Assembly: GCA_965279035.1 (NCBI GenBank)
Contig: OZ257142.1
Span: forward strand, 1,088,001-1,152,000
Reading direction: 5' to 3'
DNA: 64,000 nt
Source: Bacteroidia bacterium
GTDB taxonomy: Bacteria > Bacteroidota > Bacteroidia > M30B66
Shown here: positions 1-64,000 of the stretch, in pieces
Position numbering within the stretch: position 1 is the first letter of the stretch
Layout of the letters: each line of letters starts with the position of its first letter
Program-made: the position numbers and the translations under genes
The notes under the pieces: model-generated
The model's input: only the letters and a program-made list of their open reading frames with translations
Told to the model about the DNA's origin: nothing
The model's database searches: none

Positions 1-503
1 AAACCAAACACTAATATAGTACGCAAGATTGCCCAGTCGTTTGAACGTTCCTTTACAATGCGCTCTGCTTCGGCTTTCGACCAACCATAATACGATACCG
101 GATTGGCCTCCGCTTCTTCATCATACGGACCATTCTCCCCATCAAAAATGAAATCAGTTGAAAGGTGAATGAAATGCGTTTTGTTTCGATTACAGGCTTC
201 CACCAAATATTCAACAGCCGTTATGTTCAGCAAAACGCATCCTTCTTTATCGGTTTCACAGGCATCCACATTCGTCATGGCAGCCGTATTAATCACCACA
301 TCCGGACGATATTGATCAATCACGCTATCCACATCGGCTTTGTTACCAATGTCCATCGGAACATAGGTGTATCCTTCGCGCAAAATGAGTCGGTTTTCGC
401 CTTTGGCTGTGGCAATCAATTCAACACCCGAACGACCAACACTTTTGTAAACGAGTTTTTGTCCGAGTAATCCGTTGCTTCCGGTAATGAGGATACGTTT
501 CAT
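1..503 (-). CDS. rfbD: dTDP-4-dehydrorhamnose reductase (SDR family), partial; 3' end lies outside the window
   Basis: Not in the ORF track. Manual translation from ATG at 503: MKRILITGSNGLLGQKLV...INTAAMTNVDACE...HLSTDFIFDG...YYGWSKAEAE, showing the GxxGxxG, STDxVFDG-like and YxxxK motifs of RmlD/RfbD. Confidence 0.9.
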   Translation of the reverse strand, partial: MKRILITGSNGLLGQKLVYKSVGRSGVELIATAKGENRLILREGYTYVPMDIGNKADVDSVIDQYRPDVVINTAAMTNVDACETDKEGCVLLNITAVEYLVEACNRNKTHFIHLSTDFIFDGENGPYDEEAEANPVSYYGWSKAEAERIVKERSNDWAILRTILVFG

Positions 504-557
504 GCCCTATGAGTGGATAGATTTTGGGGTGAAAATACCGAAAAGGAATGGGGAAGT

Positions 558-688
558 TGAGAGTAAAAAGTAATAAAGTACAAAGTAGTTGAGTATAAAG
601 TAGAAAAGTAAAAAGTAGGAAAGTAAAAAGTAGGAAAGTAAAAAGTAGGAAAGTAAAAAGAGGTAAAGTAGAAAAGTAGAAAGTATTA
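558..688 (+). repeat. Degenerate heptamer tandem array (AAAGTAG/AAAGTAA type)
   Basis: Runs such as aaagtaa taaagta caaagtag ... aaaaagtaggaaagt x3 ... aaagtagaaaagtagaaagtat are read directly. Confidence 0.9.
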
Positions 689-704
689 AGACTGTTTTAA
701 ACTC

Positions 705-833
705 GGGCATTCGTTGACCTCACCCCCGGCCCCTCTCCGCGGGAGAGGGGAGTTTTAATCCGTGAATTAATGAGGCTTAGCAGTTTTTCTCATACATCGT
801 AAATCGGATAGCGAAGCGGTCGTAAATCGAAAT
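705..833 (-). repeat. Dispersed REP-like element, copy E1 (TTTACGA head plus CCCCTCTCC/GGAGAGGGG hairpin)
   Basis: The reverse complement aligns by eye with 29223-29324 and 40845-40984, and starts right after the stop codon of the 834..2303 gene. Confidence 0.85.
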
Positions 834-2303
834 TCAATTCACCTTTAATACCTTCTCTGTCACTATAATCTCATCGCCCTTTAAAACCCGACAATAATAA
901 ATGCCAGTAGCCAATGAAGAAATACTCAGGCTATGCACTCCTATGTTAGTGAAGCTTTCCTGTTGAACAAGGCGCCCAGTTGCATCCAGTAGTTGAGCGG
1001 TATACGCTGAGCCAGCAGTTTCCAAATCTATGCGCAGCCAGTTTGTTGCTGGGTTGGGATAAATCGTAACAGCATCGGGGAAGGGTGCATCTTCGATTCC
1101 TACACCACAGTTGGCTGGATCAAGGCAACCATCGGCATCGAGTTTTACTACCCAAGCATTTTGTCCACCGCAGCAAAAATCATCATCAGCAGCCCCGCTT
1201 ATCAATAAGCCGCCATCTTTCGTCTCAATGAAGTCAAGAAAAAAATCAGCTCCATTGCCGTGGTCGTATTCTTTTCGCCAAAGTAAATTTCCCAAGGAGT
1301 CTGTTTTCATAATAAAGCCAGCATTTATTGTAGTTGTATTTATGCCAACAGAAACAACACCTCCATCAGAAACTTTGCGACCGATATAGTTTTCATTGTT
1401 GTACAACGATGTATAAGTCTTATTAAAAATTATATTACCAACAAGATCGGTCATTACTAGTTTTGGTCCACCAGCTTGGTATTTATAACCAGAAAAAAGC
1501 AATTTATCTGGTCCAAACCGGCTCATTCCTCCTTCTGTAATTTGGGATAATTGCCATCCGTCTTGCCGAATTCCATTCTCATCTAGTTTTATTAAATACT
1601 CGTATCCAACATCACTAGTGAAAGCTGTTCCAGCTACACCCGCTACCAAAAAACCTCCACCATCTGCATTAATAATTGACTTTGGCAAATCAGCAATATT
1701 CTCATTTATTAAGGATTCAGAGAGTAATTGTCCATCTTCGCTTAATTTGACAAAGTACCCATCGTGATCATTTGTTGTTGTAAAATATCCGCGAGAAGCT
1801 ATTAATGCAAAGTCGCCTTGAGGTGTTTCAATTAAATCCTTTGGTGTGTCAAAATACAATGAATCAGTGTGATAATAAGACCATATCGTGTCTTGCAAAT
1901 CCGGACTTAGTTTTAAAACAAAAATCTGATTTCCCCCTGTTCCTCCAATTCTGCTTCGGGTATCGAACAAGATTAAATTTCCGTCATGGCACTTAATTAA
2001 CGATCCAACACTTAGAAATCTTCTTGATGCATCATGCTTGAAATTGTCAAGGACAATTTCTCCCTGATCATCAAATGCATGTACACGTTCAAAACCGCCA
2101 TCTTCCAAATACAAGCTGTAACCCGAACTAGAAATACAATAGCGTCCACTATCCAACTCGATTGGACGAGATGGAAGTCCTCCAAAAACTCCGGTATCAT
2201 TGTAAGTTCTTGCAAAAGTTGGAACCTGCGTTAACAAAGATTGAAATGAAAAAAGAAGAGCTAATGCAATCAAGTTTTTCATTACGCCTTTAATATGTTG
2301 CAT
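834..2303 (-). CDS. Secreted beta-propeller-like protein with a T9SS type A C-terminal sorting domain
   Basis: Signal peptide; repeated DxxxTxDGGxLIxG blades; C-terminus IYPNPAT...LATGIYY...KVLKVN. The true start may be the second Met (MKNL). Confidence 0.85.
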   Translation of the reverse strand: MQHIKGVMKNLIALALLFSFQSLLTQVPTFARTYNDTGVFGGLPSRPIELDSGRYCISSSGYSLYLEDGGFERVHAFDDQGEIVLDNFKHDASRRFLSVGSLIKCHDGNLILFDTRSRIGGTGGNQIFVLKLSPDLQDTIWSYYHTDSLYFDTPKDLIETPQGDFALIASRGYFTTTNDHDGYFVKLSEDGQLLSESLINENIADLPKSIINADGGGFLVAGVAGTAFTSDVGYEYLIKLDENGIRQDGWQLSQITEGGMSRFGPDKLLFSGYKYQAGGPKLVMTDLVGNIIFNKTYTSLYNNENYIGRKVSDGGVVSVGINTTTINAGFIMKTDSLGNLLWRKEYDHGNGADFFLDFIETKDGGLLISGAADDDFCCGGQNAWVVKLDADGCLDPANCGVGIEDAPFPDAVTIYPNPATNWLRIDLETAGSAYTAQLLDATGRLVQQESFTNIGVHSLSISSLATGIYYCRVLKGDEIIVTEKVLKVN

Positions 2304-2509
2304 GTCTATTACCTATTTGTCCTCGCCACGGAGTTCTCTTAAATAAAGTCTTTCAACGATTTTCCGTGAAAAATTCTTTTTACTCTCTTCTCCCTTCTTT
2401 CTACTTGTCCTTGCCTAAAATAGGTTGACTTTTTATTATCACTTTCTACTTTGTTAAAGTAGTTTATTGTTTGTTGTTTTAAGTTTCTTTTTTGGTTCTT
2501 TTTTCTTTG

Positions 2510-3376
2510 TTAAGAAGTTGTATTTCTGTTGATATTTCCTGAATTCCAGTTATATATGGTCATAGAAGGATTTTGATTTCTTTGGTTATTCACTTTTTCA
2601 TATTCAGTAGGTGTTAGCATGCCTAATTCACTGTGTGGTCGTTCATTATTGTAAAGATCCATTGCCTTTTTTGCCATCTCATTGAGATTGCTTTTGGTTA
2701 GATTCCATTGAAGTAAGTACTCGTTTTTTATGATGCCATTTATTCGTTCAACATAAGCATTTTCTTGTGCTATTGACGCCATACTGATTCGTATTCCTTT
2801 GCTTTTTAGCATCTCTTTATGCATCGTGCTGATGTATTGTGAACCTCGATCAGAATGAAAAATGCAATTATCTAAATCGTGCCCTTTCCTTATTTTAAAG
2901 GCTTTTCTAAGTGCTTTGATATTTTCCTCCGCTCTTAAGCTTGGAGACAGATGTAGAGCTAATAAGCGCCTTGAATAGACATCTTCAATACAGATTCCAT
3001 AATGATGTGCATGCTCTACATCGAGATAAAATATGTCAGATTGCCAAAGCATATTCACATCATTAATCGTTATTCCATTTATCAGATTGTCATATATCTC
3101 AACGCGTTGAGACCAAGTCGTTCGTATTGGATTTCTCTTCTTCTTAACCTTATATCCGTACCTAAAACCAATCCGCTCAAAAGCATCCCTACCTATTGGA
3201 TGGCGTTGTGGATCCATAAAATAGATCTTTCTACAACCCATTTGGCGATGATTATGACGCACTTTTGATATGTAACGAACGATACTTTCTTCCACCTTTA
3301 ATTGGTCGCGACTTCGTCTTTCACTCTTCCAAAGTGCTTGCTTACTAAGGCCTGCCACTTCTAACAGACTCTTCAT
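2510..3376 (-). CDS. IS3 OrfB, DDE integrase-core transposase
   Basis: WQSDIFY, DVYSRR, FHSDRGSQY, ENAYVERINGIIKNE and YNNERPHSEL motifs. Confidence 0.95.
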   Translation of the reverse strand: MKSLLEVAGLSKQALWKSERRSRDQLKVEESIVRYISKVRHNHRQMGCRKIYFMDPQRHPIGRDAFERIGFRYGYKVKKKRNPIRTTWSQRVEIYDNLINGITINDVNMLWQSDIFYLDVEHAHHYGICIEDVYSRRLLALHLSPSLRAEENIKALRKAFKIRKGHDLDNCIFHSDRGSQYISTMHKEMLKSKGIRISMASIAQENAYVERINGIIKNEYLLQWNLTKSNLNEMAKKAMDLYNNERPHSELGMLTPTEYEKVNNQRNQNPSMTIYNWNSGNINRNTTS

Positions 3377-3795
3377 TTTGTACCCGTGCTTTTGTCCTTT
3401 TGTGGATCGGAACCAGAGTAAGGCTGGTTTAATAAATTTTTTTTTAAATCAGTTTGGAACTCCTCATTTGCTAACTCAATGACCTTGCTCAATAAATCAA
3501 GTTCCATCTGTTTTCGGCCCAATGCGGCTTCCAATTCACGGATGCGCTGCTCAAGCTCTTTGCTTTTGTATGATTCGCTTTGCACTTCCACTACTAAGAT
3601 TTTTCCTCTCTTCAAATATCGACTATATTGATAAATCCATCGATAAACTGAAGTTATTGTTACTCCTAGTTCCTGGGCTACTTTAGATACTGAAGCCACT
3701 CCGGATTCAATATCCTTAACTGTTTGACGCTTTAATTCTTCACTAAAAACTCTTCGTGGCCGAATTACTTCTTTGCGATTTAAATGCTTTTTCAT
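3373..3795 (-). CDS. IS3 OrfA, HTH plus leucine zipper
   Basis: RRVFSEELK...VAQELGVTITSVYRW HTH; coiled coil; A9 slippery run at 3437-3445. Confidence 0.92.
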   Translation of the reverse strand: MKKHLNRKEVIRPRRVFSEELKRQTVKDIESGVASVSKVAQELGVTITSVYRWIYQYSRYLKRGKILVVEVQSESYKSKELEQRIRELEAALGRKQMELDLLSKVIELANEEFQTDLKKNLLNQPYSGSDPQKDKSTGTK

Positions 3796-3843
3796 GTCCC
3801 GTTTTTTAAGTTGATTTTGGTCAACCTATTTCAGTCACGGACA

Positions 3844-3891
3844 ACTCTTTACTCTCTACTTTGTACTTTCTACTTTTTACTCTCTACTAAT
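3844..3891 (-). repeat. Heptamer array (CTACTTT/TACTCTC on +), continuing at about 2374-2405 across the IS3; inverted relative to 558-688
   Basis: actctttactctctactttgtactttctactttttactctctactaat lies directly after the stop of the PspC-like gene. Confidence 0.85.
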
Positions 3892-4113
3892 CTAAAGATC
3901 CCAAACCCGCGTCTTGCTCGATTGAATCAAGTTCTTGATGCGCAGAATAAAGGCCATGTGCAAATACACAATAATGGGTGAGCCTAAGGTGAGGAAGGAG
4001 GCGTAGATGAAGAACAATCGAATTTGTGATGACTTCATTCGGAGCTTATCGCCCAGCCAGGTGCAAACGCCAAATGCTTGTCGCTCAAAAAAATCGGAGA
4101 TAGACTGAATCAT
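3892..4113 (-). CDS. Small PspC-domain membrane protein
   Basis: From ATG 4113: MIQSISDFFERQAFGVCTWLGDKLRMKSSQIRLFFIYASF...; the FGVCxxLG and IRLxFI pattern fits PspC. Confidence 0.8.
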   Translation of the reverse strand: MIQSISDFFERQAFGVCTWLGDKLRMKSSQIRLFFIYASFLTLGSPIIVYLHMAFILRIKNLIQSSKTRVWDL

Positions 4114-4203
4114 GGTTTGGCGTTGTTCTATGTGTTGGCTAATATAGCGAAAAGGATTTCTGATTACAAGCAAGCAAATCACATTCAGAACCGACTCTTT
4201 CTC

Positions 4204-4211
4204 TACCTTTG
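4204..4211 (+). promoter_or_regulatory. Bacteroidota -7 promoter box for pruA
   Basis: TACCTTTG matches TAnnTTTG, 17 nt upstream of the ATG. Confidence 0.6.
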
Positions 4212-4228
4212 CGGTCCAAAATCACGTC

Positions 4229-5860
4229 ATGATCAAAGGTTTTTTTCATCTCCCAAAAGCTGTAAATGAACCGGTAAAGAGCTATGCTCCCGGCAGCGCA
4301 GAAAAAACAGAACTGAAAGCCATGTTGCAACATCTGCAGTCGGTGCAGCTCGATATCCCCATGGAAATTGGTGGTCGTTCTGTATTCACCGATCAGAAAA
4401 TTGAGTTGCGCCAACCACATAAACGCAAACATGTACTTGGAACTTTTTCGCGAGGAACCGAGCAGCATGTAAAAGATGCAATTGATGCGGCATTAGCTGC
4501 CAAAGCCAATTGGGAAAAAATGAGCTGGGAAAACCGTGCTGCCATTTTCCTCAAAGCGGCCGATTTAATTGCTGGTCCTTATCGTGCTCGTTTGAATGCA
4601 GCTACTATGTTGGGGCAATCGAAAAGTGCTTATCAAGCAGAGATCGATTCGGCTTGCGAAATCATCGACTTCTTGCGCTTTAACGTGCAGTACATGAGTC
4701 AGATTTATTCGCAACAACCCGAATCTTCTGCAGGAATTTGGAACCGTTTGGAGCAACGTCCGCTGGAAGGATTTGTCTTTGCGTTAACGCCATTTAACTT
4801 CACTGCTATTGCAGGAAATCTTCCAACTTCTGCAGCCATGATGGGCAATGTAGTGGTTTGGAAACCTGCCGATACGCAAATTTATGCTGCGCATGTGTTG
4901 ATGGAAATTTTCAAAGAAGCAGGTGTGCCAGCTGGGGTAATCAACCTCGTTTTTGTAAGCGGACCAACGGCTGGAAATGTGATTTTCTCGCATCCTGATT
5001 TTGCGGGTATTCACTTCACTGGATCAACAGGCGTTTTCCAAAACATCTGGAAAACCATTGGAGATAATATTCACAAGTACAAAACCTATCCACGCATTGT
5101 TGGCGAAACAGGCGGGAAAGATTTTATCATGGTGCATTCTTCGGCACAACCTGCTGTGGTAGCTACTGCCATTGCACGTGGTGCCTTCGAATACCAAGGA
5201 CAAAAATGTTCTGCTGCTTCTCGCTGCTATGTTCCTGATAATATTTGGCCAGCTGTAAAAGAGCAATTGGTTCGCGATATGGCGAGCTTCAAAATGGGGC
5301 CAGTAGACGATTTTAGCAATTTCATCAATGCCGTAATCGATGAGAAATCCTTCGATAAGTTGGCTGCATACATCGATGCTGCGAAGAACGATCCGAATGT
5401 CGAAATCGTTGCCGGTGGAATCTACGATAAGAGCGAAGGCTACTTCATTGCACCAACTGTAATCTTGGCTAAAGATCCGAAGTACACGACCATGTGCGAG
5501 GAATTGTTTGGACCAGTGGTTACTATATATGTATACGAAGCCGCTAAGTTTTCCGAAACCTTAAAGCTTGTTGACGAAACTTCAATTTACGCTTTGACGG
5601 GTTCTATCATCAGTCAGGATCGTTATGCTGTGGACGAAGCTACGTATGCACTTCGCAATGCTGCGGGTAATTTCTACATCAACGATAAGCCAACAGGAGC
5701 AGTCGTAGGCCAGCAGCCATTTGGTGGCGCGCGCGGTTCCGGTACAAACGATAAAGCCGGCTCGATGATTAATTTATTACGTTGGGTTTCACCACGTACG
5801 ATCAAAGAGACCTTCGTTCCGCCAACCGATTATCGCTATCCATTCTTAAAGGAAAGCTAA
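4229..5860 (+). CDS. pruA: L-glutamate gamma-semialdehyde (P5C) dehydrogenase
   Basis: ALDH motifs PFNFTAI, FTGSTGVF, GETGGKDF, FEYQGQKCSAASR, EELFGPV and QQPFGGARGSGTNDKAG. Confidence 0.95.
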   Translation: MIKGFFHLPKAVNEPVKSYAPGSAEKTELKAMLQHLQSVQLDIPMEIGGRSVFTDQKIELRQPHKRKHVLGTFSRGTEQHVKDAIDAALAAKANWEKMSWENRAAIFLKAADLIAGPYRARLNAATMLGQSKSAYQAEIDSACEIIDFLRFNVQYMSQIYSQQPESSAGIWNRLEQRPLEGFVFALTPFNFTAIAGNLPTSAAMMGNVVVWKPADTQIYAAHVLMEIFKEAGVPAGVINLVFVSGPTAGNVIFSHPDFAGIHFTGSTGVFQNIWKTIGDNIHKYKTYPRIVGETGGKDFIMVHSSAQPAVVATAIARGAFEYQGQKCSAASRCYVPDNIWPAVKEQLVRDMASFKMGPVDDFSNFINAVIDEKSFDKLAAYIDAAKNDPNVEIVAGGIYDKSEGYFIAPTVILAKDPKYTTMCEELFGPVVTIYVYEAAKFSETLKLVDETSIYALTGSIISQDRYAVDEATYALRNAAGNFYINDKPTGAVVGQQPFGGARGSGTNDKAGSMINLLRWVSPRTIKETFVPPTDYRYPFLKES

Positions 5861-5876
5861 GCAAGTACAAATTTTA

Positions 5877-5916
5877 AACGCCCTATCTGATAATTTAGAT
5901 GGGGCGTTTTTGTTTT
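5877..5916 (+). terminator. Rho-independent terminator
   Basis: aaacgccctatct-gataattt-agatggggcgttt followed by a T run. Confidence 0.8.
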
Positions 5917-5995
5917 TGGGCAGCAAAATCGGGCTATACGTTCCAATCTTTTGCTCGAAACTCACAAAAGGATTTCCACTGCTATCCCGGCTGCT
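5917..5995 (+). repeat. REP-like element (CGGGCT...ATCCC type)
   Basis: cgggctatacgttccaatcttttg...caaaaggatttccactgctatcccggctgc has nested complementarity and resembles 29361-29430. Confidence 0.55.
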
Positions 5996-6201
5996 TCTGC
6001 TAAAATTCAAATGTTCATCAATTATTCAATCGATACATAAAACATCATAAAAAGTGTTTCAATTGCAACCATTTTCCCATGTAAGAAATTAAATGAACTG
6101 AAAATCAGGTCGGTATGAGTTTGTAATAATGCACATGAATCGGTTCTGAGAATGATGTAGAAAGAGACGTGTTTTGTCGGCTTCAACCAACCATCCAAAA
6201 C

Positions 6202-9021
6202 ATGAAGCAGTTTCTTCTTTTCATTATTGCACTTTTATACATCGGATTTGACGCATCCGCTTCTGACGAAAATGCAAGCCAGCTCTACAAAAACGTACAG
6301 CAAAACTTCAAACAAACAGCACCCATTTCCTTTTCCTTGTTCAAGCAATCGTCGCTAGTTTATCAAGCAGGTTCGGTGAGCGGCATCGAAAAAGCGGTTT
6401 TCTTGAATATCGATCCATCCCAAAATCAACAACTCTTCAACTCAAAACCCGAAACCATTCGTTTGAGTATTCCATCACCCGAAAACTCCGAAATCTGGAT
6501 TCTTGAATTGTATCGTTCTCAGATTCTAACCAACGATTTTCAAGTAAAAACATCCGACGGTAAATCCTACAATGCGCCGGATGCGGTGTATTATCAGGGC
6601 ATTTTCAATAACGACCCACATTCCATGGCTGTTGTTTCGATTTTCGAAAATCAGGTTGTTGGAATGTTATCTAATGAACACGGAAACTACGATCTCGGTC
6701 TATACGGTCAAAATCAAACAAACGAGTATGTTTTTTACCGAAGCAACGAATTGAGTAGAAAACTACCGTTCGATTGTCATACTTCCGATGCCAATCAACC
6801 GGTTTCCACAGCAGCTGTTGCAAGCGATTGTCGCATTGTTCGTGTTTACATCGAGTGCGATTATGATTTATACACCAAACGAACATCAAGTATTCCTAAC
6901 GTAACCACCTTTGTTACTGGATTTTTTAATCAAGTTGCTGCTATTTACACCAACGAAAGCATCACCGTTCAAATTTCCGAAATCTACGTTTGGACGAGTA
7001 CCGATCCTTTTATCAGTCAAGCAACATCAAGCGGCGTCTTATCTGCATTTCGAACCACACGCACCAGTTTCAATGGAAATATTGCTCATTTAATTTCTAC
7101 ACGATCAACCAATTTAGGTGGAGTAGCTTATCTCGATGTTTTATGCGGAACTTCATACAAACATGCGTTTAGCAATATTTACAATTCATACGGAAGTTTC
7201 CCAACCTATTCTTGGACTGTAAACTGTTTTGCTCATGAAATGGGGCATAACTTCGGATCAAACCATACTCAATGGTGCGGTTGGACTGGCGGCGCACTCG
7301 ACAATTGCTACACAACCGAAGGCGGATGTGCTGCAGGCCCAGCGCCCGTAAATGGTGGAACCATCATGAGTTATTGTCACATTACAAGTTATGGTGTGAA
7401 TCTAGCCAATGGTTTTGGCACTCAACCTGGAAACGTTATCCTTACAAAATACTCATCAGCAACCTGTTTATCTGGAGGTGCCACTATCAGTATAAGTCCA
7501 GCAACAGCTACGATTTGCTCTGGTTCGTCAATTACATTAACTGCTTCCGGCGGATCGACGTATAGTTGGACTCCAACAACGGGCTTAAATGTATCTAATG
7601 CTGCTACGGTAAGTGCCAATCCATCAACAACAACAACCTATACAGCATCTTCAACTGTCAATAATTGCACGTCAACAGCAAGCCGAACTGTAACTGTTTT
7701 ACCTACAGTAAACCGTGGAACTCTAGCAAGTGGAGATCAAACATTTATTGGTTCGGGAGATCCAACGGCAATTTCATTTTCAACAGCAGCAACAGGAGGT
7801 TCAGGATCTTTTGCATATCAATGGTATTCCAAAGCAGGCATTCAAGCTGCACCAACCGGAACTTCAACAACTGGCTGGACTTTAATAAGTGGAGCAACTT
7901 CTTCAACCTATAATCCAGGTATACAAACTTCTTCTATCTCGTATGCTGTAACGGTTGATGCAACGGGAACTACCGATTGTGGTGGACTTGCTTGGGCTTC
8001 GGGTGTTCGTCAAATTACTGTGAATGTAGGAGTCTTTAATCCAGGAATTTTAGTCGATGCCGATCAAACATTTTGTAGTACAGGTGGAGATCCTGTTTCT
8101 ATTGGTTTTTCGGTTGCGCCAAGTGGAGCAAGTTCATATTCGTACCAATGGTATTATCAAAATGGAATCGTTACAGATCCAACAGGTAGCTCCACAACTG
8201 GCTGGACAATCATCAATGGAGCAACAGCTTCTTCATATGATCCAACTCCGGGATTAACGCAAAGCAGAACCTATGTGTGTCGTGTTACGCCTTCGCCTGG
8301 GACTGCAAGTTGGGCCAATGGATCACGACAAATTACTGTTCTTCCAGCATTCAACCCTGGAACTGTAACAAGTGCTGATCAGAGTTTTTGTACAAGTGGA
8401 AATCCAGCATCGATAACTTTATCTACAAATCCTGTTGGTTCTGGCGGTTACACATGGCGTTGGTATTTTAAAGAGAGCTCTGCAGCTGCTTGTCCAACTG
8501 GAAATTCAATCACAGGATGGTCAACCAATTCATCAAGTACCAATATCAGTGGAACTACATTAAGTGGAGCAGGAATTACGTTCGATCCAATTTCGGCTGG
8601 TACATTGAATAATGGAAGAACCTTCGCTGTTCTCATTACTCCAATTGCAAACGGAAATATTCCTGCTTGCGGAACTGCTGCTTGGGCAAACAATTGTCGC
8701 AAAACATTTGTAACGAGCTGTATTGGAACAATGCCAGGCGAAGAACAGATTGATGCAAAGCAACCCGAGCTTGGTCAAAGCTTTCCGAATCCAACCAATT
8801 CTAATTCAACCATTGTTTATTCCTTACCTGAATCTTTCTCAGGTGCTCACATCATATTCTATGATCAATTGGGAAGAATATTAGCAGATCAACTAGTACC
8901 AACAGGAATCGAAAATACGTTTGAATTCAAGGGTGAATTTTTTCCTTCAGGTACTTATTACTATAGTTTAGTTTATGCCGGAACGAAATTGGCAACTAAG
9001 AAATTAGTGTTAATTCACTAA
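6202..9021 (+). CDS. Secreted M12/reprolysin-like zinc metalloprotease with Ig-like repeats and a T9SS sorting domain
   Basis: Signal peptide from ATG 6202; prodomain; HEMGHNFGSNH zinc motif and GTIMSY Met-turn; three DQxF..GxP..YxWY repeats; FPNP...GTYYY...KKLVLIH C-terminus. Confidence 0.9.
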   Translation: MKQFLLFIIALLYIGFDASASDENASQLYKNVQQNFKQTAPISFSLFKQSSLVYQAGSVSGIEKAVFLNIDPSQNQQLFNSKPETIRLSIPSPENSEIWILELYRSQILTNDFQVKTSDGKSYNAPDAVYYQGIFNNDPHSMAVVSIFENQVVGMLSNEHGNYDLGLYGQNQTNEYVFYRSNELSRKLPFDCHTSDANQPVSTAAVASDCRIVRVYIECDYDLYTKRTSSIPNVTTFVTGFFNQVAAIYTNESITVQISEIYVWTSTDPFISQATSSGVLSAFRTTRTSFNGNIAHLISTRSTNLGGVAYLDVLCGTSYKHAFSNIYNSYGSFPTYSWTVNCFAHEMGHNFGSNHTQWCGWTGGALDNCYTTEGGCAAGPAPVNGGTIMSYCHITSYGVNLANGFGTQPGNVILTKYSSATCLSGGATISISPATATICSGSSITLTASGGSTYSWTPTTGLNVSNAATVSANPSTTTTYTASSTVNNCTSTASRTVTVLPTVNRGTLASGDQTFIGSGDPTAISFSTAATGGSGSFAYQWYSKAGIQAAPTGTSTTGWTLISGATSSTYNPGIQTSSISYAVTVDATGTTDCGGLAWASGVRQITVNVGVFNPGILVDADQTFCSTGGDPVSIGFSVAPSGASSYSYQWYYQNGIVTDPTGSSTTGWTIINGATASSYDPTPGLTQSRTYVCRVTPSPGTASWANGSRQITVLPAFNPGTVTSADQSFCTSGNPASITLSTNPVGSGGYTWRWYFKESSAAACPTGNSITGWSTNSSSTNISGTTLSGAGITFDPISAGTLNNGRTFAVLITPIANGNIPACGTAAWANNCRKTFVTSCIGTMPGEEQIDAKQPELGQSFPNPTNSNSTIVYSLPESFSGAHIIFYDQLGRILADQLVPTGIENTFEFKGEFFPSGTYYYSLVYAGTKLATKKLVLIH

Positions 9022-9048
9022 AAGTTGAGGCAGGTTTTAGGTTAAAAA

Positions 9049-9093
9049 GAAATCCCGACCAGTTTTGCATTAAGCTTTACTGATCGGGATTTT
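9049..9093. terminator. Probable bidirectional terminator between convergent genes
   Basis: aaatcccgaccagt...actgatcgggattt inverted repeat. Confidence 0.65.
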
Positions 9094-9109
9094 AAGTTAA
9101 GTAATCGAT

Positions 9110-11182
9110 TTAGTTTTCGTTTGGTAGGAATGAATAACGTTTACCGTAATCCAACATTTGTCCGGAGAATGATGCAGGGTATTCCACTTTCACATCCACA
9201 AATTTTCCTCCTTCAATAACAGGAACCAAGCGTGGTTGAATAAATCCTTTGTATGGAGCTGAAGAAAGTTCTGCAAAACGATCTTTCACTTCTTTGTGAA
9301 TAATAGGATCTACTTTCACCCCATAATACTCTACTAAATTCTGTCCAGCTACAAAGTCGCCTTGCGATTTTATACGTTGAATTTCGCGAAGCAAATCGCC
9401 AAACAGTGCACGTAGCTTTACGTAGTCGTTAATTTTAACATAGGTTTTTCCATCGCGTTTAATTAGTTCAACTACATTATCCGCTTTTCCTTTTTCATAC
9501 ACCCATTTAGCCACCAATTGACGATTTCGCATGTGGGCTTCTTCGATGCTTTTTCCAAGCTCAATGCGATTTAGTTGTAGCATCAAACCATTCAATAGAT
9601 AACTATCGTATTCGGCTTTTCCACAGTCGGTGCTCGGCATCACGCCAATTTCAACCAGTTTAGGATCGGTGATATAATAAAGCGCAACCAAATCGGCACG
9701 AGCTTCTTCCAAGGCATTTTGGTAGTTCTTCAAGGTAATGTCGGGAGTTGCAACGCCATCTTCCAATTGACCACTTGCATGACCAATCACTTCGTGCATA
9801 TCGGTATGAAGTTCAGAAGCTAAGTTTCCGTATTGACGAGCACGCGCTTTTGTTTCTTCATTTAAGCTAAACTCATCGGTAACAGGGCTTTTTGCAGAAG
9901 AAATGTTATACGCATTAACAATGTTACCAAGTGCTACAGACTTAGAACCATAATCATGACGAATCCAATCACTGTTTGGAAGATTAATTCCAATGGGAGT
10001 AGAAGGAGCAGAATCGCCACTTTCCACAATAGCAACAATTGATTTTCCGATGATGCCTTTTACTTCCTTTTTCTTATGATTGGGTTGAAGTGGTGAATTG
10101 TCTTCGAACCATTGTGCATTGTTAGCGATTGTTTCAATTTTCTTGGTGGCTTCAAAATCTTTCAAAGAAACCACTGCTTCGAAACTTCCACGTTTTCCCA
10201 ATGCATCTTGATAAACTTCAATAAAGCCATTCACATTGTCGATGGTCGAATTCACATCACTCACCCAAGCAATGTTATATTCGTTGAATTTCTTTAAATC
10301 GCCCGTTTTGTAAAACTCAACTAGCAATTCGAGCGATTTTTTTTGCTCTGGAGTTTCTGCAACGGTGCTTGCCATTTGAAGCCAATAAACAATCTTCTCA
10401 ATAGCGGCAGTGTACATTCCACCTACTTTCCATGGAATTTCTACAATCTTTCCATCCACTTTCATCAACTTCGAATTCAAGCCATACTCTACTGGAGTTT
10501 TGTCGTCAGGATTGTTTTTCGCTGCATAAAAATCTTCCACTTCTTTTTGAGTAACACCTTCGTAGAAGTTATTGGCAGAACCTGTGATATTGTCGATTCC
10601 GGAAGCTAAATTGACTGTTTTCGAATCCACTTTCGCATCGAACATAACCGGTTGAAGAAAAGCAAGAAATTGATCAACCGTTTGACCTTGCGCTAAAGGA
10701 AGTTGTTTCGGATCGGATGCTTTTACCCAAGTTGAAAAACTTTCAAAAGAAAAAGCAGGAAGTATTTTATCACTTGCATAATGGTGGTGAATACCGTTGG
10801 AGAACCATACTTGTTTAGAATATTCTTCGAACTTTAAATATTCCGTAGTGCTTTTAGGACCTTTATAAGTGTTCCAAATAGCTTCAATGGTGCGACGAAC
10901 TTTTAAGTTGTTTTTGTATTTCTGATCCCAGATAATGTCGCGTCCAGATAATGCAGCTTCGTATAGATAATAAGCAAGCTCTTTTTGTTTCACACTCAAA
11001 TTTTCAAATCCAGGAACCTGATATCGTAATACCAAAACATCCCCAAAGCGATCGGCTTCTACTTTAAATTCTTCAGGTTTAGAGTCGATACGGACTTTTG
11101 AGGGTTTGCCCGTTTGTGCTAGCAGCGATGTATTAATCGATGAGAAGGCAAATGCTGCTAAAAGCAACAGTAGTTTATTCAT
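9110..11182 (-). CDS. Dipeptidyl-peptidase III (family M49)
   Basis: HEVIGH (HExxGH) and EEARAD motifs; GINLPN; signal peptide. Confidence 0.93.
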   Translation of the reverse strand: MNKLLLLLAAFAFSSINTSLLAQTGKPSKVRIDSKPEEFKVEADRFGDVLVLRYQVPGFENLSVKQKELAYYLYEAALSGRDIIWDQKYKNNLKVRRTIEAIWNTYKGPKSTTEYLKFEEYSKQVWFSNGIHHHYASDKILPAFSFESFSTWVKASDPKQLPLAQGQTVDQFLAFLQPVMFDAKVDSKTVNLASGIDNITGSANNFYEGVTQKEVEDFYAAKNNPDDKTPVEYGLNSKLMKVDGKIVEIPWKVGGMYTAAIEKIVYWLQMASTVAETPEQKKSLELLVEFYKTGDLKKFNEYNIAWVSDVNSTIDNVNGFIEVYQDALGKRGSFEAVVSLKDFEATKKIETIANNAQWFEDNSPLQPNHKKKEVKGIIGKSIVAIVESGDSAPSTPIGINLPNSDWIRHDYGSKSVALGNIVNAYNISSAKSPVTDEFSLNEETKARARQYGNLASELHTDMHEVIGHASGQLEDGVATPDITLKNYQNALEEARADLVALYYITDPKLVEIGVMPSTDCGKAEYDSYLLNGLMLQLNRIELGKSIEEAHMRNRQLVAKWVYEKGKADNVVELIKRDGKTYVKINDYVKLRALFGDLLREIQRIKSQGDFVAGQNLVEYYGVKVDPIIHKEVKDRFAELSSAPYKGFIQPRLVPVIEGGKFVDVKVEYPASFSGQMLDYGKRYSFLPNEN

Positions 11183-11236
11183 AAGAATTGATTTTAGGAA
11201 AGAGCGACAAATTTAACCGAATCTCTCGATGAGCAA

Positions 11237-11605
11237 TTATTTTCGGAATGTGAACCAAACGGCAAATACTAAACAGATAAATGCAGCAATATGATTCCAT
11301 TCGAATTTCTCCGATCGGAAAACAAATACCGCCATAAGAGCAAACACGGTTAATGAAACTACTTCTTGGATTACTTTGAGTTGAATCAAGCTAAAAGGGC
11401 CACCATTGCTTTCATGTCCAATTCGGTTTGCTGGAACTTGAAACATATATTCGAACAAAGCCAATCCCCAACTCAAAAGAATAATTCCAAGTAATCCCCA
11501 TTTCATGATTGGGGAAGATTTTTTCATATACAAATGGCCATACCAAGCCAATGTCATAAAAACATTAGATAAGACGAGTAAGCCAATTGTAAAGAAACCT
11601 TTCAT
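11237..11605 (-). CDS. DMT-family small membrane protein (DUF486-type)
   Basis: From ATG 11605: SNVFMTLAWYGHL...EYMFQVPANRIG...QLKVIQEV. Confidence 0.85.
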   Translation of the reverse strand: MKGFFTIGLLVLSNVFMTLAWYGHLYMKKSSPIMKWGLLGIILLSWGLALFEYMFQVPANRIGHESNGGPFSLIQLKVIQEVVSLTVFALMAVFVFRSEKFEWNHIAAFICLVFAVWFTFRK

Positions 11606-13173
11606 TATCCCTTTTGTCTTCTGCGTGAAGGTTTCACAGGAGCTGGAGTTTCTTTCCAACTAAAAATATCCATCCGATTCATTGGGCGATGATCTCCTAG
11701 CCAACGAAATCCACGCAGCATAATTTCTTCTTTGGTGGGCTCATTCACTGGATATAAAATCGCATTGGGATCTTGAATAAAAGTGATGCTTTGCACTTTA
11801 TTACTATCAATAAAAATCATCATATCCGAACACAGCGCTTTGTTTACTCCGATGTATCCATCGCCATCTCCTTGTGCATAATAAACCGATTCACCATTTC
11901 CCTCTACTTTAATTCTATCTAATTCATTCTTGTTGAAATAACCTGTAATGTTCCTGCCTTTTATTTGGTTAAAATGGGCTGTATCTTCTTGAGAACCTAT
12001 AAATCCATTCGTTCTAAGAAACAAGGTTTCAAGCGAATTATTGGCTAATTGAATACGAACGGTATCGCCTGTTAATTGATTTTCTTCGTTCCAAAGAATA
12101 GGATTTCGAAAGAGCTTCATCAAACTATCGCTTTCAGAATAGGTAAGAGAATCACACTTTCCTTGAAAATCTTTTTTATAAAATTTCACTTTGTGATAGG
12201 CAAATAAAGTTCGCTTATCAATCACTGTATCTAAGATTGAAAGCAAAGTATCACCATGGAGAAATAGGGTGTCTTTCCCAAATTCTTTTTCCATGGCTGC
12301 ACTATCGGTCATCAAAATTCTTCCTGTAAATTCATTGTAATCAGCATAATGTCCGGTAAGAACAACCGCTTGTGCTGTATCACTTATTCGAACATGATTT
12401 CGTGCTCGTCCTTCGCCCGTTTTGCGGTTGTAGAAAAGTTTATCGCCTTTGATTTGCTGCTTTTTACTATCCAAACGAGCATTTTTTCCAAATTCCGATA
12501 TATCGGTTTTGGTATTGTAAAATCCATTTTCGCAATAAATCAAGTTTTCTTTAGAAGTGATTGTTGTAGGTCCGAAGAAGTAAGATGTTTTATTGACGGT
12601 TGAATATTGCAATGTATCACTCACCATCACATACTCCTTGTTGGTCAACTTCACATTCTTTCTAAAATAAAATGTCCTGTTCGCACTGTTATACATCCCG
12701 AACTGACTCACCAACTCATTCTTCTCACTGATGATTTTCCCACCAGTAGTATAGCGAGCTTGCTTACTGTTATTATCGAATTGCAATCGGCTTGTTGTTA
12801 ATACCGAAGAAGGATCAGTCATTCGAACATTTCCAACGATATCGGCAATTTTGGTTTTGCCATCGTAGGTTAAATTTTGTCCGGTAACTACGACGCTATC
12901 GCCTACAATACGAACATTTGAATACGCTTCTAGCCGATTCTCTTTATCGAAAAGATAGGCGCTGTCGCAATAAAGTAAGGTGCCATCGTGTTCGAAAATA
13001 ACATTCCCGACAAGTCGTTGCGCATCTACACGATCGTCGAACTCGAGGCTATTGGCGCTTTTAATGTTGATTTTCCGGCTCGTTTGCCCTGCTATAGTTC
13101 CAGTAAAAACTAGAAACAGCATGAGAAAAAAGAAATTCCTTCTACCCGAAAAACAATTCAAAAATCGAAACAT
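11605..13173 (-). CDS. OstA/LptA-like beta-jellyroll protein
   Basis: GNVIFEHDGTLLYCDSAY, repeated beta-taco segments, FNQIKGR; start chosen at ATG 13173. Confidence 0.85.
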   Translation of the reverse strand: MFRFLNCFSGRRNFFFLMLFLVFTGTIAGQTSRKINIKSANSLEFDDRVDAQRLVGNVIFEHDGTLLYCDSAYLFDKENRLEAYSNVRIVGDSVVVTGQNLTYDGKTKIADIVGNVRMTDPSSVLTTSRLQFDNNSKQARYTTGGKIISEKNELVSQFGMYNSANRTFYFRKNVKLTNKEYVMVSDTLQYSTVNKTSYFFGPTTITSKENLIYCENGFYNTKTDISEFGKNARLDSKKQQIKGDKLFYNRKTGEGRARNHVRISDTAQAVVLTGHYADYNEFTGRILMTDSAAMEKEFGKDTLFLHGDTLLSILDTVIDKRTLFAYHKVKFYKKDFQGKCDSLTYSESDSLMKLFRNPILWNEENQLTGDTVRIQLANNSLETLFLRTNGFIGSQEDTAHFNQIKGRNITGYFNKNELDRIKVEGNGESVYYAQGDGDGYIGVNKALCSDMMIFIDSNKVQSITFIQDPNAILYPVNEPTKEEIMLRGFRWLGDHRPMNRMDIFSWKETPAPVKPSRRRQKG

Positions 13174-13317
13174 ATTTCGCTGCAAATGTAAAGGATATTC
13201 AACGAACGGAAAGTCGATTTAGCGTATTGTAAAGCGATGATTCTCCTATTTAGTTTATCCGTTCAATTCGAAGTTTGAATCCCAAAAACAGTATGTTTGC
13301 TGCATAATTTCAAAATC

Positions 13318-14370
13318 ATGAGTTTCCCTGTCGAGCGCGTTTCTGAATCACGAATTTCCACTGTCGATTTTACACATCTGCCATTCGGTAAGATATTTTC
13401 AGACCACATGTTTATGGCCGAATACGATGGTAAAAACTGGGTGAATCCGAGAATCGTTCCATATGCTCCGATTTCGCTTAGTCCGGCATCTTCGGTTTTT
13501 CATTACGGACAAGCCATATTTGAAGGTTTGAAAGTGTTTCGCAGCGATAAGGATGAGCTATTATTTTTTCGTCCCGAAGAGAATTACAAGCGCATGCAGC
13601 AATCGGCAATTCGTTTATGCATGCCTCCAGTGCCTGAACATATTTTCATGGATGGACTTCGTCAGCTTGTTGCATTGGATGCTGATTGGGTTCCCAAAGG
13701 AGATGAAAATTCCCTTTACGTTCGTCCGGTTTTATTTGCAACAGAACCTGTGCTTGGAGTGAAACCATCTGAAACCTATTCATTTATCATACTCACTTCC
13801 CCAACAGGTGCATATTATACCGAAGATCTGAAAGTAGTGATTGAAAAAACCTATTCACGCGCAAGCCGCAGCGGGACTGGTTTTGCCAAAGCTGCAGGGA
13901 ATTATGCTGGTGCTTTGTATCCAACACAACTAGCTCAGCAAAAAGGCTACAATCAAGTAATCTGGACTGATGCGGCTACCAATACCAAAGTAGAAGAATC
14001 GGGCACCATGAATTTGATGTTTGTGATTAACGGAGTGTTGATTACTCCATCATTGAGCCCAAGTAAACTGGCAGGAATCACACGTGATAGTGTAATTGAA
14101 TTAGCTCGCCACTGGGGAATGCTGGTTCAGGAACGCGATGTTTCAGTGAGTGAAATTATTGGTGCTTTCCGCGCAGGAACTTTAGAAGAAGCGTTTGGAA
14201 CCGGAACTGCCGCTAATATTGCTCATATCTCGGTTATTGGCCACGAAGGAGAAGACTTTAAAGTTCCCGAATTGCATGCAGATTTATTTTCGGTAAAAGC
14301 ATTACGTTTCCTCAACGACCTCAAAGCAGGACGCACAGCTGATCCATTTAGCTGGATTACGAAATTGTAA
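13318..14370 (+). CDS. ilvE: Branched-chain amino acid aminotransferase
   Basis: FHYGQAIFEGLK, AKAAGNY, EESGTMN, LAGITRDS and GTGTAA motifs. Confidence 0.95.
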   Translation: MSFPVERVSESRISTVDFTHLPFGKIFSDHMFMAEYDGKNWVNPRIVPYAPISLSPASSVFHYGQAIFEGLKVFRSDKDELLFFRPEENYKRMQQSAIRLCMPPVPEHIFMDGLRQLVALDADWVPKGDENSLYVRPVLFATEPVLGVKPSETYSFIILTSPTGAYYTEDLKVVIEKTYSRASRSGTGFAKAAGNYAGALYPTQLAQQKGYNQVIWTDAATNTKVEESGTMNLMFVINGVLITPSLSPSKLAGITRDSVIELARHWGMLVQERDVSVSEIIGAFRAGTLEEAFGTGTAANIAHISVIGHEGEDFKVPELHADLFSVKALRFLNDLKAGRTADPFSWITKL

Positions 14371-14374
14371 AGAA

Positions 14375-15643
14375 TTATCGAAGTCGAATGGTTTGTTCGC
14401 GGTCTGGGCCAACAGAAACGATGGTTACCGGAACTTCCAATGCGGTTTCGATGTAGCGGATGTAGGCTTTTAAACTTTCAGGAAATTGTTCGAGTGAACG
14501 AATGCCTGTAAGGTCTTCATTCCAACCGGGTAAATCGGTATAAACAGGTTGAACGTAGCGTGGATCGATGTCGAATGGAAATTCATCGGTTTCAACTCCA
14601 TCAACGATATAAGCAGTACAAACTTTCACTGTTTCGAAACCACTCAGCACATCGGCTTTGGTCATTATGAGTTGAGTAACTCCGTTGATCAAAATCGAAT
14701 ATTTCAAAGCAGGTAAATCCAACCAACCACAACGGCGAGGACGACCTGTTGTCGCACCGAATTCACGACCAATCTGACGAATTTTTTCGCCTGTTTCATT
14801 TTCCAATTCGGTAGGAAATGGACCGCTACCAACACGTGTGCAATATGCTTTGAAAATCCCAAGTACTTCGCCAATTCTGCCAGGAGCAACACCTAATCCA
14901 GTGCAGGCTCCAGCACTAATGGTATTGGATGAAGTAACAAATGGGTAAGAACCGAAATCAATGTCGAGTAAAGATCCTTGAGCACCTTCGGCCAAAACTT
15001 TTTTTCCAGCTTTGAGTTGATGATTCAATACATGTTCGCTGTCGATGTGTTGGAAACCGCGTAAATGCTCAATTCCTTCGAAAAATGCAGGTTCTAATTC
15101 TGATAGATCATAGCTAAATTGATAATGAGCCAACATTTCTTCATGCTTTTGCACCAAAAAACGGTAGCGTTCCATGAAATCAGCACGCATGATATCGCCT
15201 ACACGTAAGCCATTTCGGCCAGTTTTGTCCATATAGGTTGGACCAATTCCTTTGAGAGTTGAACCAATCTTGGATGTTCCTTTTGAAGCTTCCGAAGCTG
15301 CATCTAGCAAGCGATGCGTTGGAAGAATCAAATGCGCTTTACGAGAAAGATGCAGGTTTTTATGTGCATCAACGCCCAATTTCGTTAAGGCATCGATTTC
15401 TTTTTTGAAAATGACTGGATCGATTACCACTCCATTTCCAACGATATTCATGCATTCGGGATGAAATATGCCCGATGGAATGGTGTGTAGCACATGCTTA
15501 ATACCGTTGAACTCTAACGAATGTCCAGCATTTGGACCGCCTTGAAAACGAGCAATTACTTCGTATTCGGGAGATAAAACATCTACGATTTTCCCTTTTC
15601 CTTCATCGCCCCATTGCAGGCCCAGCAGTATGTCAAGCTTCAT
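14375..15643 (-). CDS. purA: Adenylosuccinate synthetase
   Basis: GLQWGDEGKGK, GGPNAGH, EGAQG and GATTGRPRRCGWLD motifs. Confidence 0.98.
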   Translation of the reverse strand: MKLDILLGLQWGDEGKGKIVDVLSPEYEVIARFQGGPNAGHSLEFNGIKHVLHTIPSGIFHPECMNIVGNGVVIDPVIFKKEIDALTKLGVDAHKNLHLSRKAHLILPTHRLLDAASEASKGTSKIGSTLKGIGPTYMDKTGRNGLRVGDIMRADFMERYRFLVQKHEEMLAHYQFSYDLSELEPAFFEGIEHLRGFQHIDSEHVLNHQLKAGKKVLAEGAQGSLLDIDFGSYPFVTSSNTISAGACTGLGVAPGRIGEVLGIFKAYCTRVGSGPFPTELENETGEKIRQIGREFGATTGRPRRCGWLDLPALKYSILINGVTQLIMTKADVLSGFETVKVCTAYIVDGVETDEFPFDIDPRYVQPVYTDLPGWNEDLTGIRSLEQFPESLKAYIRYIETALEVPVTIVSVGPDREQTIRLR

Positions 15644-16010
15644 TTTTTGGATGTTCTGATTGTCCGAGTTTAAGCATGATAGCAGCTTCTTCTCGATTGG
15701 TTGTTTGTTGAATGACTGCGTCGAGTTTCGTAATAACGAGCAGCTTTTGCAATTTGTCGTTTATGTTACACATTACCACTTCTCCATTCGCATTGCGAGC
15801 TCGGGTGAACAGGTTGATTAGTACATTCAATCCGCTGCTGTTGAGGTAATCGAGATGTTGTAAATCGAGAATCAATCGCGTTCTACCATAGATGATGATT
15901 TCTGATATTTCATCCAGCAATTCCTGAGCTTCTTGTCGCTCCATAAGACTTCCATGTAAACTAAATACAGGAAGATTTTCTATTTCATCAATTTCAAATG
16001 AAAATGCCAT
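15633..16010 (-). CDS. STAS-domain anti-sigma-factor antagonist
   Basis: LILDLQHLDYLNSSGLNVL matches the SpoIIAA/RsbV phosphoserine motif. Confidence 0.9.
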   Translation of the reverse strand: MAFSFEIDEIENLPVFSLHGSLMERQEAQELLDEISEIIIYGRTRLILDLQHLDYLNSSGLNVLINLFTRARNANGEVVMCNINDKLQKLLVITKLDAVIQQTTNREEAAIMLKLGQSEHPKNEA

Positions 16011-16495
16011 CAGTTATTCGGATTGGGATGATTTTCACAAACACCTTTCTCAGCGAGCTTGTTGCAATGCCCGTAAAAAGTAAGTGAATGACTGCTGATA
16101 TTGAAATTCAATAATTCACCTGTCATGCTTTGAATTTGCTGAATTCGTGGATCGCAGAATTCAAACACTTTCTGACACTCGGAACAAATCAAATGATCGT
16201 GTTGCTTGTATTTATATGATTTTTCAAACTGTGCTTGGTTTTTTCCAAACTGATGGCGAGTAACCAAATTACAGGTGAGCAATAATTCGATAGTGTTGTA
16301 TAAAGTTGCTCGGCTTACACGGTACTTTTTATTTTTCATGTAAACGTAAAGCGACTCAATGTCGAAATGCCCTGAATGAGAGTAAATTTCATCCAAGATC
16401 GCAAAACGTTCGGGCGTTTTACGGTGCCCGTTCTGCTCGAGATAATCGGAGAATATCTGTTTTACGGTGTCTTTGGTTTCTTGATCTGAGGACAT
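16010..16495 (-). CDS. fur: Fur-family transcriptional regulator
   Basis: RKTPERFAIL, VSRATLYNT, HDHLICSEC and FYGHC motifs; start at ATG 16495 (MSSDQ). Confidence 0.92.
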   Translation of the reverse strand: MSSDQETKDTVKQIFSDYLEQNGHRKTPERFAILDEIYSHSGHFDIESLYVYMKNKKYRVSRATLYNTIELLLTCNLVTRHQFGKNQAQFEKSYKYKQHDHLICSECQKVFEFCDPRIQQIQSMTGELLNFNISSHSLTFYGHCNKLAEKGVCENHPNPNN

Positions 16496-16564
16496 AGTGT
16501 TTTGGGCAGGCGCAAAAGTAGTAAAAAGCAGCAGCGCCAAAACGAAAAATAGCCTTTCTTTCAA

Positions 16565-18805
16565 TCAGTTGGAATCAATTCGAACAACCGAGGTAACTCC
16601 CTTTACCTGCTTGATTTTACCCATCAAACTGGTGAGGTGATTCGTATCGTGAACAAATACCATAATGTTACCTTCGAAAACGCCGTCCTGACTATCAAAA
16701 CTGATCGAACGCATATTCACATTGAGTTCGTTCGAGATAATTCGGGTGATGTTGTTTACTATTCCAACATCATCAATTCCATTTACTCTGATTCCCGCCA
16801 TGAACGCAATTTGCTGCTGATTCATCCAGCGTGCTTTCACAATCCGATAGGCATAATTCGACATCAAACTAATGGCGTTCGGACAATTGGTTTTATGAAT
16901 CTTGATGCCTTCGTTGATCGTTACAAAACCAAAAACTTCGTCACCCGGAATTGGGTTGCAACAGGAAGCTAGTTTATAATCGATGCGTTCCATGTCCTCG
17001 CCAATAACCAACATGTCGGTTTTTCCACGGATATCTTTTACGATATTTTCGAGCGTTGCCGGTTGATCGTCTTTGCTATCGGAGTCGCTGCGTTTGAATT
17101 TATCACGAAGTACTTTGTACCAACTGTTTTGCTCGCCTTTGGCAATCTTAGCAATATTCTCAAGTTTGATGATTCCTTCACCGATGCTGTAAAACAAATC
17201 AAGCTGACTGTGAACTTTGAAATGCTTCAACAAATTATTGATCACATTTCCATCGAGTGCAATTTTATTGGCTTTGAGCTTTTTGTCGAGAATGTCTTTT
17301 CCTTCATCCGCTACTTTGCGTTTCTCTTCTTTTAAAGCCGACTTTATCTTCGAACGTGCTTTGGCTGTAACTACAAAGTTGAGCCAATCTTCTTTCGGCT
17401 TTTGTTTGCTAGAGCTAAGAATTTCAATCTGATCACCACTTTTTAACTTATGACTTAGCGGAACAAGTTTGTTATTCACCTTTGCTCCAATACAAGCCAT
17501 TCCTACTTCGGAGTGAATTTCAAAGGCAAAATCCAAAGCAGATGAACCACTTGGTAAGGTTTTCAATTCGCCCTTTGGTGTGAAGATAAAAATCTCTTCA
17601 GAAAACAGGTTGAGTTTAAAGTCGTTGATGAATTCTAATGCATTGGTATCGGTATTATCCAACATTTCACGAATTCTTCCTAGCCATTCATCGATGCCAC
17701 TTTCATAATCGCTACGTTCCTTATATTTCCAATGAGCAGCATAACCACGTTCAGCGATATCGTCCATGCGTTTCGAACGAATCTGCACTTCTACCCATTT
17801 ACCAGTTGGGCTCATCACAGTTGTATGCAGCGACTCATATCCATTGGCTCGTGGTGTAGAAATCCAATCGCGCAAACGATCCGGACTTGGTTGATATATA
17901 TCGGTGATGATGGAATACACACGCCAACAATCGGCCTTCTCTGTATCTTCTGGAGAATCAATGATGATGCGGATTGCAAATATGTCGAAGATTTCTTCAA
18001 AGGGAATTCCCTTGATTTTGATTTTATTATAAATTGAATAAATCGACTTCGGACGTCCTTTGATATCAAAGGTAAAACCTTGTTCGGTGAGGTTGTTACG
18101 AATTGGATTTACAAAGCGACTGATGAATCGTTTCCGAACTTCATCGGTGTTTTTTAATTTGGTGATGATTTCATCGTAGATGTCGGGCTGTGTGTACATT
18201 AAGCCCAAATCTTCCATCTCCGTTTTGATTTTATACAAACCCAAGCGATGCGCAAGTGGAGCGTATAAAAACAAAGTCTCAGACGCGATCTTGAGTTGTT
18301 TGTCGCGCGCCATGCTGCTAAGCGTTCGCATGTTATGCAGGCGATCGGCGAGTTTGATTAAGATAACACGAACATCATCACTTAATGTAAGCAGTACTTT
18401 TCGGAAATTCTCTGCTTGAATGGATGTGCTTTGATCAAAAACATTCTCAATTTTAGTAAGGCCGTCGATGATTTTGGCTTCCGTTTCTCCAAACATCGAA
18501 CGGATGTCTTCGAGTGTTACATCAGTGTCTTCAACGGTATCGTGTAAAAGAGCACAAATAACAGCCGTTGCACCAAGTCCCATTTCGCTCACAGCAATTT
18601 GAGCAACAGCAATTGGATGATAGATGTACGGTTCGCCCGATTTGCGACGCATGTCTTTATGCGCATCTAAGGCTAGTTCAAACGCTTTACGAATTTGAAG
18701 TTTATCGTGTTTGTCGATCTTGTCGCTTAAAGGACGCAACAAGGCTAAATACCTTTTGAGTATCTCTTTCTTTTCTTTCTCAAGATCGATAATAGGTTCT
18801 GGCAT
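16565..18805 (-). CDS. relA: Bifunctional (p)ppGpp synthetase/hydrolase
   Basis: RKSGEPYIYHP, HDTVED (HD domain), NGYESLHTT, EVQIR, TGS domain, CCNPIPGD and a C-terminal ACT domain. Confidence 0.96.
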   Translation of the reverse strand: MPEPIIDLEKEKKEILKRYLALLRPLSDKIDKHDKLQIRKAFELALDAHKDMRRKSGEPYIYHPIAVAQIAVSEMGLGATAVICALLHDTVEDTDVTLEDIRSMFGETEAKIIDGLTKIENVFDQSTSIQAENFRKVLLTLSDDVRVILIKLADRLHNMRTLSSMARDKQLKIASETLFLYAPLAHRLGLYKIKTEMEDLGLMYTQPDIYDEIITKLKNTDEVRKRFISRFVNPIRNNLTEQGFTFDIKGRPKSIYSIYNKIKIKGIPFEEIFDIFAIRIIIDSPEDTEKADCWRVYSIITDIYQPSPDRLRDWISTPRANGYESLHTTVMSPTGKWVEVQIRSKRMDDIAERGYAAHWKYKERSDYESGIDEWLGRIREMLDNTDTNALEFINDFKLNLFSEEIFIFTPKGELKTLPSGSSALDFAFEIHSEVGMACIGAKVNNKLVPLSHKLKSGDQIEILSSSKQKPKEDWLNFVVTAKARSKIKSALKEEKRKVADEGKDILDKKLKANKIALDGNVINNLLKHFKVHSQLDLFYSIGEGIIKLENIAKIAKGEQNSWYKVLRDKFKRSDSDSKDDQPATLENIVKDIRGKTDMLVIGEDMERIDYKLASCCNPIPGDEVFGFVTINEGIKIHKTNCPNAISLMSNYAYRIVKARWMNQQQIAFMAGIRVNGIDDVGIVNNITRIISNELNVNMRSISFDSQDGVFEGNIMVFVHDTNHLTSLMGKIKQVKGVTSVVRIDSN

Positions 18806-18900
18806 AGATAAACTGATAAACCTGTAAAATTAAGGATCGTAGCTATGCAGAATCACATTCCTTATCAATTTACCACCGATGCATTGTTAAAGAAATTCCA

Positions 18901-21015
18901 CTATTCTGAAATCACAGTACTCGTTGGTCTTTCCTGATAGTTTCGGGTTGTTTCTTCTTTGTTCTTGCTTTTATCCGAGAGGTATTGATAGATATCGATC
19001 TGTGCTCGTCCTCGTTCTTTAGCAACAGATTTCCGATAGGTATTGTTTTGAATTTTGTTGATGATTCGCGCTTTGGTATTATCGTTCCACTGAAGTTTGT
19101 AGATTTCTAAAATCTCATTGCGCAAATCTTCTTGATAAATCGGGAAACCAACTTCGTAACGACGACTTAAATTTCGCTCCATCCAATCGGCAGAAGAGAG
19201 ATACACTTTGGGCTGATTGTCGTTTCCGAAAATATAAATACGAGAATGTTCTAAGTAGCGATCAACGATGCTAATGACTTTAATGTTTTCACTCAAGCCT
19301 TTCACTCCCGGAATCAAACAACAAATTCCACGAATGATTAATCGGATATCTACACCTTCTTGACTTGCTTCATAGAGTTTGTCAATGATTGCTTGATCTT
19401 GAAGGCTGTTCAACTTCAAATAAATATAGGCCGATTTGCCTTTGAGAGCATTCTTGATTTCCTGATCGATGAGCGTGTATAAATCATGACGCATGTGATC
19501 GGGAGCCACTAGTAAATGCTTGAATTCTCGTTTGATGCGCGTATCTGCTAATATGTCGAAAACAGCCGAAACTTCTCGTCCAATGTATTTGTCTTTGGTA
19601 AGCAAGGATGAATCGCAATAGAGTTTCGAGGTGTTTTCGTGGAAATTCCCAGTGCTCAAATACACATAACGACGAAGCTTATCTTCCATGCGTTCGATGC
19701 AAATCATTTTTGCATGTACTTTCAAGATGGGAAAACTATAAAGCACTTTTACGCCTGCTTCTTCTAATTCTTTCGAATAACTGATGTTGGATTCTTCATC
19801 GAATCGCGCTTTCAATTCAACAAAGGCAGTTACAGCTTTTCCGTTATTCACAGCTTTTACTAAAGCTTCAACAACCTTCGAATGTGGAGCAACTCGATAC
19901 AAAGAAATCTTTATGGCTCGCACTTTTTCATCTTCGGCTGCTTCATTTAAAAAACGAATTACGTAATCGTAACTGTGATAAGGGAAATGAAGGAGAAAAT
20001 CGCGTTTCGACAATGCTTCAAAATAGGAGGGAGCATTATCGAGTGTTGGCTTTTTAAGAGTAGGAAGTGGTTCGTAATAAATGCCTTTCTGATCGAATCG
20101 AGGGAAATTCATCAGATCGGAGAAATTGTGGTAGCGTCCGCCAGGTAAAAGATCCATACGTCCAATGGCGAATATTTTTTTTAAGTGATTTAAGAAATCC
20201 GCTGGCATTGCACTATCATAAAGCAAACGAGTTGGAGTTCCTTTCGCACGATTGCTTAAGCCACGTTTGATTTTCTTCAACAAACTACCCGAAAATTCGT
20301 CTTCAAGCATCAATTCAGCATCGCGTGTTAGCTTGATGCTGTATGCTTCTACCAATTCGTAATCAGGAAAAATCTCTTGAATACACAAACGAATCACATC
20401 TCCCAAAATCATAACGTAATGCTGCCCATTTTTATCGGGAAGAATTAAAAAACGACTGATTTTTCGTGAAGGAATTTCGGTGATTGCGTATTCGAATGTT
20501 CTAGGTCCTGGACGATCAAAATCGCATAATTTAACTGCCATGTAGATCGATTTTTCGTCGAGCTCTGGCGTGTTTCTCCGACTGCTTATCATCACCGGAT
20601 GGATGTGAGGCAGCACTTTTTCTCTGAAATATTCTTGAACAAATTCAACTTGGTCGGCCGAAAGCATTTTCTCATTCACCAAATTGATATTGCGACCTTC
20701 TAATTCAACAACAATCTGATTCCAAAAAATATCGTTGAATTCTTCGAGGTGTTTCTGAACGGTTTTGTTGATCTTTTTGACAACATCACGCGGATCAACT
20801 TTCAGTTCCTTTTTCGTCTTCTTCGTAAGTTCCATCAAGCGTTTCCACTCGGCAACTCGAATGCGGTAAAACTCTTCCAAATTCGATGAGAAAATGGCTA
20901 AGAATTTCATTCGTTCATACAAGGGAACTCGAATGTCTTTTGCTTCTTGTAGTACGCGTTGATTGAAAGAAAGCCAACTCAAATCGCGATTGAACGTACG
21001 TTTAATGCTGCTCAT
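18901..21015 (-). CDS. ppk1: Polyphosphate kinase 1
   Basis: NRDLSWLSFNQRVL, ELKARFDE, KVHAK, RYLEHSR and SSADWM motifs. Confidence 0.97.
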   Translation of the reverse strand: MSSIKRTFNRDLSWLSFNQRVLQEAKDIRVPLYERMKFLAIFSSNLEEFYRIRVAEWKRLMELTKKTKKELKVDPRDVVKKINKTVQKHLEEFNDIFWNQIVVELEGRNINLVNEKMLSADQVEFVQEYFREKVLPHIHPVMISSRRNTPELDEKSIYMAVKLCDFDRPGPRTFEYAITEIPSRKISRFLILPDKNGQHYVMILGDVIRLCIQEIFPDYELVEAYSIKLTRDAELMLEDEFSGSLLKKIKRGLSNRAKGTPTRLLYDSAMPADFLNHLKKIFAIGRMDLLPGGRYHNFSDLMNFPRFDQKGIYYEPLPTLKKPTLDNAPSYFEALSKRDFLLHFPYHSYDYVIRFLNEAAEDEKVRAIKISLYRVAPHSKVVEALVKAVNNGKAVTAFVELKARFDEESNISYSKELEEAGVKVLYSFPILKVHAKMICIERMEDKLRRYVYLSTGNFHENTSKLYCDSSLLTKDKYIGREVSAVFDILADTRIKREFKHLLVAPDHMRHDLYTLIDQEIKNALKGKSAYIYLKLNSLQDQAIIDKLYEASQEGVDIRLIIRGICCLIPGVKGLSENIKVISIVDRYLEHSRIYIFGNDNQPKVYLSSADWMERNLSRRYEVGFPIYQEDLRNEILEIYKLQWNDNTKARIINKIQNNTYRKSVAKERGRAQIDIYQYLSDKSKNKEETTRNYQERPTSTVISE

Positions 21016-21511
21016 TCTTCACATTCTTTTTCGGAAAATCCAAATCTTCCAATTTTCCCATTCCCTTTTCCCAACCATTCCAACGATTACTATTTACTCG
21101 AATCGTAGCAATGGAGCATGTTGGAATTTGTGCTTCTTCTTCTCCGCATAACCAATTGATATAATCAGTCACGCTTGGATTATGTCCTATGATTAATATG
21201 GTGTCAATATCTGGATCTTGTCTTGAAATCAAGCGAGCTAGATCCAGTTTATCGGCTTCGTATATGGATGAATCCTGCTTGATGGATTTTTCATCCAGCT
21301 GAAACTCATTCGAAAATAATCGAGCAGTGCTAATTGATCGATTGGCTGGACTACAGAGAATTAATTCTGGTTTATAACCTCTATTTAGAAGGCGTTTCGC
21401 CATCTCAGGTGCATTCTTAACGCCTCTTTCTGTCAAGGGACGATCAAAATCTTTCAGGCCTTCTTGCTCCCAGCTTGACTTGGCATGGCGCACAACGAAC
21501 AGTGTTTTCAT
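21002..21511 (-). CDS. sixA: Histidine phosphatase, SixA-like
   Basis: RHAKSSW, DFDRPL and GHNP motifs. Confidence 0.9.
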   Translation of the reverse strand: MKTLFVVRHAKSSWEQEGLKDFDRPLTERGVKNAPEMAKRLLNRGYKPELILCSPANRSISTARLFSNEFQLDEKSIKQDSSIYEADKLDLARLISRQDPDIDTILIIGHNPSVTDYINWLCGEEEAQIPTCSIATIRVNSNRWNGWEKGMGKLEDLDFPKKNVKNEQH

Positions 21512-21589
21512 GCTGCTATTTAATATGACTGCAATGTTAAGTATAAATTAAGCCAAGCCTCAAAGCCTCTGAAAATTTAACATTGGAGT

Positions 21590-23386
21590 TTAGCGTTTCA
21601 TAAATAATTCGCCCCAACATATCATCTCCCATTCATTTTTTATAGGATTCCAACGTTCGGCAAATCGCGTTTGTGCGTGAAATCGATAGCTGTATTTTAC
21701 TCTTCCTCGATTTCCTCCAGCTTCAACCCTCACAAAAAAATAGGGCTTATTTACATCAGGTTCACCACTAATGGTTATCGATACCGTTGTGTCTTTCGGT
21801 TCATCTAAATCAAAGTAATCGTTTGGATTTTGCTTCAAAATAGTTTTCAGTTCAATGATTTCTGGAAACACATTCAAAGTATCTCTAAATGTGTTGGATG
21901 GTGCAAATGGAAATGGAAGCTCGAATTTTTTCTCTGTTGCACCTGCAATCAATTCAGCCATCATGTTTTTCAAAACCGGATTACTCAAAGGAACATGATT
22001 AGCAATAAGTGAAAAGGCAATCCAATGATTGTTTTGATCGTAGAAATATCCTGTGTAAGCGCGCACTTTATCCATGCTTCCTGTCTTTGCACGAAGCTGT
22101 GCTATTTTAGGAAAATTCTTCATCGTTCCTTCTTCACCTGCTTGTGGTAATGAAGCCATAAAATATCCAAAGTCGGTCGATTTCGTTTGATAACTCATAA
22201 ATCGGCTCTGAAACGAAGTGCTGATTTGGTTATTCCGCGATAAGCCACATCCATCCACTAAAAACAAAGCTGAATCGGCATATGGGCTGTATTCGTTGAG
22301 TTTGATCTCCAACATTTTTCCAGTTGGATAGGCTGTTCGATTGATTTGATTGATTGCCATTTTCTTCGCGATGCATTCGGCAAAGAGATTATTGCTTTTC
22401 TGATTGGTTTCGAATACTAAATCACGCAATGGAGGCGATAGTATGACTTTCCAAAGTGAAGAAGATTGATTGCGTGTATCAGAAATCAGAACATCACCTT
22501 TGATTTCAATGCCACGCGCTTCTAAAAACTGTTTCAATTCTAATCCAAATGCACGTGGAGGATCAGGAAGAGAAGCTCTTTCAACGCTTGCTTCACTGCC
22601 AACTTCTACAATTCCATCAGCAAAAACGGTAGTTGAAAATGGTGCGCTGTAAAGATAAATTTCCTGCTCTTGTTGATATTCTGCATGTACTTTCGAATCC
22701 AACTTCAAGTACTTTGCCCATGGGGAAAGAATGCATGCTTTCACCGTATCAATGCGTTCTTTTCCAGCCTTAAATGAAACCGAAAATTCATTCGAGCGCC
22801 AATTCAATCCCCAAGCACCAGCTCCGTAATAATTACCAATGTCTTCCCAAATCCATTTCCGAGGAATCACCGAATGATCGTAAGGCCAAAAAAATGGATC
22901 AATAATCAAATTTCCTTTGATTTTCGTAATGCCCGAATCTCTCAACATGTTGGCAATTATATTCAACACAGAATCTCCAGTCATCGCGCCAGCTAAGCCA
23001 CTACCAAACGAAGGATCTCCGCCGCCTTGAATAATTAGATCACCATGAATACTTGATTTTTTAATTTTCCCTAAAACACCGATTTTCGTTTCAAACCGGT
23101 ATTCACTTCGGAGATTATTGAGTGCTAATGCTGTAGTAAAAACTTTGACCGTTGAAGCCGGAATCATCAAACGTTTCGATTCAAATGCATCTAATTCTTG
23201 TCCAGTAGCAATATCTCGAAACGACCATGAAATGGAACTGCGTTTAAAAGCGGGATGATCTAAAATCGCTTTGCGTGCTGCATCAAATCGATCGATTGGT
23301 CCTGTTGTTTGAGCGTTAACGCCAACAGAAATGAACAAAACAACATTGGCGATGAGGATTTGAAAGAGAAAACGCTTAGTTAACAT
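21590..23386 (-). CDS. dacB: D-Ala-D-Ala carboxypeptidase/endopeptidase PBP4 (S13) with a C-terminal extension
   Basis: PASTVK (SxxK), SNN (SxN), DGCGLSR and AKTGS (KTG) motifs. Confidence 0.92.
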   Translation of the reverse strand: MLTKRFLFQILIANVVLFISVGVNAQTTGPIDRFDAARKAILDHPAFKRSSISWSFRDIATGQELDAFESKRLMIPASTVKVFTTALALNNLRSEYRFETKIGVLGKIKKSSIHGDLIIQGGGDPSFGSGLAGAMTGDSVLNIIANMLRDSGITKIKGNLIIDPFFWPYDHSVIPRKWIWEDIGNYYGAGAWGLNWRSNEFSVSFKAGKERIDTVKACILSPWAKYLKLDSKVHAEYQQEQEIYLYSAPFSTTVFADGIVEVGSEASVERASLPDPPRAFGLELKQFLEARGIEIKGDVLISDTRNQSSSLWKVILSPPLRDLVFETNQKSNNLFAECIAKKMAINQINRTAYPTGKMLEIKLNEYSPYADSALFLVDGCGLSRNNQISTSFQSRFMSYQTKSTDFGYFMASLPQAGEEGTMKNFPKIAQLRAKTGSMDKVRAYTGYFYDQNNHWIAFSLIANHVPLSNPVLKNMMAELIAGATEKKFELPFPFAPSNTFRDTLNVFPEIIELKTILKQNPNDYFDLDEPKDTTVSITISGEPDVNKPYFFVRVEAGGNRGRVKYSYRFHAQTRFAERWNPIKNEWEMICWGELFMKR

Positions 23387-23450
23387 TCTTCAAAAATAAC
23401 TTTTTCATCTCAGGTCTGCCCACCCTACCTTTCTGACTTATTTTTGCACC

Positions 23451-24545
23451 ATGGCAGGAAATACATGCGGCGTTTTATTTCAGTTAAGTACGTTTGGCGA
23501 ATCTCACGGAACTGCGATTGGTGGTATCTTGGATGGTTGTCCTGCTGGATTGAAATTAAATCTTGATGCCATCCAACATCAATTAGATCGTCGTCGCCCC
23601 GGTCAATCCGCTTTGACAACCTCGCGCAAAGAATCCGATACGGTGCAATTTTTATCCGGCATTTTCGAAGGACAAACTACCGGAACTCCAATTGGTTTTC
23701 TGATTCCAAACGACAATCAACATTCTGCCGATTATGATTCTTTGAAAGACGTGTATCGCCCATCCCATGCCGATTATACCTATCAAGCAAAGTATGGAAT
23801 TCGCGATCATCGAGGAGGCGGTAGATCATCGGCAAGAGAAACGGCTTGTCGTGTTGTTGCTGGTTCTATTGCTCGTCAGCTGCTTTTGTTGCAGGATATT
23901 CAGATTCGAGCTTTTGTAAGTCAGGTGGGAAATGTGCAGTGTGAACTTCCTGATACAATCCCATCCGAAGAAATCATTGATTCAACTTCGGTGCGATGTG
24001 CTGATTTGGGGAAAGCGGAAGAAATGGAAAAACTCATTCTCTCCATCAAAGAACAAGGCGATACAATCGGTGGTGTGATAACCTGCATGATTTCAGGTGT
24101 TCCAGCAGGTTGGGGAGAGCCGGTGTTTGATAAGCTACACGCCGATTTGGGGAAAGCCATGCTGAGTATTAATGCTGTGAAAGGATTTGAAATTGGAAGC
24201 GGTTTTTCTTCTGTTTCGATGCGCGGTTCTGAACACAATGATGCGTTTACTCTCGATTCGGATGGGAAAATCCATACGCTAAGCAATCATTCGGGCGGTA
24301 TTCAAGGTGGAATTTCGAATGGAGAAATGATTTATTTCAGAGTTGCTTTTAAACCGGTTGCATCCATCAGTAAATCACAAGAAACAGTTTCTCAATCCGA
24401 AGGAAATACAACACTTAACATAAAAGGTCGTCACGATCCCTGTGTTGTTCCCCGTGCTGTGCCCATTGTTGAAGCTATGACAGCGCTTGTCATTGCAGAT
24501 CATTCCCTTCGGTCAAAAGCAATAAATTCGTCTATTCAAGGTTAA
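23451..24545 (+). CDS. aroC: Chorismate synthase
   Basis: [23 protein letters not shown] and GRHDPCV motifs. Confidence 0.98.
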
Positions 24546-24563
24546 TTCATCATTCAAAATCGT

Positions 24564-27260
24564 ATGCTAAAAAAGATTCTTAAAATTTCAGGAGTTACAT
24601 TTCTCGTTCTCTTCATCATCGCCTTAATTCTTCCCTTTATTTTCAAGGATAAGATCATTGCCAAAGTGAAGGAAGAGGCCAACAAAAACCTGAACGCGAA
24701 ACTCGAATTTAAGGACCTGAGTTTAGGACTCATTCGAAGCTTTCCCAATTTCAGCATCGAACTCGAAAATCTCTCATTAGCGGGTGTGGATGAATTCAAA
24801 TCGGACACCTTAATTTCAGCCGAATCACTTGAAATTACTACCGACATTATGAGTGTGATTGGTGGTGGTGAAATCGCGATTAAGTCGATCGATTTAGACA
24901 AAGCTCGAATTCACCTAAAAGTATTAAAAGACGGAAAAGCCAATTGGGATATTGCAAAACCATCGGCTACGCCCGAAGAACCGTCTACAGAACCATCAAC
25001 CTTTAAAGCAAAATTGCAAGAATATTCTCTGAAATCGAGTCGTATTTGGTATGAAGACCGTTCGATGGATTTTTCTGCTTTGTTAGATGGCGTGAATCAT
25101 TCCGGCTCTGGCGATTTTACTGCCGATGTAACCAATTTAGAAACGCTTACAACGGTCGATTCTGCGGATGTTACATATGGTGGCATTTCTTATTTAAAAC
25201 GCGTCAATCTCGAATACAAAGCCGACTTCAACCTCGATTTGAAAAATTCGAAATATGCATTCAAGGACAATGAACTTCGATTGAATAATCTCTTCCTTAA
25301 ATTCGCTGGTTCCATTGCTATGCCTGCCAATGATATCACGATGGACATCACCTATGAAGCATTAAAGAATGATGTGAAGAATTTCATCTCGATTATTCCG
25401 GGTGCTTTTACGAAAGATTTTGATCAAGTAAAATCCTCTGGAAAGCTTGCCTTTAATGGATTTGTGAAAGGTGTGTACAATGAAAAGAGCATGCCCGGCT
25501 TTGCTTTCAATCTATTGATCGAAAACGGTTCCATTCAATATCCTTCACTTCCGCGCGGCATCAGCAATATGCAGGTGAAAACAAGCATTACTTGTCCGGG
25601 TGTTGATGTAAATAAAACGGTGATAGATGTTTCTAAATTGCACGTTGATTTAGGTCAGTTTCCAATCGATGCTCGAATCAACATCAAAACCCCTGTTTCT
25701 GATCCCGACATTGATGCTTCCATCAAAGGGCGCGTCGATTTAGGTAGCATGAAAGATTTACTTCCTTTAGAAACAGGAACGAATTTGACGGGTGAAGTCG
25801 CTGCTGATGTGAATTTCAAGGGAAGAATGTCATCCGTCGAAAAAGGGAATTACGAGCAATTTGCAGCAGCTGGAACCGCCAGTGTTGCACGTTTCCGCTA
25901 TGCTGCAAAAGATCTTCCACAGGAAATTAATATTTCGAATGCTGCATTGAGTTTCAACCCGAAATCAGCAACGTTGAGTGTGTTTGATATGCAGCTTGGC
26001 AAGAGCGATATTCATGCGACGGGAAGTTTAGAAAATTACCTAGCCTATGTGTTCCGAAATCAATCCATTAGCGGAACGCTCAATTTGACAAGCAATTTTC
26101 TGGATTTGAATCCATTTATGACAACCGAAACAGGAACAAGTCCAGCAGCAAGTGCTCAACCAACCGATGTTGCAGGATATATTCGAGTGCCTGAAAACAT
26201 CGATTTTATCGTGAATTCATCCATGAAAACCTTGCTTTACGACAACTTACGTTTAGAAAATGTAACGGGGCAATTGCTGGTAAAGGATCAGGAAGTAAAA
26301 CTCAATCAGTTAAAAATGAATACGCTTGGTGGTTCAATTGCCATGAGTGGATTGTATGATACACGCAATGAAAATGGTCCTTCGGTAGCCTTGATGCTCG
26401 ATATGAAAGACTTAGGAATCCGTGAAACAGCGAAGGCTTTTTCAACTGTTAAACAATTGGCTCCGATTGCAGAAAATACAACGGGCAAAGCTTCAATCAC
26501 GAATTTCAGTTTTTCTTGTAAGGCAGATAAGGCATTCAATCCTGATTTGAAATCGATTAATGGAAGTGGAACCTTAAGCACTTCGGTGTTGGAAATTGAA
26601 GGTTTTGAGATGGCGAAACGCATTGCGAGCACTTTGAAAATAGATAAACTCAAAAAATGGAAATTGGAGCCTTTGCAAGCTGGCTTTACGATTACGAATG
26701 GGAAAGTAACCGTGAAACCGTTTAAAACGAAGCTTGGAAATTATGCTGCCGAAATAGGAGGGGAGAATGGTTTAGACCAAAGCATCAACTATGCACTACA
26801 TATCGACATTCCTCGCGCAGAATTTGGTGGAGCTGCGAATTCGGTGTTAAATGGAATGGTAGCAAAAGCCAATTCAAACGGTATTACAACGCAAGTGGGA
26901 GATTTAATTCCTGTGGTAATTAAAGTAAGTGGAACGTTTGCCGATCCGAAAGTAACAACGGACATCCGAAATCAGGCAAACTCGGCTATGAACGACCTGA
27001 AAAATCAGGCAGAACAACGTTTGAAGGAGGAGGCTGAACGTCAGAAAAAAGAACTTCTCAATAAAGCCAATGCGGAAAAAGAACGCTTGGAAAAAGAAGC
27101 CATGGATCGCATCAACCAAGAGAAGGACAAAGCAAAACAAGAACTGGATAAAGCCAAAGCAGAAGCCGAACGCAAGGCGAAAGAAGAAGCAGATAAAGCC
27201 AAAAAGAAAGCGGAAGAAGAAGCCAAAAAGAACCTCAATAAATTTCTAAAAGGAAAGTAA
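24564..27260 (+). CDS. AsmA-like lipid-bridge protein with a charged coiled-coil tail
   Basis: N-terminal TM anchor, DGKANWDI, repeated beta-taco segments and a K/E/A-rich C-terminus. Confidence 0.85.
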   Translation: MLKKILKISGVTFLVLFIIALILPFIFKDKIIAKVKEEANKNLNAKLEFKDLSLGLIRSFPNFSIELENLSLAGVDEFKSDTLISAESLEITTDIMSVIGGGEIAIKSIDLDKARIHLKVLKDGKANWDIAKPSATPEEPSTEPSTFKAKLQEYSLKSSRIWYEDRSMDFSALLDGVNHSGSGDFTADVTNLETLTTVDSADVTYGGISYLKRVNLEYKADFNLDLKNSKYAFKDNELRLNNLFLKFAGSIAMPANDITMDITYEALKNDVKNFISIIPGAFTKDFDQVKSSGKLAFNGFVKGVYNEKSMPGFAFNLLIENGSIQYPSLPRGISNMQVKTSITCPGVDVNKTVIDVSKLHVDLGQFPIDARINIKTPVSDPDIDASIKGRVDLGSMKDLLPLETGTNLTGEVAADVNFKGRMSSVEKGNYEQFAAAGTASVARFRYAAKDLPQEINISNAALSFNPKSATLSVFDMQLGKSDIHATGSLENYLAYVFRNQSISGTLNLTSNFLDLNPFMTTETGTSPAASAQPTDVAGYIRVPENIDFIVNSSMKTLLYDNLRLENVTGQLLVKDQEVKLNQLKMNTLGGSIAMSGLYDTRNENGPSVALMLDMKDLGIRETAKAFSTVKQLAPIAENTTGKASITNFSFSCKADKAFNPDLKSINGSGTLSTSVLEIEGFEMAKRIASTLKIDKLKKWKLEPLQAGFTITNGKVTVKPFKTKLGNYAAEIGGENGLDQSINYALHIDIPRAEFGGAANSVLNGMVAKANSNGITTQVGDLIPVVIKVSGTFADPKVTTDIRNQANSAMNDLKNQAEQRLKEEAERQKKELLNKANAEKERLEKEAMDRINQEKDKAKQELDKAKAEAERKAKEEADKAKKKAEEEAKKNLNKFLKGK

Positions 27261-27263
27261 AGC

Positions 27264-29222
27264 ATGAAATACAGATCATTTCTGTTTTTATGTATGCTAC
27301 TGCTTGCTTGTGTTCATTTGGGAGCGCAAGAAAAGGAAGATCCTTGTCCATTATCTACCAATAAAAAGGCACGAAAACTTTACGATAAAGCCATTGATGC
27401 AGCCCGTTCAAATAAGAATGAAGCGAAGGCATTATTGACAGAAGCCTTAGAACTTGATCCAGAATTTGGACGTGCAAATTACATGATGGCCGATTTGCTC
27501 ATCAAAAGCAAAAAAACCGTTGAGGCAGAACCCTTTCTTTTGCAAGTGGCAAGCGTTTGTCCAGATTTAGATCCGCTTACTTTTTACCGTTTGGGAAGTA
27601 TTCAGTTTGGTGCAAAACGCTATCAAGAAGCACAGAAAAATTTAGCTCGTTTCTTAGAAAGCAATGGAGGAAAGGAAAAAGAACGTAGCGATGCTCGCGA
27701 ACAACTTACAGCTGCTACTTTTTATATCGAAGGCTTTGCGAAACCGGTTCCTTTCGATCCAAAACCTTTAGCTTCTATTTCTTCCGAAGCCGACGAATAT
27801 TTACCCATTATCACTCCCGATAATCAACGTGCTTATTTCACACGTCGCACTTTGGAGAAAGAGAAATTTACTGGTGGAATTGAAGCAGAAGTAAAACCAG
27901 TAGAACGTTTTAGTTGGAGCAATGCGCTCGGTGATAATGTCTTTGAAAAAGGTCAGCCAATGCCGCCTCCTTTCAACAAACAATCGAACGAAGGTGGTGC
28001 CAGTCTTTCGGCCGATAATAGAACCTTGTTCTATACCATTTGTAAGCAAGAAGGCGCGGAACTCTTAAACTGTGATCTCTGGTTTTCGGTATTTGGAAAA
28101 GATACTTGGTCTGAAATTAAAAATGCTGGTCCTATCATCAATGGAAAATCAACCTGGGAATCGCAACCTTCGCTTTCTTCGGATGGAAAAACCTTGTATT
28201 TCGCCAGCAATCGCCCCGGTGGAATGGGTGAACTTGACATTTGGAAATCAATCAAGGACAAAGATGGAAAATGGGGAGTTCCTATCAATCTAGGTCCGGA
28301 GATTAATACTCCCGGAAACGAAAAATCACCCTTCTTTCACTCCGATGGTCAAACCTTATATTTCTCTTCCACAGGACACATGGGTTTTGGTGGATATGAT
28401 ATTTTTTATGCGAAGCTCGATAAAGAACTAGGTTGGCAAAAGCCGAAAAACATTGGTTATCCGATCAATTCAGAAAAAGATGATTTGGGCTTTTTCGTCA
28501 GCACCGATGGTAAAACAGGCTATTTCGCTTCCGATAAATTGAAAGGTGCCGGAGGTTGGGATGTGTATTATTTTGGTTTGTACAAAGAAGCGCGTCCCGA
28601 ACGAGTTGTCTTTCTCTCTGGCGAAATAAAAAATGAGAATAATCAATCTGTTGGAGATGCTCGAGTTGAAATTCAAAACATTCGTACAAAAGAAATTACG
28701 ACCGTTGATGTTGACTCTGCTACTGGAAAATACGTTGCCGTTATGGCATTTACCGAAGACCATGTGGTGACAGTAAAGCAACCAGGTAAAGCATTAACCA
28801 CCGAATACCTTTCCGTTGCCGATTCTTCCTTGAACAAACCCCGAAAGATGGATATGCAAGTGAAGGAAATTGAAGTGGGGAAAGCCTATAAAATCAATAA
28901 CCTGAATTTCGGTACCAACTCCGCCGACTTCAATGCGCAAACCATTTTCATTATTCAAGAATTAGCTGAATTCCTTCGAGAAAATCCCACAATAAAAATT
29001 GCCATTCACGGTCACACCGATAATGTAGGCGATCCGCAAACCAACATGGTTTTATCGAACGACCGCGCCCGTCATGTTTATGAACTCTTGCTTATCGAAG
29101 GCATCAAATCCGAGCGTCTCACCTGGAAAGGTTTCGGCATGACAAAACCCATCGCCTCAAACCTTTCAGATAAAGGAAAAGCCATGAATCGCAGGACGGA
29201 GTTTGTGATTACGGGGAAATAG
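27264..29222 (+). CDS. OmpA-family protein with TPR and PD40 repeats (PorE-like architecture)
   Basis: TPR N-terminus; SQPSLSSDGKTLYFASNRPGG PD40 repeats; GHTDNVG...LSNDRA...NRRTEF OmpA_C domain. Confidence 0.9.
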   Translation: MKYRSFLFLCMLLLACVHLGAQEKEDPCPLSTNKKARKLYDKAIDAARSNKNEAKALLTEALELDPEFGRANYMMADLLIKSKKTVEAEPFLLQVASVCPDLDPLTFYRLGSIQFGAKRYQEAQKNLARFLESNGGKEKERSDAREQLTAATFYIEGFAKPVPFDPKPLASISSEADEYLPIITPDNQRAYFTRRTLEKEKFTGGIEAEVKPVERFSWSNALGDNVFEKGQPMPPPFNKQSNEGGASLSADNRTLFYTICKQEGAELLNCDLWFSVFGKDTWSEIKNAGPIINGKSTWESQPSLSSDGKTLYFASNRPGGMGELDIWKSIKDKDGKWGVPINLGPEINTPGNEKSPFFHSDGQTLYFSSTGHMGFGGYDIFYAKLDKELGWQKPKNIGYPINSEKDDLGFFVSTDGKTGYFASDKLKGAGGWDVYYFGLYKEARPERVVFLSGEIKNENNQSVGDARVEIQNIRTKEITTVDVDSATGKYVAVMAFTEDHVVTVKQPGKALTTEYLSVADSSLNKPRKMDMQVKEIEVGKAYKINNLNFGTNSADFNAQTIFIIQELAEFLRENPTIKIAIHGHTDNVGDPQTNMVLSNDRARHVYELLLIEGIKSERLTWKGFGMTKPIASNLSDKGKAMNRRTEFVITGK

Positions 29223-29324
29223 ATTTACGATTTACGATCGCTGCGCTGTACGAGAAAATCTGCTAACTCACAAAATAACACGGATTCTCTCCCCTCTCCC
29301 GAGGAGAGGGGTTGGGGGTGAGGT
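29223..29324 (+). repeat. Dispersed REP-like element, copy E2
   Basis: ATTTACGATTTACGATCGC...GTACGAGAAAA...CTCCCCTCTCCCGAGGAGAGGGGTTGGGGGTGAGGT, starting right after the TAG. Confidence 0.85.
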
Positions 29325-29432
29325 AGGGCGCCTGCTTTTTCCGCTTCACTCCAAAAGCACCGGGCTTTCCGCCTCTACTACTTTTTCACCTTCGGTTCAA
29401 AAGTGGTAATGGCTGCAATCCCATGGCGCGGG
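29325..29432 (+). repeat. REP-like element (GGGCGCC...CGGGCTTTCCG...ATCCC...GCG)
   Basis: Internal hairpins tgctttt/aaaagca and actttt/aaaagt; related to 5917-5995. Confidence 0.5.
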
Positions 29433-29468
29433 TCATTCTGCAAAACTCGAATATCCTCACCATTTCAT

Positions 29469-29666
29469 CCTCGGACTGAAGTCCGAGGCTACAGGTCACA
29501 CATGCTATATTCGTTAGACCTACACTCAAGCACATTGCTAATCTCAAACTACCGCACCCTCGGACTGAAGTCCGAGGCTACCGTTCACAAATATTAGATT
29601 CGTTATACCTACACTCAAGCACAATGCTAATCTCTTACAACCGCACCCTCGGACTTCAGTCCGAGG
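29469..29666. repeat. Three 20-bp palindromes at an exact 89-bp period
   Basis: CCTCGGAC-N4-GTCCGAGG at 29469, 29558 and 29647; the two spacers are similar to each other. Confidence 0.9.
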
Positions 29667-29959
29667 CATTTAATCTCATATGCTAGATTTTGCAATTAGA
29701 TACATAGCAAAAAGCAGCATGGTATCTCAATTATGTGATTGAAATAGTGATGAAGTTCTAACTTAAAAAGATAGAATGTTAAAATAATGTAAAGCATTTC
29801 GAATTAACATATCTACATAGTACGGTATTACTACGAAATGATATTATATTAATTTCCCAAATGTTAAATTTTCTTATCGGACGGGAATTTTAATCTCATT
29901 GACTTGCTTTTACGAAAATTGTTGGTTTATTTAGTTTAACTATTTTAAAATATCGCCAC

Positions 29960-30399
29960 ATGAATAAAGTATCTATTCTTTATCTCTTCGCCTGTTTATC
30001 CGCATTCACACTTGCTGCACAACCGAATTCAATCTCTAGAATACAGGTGAAGACTCCCTTGATGACTACAGATACAGCCACTGTCTCTTCCTCGTTTGGT
30101 GGCGATTCGTTGATTGTTAACGAAACCAAGACATTGGCTTTCGAAGTGGCCGATACATCCAATATTACTACAATTCAAATTAGACTAGGAAGCACAATCA
30201 ATGGTTCCGATTTTTATGATCAGACTTTTCTTTTAATAGTCTAAGTTCCATCTCTTCTGAAGTATGGTTTAAGCGAAAAGGAATCATTTGCTCTGCCGGA
30301 ATTGGTAATTGGGTAAACCGACGAGATTGCTTTTTAAGTATCGATGCAAAAAATGCTGCGGGAACAACTGTAGCTCATTATTCAGGCAAAGCATATTGA
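29960..30399 (+). pseudogene. Small secreted protein interrupted by a 1-bp frameshift near 30226-30234
   Basis: The signal-peptide ORF stops at 30244; the -1 frame continues FNSLSSISSEVWFKRKG...HYSGKAY to TGA at 30399. A sequencing error is possible. Confidence 0.65.
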
Positions 30400-30434
30400 A
30401 AATTCCATATCCATTATTTCAAAAAAATTATCCC

Positions 30435-33400
30435 ATGAAAAATTGTCTACTCCTTCTATTTGCTTTTATTATTAGCCAATGTGCTTTTGCATCGACAAGA
30501 ACATGGACTGGTTCAGTTAGCACAAATTGGAATACGGCCGCTAATTGGAGCCCTTCATCACCCAGTTGGGCAGATACGATTTATATTCATTCCTCTAGCA
30601 ATAAACCAGTTTTATCAGAAAATACTAATTGTTATACCATTATACTAACGAGTGGTGCTGAACTGGATTTAGGAGGATATCTTTTGACAATCAATGGCAG
30701 ATTTGCAATGAATGAAGCAAGCATTAAAAATGGGGATCTTCAATTTTATGGATCATTTACTAATCATCCTATCCAATTAACGAATGCACAATTGGATGTC
30801 ACATTTTTAGCATCCATGGGTCTTCAACTATTTCACATTGTGTTTTTAAAAAAGCCAGCTCAATAGCCGTTAGTAGTAGTTCGTCAAGTTATTTTGGAGG
30901 AAACACATTTGAAAAATCATTAAAGATTTCAAATGAAGGTGCTGCCGATTTGTTTTTTGGATATGATGCACCCGATACCTTTCAAGATAGTTTACAAATT
31001 ATATCTTATGAAAGTATTTATGCCGTCAATCCTGGAATTTTTCACTTTGCTTATAACTCTGTTAACACACAAATCAATGGATTTTGCAGAATCGATATGA
31101 AATCGAATTCATCCATCTATTTCTGCGATGGCGCTGATTCGGCTTCGGTCAATTTTTATGCTCCTGTTTTGATTGGGAACGATGGAGCGAATGCTCTTGA
31201 GTTTTCACGAAATGCTCATTTTCATTCTGGAGCCCCAATAAGTCTTTCTGAAACCGGTTGGTTTGTTGGTGAATTAAGGTTTCGTGGAGTTATGCTAGAT
31301 GATTCCTTATCTATCCAAATGGATGATAATGAAAAAGGTAATTCCCTCTATATTGATCAAGGTAGTATATTTAACTCTAAAGTAAATTGCTCAGCTCAAT
31401 CCATTTACATAGGCAATTCAACATTCAATGATTCAACCAGTTTTGTTAAAATTGGACCGGAATCAAATCAGCCGCGCTTTGGACCAATTATAACAAACGC
31501 TCCTTTTTCGTTAACCAATTCTGGCACAGGTTCCTTTTTAACTGCATTAGACGATTCTTGCTCATTTCGTTCCGATCTCAGCTTGATTAATACCGACGAA
31601 GGCTCCATCGATATTGCAAGCAATGGATTACTCTTAATTGGAGGAAATTTAAATATTAGCACTTCTGCTGGACGAGTTGCCTTAGGAGAATATTCAACCG
31701 ATACCAATATCGTTCAAGGAAATATTGATTTGAATTGTACTGGTGGTTTGGTAGTATTGGGGATGATTAAACAAGGTAGTAGTGGAACAATCAACACGAC
31801 TTCATTTGCAAATTCCGAATTGGATCTCTTGGGTTTTCGATCAACCAACACGGATAGTTTAATTTTTACAGGAACCGATAATTCGCGCCTTGTATTGAAT
31901 CAATGCCAAATTCAAGGACCACTTAACGTTGAACTTCCATCCATAGTAACCAATGGAGGTATTTATCACGGAAATACATTATTTCACAAAACGGGAAGTG
32001 ATTATGACCAAGGTGGTGGAAGTATGGTTTTCCATGGAAAGGCTCATTTTAAAACTAGTTCGGATGGGTATTTCCTTTTAAATTACGATGCTTCTAGCAA
32101 TCAATTTTGGGATGATTTAATCATCGAATGTACTGGCGATGGAAAAGTAATGACTGCTGGTGATGGTAGTTCTGATATTTACAAAAACCTTGAATTCAGA
32201 GGCAGTACATCTCCCGATTTAAATCAAGGGAGCGCTATGCGTTTTGTTGGAGAGGATGACCAACACATTGAATCCAATGGCTCCTTTAATGATTTTTCAA
32301 TGGCTACTTTACACGTTGAAAAGCCCAATGGGAAACTAATTATCGATGTTCCACTTCATATACAAACAGAGCTTAATCTAACAAATGGTATTATTCAATT
32401 AAGTGATACCAATTCACTCTTTCTAGAATATTCAGCCATCGCATCTCAAGGCAGTGATTCTTCCTATGTAGAAGGAGCTATCAGTAAAATGGGAATCACC
32501 GAATTTACATTTCCTACTGGTGGTGGTGGGCAGTATGCACCAATAAGTATCGATTCAGTTTCAAACAGCACAACTTTTAAAGCTTCCTACATAGGAACTG
32601 ACCCTAACAGTATCTATTCAAGATCAAGCAAGGATTCAACATTAGGTTTTGTAAATCGTTGTGGTTATTGGAAACTCGAGCGTACAATAGGAACAGGAAC
32701 AAGCAAAGCCAAATTGGGTTGGAGTAATAATTCCTGTTATAATTCTAATCCAGTTGATGGTAAAGTTGCATTATGGGATGGTAGTCAGTGGAAAGACAAA
32801 GGCAATGGCGCATATTCAGGTAATAGCACATCTGGAAATGTTCAATCAAGCAATAGCCTTACAAGCTTTCCTGCGATTTTGAATGTAACAGGAGTGTGTG
32901 GATTAACGGCAGGTTTAAGTGCCAACAGAGACACGCTCTATTCAGGATATCTTGCGACTTTCACTGCAACACCTGCTAATCAAAGCAATTATAAGTTCTA
33001 TGTCAATAATGTCTTAAAACAAGACAGCTCTATTGCACAATTTAAAACACATTCAATGGTCAATGGAGATAGTGTGAAAGTAAAAGTGAGGAATGTGGAT
33101 GTATGCGAGGATGAATTTATCTATCATCCTTTTATTTCTACAAATGATTCTTCTGAAATAGGCGGAATATTTAATATGATTGATGATTCAGTAGAAGTAT
33201 TTTCAATGAATCAAATTTCTATTACAAACTCTGATTCTGTTTATAATTTTGCTTCATCCCTTTATCCTGATGATAATTATTCTTCATTAATTCAAATAGG
33301 AGAATTAGACAGCGGTTCAACTGCACTTACTTCGCAACAAATTATAATTCAAACTATTCTCAATTCGGTTGAACTACTTAATGGGATTCCCCAAATCTCA

Positions 33401-36400
33401 AATGAAGACACTGTTGAATTACAATCAGGTTTGAACTATTTAGTTTCCGAGTCAAATCGTATTTCAAATCTGAAATTAAATGATACTACTGGATTCAATT
33501 TCATCATTTATTCTGATAAATCCATCCATATTGATTCAATCTTTAATATTCAATCGAGTAATCCCTATAAATTAATGATTGTAGGAGCTGACTCTGTTAT
33601 AGTAGAAGGAAGTATTCGAGATGAAATAAGTATAGTAGCTCATAATATTGTACTAAAAAACCAAACTCGATCCTCTAGAATTGAATCGAAATTATTTGCT
33701 AATTCCAATATAATTTTATCCAATATCAATCCACTAGTTATTGAACCCCCAATAGCGAAAATTATTCACGGAAATACCTGCCCTGATTATGGGGATTTCT
33801 GTCAAAAAATCAAAAATGGGGAACGCTTCGATGTATTACCTAGTCCAACTGGTTTTTATAATCCAAGTACATTAATGGATAATAATCGAGTATGTTATTG
33901 GGAATCATTTTCAATTGATCCAGGATTAATTGGACCTATTTTCAATAATTCAAATAATTCGGTAGCTATGTGGTGCAATAATAAAGGTCAAGGTGAAGCC
34001 ATGAATACTACTGGATATAATCTTGAAGTAAATGTAAATGAAGATGTTAGAATTTCGTTCGATTACAGATTACTGACAAATATTCCTCATTCAACAAACA
34101 ATCTTGATAGATTGTTTGTCATTTTATCTTCTAATAATAACCCTATTTCAATTGCAGGTCAATTTAATTATTATGGAATAGATTATAACACATTACCTTT
34201 TGAAAGCAATGCATATACAACAACAATAGATGTTGCAAATAATTTAACTTATGTAACAAATGGAACTGATGATTATGTAATAATTGAGTTGAGTGATTTA
34301 GATATCATTAGTACCCAAAATGAATTAACAAATATTTCAAACTTCACTATGCATCATTTTAATCGAGTATTTAGAATACCTCTTAGTGCAGGTTTTTCAA
34401 ATTCTCAATTTACATCGTTGATAATTGCGCCAAGGATGAGATATTTACCTTTCAATAATGCGGGAGATGCAGATGATGCCGCATACCTAAATATAGATAA
34501 CATCGAAGTTTTTACTTGTTGTGCTTCGCAATTGTCTGTTGAATCAACAATTACAACTGTTTCCGATTTTAGTGATAATCAAATTGCATTAAATAATAAT
34601 ACATATTTCAATGGAAGTACAATTAATACTGGATATGTAGATCAAACTAATCCAGGTCCACATTTATTGATTAATCAGGATATAATTGTTGATCAAAATT
34701 TAAGCATTACTGATGCAAATATTATCTTAAGTGATCAATCTTCAATAACTGTAAAAAATGGAGCAACATTAAATATATCAAATTCTTGGTTACATGGTTG
34801 TAAATTACTATGGGAGAGTATTAAAGTAGAAGATGGTGCAAGACTAATAGTTCAAAGGCAATCACTAATTGAAGATGCAGAATGTGCCGCAATGACTTTT
34901 GATAACGTAAACATACCATCACAAGGTTCATTATATATTTACGATTCAAAGTTCAACAAAAACTACAAGCATATATTAATTAGGGGTAACTCAAATCTTT
35001 CAAATAATACAAATTATCCATTTGAATTGCATAATTCCACATTATCTTGTTCAGGAAATCTTTTACCAATTAATGTTAATGACTTTGATAATAATTTTCA
35101 AATAAATTACCCTAGAACACGTTATGGAATAGAAGTAAATAATATAGCGAATAGAAGAGTATTGATAGGTGATTATATTACAAGTTCAAATATGAATTAC
35201 ATACAAGATGCTTATGTAGGTATAAGAGTTAGTAATTCTAATGTATTTATTACAAATAATAAATTTTCTAATACACATTGTTCATATGCTCCTGGGTTAG
35301 GATGTGCTGCGAATGGTTCATTTAATGATGTGACTTCCGCAATTCAAATATTGAATAGTTTTGATTTATTTCATCCTAATTGTGTAATTGGAGTAAACTC
35401 AAACTCAGGACAAGGAATCTTAAATACTTTTTATGATCATGATAATGGCATTGTAGGTGTAGGTCATTTTTTATTTTTGGGTATTGCAAAAAATTATTTT
35501 GAAGGTATTTATAGGTCTGGTTTTATTGGATTTCATCATAATTCAAGTAGGGTAATTATTTCAGAAAATGAGTTTAAAAAAGTATTCCGCTTAGGAATTG
35601 GATTTCGTGAAAATTATGGTTCCTCAATTTTTATCAGAAATAATATAGTTGACAATACAAATCTTTCAGTAGATCCATTTCCAGCATTTGGAATAACTGC
35701 TGATAATGGCAATACTACAAATTTATCAAGTTGGCTAATTGAAAGTAATGAAATTAAGAACTTTCGTTTTGGAATTCAATTAACAAACATTGGTGCATAT
35801 CCAGGAATACAGGGGAATCCAGCATTAGGTTTTCAAGGAACCTGGTTAAACATAATTCAGAGTAACCGAATTAGTTTAAGAAATGGACCACTTACAAATT
35901 CTGAATCAAGGGGGATTACTTTGAATAATGTTATTCGATCATTAATTTTTGATAATACAGTATTCTATTTAGGCTCACAAAATGGACTTTCTTTTCAAAC
36001 AACAGGTTATAATGTTTTAAATTGTCCAAGCGGTTTATGGAGTTGTAATACGGCAGAATCCACTAATATTGGATTTGACTTTAGGGCAATTAATGGAAGT
36101 AATCGCTTTCAAGGAAATAGAATGGATCATTTGATATTCGGACTAAGGCTTTTTAACTCTACTTCAGGAATTGGACCTCAAGAAAATACAGGTGGGGTTT
36201 CTAGGCCTGTTTTAAATTCGTGGGTGCCTTTTTCAGGAACATCAACATTTAGTAGCCATCTGTATTCCTTCCAATCAAATGGCAGTTCATCTCCTTTTAG
36301 ATTATATCCGGGAAATGCTTGTCCAACTCTAATTGCCTCGCCTTATAATCCATCTAATTTCATCTCTAATATTGACGTTCCTCCTTCAATATCAATTCCA

Positions 36401-37438
36401 TTTATTACTAATTGCCCTGTTGCAGATCCCATTACAACTGGAGGAATTGAATTAAAATGTTGGACCCATAATAATTTCTCGACCCCAGGAATAACAGTAG
36501 ATATTGTGGAATCGATAGAACCTACTATTAAATACAGGAATAAAATAAATTTACTAATTAGTCCAGATACATCTAATCCTTATGCATCAGTTGAGAAAAG
36601 AATGATCGCTAGAGAATTATTTACCGAATTGCTTTTCGATTCAATCACAACGTTAAGTGATACCTTAGTTTCGTTTATTGATTCTATGTCGATAGTTCCT
36701 GATGGAATTTTTGAATTGCTTAAAACAAGCTTATTAGACACTATAAATATAGATAGCTTGTCTTCAGATTCTTTGATTTTAGAAAAAATGATAAACAAAT
36801 CAAATAAGCTGAACAATGCTTTAATAGTAAACAACGCGATTAGCAGCTCAGACCCACTCATATATCGTGAAAAATACTTGAATTCCATTATTTGGGGATT
36901 AGACTTGCAACAAACTAATATTAGAATCGATTTAATAAATGAAATGGATTCAACAATTAATATGGATAGTTTAATTCAATTTTACCAATCAGATCCTAGA
37001 AAAAACCCTAAATTTTCTTCAATTCAAAAAGATAGTATTTTAACTATGGCTAATGATTGTCCATTTGAATGGGGGAATGTGGTTATTCGTGCTAGAGGGG
37101 CTGCATCTAGTTTTGATACATCGATTTTTTATATAAATCCATGTGAAATATATTTTGAAGAATCGGCACGCTTAGCTGCACCTCAAAAGAATAAAATAGA
37201 AGCACAAATAAGTGTTTATCCTAATCCATTTAAAGAACAAGTAACCGTTCAGTTACCTCATGAAATGAATGCTCAAATAAGCATTTATGATATAACAGGT
37301 CGTTTATTTCAATCGATTACGATAAATAAACAACAACAAATCAGTATACCAACAACTAATTTAAAACAAGGTGTTTATTTTATTGAAGTGCTTCAAGATT
37401 CGAATCAAATTTATAGACAAAAAATGGTGAAATCATGA
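30435..37438 (+). pseudogene. Giant T9SS-secreted beta-helix/adhesin-like protein (about 2334 aa if repaired), split by a 1-bp frameshift, probably at the T5 run 30804-30808
   Basis: ATG 30435 gives a signal peptide plus TWTGSVSTNWNTAANW. The -1 frame SIHGSSTISHCVFKK... runs without a stop into ORF 30950..37438, which ends VYPNPF...GVYFI...KMVKS. Confidence 0.75.
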
Positions 37439-38466
37439 GAAATAAAGTCTTTTTCTGGCTAATATTATTGTATAATCCATGTATTTCACAACAAAATCTT
37501 GTGCCAAATGGTTCTTTTGAAATTTTAACAAGTTGCCCTAACGATGATTCATTATCAACATCTCAAATTGAACTTGCTCAACCTTGGTGGAATGCTTGTA
37601 AATTAAATAATCCCAATACACCAGATGTTTTTAATCCTTGTAATTCAGGAATTTATAAAGTTCCAAATAACTTTAAAGGATTTGAAGAAGCATATTCTGG
37701 TGATGGTTATGCTGGGTTTGGAGCTTGGTCGGGCTTAAATGGTTGGACAGAACATTTTGAAGTGAAATTAACTAATACAATTAAAGCAAATGCTCAATAT
37801 AGATTTTGCTTTCACTTGAGTTTAGCAGATTATGCTGGCGCTTATGGTTTAAGAAAATTAAGATTTTCGCTTACCTTGGATTCATTAATTGGAATTGATT
37901 CAGCATTCTTTAATCCCTTGATTAATCCATTCCCTAGTATAAATGTTCTTGATTTATATGAAACATCTAGTACAACCGAAGTTAGTTATGATAATTGGGT
38001 TGAAGTTTGTACTGATTTCACATTAAATCAAAATGCGAATTACCTAACAATTGGCACCTTTATTCAGACTAGTTTAAATACCGATACTTTTTTAATAAAT
38101 AATGAAGAACCTTGGGCTTTAAGTAATTATTACTTTATAGACGATGTATCCTTAATTTGCATAACCCCCTCGGGTTGTGATGGTGTGGGAGTTGAAGAAG
38201 TAGAGCAACAATTGATACTTCAAATTTCCCCAAATCCATCAAACAATTTAATCACACTAAAAAGTCCTTTAATAAAATCTGGTGCGAATTTATTTTTAAG
38301 AGATCTTTCAGGTAGATTAATTCGCCAATTAAAAATTCAGGAGTTAAATCAATATGAATTAAGTACTCATGATTTAGCTGATGGGATTTACCTTGTTCAA
38401 ATTATTGGAGAAGATGGTAGGCAGGTTAGGGATAGGTTTGTGGTGCAGCATGATGGTATTAAGTAG
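37435..38466 (+). CDS. T9SS-secreted protein with an NLVPNGSFE carbohydrate-binding-like domain
   Basis: QNLVPNGSFE, TPD, YYFIDDVSL; ISPNPS...GIYLV sorting domain; ATGA overlap with the upstream gene. Confidence 0.85.
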   Translation: MRNKVFFWLILLYNPCISQQNLVPNGSFEILTSCPNDDSLSTSQIELAQPWWNACKLNNPNTPDVFNPCNSGIYKVPNNFKGFEEAYSGDGYAGFGAWSGLNGWTEHFEVKLTNTIKANAQYRFCFHLSLADYAGAYGLRKLRFSLTLDSLIGIDSAFFNPLINPFPSINVLDLYETSSTTEVSYDNWVEVCTDFTLNQNANYLTIGTFIQTSLNTDTFLINNEEPWALSNYYFIDDVSLICITPSGCDGVGVEEVEQQLILQISPNPSNNLITLKSPLIKSGANLFLRDLSGRLIRQLKIQELNQYELSTHDLADGIYLVQIIGEDGRQVRDRFVVQHDGIK

Positions 38467-38596
38467 TTAGTATTAAGTATTATGATTTTAAATGTCCTTG
38501 CCTAAAATAGGTTGACTTTTTATTATCACTTTCTACTTTGTTAAAGTAGTTTATTGTTTGTTGTTTTAAGTTTCTTTTTTGGTTCTTTTTTCTTTG

Positions 38597-39463
38597 TTAA
38601 GAAGTTGTATTTCTGTTGATATTTCCTGAATTCCAGTTATATATGGTCATAGAAGGATTTTGATTTCTTTGGTTATTCACTTTTTCATATTCAGTAGGTG
38701 TTAGCATGCCTAATTCACTGTGTGGTCGTTCATTATTGTAAAGATCCATTGCCTTTTTTGCCATCTCATTGAGATTGCTTTTGGTTAGATTCCATTGAAG
38801 TAAGTACTCGTTTTTTATGATGCCATTTATTCGTTCAACATAAGCATTTTCTTGTGCTATTGACGCCATACTGATTCGTATTCCTTTGCTTTTTAGCATC
38901 TCTTTATGCATCGTGCTGATGTATTGTGAACCTCGATCAGAATGAAAAATGCAATTATCTAAATCGTGCCCTTTCCTTATTTTAAAGGCTTTTCTAAGTG
39001 CTTTGATATTTTCCTCCGCTCTTAAGCTTGGAGACAGATGTAGAGCTAATAAGCGCCTTGAATAGACATCTTCAATACAGATTCCATAATGATGTGCATG
39101 CTCTACATCGAGATAAAATATGTCAGATTGCCAAAGCATATTCACATCATTAATCGTTATTCCATTTATCAGATTGTCATATATCTCAACGCGTTGAGAC
39201 CAAGTCGTTCGTATTGGATTTCTCTTCTTCTTAACCTTATATCCGTACCTAAAACCAATCCGCTCAAAAGCATCCCTACCTATTGGATGGCGTTGTGGAT
39301 CCATAAAATAGATCTTTCTACAACCCATTTGGCGATGATTATGACGCACTTTTGATATGTAACGAACGATACTTTCTTCCACCTTTAATTGGTCGCGACT
39401 TCGTCTTTCACTCTTCCAAAGTGCTTGCTTACTAAGGCCTGCCACTTCTAACAGACTCTTCAT
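38597..39463 (-). CDS. IS3 OrfB transposase
   Basis: Identical translation to 2510..3376. Confidence 0.95.
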   Translation of the reverse strand: MKSLLEVAGLSKQALWKSERRSRDQLKVEESIVRYISKVRHNHRQMGCRKIYFMDPQRHPIGRDAFERIGFRYGYKVKKKRNPIRTTWSQRVEIYDNLINGITINDVNMLWQSDIFYLDVEHAHHYGICIEDVYSRRLLALHLSPSLRAEENIKALRKAFKIRKGHDLDNCIFHSDRGSQYISTMHKEMLKSKGIRISMASIAQENAYVERINGIIKNEYLLQWNLTKSNLNEMAKKAMDLYNNERPHSELGMLTPTEYEKVNNQRNQNPSMTIYNWNSGNINRNTTS

Positions 39464-39882
39464 TTTGTACCCGTGCTTTTGTCCTTTTGTGGATCGGAAC
39501 CAGAGTAAGGCTGGTTTAATAAATTTTTTTTTAAATCAGTTTGGAACTCCTCATTTGCTAACTCAATGACCTTGCTCAATAAATCAAGTTCCATCTGTTT
39601 TCGGCCCAATGCGGCTTCCAATTCACGGATGCGCTGCTCAAGCTCTTTGCTTTTGTATGATTCGCTTTGCACTTCCACTACTAAGATTTTTCCTCTCTTC
39701 AAATATCGACTATATTGATAAATCCATCGATAAACTGAAGTTATTGTTACTCCTAGTTCCTGGGCTACTTTAGATACTGAAGCCACTCCGGATTCAATAT
39801 CCTTAACTGTTTGACGCTTTAATTCTTCACTAAAAACTCTTCGTGGCCGAATTACTTCTTTGCGATTTAAATGCTTTTTCAT
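39460..39882 (-). CDS. IS3 OrfA
   Basis: Identical translation to 3373..3795. Confidence 0.92.
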   Translation of the reverse strand: MKKHLNRKEVIRPRRVFSEELKRQTVKDIESGVASVSKVAQELGVTITSVYRWIYQYSRYLKRGKILVVEVQSESYKSKELEQRIRELEAALGRKQMELDLLSKVIELANEEFQTDLKKNLLNQPYSGSDPQKDKSTGTK

Positions 39883-39982
39883 GTCCCGTTTTTTAAGTTG
39901 ATTTTGGTCAACCTATTTCAGTCACGGACAAAAGATAATGTTCAGATTTAGCACATCGTAATACTTCGTACTTGTTACTTAA

Positions 39983-40040
39983 TTCGATTTACGATCGTCC
40001 CATAGGGACTGTTCGATATACGATGTACGAGAAAAGCTGC
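39983..40040 (+). repeat. Partial copy (E3) of the dispersed element, head only
   Basis: TTCGATTTACGATCG...TTCGATATACGATGTACGAGAAAAGCTGC; lacks the GC hairpin. Confidence 0.65.
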
Positions 40041-40128
40041 TGTGCTAAAGAATTCTACTACGAGAGCTAAATTTATAAACGAATGCTTGTCCTACATAAG
40101 ATTTCGTAATTCTCTTACCTCCAACTCT

Positions 40129-40260
40129 TGTTTCACTCAAAACGGTTTCAATTATTTTGAAACAGCTGCAATTGAAACAAAAAATGTTTCACTTAAATTG
40201 TTTCATGAAATTTGAAACATTAGGAGTTGAAACAACTAAAATGATTGCTACATTGTTTCA
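40129..40260. promoter_or_regulatory. Phased array of TGAAACA/TGTTTCA heptamers, putative operator or recombination site
   Basis: Copies at 40129, 40144 (GGTTTCA), 40158, 40173, 40185, 40199, 40213, 40228 and 40254. Confidence 0.6.
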
Positions 40261-40274
40261 ATATTCTCGACGTC

Positions 40275-40844
40275 ATGAAATTGAAACAAGAAAACATCGA
40301 AGCTTTTATGGAATTAGAGGCTCGCAAAGCTCTTGGAATTTCTCAAGATTTATTGGCAAGTATGTTAAATGTAAATCGCGCACAAATTTCCATGATGGAA
40401 TCGCGACAAGAACGTTCATTACCATCAAAAGCCAATGTCCTTCTATTACCTATAAGAGAAAACGTAATGAAATGTTTGCTCCAGATGCAAGCAGCAAAAG
40501 AGAAAACCATTCAACTTGAATTAGATTTCCAAGAAGCATTGAAAAAGCAATTAAGTAAAGCAGAAAATGATTTAAATAATATCAACTTCAAATTACCCCA
40601 TTTAGAAGAAAAAATGGATTTTTATGCAACACAATATCAGCTCATCAAAACCTATATAGCCAATATGGATGTGAAGAAAGATCCAATCCTTTTTTCAGCA
40701 CTAGGAGATTCTCTAACTGAAGCGAAAGAACAAGTAGAAAAATTAAGCTATCAATTAAATGTTAAATTAAAATTCAAAAAAAACCAATTAGAATTAGGCA
40801 TTGCATGGATGAAAGAACAGTTAAATCAACTAGCTAAAACTTAA
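40275..40844 (+). CDS. XRE-family HTH protein with a long coiled-coil C-terminus
   Basis: ARKALGISQDLLASMLNVNRAQISMMES HTH followed by heptad-rich helices; start uncertain. Confidence 0.8.
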   Translation: MKLKQENIEAFMELEARKALGISQDLLASMLNVNRAQISMMESRQERSLPSKANVLLLPIRENVMKCLLQMQAAKEKTIQLELDFQEALKKQLSKAENDLNNINFKLPHLEEKMDFYATQYQLIKTYIANMDVKKDPILFSALGDSLTEAKEQVEKLSYQLNVKLKFKKNQLELGIAWMKEQLNQLAKT

Positions 40845-40984
40845 TTCGATATACGACCGCTTCATTATTCGATATACGATTTACGATCGCTTCGCTGTAC
40901 GTGAAAAACTGCAAACTCACCAAATAAAATGGATTCTCTCCCCTCTCCCGAGGAGAGGGGCAGGGGGTGAGGTCAACGAATGCC
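40845..40984 (+). repeat. Dispersed REP-like element, copy E4
   Basis: Begins right after the TAA; aligns with E1 through ...GGGGGTGAGGTCAACGAATGCC. Confidence 0.85.
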
Positions 40985-40999
40985 TGTCCAACTAAATTT

Positions 41000-41041
41000 C
41001 CGTAATTCGTAATTATCAATTCGTAATTATCAATTCGTAAT
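41000..41041 (-). repeat. TCGTAAT/TATCAAT heptamer array (also at 42359-42401 and 43797-43809)
   Basis: cgtaattcgtaattatcaattcgtaattatcaattcgtaat is read directly. Confidence 0.9.
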
Positions 41042-42358
41042 CAGTACTGTCCGGTTAAAGTTTAAATCAGAAAAAAGGAGCGACCATTTCGATCACTCCT
41101 TTTGTGATTATTTTTGAGTTACGACACACCAAAATAATCATGAGTAAAAGTAAATATTTTACCGGACAGCCGATTTACAGTCAACTCCTTTCTTATCTGC
41201 CTCAGACGAAAGTAAAGAACATAGCTGATGAGCATAACGCTGATAGGTATTATAAGAACTTCAGGACTTATACGCACCTAGTAACGATGCTTTACGCAAT
41301 CTTTAATCGGTGTACAGGTATCCGAGAAGTGACCTCAGGCCTACTTGCCTGGGAAGGCAGGATACAGCATTTAGGAATCAACTACTTTCCCAGAAGGAGC
41401 ACGATTTCAGATGCAAATACCAGTCGACCAGCCGATGTCTTTGAAGATATTTACTACTGGCTTTATGACCGATACAAGCATTTTTTACCGGACAGCCGAA
41501 GTAAAATCGCATCCCGGCTTTATATTGTTGACTCGACAACGATTCAGTTGTTTCAGGAAGTTTTGAAAAATGCCGGTCGTAATCCCGCCGATGGTAAGCG
41601 CAAAGGCGGTATTAAGGTGCATACTTTAATGAGGAGTGATCAAGACGTGCCTTGCTTGATAAGGTTCTCTGCTGGAGCTGGAGCCGACAGCCCATTTCTG
41701 CAGAACATACACCTGCAACGTGGGTCCATTGTGGTGTTTGATCGTGGTTATAATGATTACAAGCAATACAACCGTTTCTCGGAAGAAAATGTCACATGGG
41801 TGACCCGATTACGAAACAACACCGTGATCAAAGTCCTGCGGGAAAAGAAAATTTCAGACAAGGAAAAGCAGAACGGAATTTTGCTCGACCAGATTATAGA
41901 AATGGGCCACACCAAGCACAATAACAATACACGAGTGAAGGCACGTCTTATAAAATATGAGGACAAAAAATCGAAGAGGATATTTGAATTCATAACCAAT
42001 AACAATCAATTCAAACCCTCCTCAATCGCACTGTTTTATAAAAATCGTTGGCAGATCGAATCGCTATTTAAGCGTATCAAACAGAACTATCCGATGCAAA
42101 GCTTCCTTGGAGAGAGCGAAAATGCGATCAAAATCCAAATCTGGTGTGCCCTGATCGCTGACCTTGTCTTAAAAATTGTCAAAGCAAGAGCTGGTAAAAA
42201 CTGGTCGTTTTCAAATCTTGCAGCCATGGTCAGGCTACATTTGATGACCTATATCAACCTTTTTGAATTCCTCATCAATCCTGAAAAATCGCTAATTAGA
42301 AATCAAATTAAATCCTTTCAACTGCCATTGTTCCCTCCATAGGGGGCTTTATTTTAAA
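41042..42358 (+). mobile_element. IS4-family element, copy A, lacking its right end and IR
   Basis: Left IR CAGTACTGTCCGGTTAAA; matches copy B until ...TTTTAAA, then switches to the heptamer array. Confidence 0.88.
41140..42342 (+). CDS. IS4-family DDE transposase
   Basis: IVDSTTI, GGIKVH, FDRGY and YKNRWQIESLFKRIKQ (YREK) motifs. Confidence 0.95.
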   Translation: MSKSKYFTGQPIYSQLLSYLPQTKVKNIADEHNADRYYKNFRTYTHLVTMLYAIFNRCTGIREVTSGLLAWEGRIQHLGINYFPRRSTISDANTSRPADVFEDIYYWLYDRYKHFLPDSRSKIASRLYIVDSTTIQLFQEVLKNAGRNPADGKRKGGIKVHTLMRSDQDVPCLIRFSAGAGADSPFLQNIHLQRGSIVVFDRGYNDYKQYNRFSEENVTWVTRLRNNTVIKVLREKKISDKEKQNGILLDQIIEMGHTKHNNNTRVKARLIKYEDKKSKRIFEFITNNNQFKPSSIALFYKNRWQIESLFKRIKQNYPMQSFLGESENAIKIQIWCALIADLVLKIVKARAGKNWSFSNLAAMVRLHLMTYINLFEFLINPEKSLIRNQIKSFQLPLFPP

Positions 42359-42401
42359 CGTAATTATCAATTCGTAATTATCGTAATTATCAATTCGTAA
42401 T

Positions 42402-43796
42402 CAGTACTGTCCGGTTAAAGTTTAAATCAGAAAAAAGGAGCGACCATTTCGATCACTCCTTTTGTGATTATTTTTGAGTTACGACACACCAAAATAATCA
42501 TGAGTAAAAGTAAATATTTTACCGGACAGCCGATTTACAGTCAACTCCTTTCTTATCTGCCTCAGACGAAAGTAAAGAACATAGCTGATGAGCATAACGC
42601 TGATAGGTATTATAAGAACTTCAGGACTTATACGCACCTAGTAACGATGCTTTACGCAATCTTTAATCGGTGTACAGGTATCCGAGAAGTGACCTCAGGC
42701 CTACTTGCCTGGGAAGGCAGGATACAGCATTTAGGAATCAACTACTTTCCCAGAAGGAGCACGATTTCAGATGCAAATACCAGTCGACCAGCCGATGTCT
42801 TTGAAGATATTTACTACTGGCTTTATGACCGATACAAGCATTTTTTACCGGACAGCCGAAGTAAAATCGCATCCCGGCTTTATATTGTTGACTCGACAAC
42901 GATTCAGTTGTTTCAGGAAGTTTTGAAAAATGCCGGTCGTAATCCCGCCGATGGTAAGCGCAAAGGCGGTATTAAGGTGCATACTTTAATGAGGAGTGAT
43001 CAAGACGTGCCTTGCTTGATAAGGTTCTCTGCTGGAGCTGGAGCCGACAGCCCATTTCTGCAGAACATACACCTGCAACGTGGGTCCATTGTGGTGTTTG
43101 ATCGTGGTTATAATGATTACAAGCAATACAACCGTTTCTCGGAAGAAAATGTCACATGGGTGACCCGATTACGAAACAACACCGTGATCAAAGTCCTGCG
43201 GGAAAAGAAAATTTCAGACAAGGAAAAGCAGAACGGAATTTTGCTCGACCAGATTATAGAAATGGGCCACACCAAGCACAATAACAATACACGAGTGAAG
43301 GCACGTCTTATAAAATATGAGGACAAAAAATCGAAGAGGATATTTGAATTCATAACCAATAACAATCAATTCAAACCCTCCTCAATCGCACTGTTTTATA
43401 AAAATCGTTGGCAGATCGAATCGCTATTTAAGCGTATCAAACAGAACTATCCGATGCAAAGCTTCCTTGGAGAGAGCGAAAATGCGATCAAAATCCAAAT
43501 CTGGTGTGCCCTGATCGCTGACCTTGTCTTAAAAATTGTCAAAGCAAGAGCTGGTAAAAACTGGTCGTTTTCAAATCTTGCAGCCATGGTCAGGCTACAT
43601 TTGATGACCTATATCAACCTTTTTGAATTCCTCATCAATCCTGAAAAATCGCTAATTAGAAATCAAATTAAATCCTTTCAACTGCCATTGTTCCCTCCAT
43701 AGGGGGCTTTATTTTAAATAAATACCATCAACACCCGCATTTACTGCAACTACAGAAGGTAAATCATGCAATCTCAATTTTAACCGGACAGTACTG
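42402..43796 (+). mobile_element. IS4-family element, copy B, complete (1395 bp)
   Basis: 18-bp IRs CAGTACTGTCCGGTTAAA; 9-bp target duplication ATTCGTAAT at 42393-42401 and 43797-43805. Confidence 0.95.
42500..43702 (+). CDS. IS4-family DDE transposase
   Basis: Identical translation to copy A. Confidence 0.95.
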   Translation: MSKSKYFTGQPIYSQLLSYLPQTKVKNIADEHNADRYYKNFRTYTHLVTMLYAIFNRCTGIREVTSGLLAWEGRIQHLGINYFPRRSTISDANTSRPADVFEDIYYWLYDRYKHFLPDSRSKIASRLYIVDSTTIQLFQEVLKNAGRNPADGKRKGGIKVHTLMRSDQDVPCLIRFSAGAGADSPFLQNIHLQRGSIVVFDRGYNDYKQYNRFSEENVTWVTRLRNNTVIKVLREKKISDKEKQNGILLDQIIEMGHTKHNNNTRVKARLIKYEDKKSKRIFEFITNNNQFKPSSIALFYKNRWQIESLFKRIKQNYPMQSFLGESENAIKIQIWCALIADLVLKIVKARAGKNWSFSNLAAMVRLHLMTYINLFEFLINPEKSLIRNQIKSFQLPLFPP

Positions 43797-44711
43797 ATTC
43801 GTAATTATCTCCCACACCATTGCAGATCGATCATCACTTCCCGAAATTAGGTAGTTTTTATAGCTTGACCAATGCAGGGAATTTACCGAATTGATGTGTC
43901 CTTGAAATTGAGCGGTGTCGATTCGAAGCAGGAATTCGCAGGTGTTCGCGTCCCAAATTTTGATGGTTTTATCGCGACTTCCCGTTGCAAACAATTCTCC
44001 ATCAGGATGAAATACGATTGAATAGATGGCGTAGTTATGAGCAGGAATACTTTGTACTAGTGAAAAATCATCATTCAAATCCCAAACGTTTAAATGGGCC
44101 TCTTTTGAACCACTTAATAGCCATCTCCCATTGGGATGAAAACAAAGTGCATTCACCGACATTGTATGTGCTTCCCAAGCATGAATGATTTGAAGCGATT
44201 TGCTGCTCAATATTCGAATCTGATTATCACCACAACCAATAGCAATGATACCCGTTGTTTGGGAATATTCGATCGTTCTAATTTTTACTTCGCATAACTG
44301 AACCGAATGAATGCATTGGAAATCATGTACATTCCACACTACAAAATGTCCATCTCCACCGCAACTATATACTTGCTCTGTAAAAGGATTCCAACACAAA
44401 TCATAAACACCTTTGGTATGACCTAATAGGTAGCGTACTTCTGCTTTTTTAATTAAATCAATCACATGAATTCCGCCTTGGTCATTTCCCACCAAAAGCA
44501 AATGAAATTCTGGAATATAGCAAGTACAATAAATCACTCCCGGAGTGTGAGCAAGAACATGCATGGGCTTGAACGTATCGAGCGACCATTCAACAACCAG
44601 TTTATCGCTTCCTGCCGAAAGAAAAGCATTGTTTTCAGGTGCCTGATTCACTGTATAAACAGCACCATCGTGACCTTTTAATTGCTCTATTTTCTTAGCA
44701 AGGATTTTCAT
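43764..44711 (-). CDS. WD40-repeat protein; last 10 residues derive from the IS
   Basis: Multiple GH/AH...WD repeats, e.g. AHNYAIYSIVFHPDGELFATGSRDKTIKIWD. Confidence 0.93.
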   Translation of the reverse strand: MKILAKKIEQLKGHDGAVYTVNQAPENNAFLSAGSDKLVVEWSLDTFKPMHVLAHTPGVIYCTCYIPEFHLLLVGNDQGGIHVIDLIKKAEVRYLLGHTKGVYDLCWNPFTEQVYSCGGDGHFVVWNVHDFQCIHSVQLCEVKIRTIEYSQTTGIIAIGCGDNQIRILSSKSLQIIHAWEAHTMSVNALCFHPNGRWLLSGSKEAHLNVWDLNDDFSLVQSIPAHNYAIYSIVFHPDGELFATGSRDKTIKIWDANTCEFLLRIDTAQFQGHINSVNSLHWSSYKNYLISGSDDRSAMVWEIITNQYCPVKIEIA

Positions 44712-44767
44712 GAAGCAAAGGTAGGCCGAAATTGAAGAGTATTGATTGTATTGCTATGCAGGTTTGT

Positions 44768-44807
44768 TGTCATTTTGTCACCTTTCTCTTGCTGGCACCT
44801 GCTTTGA
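44768..44807 (+). promoter_or_regulatory. Sigma54-like -24/-12 motif with an upstream TGTCA repeat before htpG
   Basis: TGTCAtttTGTCA (44768-44780), then TGGCACctgcTTTGA (44793-44807) with 10 nt between GG and GA. Confidence 0.5.
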
Positions 44808-44840
44808 AAACGCCGCGCTACCAATACTAAACACCGAATT

Positions 44841-46655
44841 ATGTCAAGCGGAAAAATCAACGTAAACACCGAAAACATTTTCCCCATTATTAAAAAATTC
44901 CTGTATTCTGATCATGAGATCTTTTTACGGGAATTAGTTTCTAATGCCGTAGATGCAAGCATGAAACTTCGCACATTATCGGCAACTGGCGAGGCTAAAG
45001 GCGAACTAGGCGATCTCAAAATTGATGTTCGCATAGATGCTGAAAAGAAAACGCTTACCATTTCCGACAAAGGTCTTGGTATGACTGCCGAAGAAATTGA
45101 TAAATACATCAATCAAATTGCCTTTTCAGGTGCCGAAGAATTCGTTGCGAAATACAAAGACAAACCAGAAGCAAATGCCATTATCGGACATTTTGGTCTT
45201 GGATTTTATTCCTCTTTCATGGTGGCTGCCAATGTCGAAATTGTTTCTAAATCGTTTCAAGATGGTGCCGAAGCTGTTCGTTGGGAATGCGATGGAAGTC
45301 CTGATTTTACTTTAACAACGGTTGAAAAAGAAGAACGAGGAACTGATATCATTCTTCATATTGCAGAAGATTCTCTCGAATTTCTCGAAACTGCACGCAT
45401 TCAAACCCTTCTCAATAAATACTGCAAGTTTTTACCAATTCCCATTTGGTTTAACGAAGAGCAAATCAACAACGTTAAACCAGCATGGACGCTTAAGCCA
45501 GCCGATTTAACTGACGAAGATTATAAAGCGTTCTACAAAGAACTTTATCCATACGCCGAAGATCCATTGTTCCACATTCATTTGAATGTTGATTATCCCT
45601 TCAACTTAACGGGGATTTTATATTTCCCTCGCTTGAAGAAAAACTTCGAGATGCAGAAAAATAAAATCCAGCTTTATAGCAATCAGGTATTTGTTACCGA
45701 TTCGGTGGAAGGAATTGTTCCTGACTTCCTCACTTTGCTTCATGGAGTTCTCGATTCACCGGATATTCCATTAAATGTTTCCCGCTCGTATTTACAAAGT
45801 GATGGAAATGTGAAGAAGATTAGCAGTCACATCACTAAGAAAGTAGCTGATAAATTAGAAGACTTATTCAAAACGAATCGTGAAGATTTCGAGGCAAAAT
45901 GGGATGACATCCGCATGTTTATCCAATACGGAATGTTGAGCGATGATAAATTCGGGGAGCGTGCTTTGAAATTCAATCTGCTTAAAAATGTAGAAGGAAA
46001 AAGCTTTACGCATGATGAGTATTTAGATCATGTTCGTCCTTTGCAAACCGATAAAGACGAGAACTTGATTTTGCTTTATGCTGCCAATAAATCGGAGCAA
46101 CATACATTTATCGATGCTGCAATAAATCGTGGTTATGACGTATTGTTGATGGATAGTCCTTTGGATTCTCATCTGGTGAATATGCTCGAAAGCAAATTGG
46201 AGAAAGTTCGTTTTGTTCGAGTGGATGCAGACACTGTCGATAAACTGATTGTGAAAGAGGAACCGCTTCCTTCAAAACTAACTGAAGAAGAACAGGAACG
46301 TCTTAAACCACTAGTAGAAAAGCAAGTGGAAGGAAAAATGTTAAACGTTCAACTTCAATCCATGAGCGAAACCGATGTGCCCGTTTTAATTACTCGCCCT
46401 GAGTTTATGCGTCGTATGAAAGACATGGCTCAAGTTGGTGGCGGAAATCCATTCATGGCCGATATGCCCGACAGCGCTAACCTTGTTATCAATACTAACC
46501 ATCCTTTGATTGGCCGTATTTTGTCGACTGAAAATGCAGATAAACAAGCCAACCTTATTCAACAAGCAACCGATTTAGCTTTGCTTGCTCAAAACATGTT
46601 GAAGGGTGAAGAATTAACTCGATTTATTCGCCGAAGTGTTGAACTGATCGACTAA
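44841..46655 (+). CDS. htpG: Hsp90 chaperone
   Basis: LYSDHEIFLRELVSNAVDA, IIGHFGLGFYSSF and DIPLNVSR motifs. Confidence 0.97.
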   Translation: MSSGKINVNTENIFPIIKKFLYSDHEIFLRELVSNAVDASMKLRTLSATGEAKGELGDLKIDVRIDAEKKTLTISDKGLGMTAEEIDKYINQIAFSGAEEFVAKYKDKPEANAIIGHFGLGFYSSFMVAANVEIVSKSFQDGAEAVRWECDGSPDFTLTTVEKEERGTDIILHIAEDSLEFLETARIQTLLNKYCKFLPIPIWFNEEQINNVKPAWTLKPADLTDEDYKAFYKELYPYAEDPLFHIHLNVDYPFNLTGILYFPRLKKNFEMQKNKIQLYSNQVFVTDSVEGIVPDFLTLLHGVLDSPDIPLNVSRSYLQSDGNVKKISSHITKKVADKLEDLFKTNREDFEAKWDDIRMFIQYGMLSDDKFGERALKFNLLKNVEGKSFTHDEYLDHVRPLQTDKDENLILLYAANKSEQHTFIDAAINRGYDVLLMDSPLDSHLVNMLESKLEKVRFVRVDADTVDKLIVKEEPLPSKLTEEEQERLKPLVEKQVEGKMLNVQLQSMSETDVPVLITRPEFMRRMKDMAQVGGGNPFMADMPDSANLVINTNHPLIGRILSTENADKQANLIQQATDLALLAQNMLKGEELTRFIRRSVELID

Positions 46656-46671
46656 TCTCAATTATTTATTT

Positions 46672-46718
46672 TGAAAGCCCAGTAGAATATACATCATTCT
46701 GCTGGGCTTTCTTTTTTG
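46672..46718 (+). terminator. Rho-independent terminator
   Basis: gaaagcccagtagaat...attctgctgggctttc followed by a T run. Confidence 0.85.
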
Positions 46719-46772
46719 GGATTTTCTCTCGGTGCAATTGGATTTTTGTATTTTGCTCCTTCAACCTACGCC

Positions 46773-47642
46773 ATGAAACAAACTTTTACGTTTTTCTTCA
46801 TCCTATTTCAATTGCTGCTTAATGCGCAAACTCCTTCAAACGAAACTCAACCAGCTGTAAAACCCAAATTATTAAATCAAGCAGATTATCAGTTCGGTGT
46901 TTTTTTCAATGCCTATTCACCTGTATTAACCGATTATTCAACCTTGAAATCGATTGCTGTTAATCCAGCAGAATTAAATCTTCCAGCCAATATCGATTCG
47001 TTTACACGTCGCCCCGACAGTCAAGAAGGAAGTCAAGGAACGGCCATGATAGTATTGTCAACCTCTTTTTCTCCATATAGTAAATCGAAAGAGCGAGTAA
47101 ATCGTCAGCACGCATTTCGTGTTGGACTTTCATTTCGGGATGTGAATACGTATGAAAGTTCATACAATTATTCAATCAACATAAACGATAGCACAACGAA
47201 ATCTCGAGATTATTTTGTCAATGGAAATCAAAAGTTTCTTGGTTTAGAAACCATGTACACTATCAGTTCTGATGATGAAAAACCCGTAAATGTTTACATC
47301 GGATTAGGACTTTCTGCTGGATATTCCATAGCATCCACTTTAGAAGTGAATTCCAACTTGAATACTATATTGAAACAGTTTGATGGAAATAGTCAAACTC
47401 AATTCACTCCCAATAGCTCAATCATTAAAGGGAAAAATGCACTTTATACAGGCGTGTTTATTCCTGCAGGAGTGCATGTTCGAGTAAGGAAAAATTTAGG
47501 TGCTTTAGCGGAATTCCGATATGGAATGTATTCAACTGCAATATCTGGAGGAGGTCCTAAATACTCAAGAAACTCAGTATTTGCTGGTATAGGAATTCGT
47601 TATACGTTTGGTGTGTTCGAAGACAGAAAACCTATCTATTAA
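46773..47642 (+). CDS. Hypothetical outer-membrane beta-barrel protein
   Basis: Signal peptide from ATG 46773; amphipathic strands; GIGIRYTF near the C-terminus. Confidence 0.7.
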   Translation: MKQTFTFFFILFQLLLNAQTPSNETQPAVKPKLLNQADYQFGVFFNAYSPVLTDYSTLKSIAVNPAELNLPANIDSFTRRPDSQEGSQGTAMIVLSTSFSPYSKSKERVNRQHAFRVGLSFRDVNTYESSYNYSININDSTTKSRDYFVNGNQKFLGLETMYTISSDDEKPVNVYIGLGLSAGYSIASTLEVNSNLNTILKQFDGNSQTQFTPNSSIIKGKNALYTGVFIPAGVHVRVRKNLGALAEFRYGMYSTAISGGGPKYSRNSVFAGIGIRYTFGVFEDRKPIY

Positions 47643-47657
47643 TCGTGAAAGAAAGTT

Positions 47658-47897
47658 TTAGTTTGCTTTCCCTTTCCAATTACGGTAAACCATAAATCCA
47701 ATTCCACCTAAAACAAGGTAGGGGATAGACATCAGGTATAGAATGCCTGTGTTTAATCCTCGTCCTACGGTTTTACCACCGTTTTCAATATTCGACTCTA
47801 CAGTTGCTTTACAAATTGCACATTGAGCAGCGGCAGGTTCTTGCATGAGAAAAAATACAAGAACAAGAAATACGAGTATTGATTGAATTTTTTTCAT
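47658..47897 (-). CDS. Small CxxC membrane protein typical of oxidase clusters (AQCxxC type)
   Basis: AQCAICKATVE...GLNTGILYLM. Confidence 0.75.
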   Translation of the reverse strand: MKKIQSILVFLVLVFFLMQEPAAAQCAICKATVESNIENGGKTVGRGLNTGILYLMSIPYLVLGGIGFMVYRNWKGKAN

Positions 47898-47908
47898 GTT
47901 GATCGAAA

Positions 47909-48451
47909 TCACTGAGGGTAATAAGGTGCAATCATCAAGTAAACAACAACTCCTGTGAAAGTAATATAAAGCCAGATCGGAAGTGTGATGCGTGCTATTT
48001 TACGATGCTTGTCAAATTTTTCCGACAGAGCTCTTACATAGGAAATGAGCACAAGTGGAATAATGGCAATTGATAGTAAAATGTGTGAAGCCAAGACAAA
48101 GTAATAGGTGTAAAGCAAAGCTCCACTTCCCGGATGACGCGTAGTTTCGGTTGATAAATGAAATACAACGTAGAATACCAAAAATAACAATGACAAAGCG
48201 ATGGCAGAAGTCATCAAAATGCGGTGAAGCGGGATGTTTTTATTCTTTATGGCAATCAATCCGAAGAATAGAACAAAGAATGTTGTCCCGTTGATAATAG
48301 CGTTTAACAAAGGGAATATATAATAATTGAATTCTCCCAGAATTTCCATTTTAGGAGCTACAGCCAAAATACCTACAACAAGAGGAATGGCAACGCCTGC
48401 AGCAATAATCCAAGGCAGGAATTTTTTTTCTTTTGAAGCAACAATTTCCAT
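47909..48451 (-). CDS. DUF420 (CtaM/YozB-like) membrane protein
   Basis: LNAIING, HRILM, SHILLS and HRKIAR motifs; oxidase cluster context. Confidence 0.88.
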   Translation of the reverse strand: MEIVASKEKKFLPWIIAAGVAIPLVVGILAVAPKMEILGEFNYYIFPLLNAIINGTTFFVLFFGLIAIKNKNIPLHRILMTSAIALSLLFLVFYVVFHLSTETTRHPGSGALLYTYYFVLASHILLSIAIIPLVLISYVRALSEKFDKHRKIARITLPIWLYITFTGVVVYLMIAPYYPQ

Positions 48452-49128
48452 TATCGAATTGGATTCACGTTTTCTTTTTTTGCCAGATTGTATTCGGCAA
48501 TCAACACTTTAATTTCATCAATCAATCGTTTCACATCCTTCATGCTGGTTCCTTCATAAATTCCACGAATATGTTTATCGCGGTCAATGAGAAGCATCAT
48601 ATCGCTATGAAGAAATCCACCCGGTGCAGTAGGGTCTTCCATTGCATTAACCAAAAAGCCTTGATAAGCTAAATCGTAAATTACTTTTTTATCACCTGTG
48701 AGGAAATACCATTTTCCAGGAATAGCTTTGATTTTATTGGAATATTCTTTTAATGCTGCAACAGAATCTTTTGCAGGATCAACAGTGAAAGAAACCAATT
48801 TAAAATCGTTTAGTTTTTTAAAATCGTCTTCGTCCTGAACTTTCTTCATCAAGGTTTGCATTGCTGGACAAATGCTCGGGCACGAAGTGAAAAAGAAATT
48901 GGCGACATAGATCTTGCCTTGAAGATCTTTGTCGCCAAAAAGTTTCCCATCTTGATCAGTAAACTGAAAAGGTGGTATGCTGTGATATGTTGTGTCTCCT
49001 TCTTTCACTCCTGGAATCTTCTCACCGAAGTATCCAAGTTTCTTGATGTTGTGTTTTCCTGTTGTAAGCACTAGGTATGCAACCGAGGGCACTAACAAGA
49101 TCATCAGAAGGATGACTATTTTTTTCAC
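48451..49128 (-). CDS. SCO1/SenC copper chaperone
   Basis: FFFTSCPSICP (CxxxC), SFTVDP and the conserved His in FLHSD. Confidence 0.93.
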   Translation of the reverse strand: MKKIVILLMILLVPSVAYLVLTTGKHNIKKLGYFGEKIPGVKEGDTTYHSIPPFQFTDQDGKLFGDKDLQGKIYVANFFFTSCPSICPAMQTLMKKVQDEDDFKKLNDFKLVSFTVDPAKDSVAALKEYSNKIKAIPGKWYFLTGDKKVIYDLAYQGFLVNAMEDPTAPGGFLHSDMMLLIDRDKHIRGIYEGTSMKDVKRLIDEIKVLIAEYNLAKKENVNPIR

Positions 49129-49129
49129 G

Positions 49130-49513
49130 TTATTTCAATAAGGCCTGAAAGTATTGTAGGATGTGTTCTCCTTCGTAAAGAGCAATAAAAATCAGGTAAA
49201 CAACTAACACCATCGGCAACAGAATTGTTGTACGAAGATTTTTACGTTCATCTCCCAAGTGCATAAACACTAATACAATGTATCCAGCTTTAATTAATGT
49301 TAAAACGATATACATCCATTTGATAAGTGTCCAAGTGCTTGCACTCACATGTGATTGAGAAAAGAAGATCCCAATCGCAACTTCAAAAATGGTGATGGCA
49401 GAAAGCAAGAGTGTTACAAAAATAATTTTCTTGCGAACAGCACGACTTTGTTCTGGTGTACGAGCACCATGTCCGGCACTGTATTCGAATGATTGATCAA
49501 CAGATTGTTCCAT
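49130..49513 (-). CDS. Cytochrome c oxidase subunit IV family
   Basis: KAGYIVLVFMHL motif; three TM helices; start MEQSV. Confidence 0.88.
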   Translation of the reverse strand: MEQSVDQSFEYSAGHGARTPEQSRAVRKKIIFVTLLLSAITIFEVAIGIFFSQSHVSASTWTLIKWMYIVLTLIKAGYIVLVFMHLGDERKNLRTTILLPMVLVVYLIFIALYEGEHILQYFQALLK

Positions 49514-49533
49514 AGCAGCGTTGAATATTTTGA

Positions 49534-50256
49534 TCAGAGCAGGTAGAAAAATGTAAATACGAAAACCCAAACAAGGTCTACAAAGTGCCAGTAAAGACCT
49601 GCTTTTTCAACCATTTCATAGTGTCCTCGTTTTTCGAATTCGCCATCAGCAGCTTGTTTTAAGATGATGGCATTAATCACAACACCTGAAAATACATGGA
49701 AACCATGGAATCCAGTAATGAAGAAAAAGAAGTCGGCAAATTGAGTATGTCCGTATTCGTTGTATTGAAGATTCGCACCTTGAACAAGAACGTCAGTTGG
49801 AACACCATCAACAATCACATTTTTCATCACACCTTCACCACCAACGATGAATGTATACCACTCCCATGCTTGTGAACCAAGGAATATTAAACCACCAACA
49901 ACAGTAAGTGCTAACCAAAATACCACACCTTTTTTATTGTTGGTATGACCAGCATCAACAGCAAGAACCATTGTTACGCTGGAAATAATCAAAATAAACG
50001 TCATCATCCCTACATAAAGCAAAGGAAGATGAGCATGTGTAAATGGAAAGTGATGAAATACTTTCTCAACCAAAGGCCAACTTTCGGCATGCACGTGACG
50101 CGCATAACCTAAAGCAATCAGTAATGAAGAAAATGAAAAGGCATCTGAGAGTAGGAAAAACCACATCATCAGTTTTCCGTAACTCGCGCCAAAAGGAGAA
50201 GTGCCTCCTCCCCATAATTGTTTCGATGGAATTTCGACCGTTGCTGAATGAGCCAT
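49534..50256 (-). CDS. Heme-copper oxidase subunit III
   Basis: MWFFLLSD, QAWEW, TGFHGFHV and GLYWHFVDLVW motifs. Confidence 0.93.
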   Translation of the reverse strand: MAHSATVEIPSKQLWGGGTSPFGASYGKLMMWFFLLSDAFSFSSLLIALGYARHVHAESWPLVEKVFHHFPFTHAHLPLLYVGMMTFILIISSVTMVLAVDAGHTNNKKGVVFWLALTVVGGLIFLGSQAWEWYTFIVGGEGVMKNVIVDGVPTDVLVQGANLQYNEYGHTQFADFFFFITGFHGFHVFSGVVINAIILKQAADGEFEKRGHYEMVEKAGLYWHFVDLVWVFVFTFFYLL

Positions 50257-50347
50257 ATCTTGATTCAGAATTTTGCTGCAAGTTTACCCAAAAAAATCAT
50301 TTGAGAATCGCCTTTACGCAGGAAATCGTATTCAGTTTAATTTTTTT

Positions 50348-50935
50348 TTACTGCATGAGGAGTAAAAACACAAAAAGATACACCCAAAGTCCATCGAGAA
50401 AATGCCAGAAAATGCCGCAATGACGAACTCCTGCATAGTTTTGTGAAGTGTATTTTTTATTTAGAGAATTATAAAAAATAACAGAGGCATAAAGAATAGC
50501 AGAAATTATATGGGCTAAGTGAACACCCGATAAAATATACATGAAACTACCTGCCGGATTTGCCGATTTCCCTGCAAAATATACTCCTCCATGAGTTAGC
50601 TCTCTCCAACCTAAAATTTGTGTAATACAAAATGCAATTCCTAAGGCAATGGTAATTCCTAAGGCAAGTGTTACTTGACTAGTTTGGTTTTTCTTAGCTA
50701 AAATCAAAGCCCAATTGATGCTTGCACTTGATGCTAAAATAATTCCTGTGCTAATCCAAAACATGGTAGGTAAAGTGAACTGAAGCCAATTACCATCTGC
50801 TTGTCGCACGATATAAGCTGATGTAAGTCCAGCAAACAACATCACACTGCTAAATATTCCTATATAAAGCATGTTTCTGTTTACTTTTTCTCTTAACTCA
50901 GCTTCTTCGCGCTTTGATTCCGATAGTGTATTCAT
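50348..50935 (-). CDS. Heme-copper oxidase subunit III-like, second paralogue
   Basis: FAGLTSAY, GVHLAH and FWHFLDGLW motifs. Confidence 0.9.
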   Translation of the reverse strand: MNTLSESKREEAELREKVNRNMLYIGIFSSVMLFAGLTSAYIVRQADGNWLQFTLPTMFWISTGIILASSASINWALILAKKNQTSQVTLALGITIALGIAFCITQILGWRELTHGGVYFAGKSANPAGSFMYILSGVHLAHIISAILYASVIFYNSLNKKYTSQNYAGVRHCGIFWHFLDGLWVYLFVFLLLMQ

Positions 50936-50944
50936 CGAGGGTGT

Positions 50945-51862
50945 TTATAGTTTGTCGAACAGCAATGCCAGCTGAACTACAGGCAAATAAATGAATGAAG
51001 CATACAAAAGTTTACGCGCATCACTTATTTCTAATGTTGTATGAAGTCGTATGGCTTTTATCATGAAATAAATTCCACACAGGGTGATTATGATAGCAGA
51101 TAGGATTCCCGACATTCTGAAAAAATAGGGGAGAAGTCCGAAAGGGATGATGCTTGCTGTGTACACCATAACTTGTAATGCAGACGTTTTAGATCTTCCA
51201 TCCGAAGCAGGAAGCATCTGAAATCCAGCTTTTTTATAATCATCATCTAGCATCCAAGCCAGTGCCCAGAAATGGGGAAATTGCCATATAAATTGAATTC
51301 CAAATAATATTAAGGCTTGAATGCTCATTTCGCCCGAAACAGCAATCCAACCGAGCATAGGTGGAATAGCACCAGGAATGGCACCAACAAAAACAGCAAA
51401 TGGGGTGATTCGTTTAAGTGGTGTATAAATAGCCACATAAGAAACAAGTGCAATCAAACCTAAAATCCCCGATAAAGGATTTACATAAATCCAAAGAATT
51501 CCAATTCCTGCAATTCCAATAATTCCTGAAAAGATAAGTGCTTCCGCATGTGTCAGTCTATCCTTTGGCATTGGTCTGTTTTCGGTCCGTGCCATGAGCC
51601 GATCTAAATCTTTTTCAATGATTTGGTTGAATGCATTAGACGCTCCAGTAACCAAAAAACCACCTAAAGTTAAAATTAAAGCAATGGACCAATCTGGATT
51701 TTTGGCTGCCATTAAATAGGAGACAACTGCAGAAAAAACAACCAAAGAAGCCAATCGGAGTTTAAGCAATTGACCTAAATCACTGACTTTGGAAGTTAAT
51801 GCACTTGAATTTGAAGATTCTGATATTTCGTCTGTCAACACCTTTCTTAGGAATTGCCGCAA
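50945..51862 (-). CDS. cyoE: Protoheme IX farnesyltransferase (heme o synthase)
   Basis: NQIIEKDLDRLMARTENRP, YTPLKR, WQFPHFW and DDYKKAG motifs; start uncertain. Confidence 0.93.
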   Translation of the reverse strand: MRQFLRKVLTDEISESSNSSALTSKVSDLGQLLKLRLASLVVFSAVVSYLMAAKNPDWSIALILTLGGFLVTGASNAFNQIIEKDLDRLMARTENRPMPKDRLTHAEALIFSGIIGIAGIGILWIYVNPLSGILGLIALVSYVAIYTPLKRITPFAVFVGAIPGAIPPMLGWIAVSGEMSIQALILFGIQFIWQFPHFWALAWMLDDDYKKAGFQMLPASDGRSKTSALQVMVYTASIIPFGLLPYFFRMSGILSAIIITLCGIYFMIKAIRLHTTLEISDARKLLYASFIYLPVVQLALLFDKL

Positions 51863-51914
51863 AAATAGGTAAAACCTACGCTCAGCAGACGAATGAACTA
51901 TTTATTTGTTTAAA

Positions 51915-53552
51915 TCAGAAATCATAATACCGATTAGGCAATGTAGTTCTGAAACTGAAGAAAACCCAATTCGTACTTCGGGTAATTTTTGAGTTTTCTT
52001 GTGTTCTTCGAGAAAATGTGAGTTCTAAACGCATGTTCGTGCGCGTATTGATGAGCCACGATACAGTCATATCTGTATAGAGCAAGGTATTTTTAAAACC
52101 TTGTAATACATAGTTCCCATAAATTGAAGGAACCATAGTTGGTCCACTACCAATTTCTGCGGTTCCAGCAAAAATGTTCTGACCAAAATTACTTGTCGTA
52201 CCATTGGAGGATGTTGTATCAGCTCCATATTGAGCAAGTAGGATTTTTCCTTGAAATCCCCAACGTTTGTAACGATACCGTAAGAACTGAACATTCTCTA
52301 TGAAATTCGCACCGAGAGGATGGGCTAAAGGCTGTGCGAAGTGTGTATAGCTTTGTTCTCCAGTAAAATGTCCATACGTATATGGGCGAACAAAATTGAA
52401 TTCATTTTGCCAGACTAGATTTTTTATACCTAAGAAATCATAGAATTTCCAACCGAGTTGAAGGGCTTGTTTATTTGCCCACCAGCCATTTCCAGCTTTC
52501 ACTTCTTTAAGGGAAAACTCATCCAACAAAACCTGTCCGTACAATTGATACTTTTTCAGAATCATGGCTTTGAAATTCATTCCAATAAGCACATTGTCTG
52601 GCGAACCTCTTGAAAACTCTACCGGGCGATAAAAAATAATCGGGTTGAGGTAATTCACATCAAATCCTCTGCGAGCTCCAGTTGTATCTCCTCCTTGCCA
52701 AATAATCGATTCGAACAAACCGATATTCAGCCATTTGGTGGCATTCAAACTTAAATGATGATAGGTAGCAAACTTTTGTAAATAACCGCCAACACCACTA
52801 TTAGAAGCATTTCCAATATTCTGATAGCTAACAAATAAATTGGTGTAGCGCAATTTCCAAAAGGTTGTGCTAATTCGGAAATAGGGTTGATTAAATGCAT
52901 TATCGGATAAAAACAATGAGCGATATCCATCACCAATAAACAACTTGTCATTCCCAAATTGAAAATTGAAATATTTCGAAGGAGAATAGGAAACATATCC
53001 TGTCGCCATGGCATAATCCCAACCATTACTGCCAAAAGGTTTTACTCTTCCCTGCCCAGGTACAACATGATTTTTCTGAATAAAGCTATCTACATAATTC
53101 ACCATACGTCCTTGGTTTTCCCAAACGCTGGAATAGAATGAAACCTTCTTTCCAATATTCCCAAAAATCTGAAGGCCACGGGAATTTTGATACGTGGTAT
53201 TTCCTGTGAGTTGATCTTTTCCAATATCAAAGGAAAAAAGTGGATCAACTGCAATCATATAATCGTTCGAATCGAGCTTTAAAAAATTATCACTCAGTAA
53301 TTTTCTTCCAACCCAACTTCTAGAAAATTTACTGTTTCCTGATTTTATACCTGCTGCTGTATCTGGAAGAATGGATTTACGAATATCCTCCATACGCCAA
53401 GGTTTTACAGCGGTATGCTGATTTGATCCAACAGCATTCATCGCTTTATCAATTAAGTTGTATTGATAATTATCGAGAACAAAATTGCTTTGCTGAGCTT
53501 GAATTCCACACAGAGCGAAAAGAATGAAAATGATTGTTAAAAGTGCTTTCAT
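51915..53552 (-). CDS. RemB-like/Wzi-like outer-membrane beta-barrel
   Basis: FIGDGYRSLFLSD, YLNPIIFYRPVE, QPLAHPLGANF and a terminal F; adjacent to cyoE as in Flavobacteria. Confidence 0.7.
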   Translation of the reverse strand: MKALLTIIFILFALCGIQAQQSNFVLDNYQYNLIDKAMNAVGSNQHTAVKPWRMEDIRKSILPDTAAGIKSGNSKFSRSWVGRKLLSDNFLKLDSNDYMIAVDPLFSFDIGKDQLTGNTTYQNSRGLQIFGNIGKKVSFYSSVWENQGRMVNYVDSFIQKNHVVPGQGRVKPFGSNGWDYAMATGYVSYSPSKYFNFQFGNDKLFIGDGYRSLFLSDNAFNQPYFRISTTFWKLRYTNLFVSYQNIGNASNSGVGGYLQKFATYHHLSLNATKWLNIGLFESIIWQGGDTTGARRGFDVNYLNPIIFYRPVEFSRGSPDNVLIGMNFKAMILKKYQLYGQVLLDEFSLKEVKAGNGWWANKQALQLGWKFYDFLGIKNLVWQNEFNFVRPYTYGHFTGEQSYTHFAQPLAHPLGANFIENVQFLRYRYKRWGFQGKILLAQYGADTTSSNGTTSNFGQNIFAGTAEIGSGPTMVPSIYGNYVLQGFKNTLLYTDMTVSWLINTRTNMRLELTFSRRTQENSKITRSTNWVFFSFRTTLPNRYYDF

Positions 53553-54637
53553 GTATGCGCAGTGTTTCGTCTTTTAATAAGAACTCGGTTCCATAAGAGA
53601 ACTGTAAAAATGATTGCAGGAAGTGGAACACAAATTAAAACAAGAATCAATTCAATATCTTCTTTACATAAATTGAGGAGAAATGCAGTTAAAGCAGAAC
53701 TGATCAATGATAATCCAACAAGAATGAGTGTTGCACCAACATGACTTAATCCGGTTTCTAATAATAAATGATGAAGATGGTTTCGGTCTCCTCGAAATGG
53801 ATTTTTTTGATGAACTATGCGGATAAAAAAAACGCGGACCATATCAAACAAAGGCACAATCATTAAAGAAAATACAATGCATGGTTCATCAGGAATTACA
53901 CTGCCATTGTTACAATGATTGACATAACTCAATTGTGTCATTGCAAAAGCCAGTGTGTAGCCAATGGGTAATGAACCACAATCACCCATGAATATTTTCG
54001 GTTTCAGAAAGTTGAAGAATAGAAATGCCAATAATGCTCCAGCAAAGGCAAAACTAACATGGTAAATATCCGGACCTCCCATTACTCCCATTCCTATAAA
54101 TGCAATCATACCAATACTTCCCGCCAATCCATTTATTCCATCAATTAAATTGAAGGCATTCACAATCCAAAAAGCAACAAATAAGGTAAAAGGCCATTCA
54201 ATCGAACTAAGCCATGTTATTTCGGATGACAATTCATGTATTGGAATCCGGTTGTACCAAGTCATTAATACAATAGGAATTAACTCACCCAACAACTTAA
54301 TAAATGGACTAACGGGTTGCATATCATCCCAAAGACCAACGAAAAATAATATGAGTAAACCAGCTAAGAAATAGCGCAGATGGATGAGCGTATCGGGACC
54401 GGCTATGAGAAAAGTGCTAATTAATAAAGCTCCCATAATGGCCACGCCACCTAATCGAGGAATTTCAGGTGAATGGATTTTGCGTTCATTGGGAATGTCG
54501 AACAACTGTCTGTGAGTCGCAAAACGGATAACAGCAGGTGTTAGAATCAAGCAAATGAAAAAGGCAACAAAAAAAGGCTCCACGCGCGGTGTTGTTCCGG
54601 GCGAAATTAACGGTTTTTCTTTCTGTTCAAATACCAA
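53549..54637 (-). CDS. WecA/TagO-like undecaprenyl-phosphate sugar-1-phosphate transferase (MraY family)
   Basis: RKIH..PRLGG, GLWDD, NAFNLIDGINGL, IFMGDCG and DRNHLHH motifs; start uncertain. Confidence 0.92.
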   Translation of the reverse strand: MVFEQKEKPLISPGTTPRVEPFFVAFFICLILTPAVIRFATHRQLFDIPNERKIHSPEIPRLGGVAIMGALLISTFLIAGPDTLIHLRYFLAGLLILFFVGLWDDMQPVSPFIKLLGELIPIVLMTWYNRIPIHELSSEITWLSSIEWPFTLFVAFWIVNAFNLIDGINGLAGSIGMIAFIGMGVMGGPDIYHVSFAFAGALLAFLFFNFLKPKIFMGDCGSLPIGYTLAFAMTQLSYVNHCNNGSVIPDEPCIVFSLMIVPLFDMVRVFFIRIVHQKNPFRGDRNHLHHLLLETGLSHVGATLILVGLSLISSALTAFLLNLCKEDIELILVLICVPLPAIIFTVLLWNRVLIKRRNTAHT

Positions 54638-55578
54638 CGAATCATCTTCTCCATTCCAAATTCAATACTGTATTTGGGTTTGAAGCCGAGTTCTCGAATG
54701 TAAGCTGCGCTATGATTGGTTTGAGTAATTAACTTCTTAACTCGTTTAGATGATATTTTCAGATTCTTACCACTCAATGCAATATAGAGATCGAATGGCA
54801 TTGCAAGTAGTATTGAAAACCAAACAGGCAAATTCAAGCGAATTTTCTTTCCTAAAAAACCTGCTTGCATATCGGCTATCTTTCTACTACTCAATTGTGG
54901 TTCATCTACATAATTGAAAAGCAATACTCCGCTTTCAATTGAATTCATGGCAAAAATTGCTGCATCTACTATATTCTCTACATAAGCAAGCGATTTAATA
55001 TTATCCGATTTGCCTACATGAAAATACAAACCTTCATCAATCGCTTTGATTAAATTGAGCACATTGGCTAAATTATGTGGACCAAAAACCACAGTTGAGC
55101 GCACAATGATAAGTTTCCTATTAGGATCTTTTTCTGCCCATCGTATGAAGCTTGCTTCCGCTTCTAATTTAGATGCACCATAGGGATTATTCGGAGCTGG
55201 TTTGGTTGATTCACTTGTTGGACCGGGATTACCTTGTGAACCGTATACAGCAACCGAGGAGAAATTGATAATCGTTTTTACTTTGGCTCTTTCTGCTTCC
55301 GATATTAATACCTCAGCCCCTCGAACATTGGTGTCAAAATATTCTTTATCGGCAATGCCGAAATCGTGATGCATGGCTGCCAAATGAATGAGTGTATCTG
55401 CTCCTTGAATTGAATTACGTACATCAGATAAATTGCGAATATCTCCCTGAAAATAAGTAGCATGAGAAGTATAGTCGGGAGTTCTCAAATCCAGGTTATT
55501 TATTTCCCTATCCTTGAATCGTTCCACAAAATAACGTCCGATAAATCCCGAACCTCCGGTAATTAGCAATTTGGCCAT
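54607..55578 (-). CDS. NAD-dependent epimerase/dehydratase
   Basis: ITGGSGFIG, SSVAVYG and YGASK motifs; start MAKLL. Confidence 0.92.
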   Translation of the reverse strand: MAKLLITGGSGFIGRYFVERFKDREINNLDLRTPDYTSHATYFQGDIRNLSDVRNSIQGADTLIHLAAMHHDFGIADKEYFDTNVRGAEVLISEAERAKVKTIINFSSVAVYGSQGNPGPTSESTKPAPNNPYGASKLEAEASFIRWAEKDPNRKLIIVRSTVVFGPHNLANVLNLIKAIDEGLYFHVGKSDNIKSLAYVENIVDAAIFAMNSIESGVLLFNYVDEPQLSSRKIADMQAGFLGKKIRLNLPVWFSILLAMPFDLYIALSGKNLKISSKRVKKLITQTNHSAAYIRELGFKPKYSIEFGMEKMIRWYLNRKKNR

Positions 55579-55637
55579 TGGGCGCGAAGGTACATTCATT
55601 TTTTTTCGATCAATCGGGAAGGGATATATTTGCGCTT

Positions 55638-57059
55638 ATGAGTTCAATCAAACCACTCTTTTCTCCATCTCGCATATTGCTCTTTTTAGCAATCATTATC
55701 TTAGTTATAGTCAATATAATTAACCAAAGTACACATGATACTGGAGATTCGGTGATGCATTTTTTGTATGCTCGTCATGCTATGCATCATCCCATGCTCT
55801 ATCTCGAACATTGGGGAAAACCACTTTTTACTTTGTTGGCATCTCCATTTGCTGTTTTTGGTTGGACTGGAATGAAACTCTTTAATCTCCTCGTAACAAT
55901 CTTAAGTATTCTTTTTTTATCAGCTACTTCGGAGAATTTATTTCCTCAAAGTCGAGGTGCTGCATCATTAATTTTTGTCTCTGCTCCACAGCTCTTATTA
56001 ATTACTGCTAGTGGACTTACGGAACCCTTGTTTGGTTTGTTAATGAGCATTGCCATTTGGTCAGAATCTCGCAAACTATTTTGGTTAGGTGCTTTGATCA
56101 TATCATTCAGTATTTTTTCTCGTTCCGAAGGACAAATCATCCTCATTATCTGGTTATGTTGGTATATCTATCAAAAACGTTGGAAGGAAATTCCACTCTT
56201 TTTTATAGCTTTTTTCATTTATGCTATAATTGGCTATTTCTCAAAGTATCATGATTTCTGGTGGTATTTCACCAAGAATCCATACGAACAACCACGATTT
56301 GTTTATGGATCAGGTCCTTGGGATCACTTTCTAGTAAAATTTATAAGCATTAGTGGTCCTGTGCTGCTGATACTTGCCATTTTGGGAGTTTTGGGTGTAC
56401 TTATTAAATCGCTTCCAGCTTTTTTAATGAAGAAAGACCAAAAATCTAGCGTATTAGTATTGGCTTTTTTAAGTGTAGCAGGATTTCTATTCTTTCATTC
56501 CTATGCCTGGGCTAGTGGGCGTTTTGGCTCTTATGGATTGATGCGTGTTGTTATGGGAATTTATCCTTTAACAGTTCTTCTTATGGTCTTTTCATGGCAT
56601 GAATTGACAACCATTCTGAAAGGGAAATGGAATATGATTGTGCCGTATTTGATTCTCTTTATAGCGATAGTTTTTCCTTTTGCTGGGATGAACTATTCCA
56701 TTAAAGAGAGTGAATTGAAACAACATCCTTCTCTATTGCAAATGCAGGAATGTCTAGCTGATTTGAATAAATTAACCTATCCAGCACTTATTTCGGCAGC
56801 TCCTTTACCAGCATTTGTTACAGGTGCGGATTATTTTGATGACAAAAAGTTTAGGTACCTCAATTCAATAGAACTACCTTATTCACCTGAAGGTTCTATA
56901 ATCGTTTGGGATCATCACTTTGCTGGCTCCGATTTAAAACTTCCTGCCCATTTATTCCTAAGTGAACCTTCACGTTTCGAACTCATCAAAACCTGTGTTC
57001 CTAACCCAGGGCAGAAAGGAGATTCAATCTTGATTTTTAAGCTTTTGATAGCTCAATAA
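55638..57059 (+). CDS. Polytopic membrane protein, probable GT-C-fold glycosyltransferase
   Basis: Acidic DTGD loop after TM1, WGKPLF, TEP, R.EG, many TM helices; next to the epimerase and WecA-like genes. Confidence 0.65.
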   Translation: MSSIKPLFSPSRILLFLAIIILVIVNIINQSTHDTGDSVMHFLYARHAMHHPMLYLEHWGKPLFTLLASPFAVFGWTGMKLFNLLVTILSILFLSATSENLFPQSRGAASLIFVSAPQLLLITASGLTEPLFGLLMSIAIWSESRKLFWLGALIISFSIFSRSEGQIILIIWLCWYIYQKRWKEIPLFFIAFFIYAIIGYFSKYHDFWWYFTKNPYEQPRFVYGSGPWDHFLVKFISISGPVLLILAILGVLGVLIKSLPAFLMKKDQKSSVLVLAFLSVAGFLFFHSYAWASGRFGSYGLMRVVMGIYPLTVLLMVFSWHELTTILKGKWNMIVPYLILFIAIVFPFAGMNYSIKESELKQHPSLLQMQECLADLNKLTYPALISAAPLPAFVTGADYFDDKKFRYLNSIELPYSPEGSIIVWDHHFAGSDLKLPAHLFLSEPSRFELIKTCVPNPGQKGDSILIFKLLIAQ

Positions 57060-58290
57060 TCGTAATCTCAGGTTTAATTCCAACACGACCGAGATATCCC
57101 AAAAAGCCTAAACCGCGATTTACATAGATGTGCTGATTTCCATCTTGATATAATCCAGCCCATTGCTTATAAACATACTGTGATGGACTCCATTTAAACC
57201 CAGGAATTTCAATTCCAAACTGGAATCCATGTGTATGACCAGATAAAGTTAGGTTGATGTCTTTGTGATCTTTTAAAACTTGAGCATGCCAATGGGAAGG
57301 ATCGTGTGAAAGCAAAATCTTAACTGGCATTTCGGGCATTCCAGCTTTCGCTTTTACAATATCTCCTTTTCTTGGGAAACGTAAAGCTTCACCCCAATTT
57401 TCCACACCCAATAAACCAATCTGATCACCATTTCGTTCCAATATTCGGTGCTCATTGTTGAGCATGTCCCAACCCATTTCTTTGTGAATGTCTTTTAAAC
57501 GTTGAAGATTGGCTGCTTTTGCTTCTCTTGAATCCCATTCTACATAATCGCCATAATCATGATTTCCTAAAATCGAATAAATTCCTAATGGCGCACTTAA
57601 TTTCTTCCATGTTTCTATGTGACGTTCCGCTTCTGCCGATTTATCATTGACTAAGTCGCCCGTGAAAAAAATTACATCGGGTTTCTCATTCATAATCATC
57701 TCAACCGCCCGTTTAAAAGGTTCTCCACTTGCAAAAGATCCACTGTGGATGTCAGAAATTTGAACAATCTTCAATCCTTCAAAGCCTTTGGGAAGATTAG
57801 CAATGGGTATTTTATTACGGCGGATGGTAAAGTCGAATGCTGTTTTAATCATTCCATAAATCATTGAAGTAAATGGAATGGCAGCAACAGTAAGTGCTGT
57901 ATAACTGAGAAATTTCGCTCGACTGATTCCTCCCGATTTTACACCATCACTTGGTAAAACTCCTTGGTTGAAAAAACCAATCACCAATCGAACTAAACGT
58001 TGTATATCATCAACCAATAAAAAAACACTACCAAAGAGTTTACTGATTACAACAATGAAGATGAAACAGAAAACATAGAGATAGATGTATTTATTAAACC
58101 AAGGATTTTGGTAAGTCAATAAAGAAAATACTCCAAAAACAACACTGAAAGCGCTAAATCCCCAATAAATGCGAAACGTCCAGAATCTTCTGATTTCAGA
58201 CCATCCACTTGTAATGGTTTTTACAGCTTGAAAAAAATAGAAATCGATAAGCAGCAGAACTGCAAATAGGATAATAAATCGAACGAACAT
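57037..58290 (-). CDS. Membrane-anchored calcineurin-like metallophosphoesterase
   Basis: SDIH, TGDLVN, GNHD and SGHTHG motifs. Confidence 0.93.
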   Translation of the reverse strand: MFVRFIILFAVLLLIDFYFFQAVKTITSGWSEIRRFWTFRIYWGFSAFSVVFGVFSLLTYQNPWFNKYIYLYVFCFIFIVVISKLFGSVFLLVDDIQRLVRLVIGFFNQGVLPSDGVKSGGISRAKFLSYTALTVAAIPFTSMIYGMIKTAFDFTIRRNKIPIANLPKGFEGLKIVQISDIHSGSFASGEPFKRAVEMIMNEKPDVIFFTGDLVNDKSAEAERHIETWKKLSAPLGIYSILGNHDYGDYVEWDSREAKAANLQRLKDIHKEMGWDMLNNEHRILERNGDQIGLLGVENWGEALRFPRKGDIVKAKAGMPEMPVKILLSHDPSHWHAQVLKDHKDINLTLSGHTHGFQFGIEIPGFKWSPSQYVYKQWAGLYQDGNQHIYVNRGLGFLGYLGRVGIKPEITIIELSKA

Positions 58291-58357
58291 GAAAGTAGCC
58301 AAAGGTTCTGAATGTGTGCGTGTTTGTCAAATGGCATGCAATTCGGGCAATACAAGC

Positions 58358-59179
58358 ATGCAAGTACCCGAACAATTAAACTCCGGAAAGGTTTCGACCG
58401 CAAACATAAAGGATTTACACCTTTCCAAACAGCCAGAAAGTACATTGGAAGAGGAGCGACGTAAAGTCGTATTTAGTGCCATTTTTGCCGGATCACTCAT
58501 TATTGTACTTTGGATTGTCAAAATCTATGAATGGTTTTTCGATCTTGATTTACATCAACTTGCTTTACGTCCGAGAACACTAGAAGGTTTATCAGGAATC
58601 TTTTTCGAACCCTTGCTTCATGGAGATTGGAGTCACCTCATTTCGAATAGTGTTCCTTTGTTTCTGCTCCTCATGGCCACTTTGTATTTTTATCGTGGAA
58701 TAGGATTCCGTGTTTTAGGCTATATCTGGATTATTACAGGAGTTGGAGTTTGGCTTTTTGCCCGCGATAGTTATCATATTGGTGCCAGTGGAATTGTATA
58801 CGGCTTAGCTTCCTTTCTTGCTTTAAGTGGTGTTTTAAGAAACGATACGCGTTTAATGTCTATATCGCTACTGATCATTTTTCTTTATGGAGGAATGATT
58901 TGGGGAGTACTTCCATTATTTCAACACATATCTTGGGAATCCCATTTGGTGGGTGCTTTAGCCGGAATATTTTGTGCTATTCGTTATCGTAAACAAGGTC
59001 CGCCCATTCGTAAATATTTTGAGGATGAAGAAGAACTCGCTCCTTCACCAGAAGTACCAGAAGAAATGGGGCCTTTTCTTCCTCCAGATTTCCATCCAGG
59101 TCATCCTTCGCATGTTCATCCCGGAGGATTCTATTATCGATATGTACCCAAACAAACAGAAGAGGAATCAAAACCCTAA
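58358..59179 (+). CDS. Rhomboid intramembrane serine protease
   Basis: LHGDWSHLISN, HIGASG and SWESHLVG motifs; start uncertain. Confidence 0.9.
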   Translation: MQVPEQLNSGKVSTANIKDLHLSKQPESTLEEERRKVVFSAIFAGSLIIVLWIVKIYEWFFDLDLHQLALRPRTLEGLSGIFFEPLLHGDWSHLISNSVPLFLLLMATLYFYRGIGFRVLGYIWIITGVGVWLFARDSYHIGASGIVYGLASFLALSGVLRNDTRLMSISLLIIFLYGGMIWGVLPLFQHISWESHLVGALAGIFCAIRYRKQGPPIRKYFEDEEELAPSPEVPEEMGPFLPPDFHPGHPSHVHPGGFYYRYVPKQTEEESKP

Positions 59180-59188
59180 CTTCGCGGC

Positions 59189-61063
59189 GTGAATTATTTA
59201 CAGGTAGATCGTCTCTCCAAGTCGTTTGGAGAAAAAGTATTGTTCGAAAACATCAATTTCGGATTACAACAAGGCCAAAAAACAGCACTCGTAGCTAAGA
59301 ACGGAGCCGGAAAATCAACTCTTTTACGCATCCTGATGGGAAAAGAGATAGCCGATGCAGGCGATGTTGTTTTTCGTAACGATTGTGAAGTTGCCTATCT
59401 GGATCAACATCCACCATTCGAGCCAGAGCAAACCATTGTGGAAGCTGTCTTCGCTTGGAAAGATCCTCGTTTGGAAGCTATTCGAGAATATGAAGAATTA
59501 CTTGAAAATGATCCCGAAAGTGAGCGACTTCATGATGTGATTCAAAAGGTGGATGATCTCAAAGCTTGGGATATGGAAGCCAAAGTGAAGGAAATTTTAG
59601 GGAAACTTGATATTCATCACTTGGATCAGAAAATGGGACAGCTATCGGGCGGTCAGCGGAAACGTGTGTCACTAGCGGCCTTGCTCATTCGTGAACCCGA
59701 TTTGCTTTTACTCGATGAGCCAACCAACCACTTGGATGTGGATATGATCGAATGGCTCGAAGGATACTTGCGACAAAGTAATCTTACCTTGTTAATGGTT
59801 ACCCACGATCGGTATTTCCTCGATAATGTATGTACTGATATTTTAGAAATAGATCGTAAGTCGGTATTGCGTTACAAAGGAAATTACGCCTATTACTTGG
59901 AGAAGAAAGCGGCTGCTATTGAGATGTTTAACAGCGAAGTAGAAAAGGCGAAAAACACATTCACCAAGGAATTGGAATGGATGCGAAGAATGCCGAAAGC
60001 TCGCGGTACAAAGGCGAAATCACGTATCGACAGTTTTTATGAAGTGAAGGAAAAAGCTTCACAACGACGAAATGACGATAAGGTAGAATTGAGTGTAAAG
60101 ATGAATCGTTTGGGAGGAAAAATTCTCGAACTCATCAAGGTGTCCAAAGGATATGAAGGTAGAACGCTCATTCAGCCATTTACCTATACGTTTATCAAAG
60201 GTGAGAAAATCGGGATTGTTGGGAAAAATGGTTGTGGAAAATCGACTTTATTAAAGTTGATTATGAGCCAATTGGAGCCTGATTCCGGTAAAATTGTGGT
60301 TGGCGAAACTGTGATTTTCGGTTACTATTCGCAAGATGGAATGAAGCTGGCCGATGATAAACGGGTGATTGAAGTTGTGAAAGACATTGGTGAATATATT
60401 CCTTTGGCAAATGGTACAAACCTCACGGCATCACAACTTTTACAATTATTTCTCTTTCCACCAGAGATTCAATACACGTATGTTTCTAAGCTAAGCGGTG
60501 GTGAAAAGCGTCGTTTGTATTTGCTCACGGTGTTGATGAAGAATCCAAACTTCCTCATTCTCGATGAGCCAACCAACGACCTCGATATTCAAACACTCAA
60601 TATTCTTCAGGATTTCTTAGAGAATTTCAGTGGTTGTGTATTGATAGTTTCGCATGACCGTTTCTTTATGGATAATCTTGCAGATCATCTATTTGTGTTT
60701 GAAGGTGGTGGTGTGATTCGCGACTATAACGGAAACTACACCGATTATCGCCAAGAGCAGGCTGTTTTGGATAAAGCGAGTAAATTAGAACCAGCAGTTG
60801 TAGATCCAGTTCAGGTTATTGCTCCATCAGCTCCTAAGAAAGAGAAATCGAAACCGAGCTTTAAAGAAGTCCACGAACATCAACAACTCGAAAAGGAAAT
60901 TCCTCAATTAGAAGAACGTCTTGCAAGCCTAACAGCAAAGCTTAACAGCGGCATTTCTGATCATGTGGAATTGCAAAAGATTTCTCAAGAAATAACCGTG
61001 CTTTCTAATCAAATCGAAGAAAAGTCGATGCGTTGGTTGGAGCTTTCTGAGATTGTTGGATAA
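59189..61063 (+). CDS. ABC-F ATPase (Uup-like)
   Basis: Two nucleotide-binding domains (NGAGKST/NGCGKST, LSGG, LDEPTN), no TM segments, and a C-terminal coiled coil. Confidence 0.93.
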   Translation: MNYLQVDRLSKSFGEKVLFENINFGLQQGQKTALVAKNGAGKSTLLRILMGKEIADAGDVVFRNDCEVAYLDQHPPFEPEQTIVEAVFAWKDPRLEAIREYEELLENDPESERLHDVIQKVDDLKAWDMEAKVKEILGKLDIHHLDQKMGQLSGGQRKRVSLAALLIREPDLLLLDEPTNHLDVDMIEWLEGYLRQSNLTLLMVTHDRYFLDNVCTDILEIDRKSVLRYKGNYAYYLEKKAAAIEMFNSEVEKAKNTFTKELEWMRRMPKARGTKAKSRIDSFYEVKEKASQRRNDDKVELSVKMNRLGGKILELIKVSKGYEGRTLIQPFTYTFIKGEKIGIVGKNGCGKSTLLKLIMSQLEPDSGKIVVGETVIFGYYSQDGMKLADDKRVIEVVKDIGEYIPLANGTNLTASQLLQLFLFPPEIQYTYVSKLSGGEKRRLYLLTVLMKNPNFLILDEPTNDLDIQTLNILQDFLENFSGCVLIVSHDRFFMDNLADHLFVFEGGGVIRDYNGNYTDYRQEQAVLDKASKLEPAVVDPVQVIAPSAPKKEKSKPSFKEVHEHQQLEKEIPQLEERLASLTAKLNSGISDHVELQKISQEITVLSNQIEEKSMRWLELSEIVG

Positions 61064-61210
61064 AGTTTAGGTGATTAAAAAGGATTAAAAGAATAGGAAA
61101 CAATAAATTTTTTTTTAACAGTGTTTATAGTTTACACCAAGACACATTGCTAGAGTAATTCCTTAAAAACTAAATTATTATAGATTAATTTTAGGTTTAG
61201 ACACTTATCA

Positions 61211-61368
61211 GTGCGATGGCTATGTCTGGGCGGCGAGGGTGTGTTTCGACTTTGATTAGAAAAATGATTGTCCGAGCAGAATAGTCGAAAAAAGGCATTG
61301 TGTGTAAGCAGCATCGTCCAGACTTGACCTTCTTTGATTACTTTCTTGTGTCAAGACAAGAAAGTAAT
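61211..61368. other. Structured intergenic element (MITE-like or ncRNA)
   Basis: Nested pairings GTCTGGGCG/CGTCCAGAC and TTTCGACT/AGTCGAAA, plus a perfect 13-bp hairpin at 61337-61368. Confidence 0.55.
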
Positions 61369-61473
61369 ACGTCGTAGACAAACATGATTGATTAATTGAT
61401 AAGATACTACCTCAACCTTAATTGATTAATGTGAGAAATTCAAATTCATTATTCAACTTCTTATCAGGTTTAG

Positions 61474-61884
61474 TTAAGCTTTATTTATCACCAACGTTTT
61501 GGTTATTTGGTCATGTAAACCTTGTCTTTTCAAGGTAAACAAAGCCATCACACATCCAAATCCTGCAGTGAAAAACGAAAACAAGCGTGCGAAATACCGG
61601 AAGAAAGCTTGAGGAACAGATAGTTGTTTGTTTTCGATTGTAACAATTTTGATTTTCAAGATCAACTTTCCTACTGTAGCGCCCAAACGACTGCTTTCCA
61701 TGAGTATTGAATACACACCATACACTTGGAAGAAAAATAAGGTGTTGATTTTGCGAAAAGTTTCATCACCAGCAAATTCACCAGTAATTATCCAGGAAAT
61801 AAATCCTGTTATCATACTAACAAGAATCCAATCGATAAAAGTGGCAATAACTCGTTTCCAAAAGGCTGCGTATTGTTCTACCAT
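61474..61884 (-). CDS. RDD-family membrane protein
   Basis: YAAFWKRVIATFID, GATVGK and QGLHD motifs. Confidence 0.9.
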   Translation of the reverse strand: MVEQYAAFWKRVIATFIDWILVSMITGFISWIITGEFAGDETFRKINTLFFFQVYGVYSILMESSRLGATVGKLILKIKIVTIENKQLSVPQAFFRYFARLFSFFTAGFGCVMALFTLKRQGLHDQITKTLVINKA

Positions 61885-61981
61885 AGCGTGTGTTCGGCTA
61901 CAAATTAATGACAATTCGAACGGTTCTTTTCTATCTTTTTAAATATTCGAATCGAATCCTATCTTCACGAAAAAAATAACC

Positions 61982-63019
61982 ATGAAAAAATTGCTGCCAA
62001 TCGTACTGTTTGCACTTTTTCTAAGTGCTTGCAAATCGACGGTGTCATATACAGGACTTCGACCTGCCGATGTGAATCTACCATCAGATATTAAATCGGT
62101 TGTATTAGTGAATCGCTACAAAGCCGATAAAAAGAACTCTTGGATTAATATCGTAGAAGGAATCTTTACGGGCGAAGTCATTTTTGCTGATAAGCGTGGT
62201 GTAGAGCAGGCATTGTCGGGTTTGCAACAACGACTTCAAAGTGGACCTAAATACACAGTTTCTATTGCAAGTGATCAATTAACTGGAACCGGAACGGGAG
62301 TTTTGCCTCCACCATTGAGTCAATCTGATATTCAAGCTTTGTGTTCACAATACAATGCTGACGCGGTTATAACATTAGAAGCATTCGATTCGGACATTGC
62401 TGTTTCTCATCAGCAGAAGATTAATAAACGCACCGAAAATGGGAATGTGATAGAAGATATTTATTTCGAAGCCTATGAAAATGTTCGAATCTCTATGTCG
62501 TGGCGCTTATATTTAAAAAGTTCAGGAACCATATTCGATCAATTTCAGATGACCACCAACCGTTCGTTTGCTAGTACTGGAAAAACACCTGAACTAGCAC
62601 GTGCAGCCTTGTTGTTTCCGGTTGATGCAATAATGCAAACTGGATTTCAAGGAGGTGATTCTTATGGAATTCGAATAGCTCCATCTTGGGTAAGTTATAC
62701 GCGAGAAATATATACCCGAGCAGCTCATCGAGCTGGAATGAAAACAGCAAAGCGCATGGCTTATCGCACCGAATGGGCTGATGCAGCCGTAATTTGGGAG
62801 AAGCTAAGTCAATCTACGAATCGAAAAGTAGCAAAGCGTGCAACATATAATCGCGCTGTTGCTGCAGAAATGATGGGCAATTTTGATGAAGCACTTGTTT
62901 GGGCTCGTAAAGCAGCTAACCAATATGGACTTCGCTCTGCTGATAATTACATCTATCAGCTCAACAGCCGATTGAATGAATTAAAGCGTCTCGATCAACA
63001 AATGAATCCGAATCCCTGA
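61982..63019 (+). CDS. Lipoprotein with a C-terminal TPR-like region (DUF6340-like)
   Basis: Lipobox LSAC; RPA; YNRAVAAE...ALVWA TPR-like helices. Confidence 0.75.
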   Translation: MKKLLPIVLFALFLSACKSTVSYTGLRPADVNLPSDIKSVVLVNRYKADKKNSWINIVEGIFTGEVIFADKRGVEQALSGLQQRLQSGPKYTVSIASDQLTGTGTGVLPPPLSQSDIQALCSQYNADAVITLEAFDSDIAVSHQQKINKRTENGNVIEDIYFEAYENVRISMSWRLYLKSSGTIFDQFQMTTNRSFASTGKTPELARAALLFPVDAIMQTGFQGGDSYGIRIAPSWVSYTREIYTRAAHRAGMKTAKRMAYRTEWADAAVIWEKLSQSTNRKVAKRATYNRAVAAEMMGNFDEALVWARKAANQYGLRSADNYIYQLNSRLNELKRLDQQMNPNP

Positions 63020-63041
63020 AAAATTTATGAATTAATGCAAA

Positions 63042-64000
63042 TCAGATCCCTATTGGATGCCAGGTCGTTTTCACTTCCAGATAATCCATAATTCGGTATG
63101 GTGATTCCTGCTTGGCATCCGACCAGTTTGGCTCTGCATCGATACGAACTCGTTTTACATTCAAAGCAGCATTCGTTTCGGCCGATTTTTTCTGAGCTTC
63201 ATCCGAAGTGCAGATGTACAAGGCATTCACATCCATGTGTGTGGAAAAGTGCGAAAGCAACTCCTTCGTTTCCCCAGTAAGTATGTTGACTACTCCACCA
63301 GGAACATCCGACGAATTAAGCACTTCAGCAAATGTAACAGCACACAATGGAAGATCACGAGATGCTAAAACAACACAGGTATTTCCACCAGCAATTACAG
63401 GTGCAATAACCGAAATCAAACCAAGCAATCCGCTTTTCTGAGGAGCAATCATGGCAACCACACCCATTGCTTCGGTAGACGAAAAGTTAAAGTGTGAACT
63501 ACTCACAGGATTGACTGTACTGAAAATCGCGTTGTATTTATCACACCATCCGGCATAATAGATCAGACGATCAACCGATAATTCTACTTCTGCTTTTGCT
63601 GCTGCTTTTGTGCTTCCCTGTTGGATTAATTCTTCAACAAATTGAGCTGTTCGTGTTTCTAACATTTCTGCAATGCGATACAGAATCTGACTGCGATTTA
63701 ATGCCGCTCTTCCTGCCCAACTTTCTTGTGCTTCGCGTGCTTTCACAACGGCATTTCTAAAATCTTTACGAGAAGAAAGACAAATATTGACAACCTCTCC
63801 GTCGTTCAAGGTCAAAGGATAATAACGCCCGGATTCTGTTCTAGGAAATTGTCCGCCTATATAAATCTTATAGGTTTTCAATACCTTGATTCGGTTGCTT
63901 GTTGTAGAAATGGATTCAGCTTTACCATTGGCACTCACGGCAGTTTTAGATTCTGCTGGAATTGCTTTGCTTACTTTATCCGGTTTAGCTGTTGCTTTAG
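63042..64000 (-). CDS. Short aldehyde-dehydrogenase-like protein (NAD-binding half); frame remains open past the window edge
   Basis: KTYKIYIGGQFPRTESGR, YYAGWCDK, PGGVVNILTG, HMDVN and KTTWHP motifs; no stop between 63938 and 64000. Confidence 0.85.
   Translation of the reverse strand, partial: KATAKPDKVSKAIPAESKTAVSANGKAESISTTSNRIKVLKTYKIYIGGQFPRTESGRYYPLTLNDGEVVNICLSSRKDFRNAVVKAREAQESWAGRAALNRSQILYRIAEMLETRTAQFVEELIQQGSTKAAAKAEVELSVDRLIYYAGWCDKYNAIFSTVNPVSSSHFNFSSTEAMGVVAMIAPQKSGLLGLISVIAPVIAGGNTCVVLASRDLPLCAVTFAEVLNSSDVPGGVVNILTGETKELLSHFSTHMDVNALYICTSDEAQKKSAETNAALNVKRVRIDAEPNWSDAKQESPYRIMDYLEVKTTWHPIGI

Follow-up and report, generated by a model that had tools for sequence, protein, structure and literature searches.

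Two classes of bacterial repeat, the BoxC/PIT/triplex motifs and the heptamer repeats, have been described for decades, and to our knowledge neither has been given a mechanism or a function. Conserved protein genes tolerate Rickettsia palindromic elements in frame, and copies of these elements also lie between genes. TMECO is a G/C-rich intrastrand triplex motif of the BoxC/PIT class (Holder et al., 2015, PMC4666352), and in the main text of that paper the rule for such motifs is that a C-rich arm pairs with a purine arm while a third, G-rich arm mirrors the purine arm, with G.G:C, A.A:T and T.A:T triads, stems of 8 to 15 nt and loops of 1 to 6 nt. According to the same main text, which does not contain the word "Bacteroidetes", the Escherichia coli copies are always intergenic, show no strand bias and have no link to mobile elements. 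[quoted passage not shown] The available text on REP, BIME and REPIN repeats places them mostly downstream of coding regions, where they are plausibly transcribed, and notes that REP termini can supply a stop codon and that some REP copies are in frame inside genes (Di Nocera, 2013, PMC3733652; Quentin, 2018, PMC6006769).

The window (the whole stretch of 64,000 nt analyzed here, from contig OZ257142.1 of a Bacteroidia bacterium) joins a triplex-type module of Bacteroidota to a stop-adjacent head of the heptamer kind. It carries four copies, E1 to E4, of an element that is probably a mosaic of two repeat classes in untranslated DNA just behind genes. The module resembles BoxC, PIT and TMECO in its succession of a 9-nt C-rich arm, a short loop, a 9-nt purine arm, a short loop and a mirror G-rich arm; in all of them the stems are highly conserved and the loops variable, the copies are dispersed and sometimes form inverted pairs, and the function is unexplained. 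It differs from TMECO in its second loop, which has 2 nt instead of 3 nt, in its sequence register, and in that the Bacteroidota copies are often in frame, flanked by DUF559 and sense-biased. The runs at 29222-29238, 40866-40887 and 38456-38482 resemble the published heptamer repeats, and the arrays of another genome that we examined (G047) are textbook cases. However, the heptamer units of the window are A/T-rich, whereas the published ones are G-rich, and they amount to only 2.4 to 3.1 units before non-tandem sequence follows. With the Rickettsia palindromic elements the module shares the tolerance of palindromic repeats in frame in genes and between them, while it differs from them in phylum and sequence, in its much shorter unit, in bracketing a DUF559 cassette, and in that the window copies are all intergenic. 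Additionally, heads and arrays are capped here by a GC module, an association that goes unmentioned in the available text on published heptamer repeats. Like REP, BIME and REPIN repeats, these are short GC-rich palindromes that form mosaics with other motifs and lie mostly behind genes, and the G-arm GGGGTGAG fits the GGGGWSAS motif which the available text of PMC3733652 and PMC6006769 gives for inverted repeats flanking some tyrosine-transposase genes. At the hairpin foot of E1, E2 and E4, neither of the REP tags GTAG and CGTC was found.

Anatomy of the elements and their position behind genes

The first-pass annotation reported four copies with shared sequence blocks, and alignment, profile search and comparison with shuffled sequence found all of them in place, at the positions that it gave and alignable over those blocks. 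Their parts, together with one separate array, are as follows.

706-716, minus strand: tail of E1
717-752, minus strand: hairpin module of E1
753..833, minus strand: head of E1, directly 3' of the TGA at 834-836
29223..29288, plus strand: head of E2, with a shortened 5' end, directly 3' of the TAG at 29220-29222
29289..29324, plus strand: hairpin module of E2, without tail
38456..38482, plus strand: separate GTATTAA-type heptamer array, overlapping the stop codon (38464-38466) of ORF 37435..38466
39983-40040 and 40078-40089, plus strand: head and tail-like AACGAATGCTTG of E3, with no hairpin and no G-arm
40845..40937, plus strand: head of E4, directly 3' of the TAA at 40842-40844, defined by profile and alignment
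40938..40973, plus strand: hairpin module of E4, defined by pattern, triad test and contig depth
40940-40948, 40949-40951, 40952-40960, 40961-40962 and 40963-40972, plus strand: C-arm, loop, purine arm, spacer and mirror G-arm of the E4 module
40974..40984, plus strand: tail of E4, CAACGAATGCC, common to E1 and E3

In the window there are exactly three sites with the hairpin pattern CCCCTCTCCC-NN-GGAGAGGGG, all of which are read on both strands, and none of 100 shuffled sequences contained any match. The 17-mer TGTAYGWGAAAANCTGC has exactly four occurrences, corresponding to E1 to E4, and the 6 further matches listed have 3 mismatches each. A profile of the four heads likewise found only E1 to E4 (E = 7e-23, 3e-20, 7e-19 and 9e-13), the next match (E = 0.72) lying within an ORF. 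E2 and E4 are 90% identical over 103 nt spanning the junction of head and hairpin, which suggests that the head-plus-module composite has also been copied once as a block. The head of E4 contains two TTCGATATACGA-type units, the heptamer run at 40866-40887, a GCTTCGC block, TGTACGTGAAAAACTGC and GGATT, while in E2 the first base of the heptamer run at 29222-29238 is the last base of the TAG stop codon. The tail AACGAATGC, common to E1, E3 and E4, reaches past the ends first annotated; E3 has kept it although its hairpin and G-arm are missing, and judging from contigs it is apparently present on about half of the module copies of the genome. None of the small ORFs within the elements is conserved between copies.

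The full copies had been described as beginning within about 3 nt of a same-strand stop codon, and the gap proved to be 0 nt in all three: E1 starts at 833 and abuts the TGA of ORF 834..2303 (minus strand), E2 starts at 29223 and abuts the TAG of ORF 27264..29222 (plus strand), and E4 starts at 40845 and abuts the TAA of ORF 40245..40844 (plus strand). All three thus lie within the range of heptamer repeats, 0 to 50 bp from a stop on the coding strand. The genes upstream encode a T9SS-tail protein, a PD40/TPR/OmpA protein and an HTH_3 protein; these are unrelated, and their Pfam domains extend nearly to the C-termini. For uniformly placed starts, the chance that all three lie within 3 nt of a stop is about 4/202 x 4/636 x 4/37, or roughly 1e-5. 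E3 has a TAA in the same register, yet no gene ends there. When the IS3 copy in front of it (about 38495-39929) was removed in silico, E3 came to lie 81 nt behind the stop of ORF 37435..38466; thus, all four copies stand behind same-strand genes. The GTATTAA-type array at 38456..38482 shows the same proximity to a stop as E1, E2 and E4, but its unit is unrelated.

This IS3 copy is one of two near-identical members of the family (2408-3842 and 38495-39929), each with a 140-amino-acid HTH_Tnp_1 ORF and a 288-amino-acid rve ORF, and both are inserted beside heptamer arrays (3844-3888 and 38456-38482). A tandem pair of IS4-like elements (41021-43806; DUF4372 and DDE_Tnp_1, 412 amino acids each) begins inside the 14-nt tandem array that directly follows E4; its 1360-bp units are 100% identical, and the left inverted repeat is present twice (41032-41067 and 42392-42427) and the right one once (43771-43806). 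The long spacer downstream of E2 holds an 89-nt unit twice in tandem (29466-29643, 87 to 88% identical), each with a CCTCGGACT..AGTCCGAGG hairpin, an intergenic repeat unrelated to the elements. Between E1 and the start of an RmlD-like gene lie eight tandem copies of a 15-nt unit (7 + 8 nt) at 562-685.

Architecture and dispersal of the hairpin module

The element had been taken for one conserved unit of 100 to 140 bp, a view that contig depth contradicts. Contigs of two sequencing runs (X1 and X2), probably of the source isolate, carry the window almost word for word, and 23 contig records per run were aligned to 40650-41010 at 80% likeness. Summed depth was 197 and 208 over the gene and over 40845-40870, which is the level of the single-copy flank; it was about 440 and 419, or approximately twice the flank, over 40871-40935, corresponding to E4 plus E2; and over 40936-40987 it reached 2182 to 5030 in X1 and 1917 to 4371 in X2, 11 to 25 times the flank. 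Only the hairpin part of approximately 36 to 48 nt attained these values, the head remaining at one to two times the flank, and the loose ends of contigs at the module were unrelated to each other. Summed depth of contigs cannot be equated with copy number, and the diverged head of E1 was missed at 80% likeness, so that weaker head copies elsewhere would be missed too; the reading is therefore limited to a module present roughly twenty-fold and a head of low copy number. The hairpin thus spreads alone, and for this part the earlier idea of a nonautonomous mobile element is supported, each window copy being a gene-less member of a dispersed, apparently mobile repeat family.

The module is 36 nt long, or 47 nt with the tail found in the source genome, and consists, in order, of the C-arm CCCCTCTCC, a 3-nt loop, the purine arm GGAGAGGGG, a 2-nt spacer and the mirror G-arm GGGGGTGAGG. 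The modules of E1, E2 and E4 each have 9 of 9 Watson-Crick pairs and 9 of 9 purine-motif triads, with loops of 3 and 2 nt, and at the sequence level they conform to a class II (purine-motif) intrastrand triplex. Since the G-arm mirrors the purine arm exactly, which is a requirement for an intrastrand triplex, the remark in the first-pass annotation that the G-tracts could form alternative structures was apt. On its architecture, the module can be read as a Bacteroidota sequence variant of the BoxC/PIT/triplex-motif class. The strict TMECO pattern, CCCTCNCCC N3-6 GGGNGAGGG N3 GGGNGAGGG, matched neither the window nor any of 214 loci, so the module is a different sequence variant; a blastn search of E. 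coli genomes with the module also gave no match, for which the low-complexity filter may be the reason. The variant may already be listed in the ITxF database or in the supplements of papers from the Hartig laboratory. Of 143 hairpins, 109 had an invariant stem, and in the others the stem hardly differed; it therefore yields no covariation evidence, its invariance speaking neither for nor against a structure.

Five of the six frames of the module are free of stops and encode Pro/Gly/Ser-rich peptides. The module can therefore be read through, giving spurious small ORFs and odd loops in real proteins, and for annotation the GC module is of use as a recognizable source of such ORFs. A literature search for the arm sequences or the encoded peptides found nothing relevant. 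The exact 34-nt motif was present at at least 119 loci, and among the matches listed 78 of the 80 titled loci bore Bacteroidota names, from several orders. In an even sample of 201 Bacteroidota genomes, 24 had the module, with 0 matches to a reversed control pattern, and five genomes carried 35 to 125 copies each, with control counts of 0 to 1. More than half of the listed instances (65 of 121) were open for at least 70 codons on both sides; a looser in-frame test (60 codons) placed 105 of 121 inside genes and was judged too permissive to be used. Flanks of 19 of 21 translated module loci had a host enzyme domain, the remaining two (L168 and L012) having DUF559 only. The three window modules are gene-less solo copies, and all are intergenic. 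As a property of the hairpin family, targeting to stop codons is contradicted by the 65 instances in long open frames, as well as by gaps of 10 to 309 nt between module and upstream stop in a Flavobacterium MAG (G001).

In a Sphingobacteriales MAG (G702; loci L045, L046, L092, L112 and L119), two inverted modules with extra outer inverted ends make up a MITE of approximately 150 bp with 8-bp target duplications, in which the module has been captured in a conventional transposon-type element. The same test applied to E1 to E4 found no inverted ends and no consistent target duplication. Four other loci (L035, L038, L044 and L095) are 46-nt perfect palindromes, in which a single hairpin stands between a G-arm and the complement of that arm; these "double-foot" palindromes resemble a two-ended version of the module at its smallest possible size.

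A second arrangement links the module to a nuclease gene. Among 15 DUF559 matches in five genomes, 7 lay between two modules in inverted orientation (left, minus strand; right, plus strand) whose G-arms face outward; the cassettes span 502 to 642 bp, and no target duplication was seen. All DUF559 matches in open frames of 462 amino acids or more are among these seven, together with one in a frame of 266 amino acids, and the hosts of the seven include LeuRS, the GATase of FGAM synthase, MetH, a Mur ligase and methylmalonyl-CoA mutase, with chorismate synthase as the host in a further locus (L057). Among the matches listed, the DUF559 core motif lay within 300 to 400 nt of at least 27 of 119 module loci. 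The other 8 of the 15 DUF559 genes were free-standing and without modules, which argues against a simple one-enzyme story; one genome (G186) had modules and no DUF559 match; and none of the five in-frame DUF559 cassettes of G001, G047 and G005 carried this module, other GC-rich palindromes with a G-arm being present on four of the five, which suggests that every cassette lineage has a variant of its own. In the window there was no DUF559-like motif and hence no module-bracketed cassette. Among the listed papers on DUF559, judged by title or abstract, we found no printed description of in-frame DUF559 cassettes bounded by palindromes. In one further locus (L175, G102:C1:2696200-2697100), a DUF559 domain is followed by four tandem 78-nt (26-amino-acid) repeats that hold the module, in an HsdR-like helicase frame.

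The same motif thus brackets a small nuclease gene that is read in frame in essential enzymes, which provides a concrete candidate enzyme and a candidate substrate. It is conceivable, if quite unlikely, that the DUF559 (Vsr-like) nuclease is the missing enzyme behind the BoxC/PIT/triplex repeats: the palindrome with its G-arm would be its recognition or cleavage structure, the cassettes would home in frame into housekeeping genes, the solo modules would be miniature derivatives, and the heptamer runs near stops would be scars of slippage or favored landing sites at such structures. If true, this would connect two repeat classes that have long lacked an explanation, and it would account for the layout of stop codon, short-motif run and GC module.

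A link between the module and RAYT was rejected, as 0 of 12 Y1 loci (G702 to G705) had the module on both sides. Inverted-repeat scans of the flanks of five Y1 genes in these genomes found other palindromes or none; one locus had a module pair on one side only, another had a single module approximately 540 nt downstream, and G706 had 35 modules and no Y1 match. The Y1/RAYT-like genes at L149 (G702), L150 (G705) and L151 (G704) have their own, different palindromic repeats, e.g., the GGATAGGGTT..AACCCTATCC type in G702, which suggests that these genomes also contain separate REP systems.

The head and its parallels in other genomes

The head opens with CGATWTA-type heptamers (2.4 units in E2 and 3.1 in E4, with none scored in E1 and E3), and the rest of it is conserved non-tandem sequence that recurs as a dispersed repeat; since the head is mostly not tandem, assigning it to the heptamer class is partly an analogy. 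In a blastn search of 301 genomes of one order it gave only 7 chance-size matches of 20 to 45 nt. A metagenome collection held 0 matches to the composite pattern and 18 loci matching the head pattern, all of them unrelated coding sequence, and none of the first 119 module loci contained the head motifs. PurA probes gave identities of no more than 71% among 401 Bacteroidota genomes and 74% among 401 genomes of one order, and turned up no close relative.

Two genomes nevertheless provided parallels for the arrangement at stop codons. In the Flavobacterium MAG, 9 of the 10 intergenic single modules stand behind a same-strand ORF, with a Pfam domain in 8 of the 9 ORFs, and two composites (L179 and L187) begin at stop codons, one belonging to a response-regulator gene and the other to an FtsX gene. 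A head is present there in about 12 copies and is also found without the module; between it and the window heads there are collinear blocks, with scores that were reached by 3, 5 and 6 of 500 shuffles (E1, E2 and E4, respectively) and are therefore borderline. In G047, five unrelated genes with Pfam support are followed, 0 to 5 nt after their stops, by CTGGATA/CTGGATG heptamer arrays that continue into the module, a sixth array starts 17 nt after a stop, and in a seventh case the module itself lies 13 nt after the stop; the modules of this genome are embedded in heptamer arrays on both sides. Overall, the module lies in sense behind a same-strand gene in 3 of 3 cases in the window, 9 of 10 intergenic cases in G001 and 7 of 9 cases in G047.

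The stop adjacency and strand bias first seen in the window thus recur in both genomes, but they are tied to the head and not to the hairpin family: the stop-adjacent heads and arrays of the window, G001 and G047, together with the published heptamers, mark stop adjacency as a property of the head class. The first-pass annotation had also allowed that a described REP family might explain the element fully. This is so only in part, in that the hairpin and G-tract fit the BoxC/PIT/triplex motifs and the head fits the heptamer class.

Proposed origin and competing explanations

We propose that the 3' part of the element is a module of the BoxC/PIT/triplex class that spreads on its own, the window copies being gene-less solo copies, and that the 5' head is a low-copy, lineage-restricted repeat that behaves like the stop-proximal heptamer repeats. 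The module would be selfish or near-neutral DNA copied by a nuclease-assisted route, and the head-plus-module composite would later have been duplicated as a block, giving the resemblance of E2 and E4. The start at the stop codon could reflect the 5' end of the head itself, which is A/T-rich and led by T(A/G)(A/G), and not a dedicated stop-targeting machine; alternatively, and again without such a machine, repeat runs may fill all neutral space up to the gene, although this does not by itself explain how the 5'-shortened E2 abuts its stop exactly. Any effect on RNA, such as that of a stable 3' hairpin on the upstream mRNA, would be secondary, and the elements of the window are, most likely, passengers of 3' untranslated DNA that do no harm.

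Several other explanations account for parts of the same observations. Integron attC sites start at the stop of the preceding ORF, as these elements do, and the HTH_3 gene is bracketed by E3 and E4; however, no integron integrase was present among the 51 window ORFs scanned, the one RYYYAAC-like heptamer in E4 is by eye not conserved in E1, E2 and E3, and upstream lie ordinary chromosomal genes whose C-terminal domains are complete, so that the attC-like gene-cassette boundary suggested earlier is extremely improbable. Another possibility is that the element acts through DNA structure, a transient triplex or cruciform stalling replication and creating a hot spot for rearrangement and IS insertion, with the heptamer runs as slippage products. 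The 9-of-9 triads are consistent with this, as are the modules embedded in heptamer arrays in G047 and the neighboring IS copies: E4 ends approximately 35 nt before the tandem IS4-like pair, E3 starts approximately 53 nt after the second IS3 copy, and the other IS3 copy lies 1.6 kb from E1. The main text of PMC4666352 also reports that triplex-motif loci are more rearranged among E. coli strains, while the same text leaves a stable TMECO triplex in vivo unsupported. Moreover, there are just three such IS neighborhoods, without a control, heads occur without modules in G001, and the flanks of further module copies in the source genome are not repeats, all of which makes a role of this kind very improbable.

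The main idea of the first-pass annotation was a nonautonomous mobile element of approximately 100 to 140 bp, which would comprise head and module and insert specifically at stop codons. Three of three full copies start 0 nt after a stop, E3 has its TAA in the same register without a gene, E2 and E4 are 90% identical across the junction of head and module, by eye a matching triplet follows the 3' ends of E2 (TAG), E3 (TAA) and E4 (TAA), and the composites of G001 and G047 also begin at stops. However, no terminal inverted repeats and no consistent ends could be defined: in E2 the start is shifted by one unit and the tail is missing, while in E1 a TGA stands at the 5' but not at the 3' end. The head reaches only approximately twice the flank depth at 80% likeness while the module spreads alone, and the head was found neither in the 301 genomes of one order nor in the metagenome scans. 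No transposase is tied to head plus module, the nearby IS3 and IS4 copies having their own ends, and we regard this explanation as improbable.

A functional role in the 3' untranslated region is also rather unlikely. The element would be cotranscribed with the upstream gene, the GC hairpin protecting the 3' end of the mRNA as E. coli REPs do, and the head serving as a platform for protein binding. The sense orientation behind same-strand genes (3/3, 9/10 and 7/9) and the RNA hairpin predicted in all three full copies point in this direction, as do the position of REPs, mostly downstream of coding regions and plausibly transcribed (available text of PMC3733652 and PMC6006769), and the G-rich heptamer repeats, which in the available text are reported to be mostly transcribed. 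However, insertion linked to replication could account equally well for the orientation bias, the predicted folding of the whole elements is no better than that of shuffled sequences (z = 0.0, -1.6 and -1.4), and the invariant stem gives no covariation evidence. Where the module is in frame inside genes, a 3'-end role is impossible, and according to the main text of PMC4666352 PIT elements have neither promoter nor terminator activity in E. coli. There is no U-tract after the hairpin in the sense direction; terminator-like matches based on the module are on the opposite strand only, and the search for an intrinsic terminator on the sense strand gave one match, a weak 5-pair stem just past E2. 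The search of Rfam that had been recommended in the first-pass annotation assigned the elements to no family, either at the gathering threshold or by E-value, the best match on E4 having 21.8 bits against a threshold of 71. The sole match in the window above its gathering score was to the Flavo-1 RNA, at 5923-5996 on the minus strand (63.2 bits), and a further Flavo-1 match lies between two module copies in locus L187 of G001, at 785-852 on the minus strand (42.5 bits).
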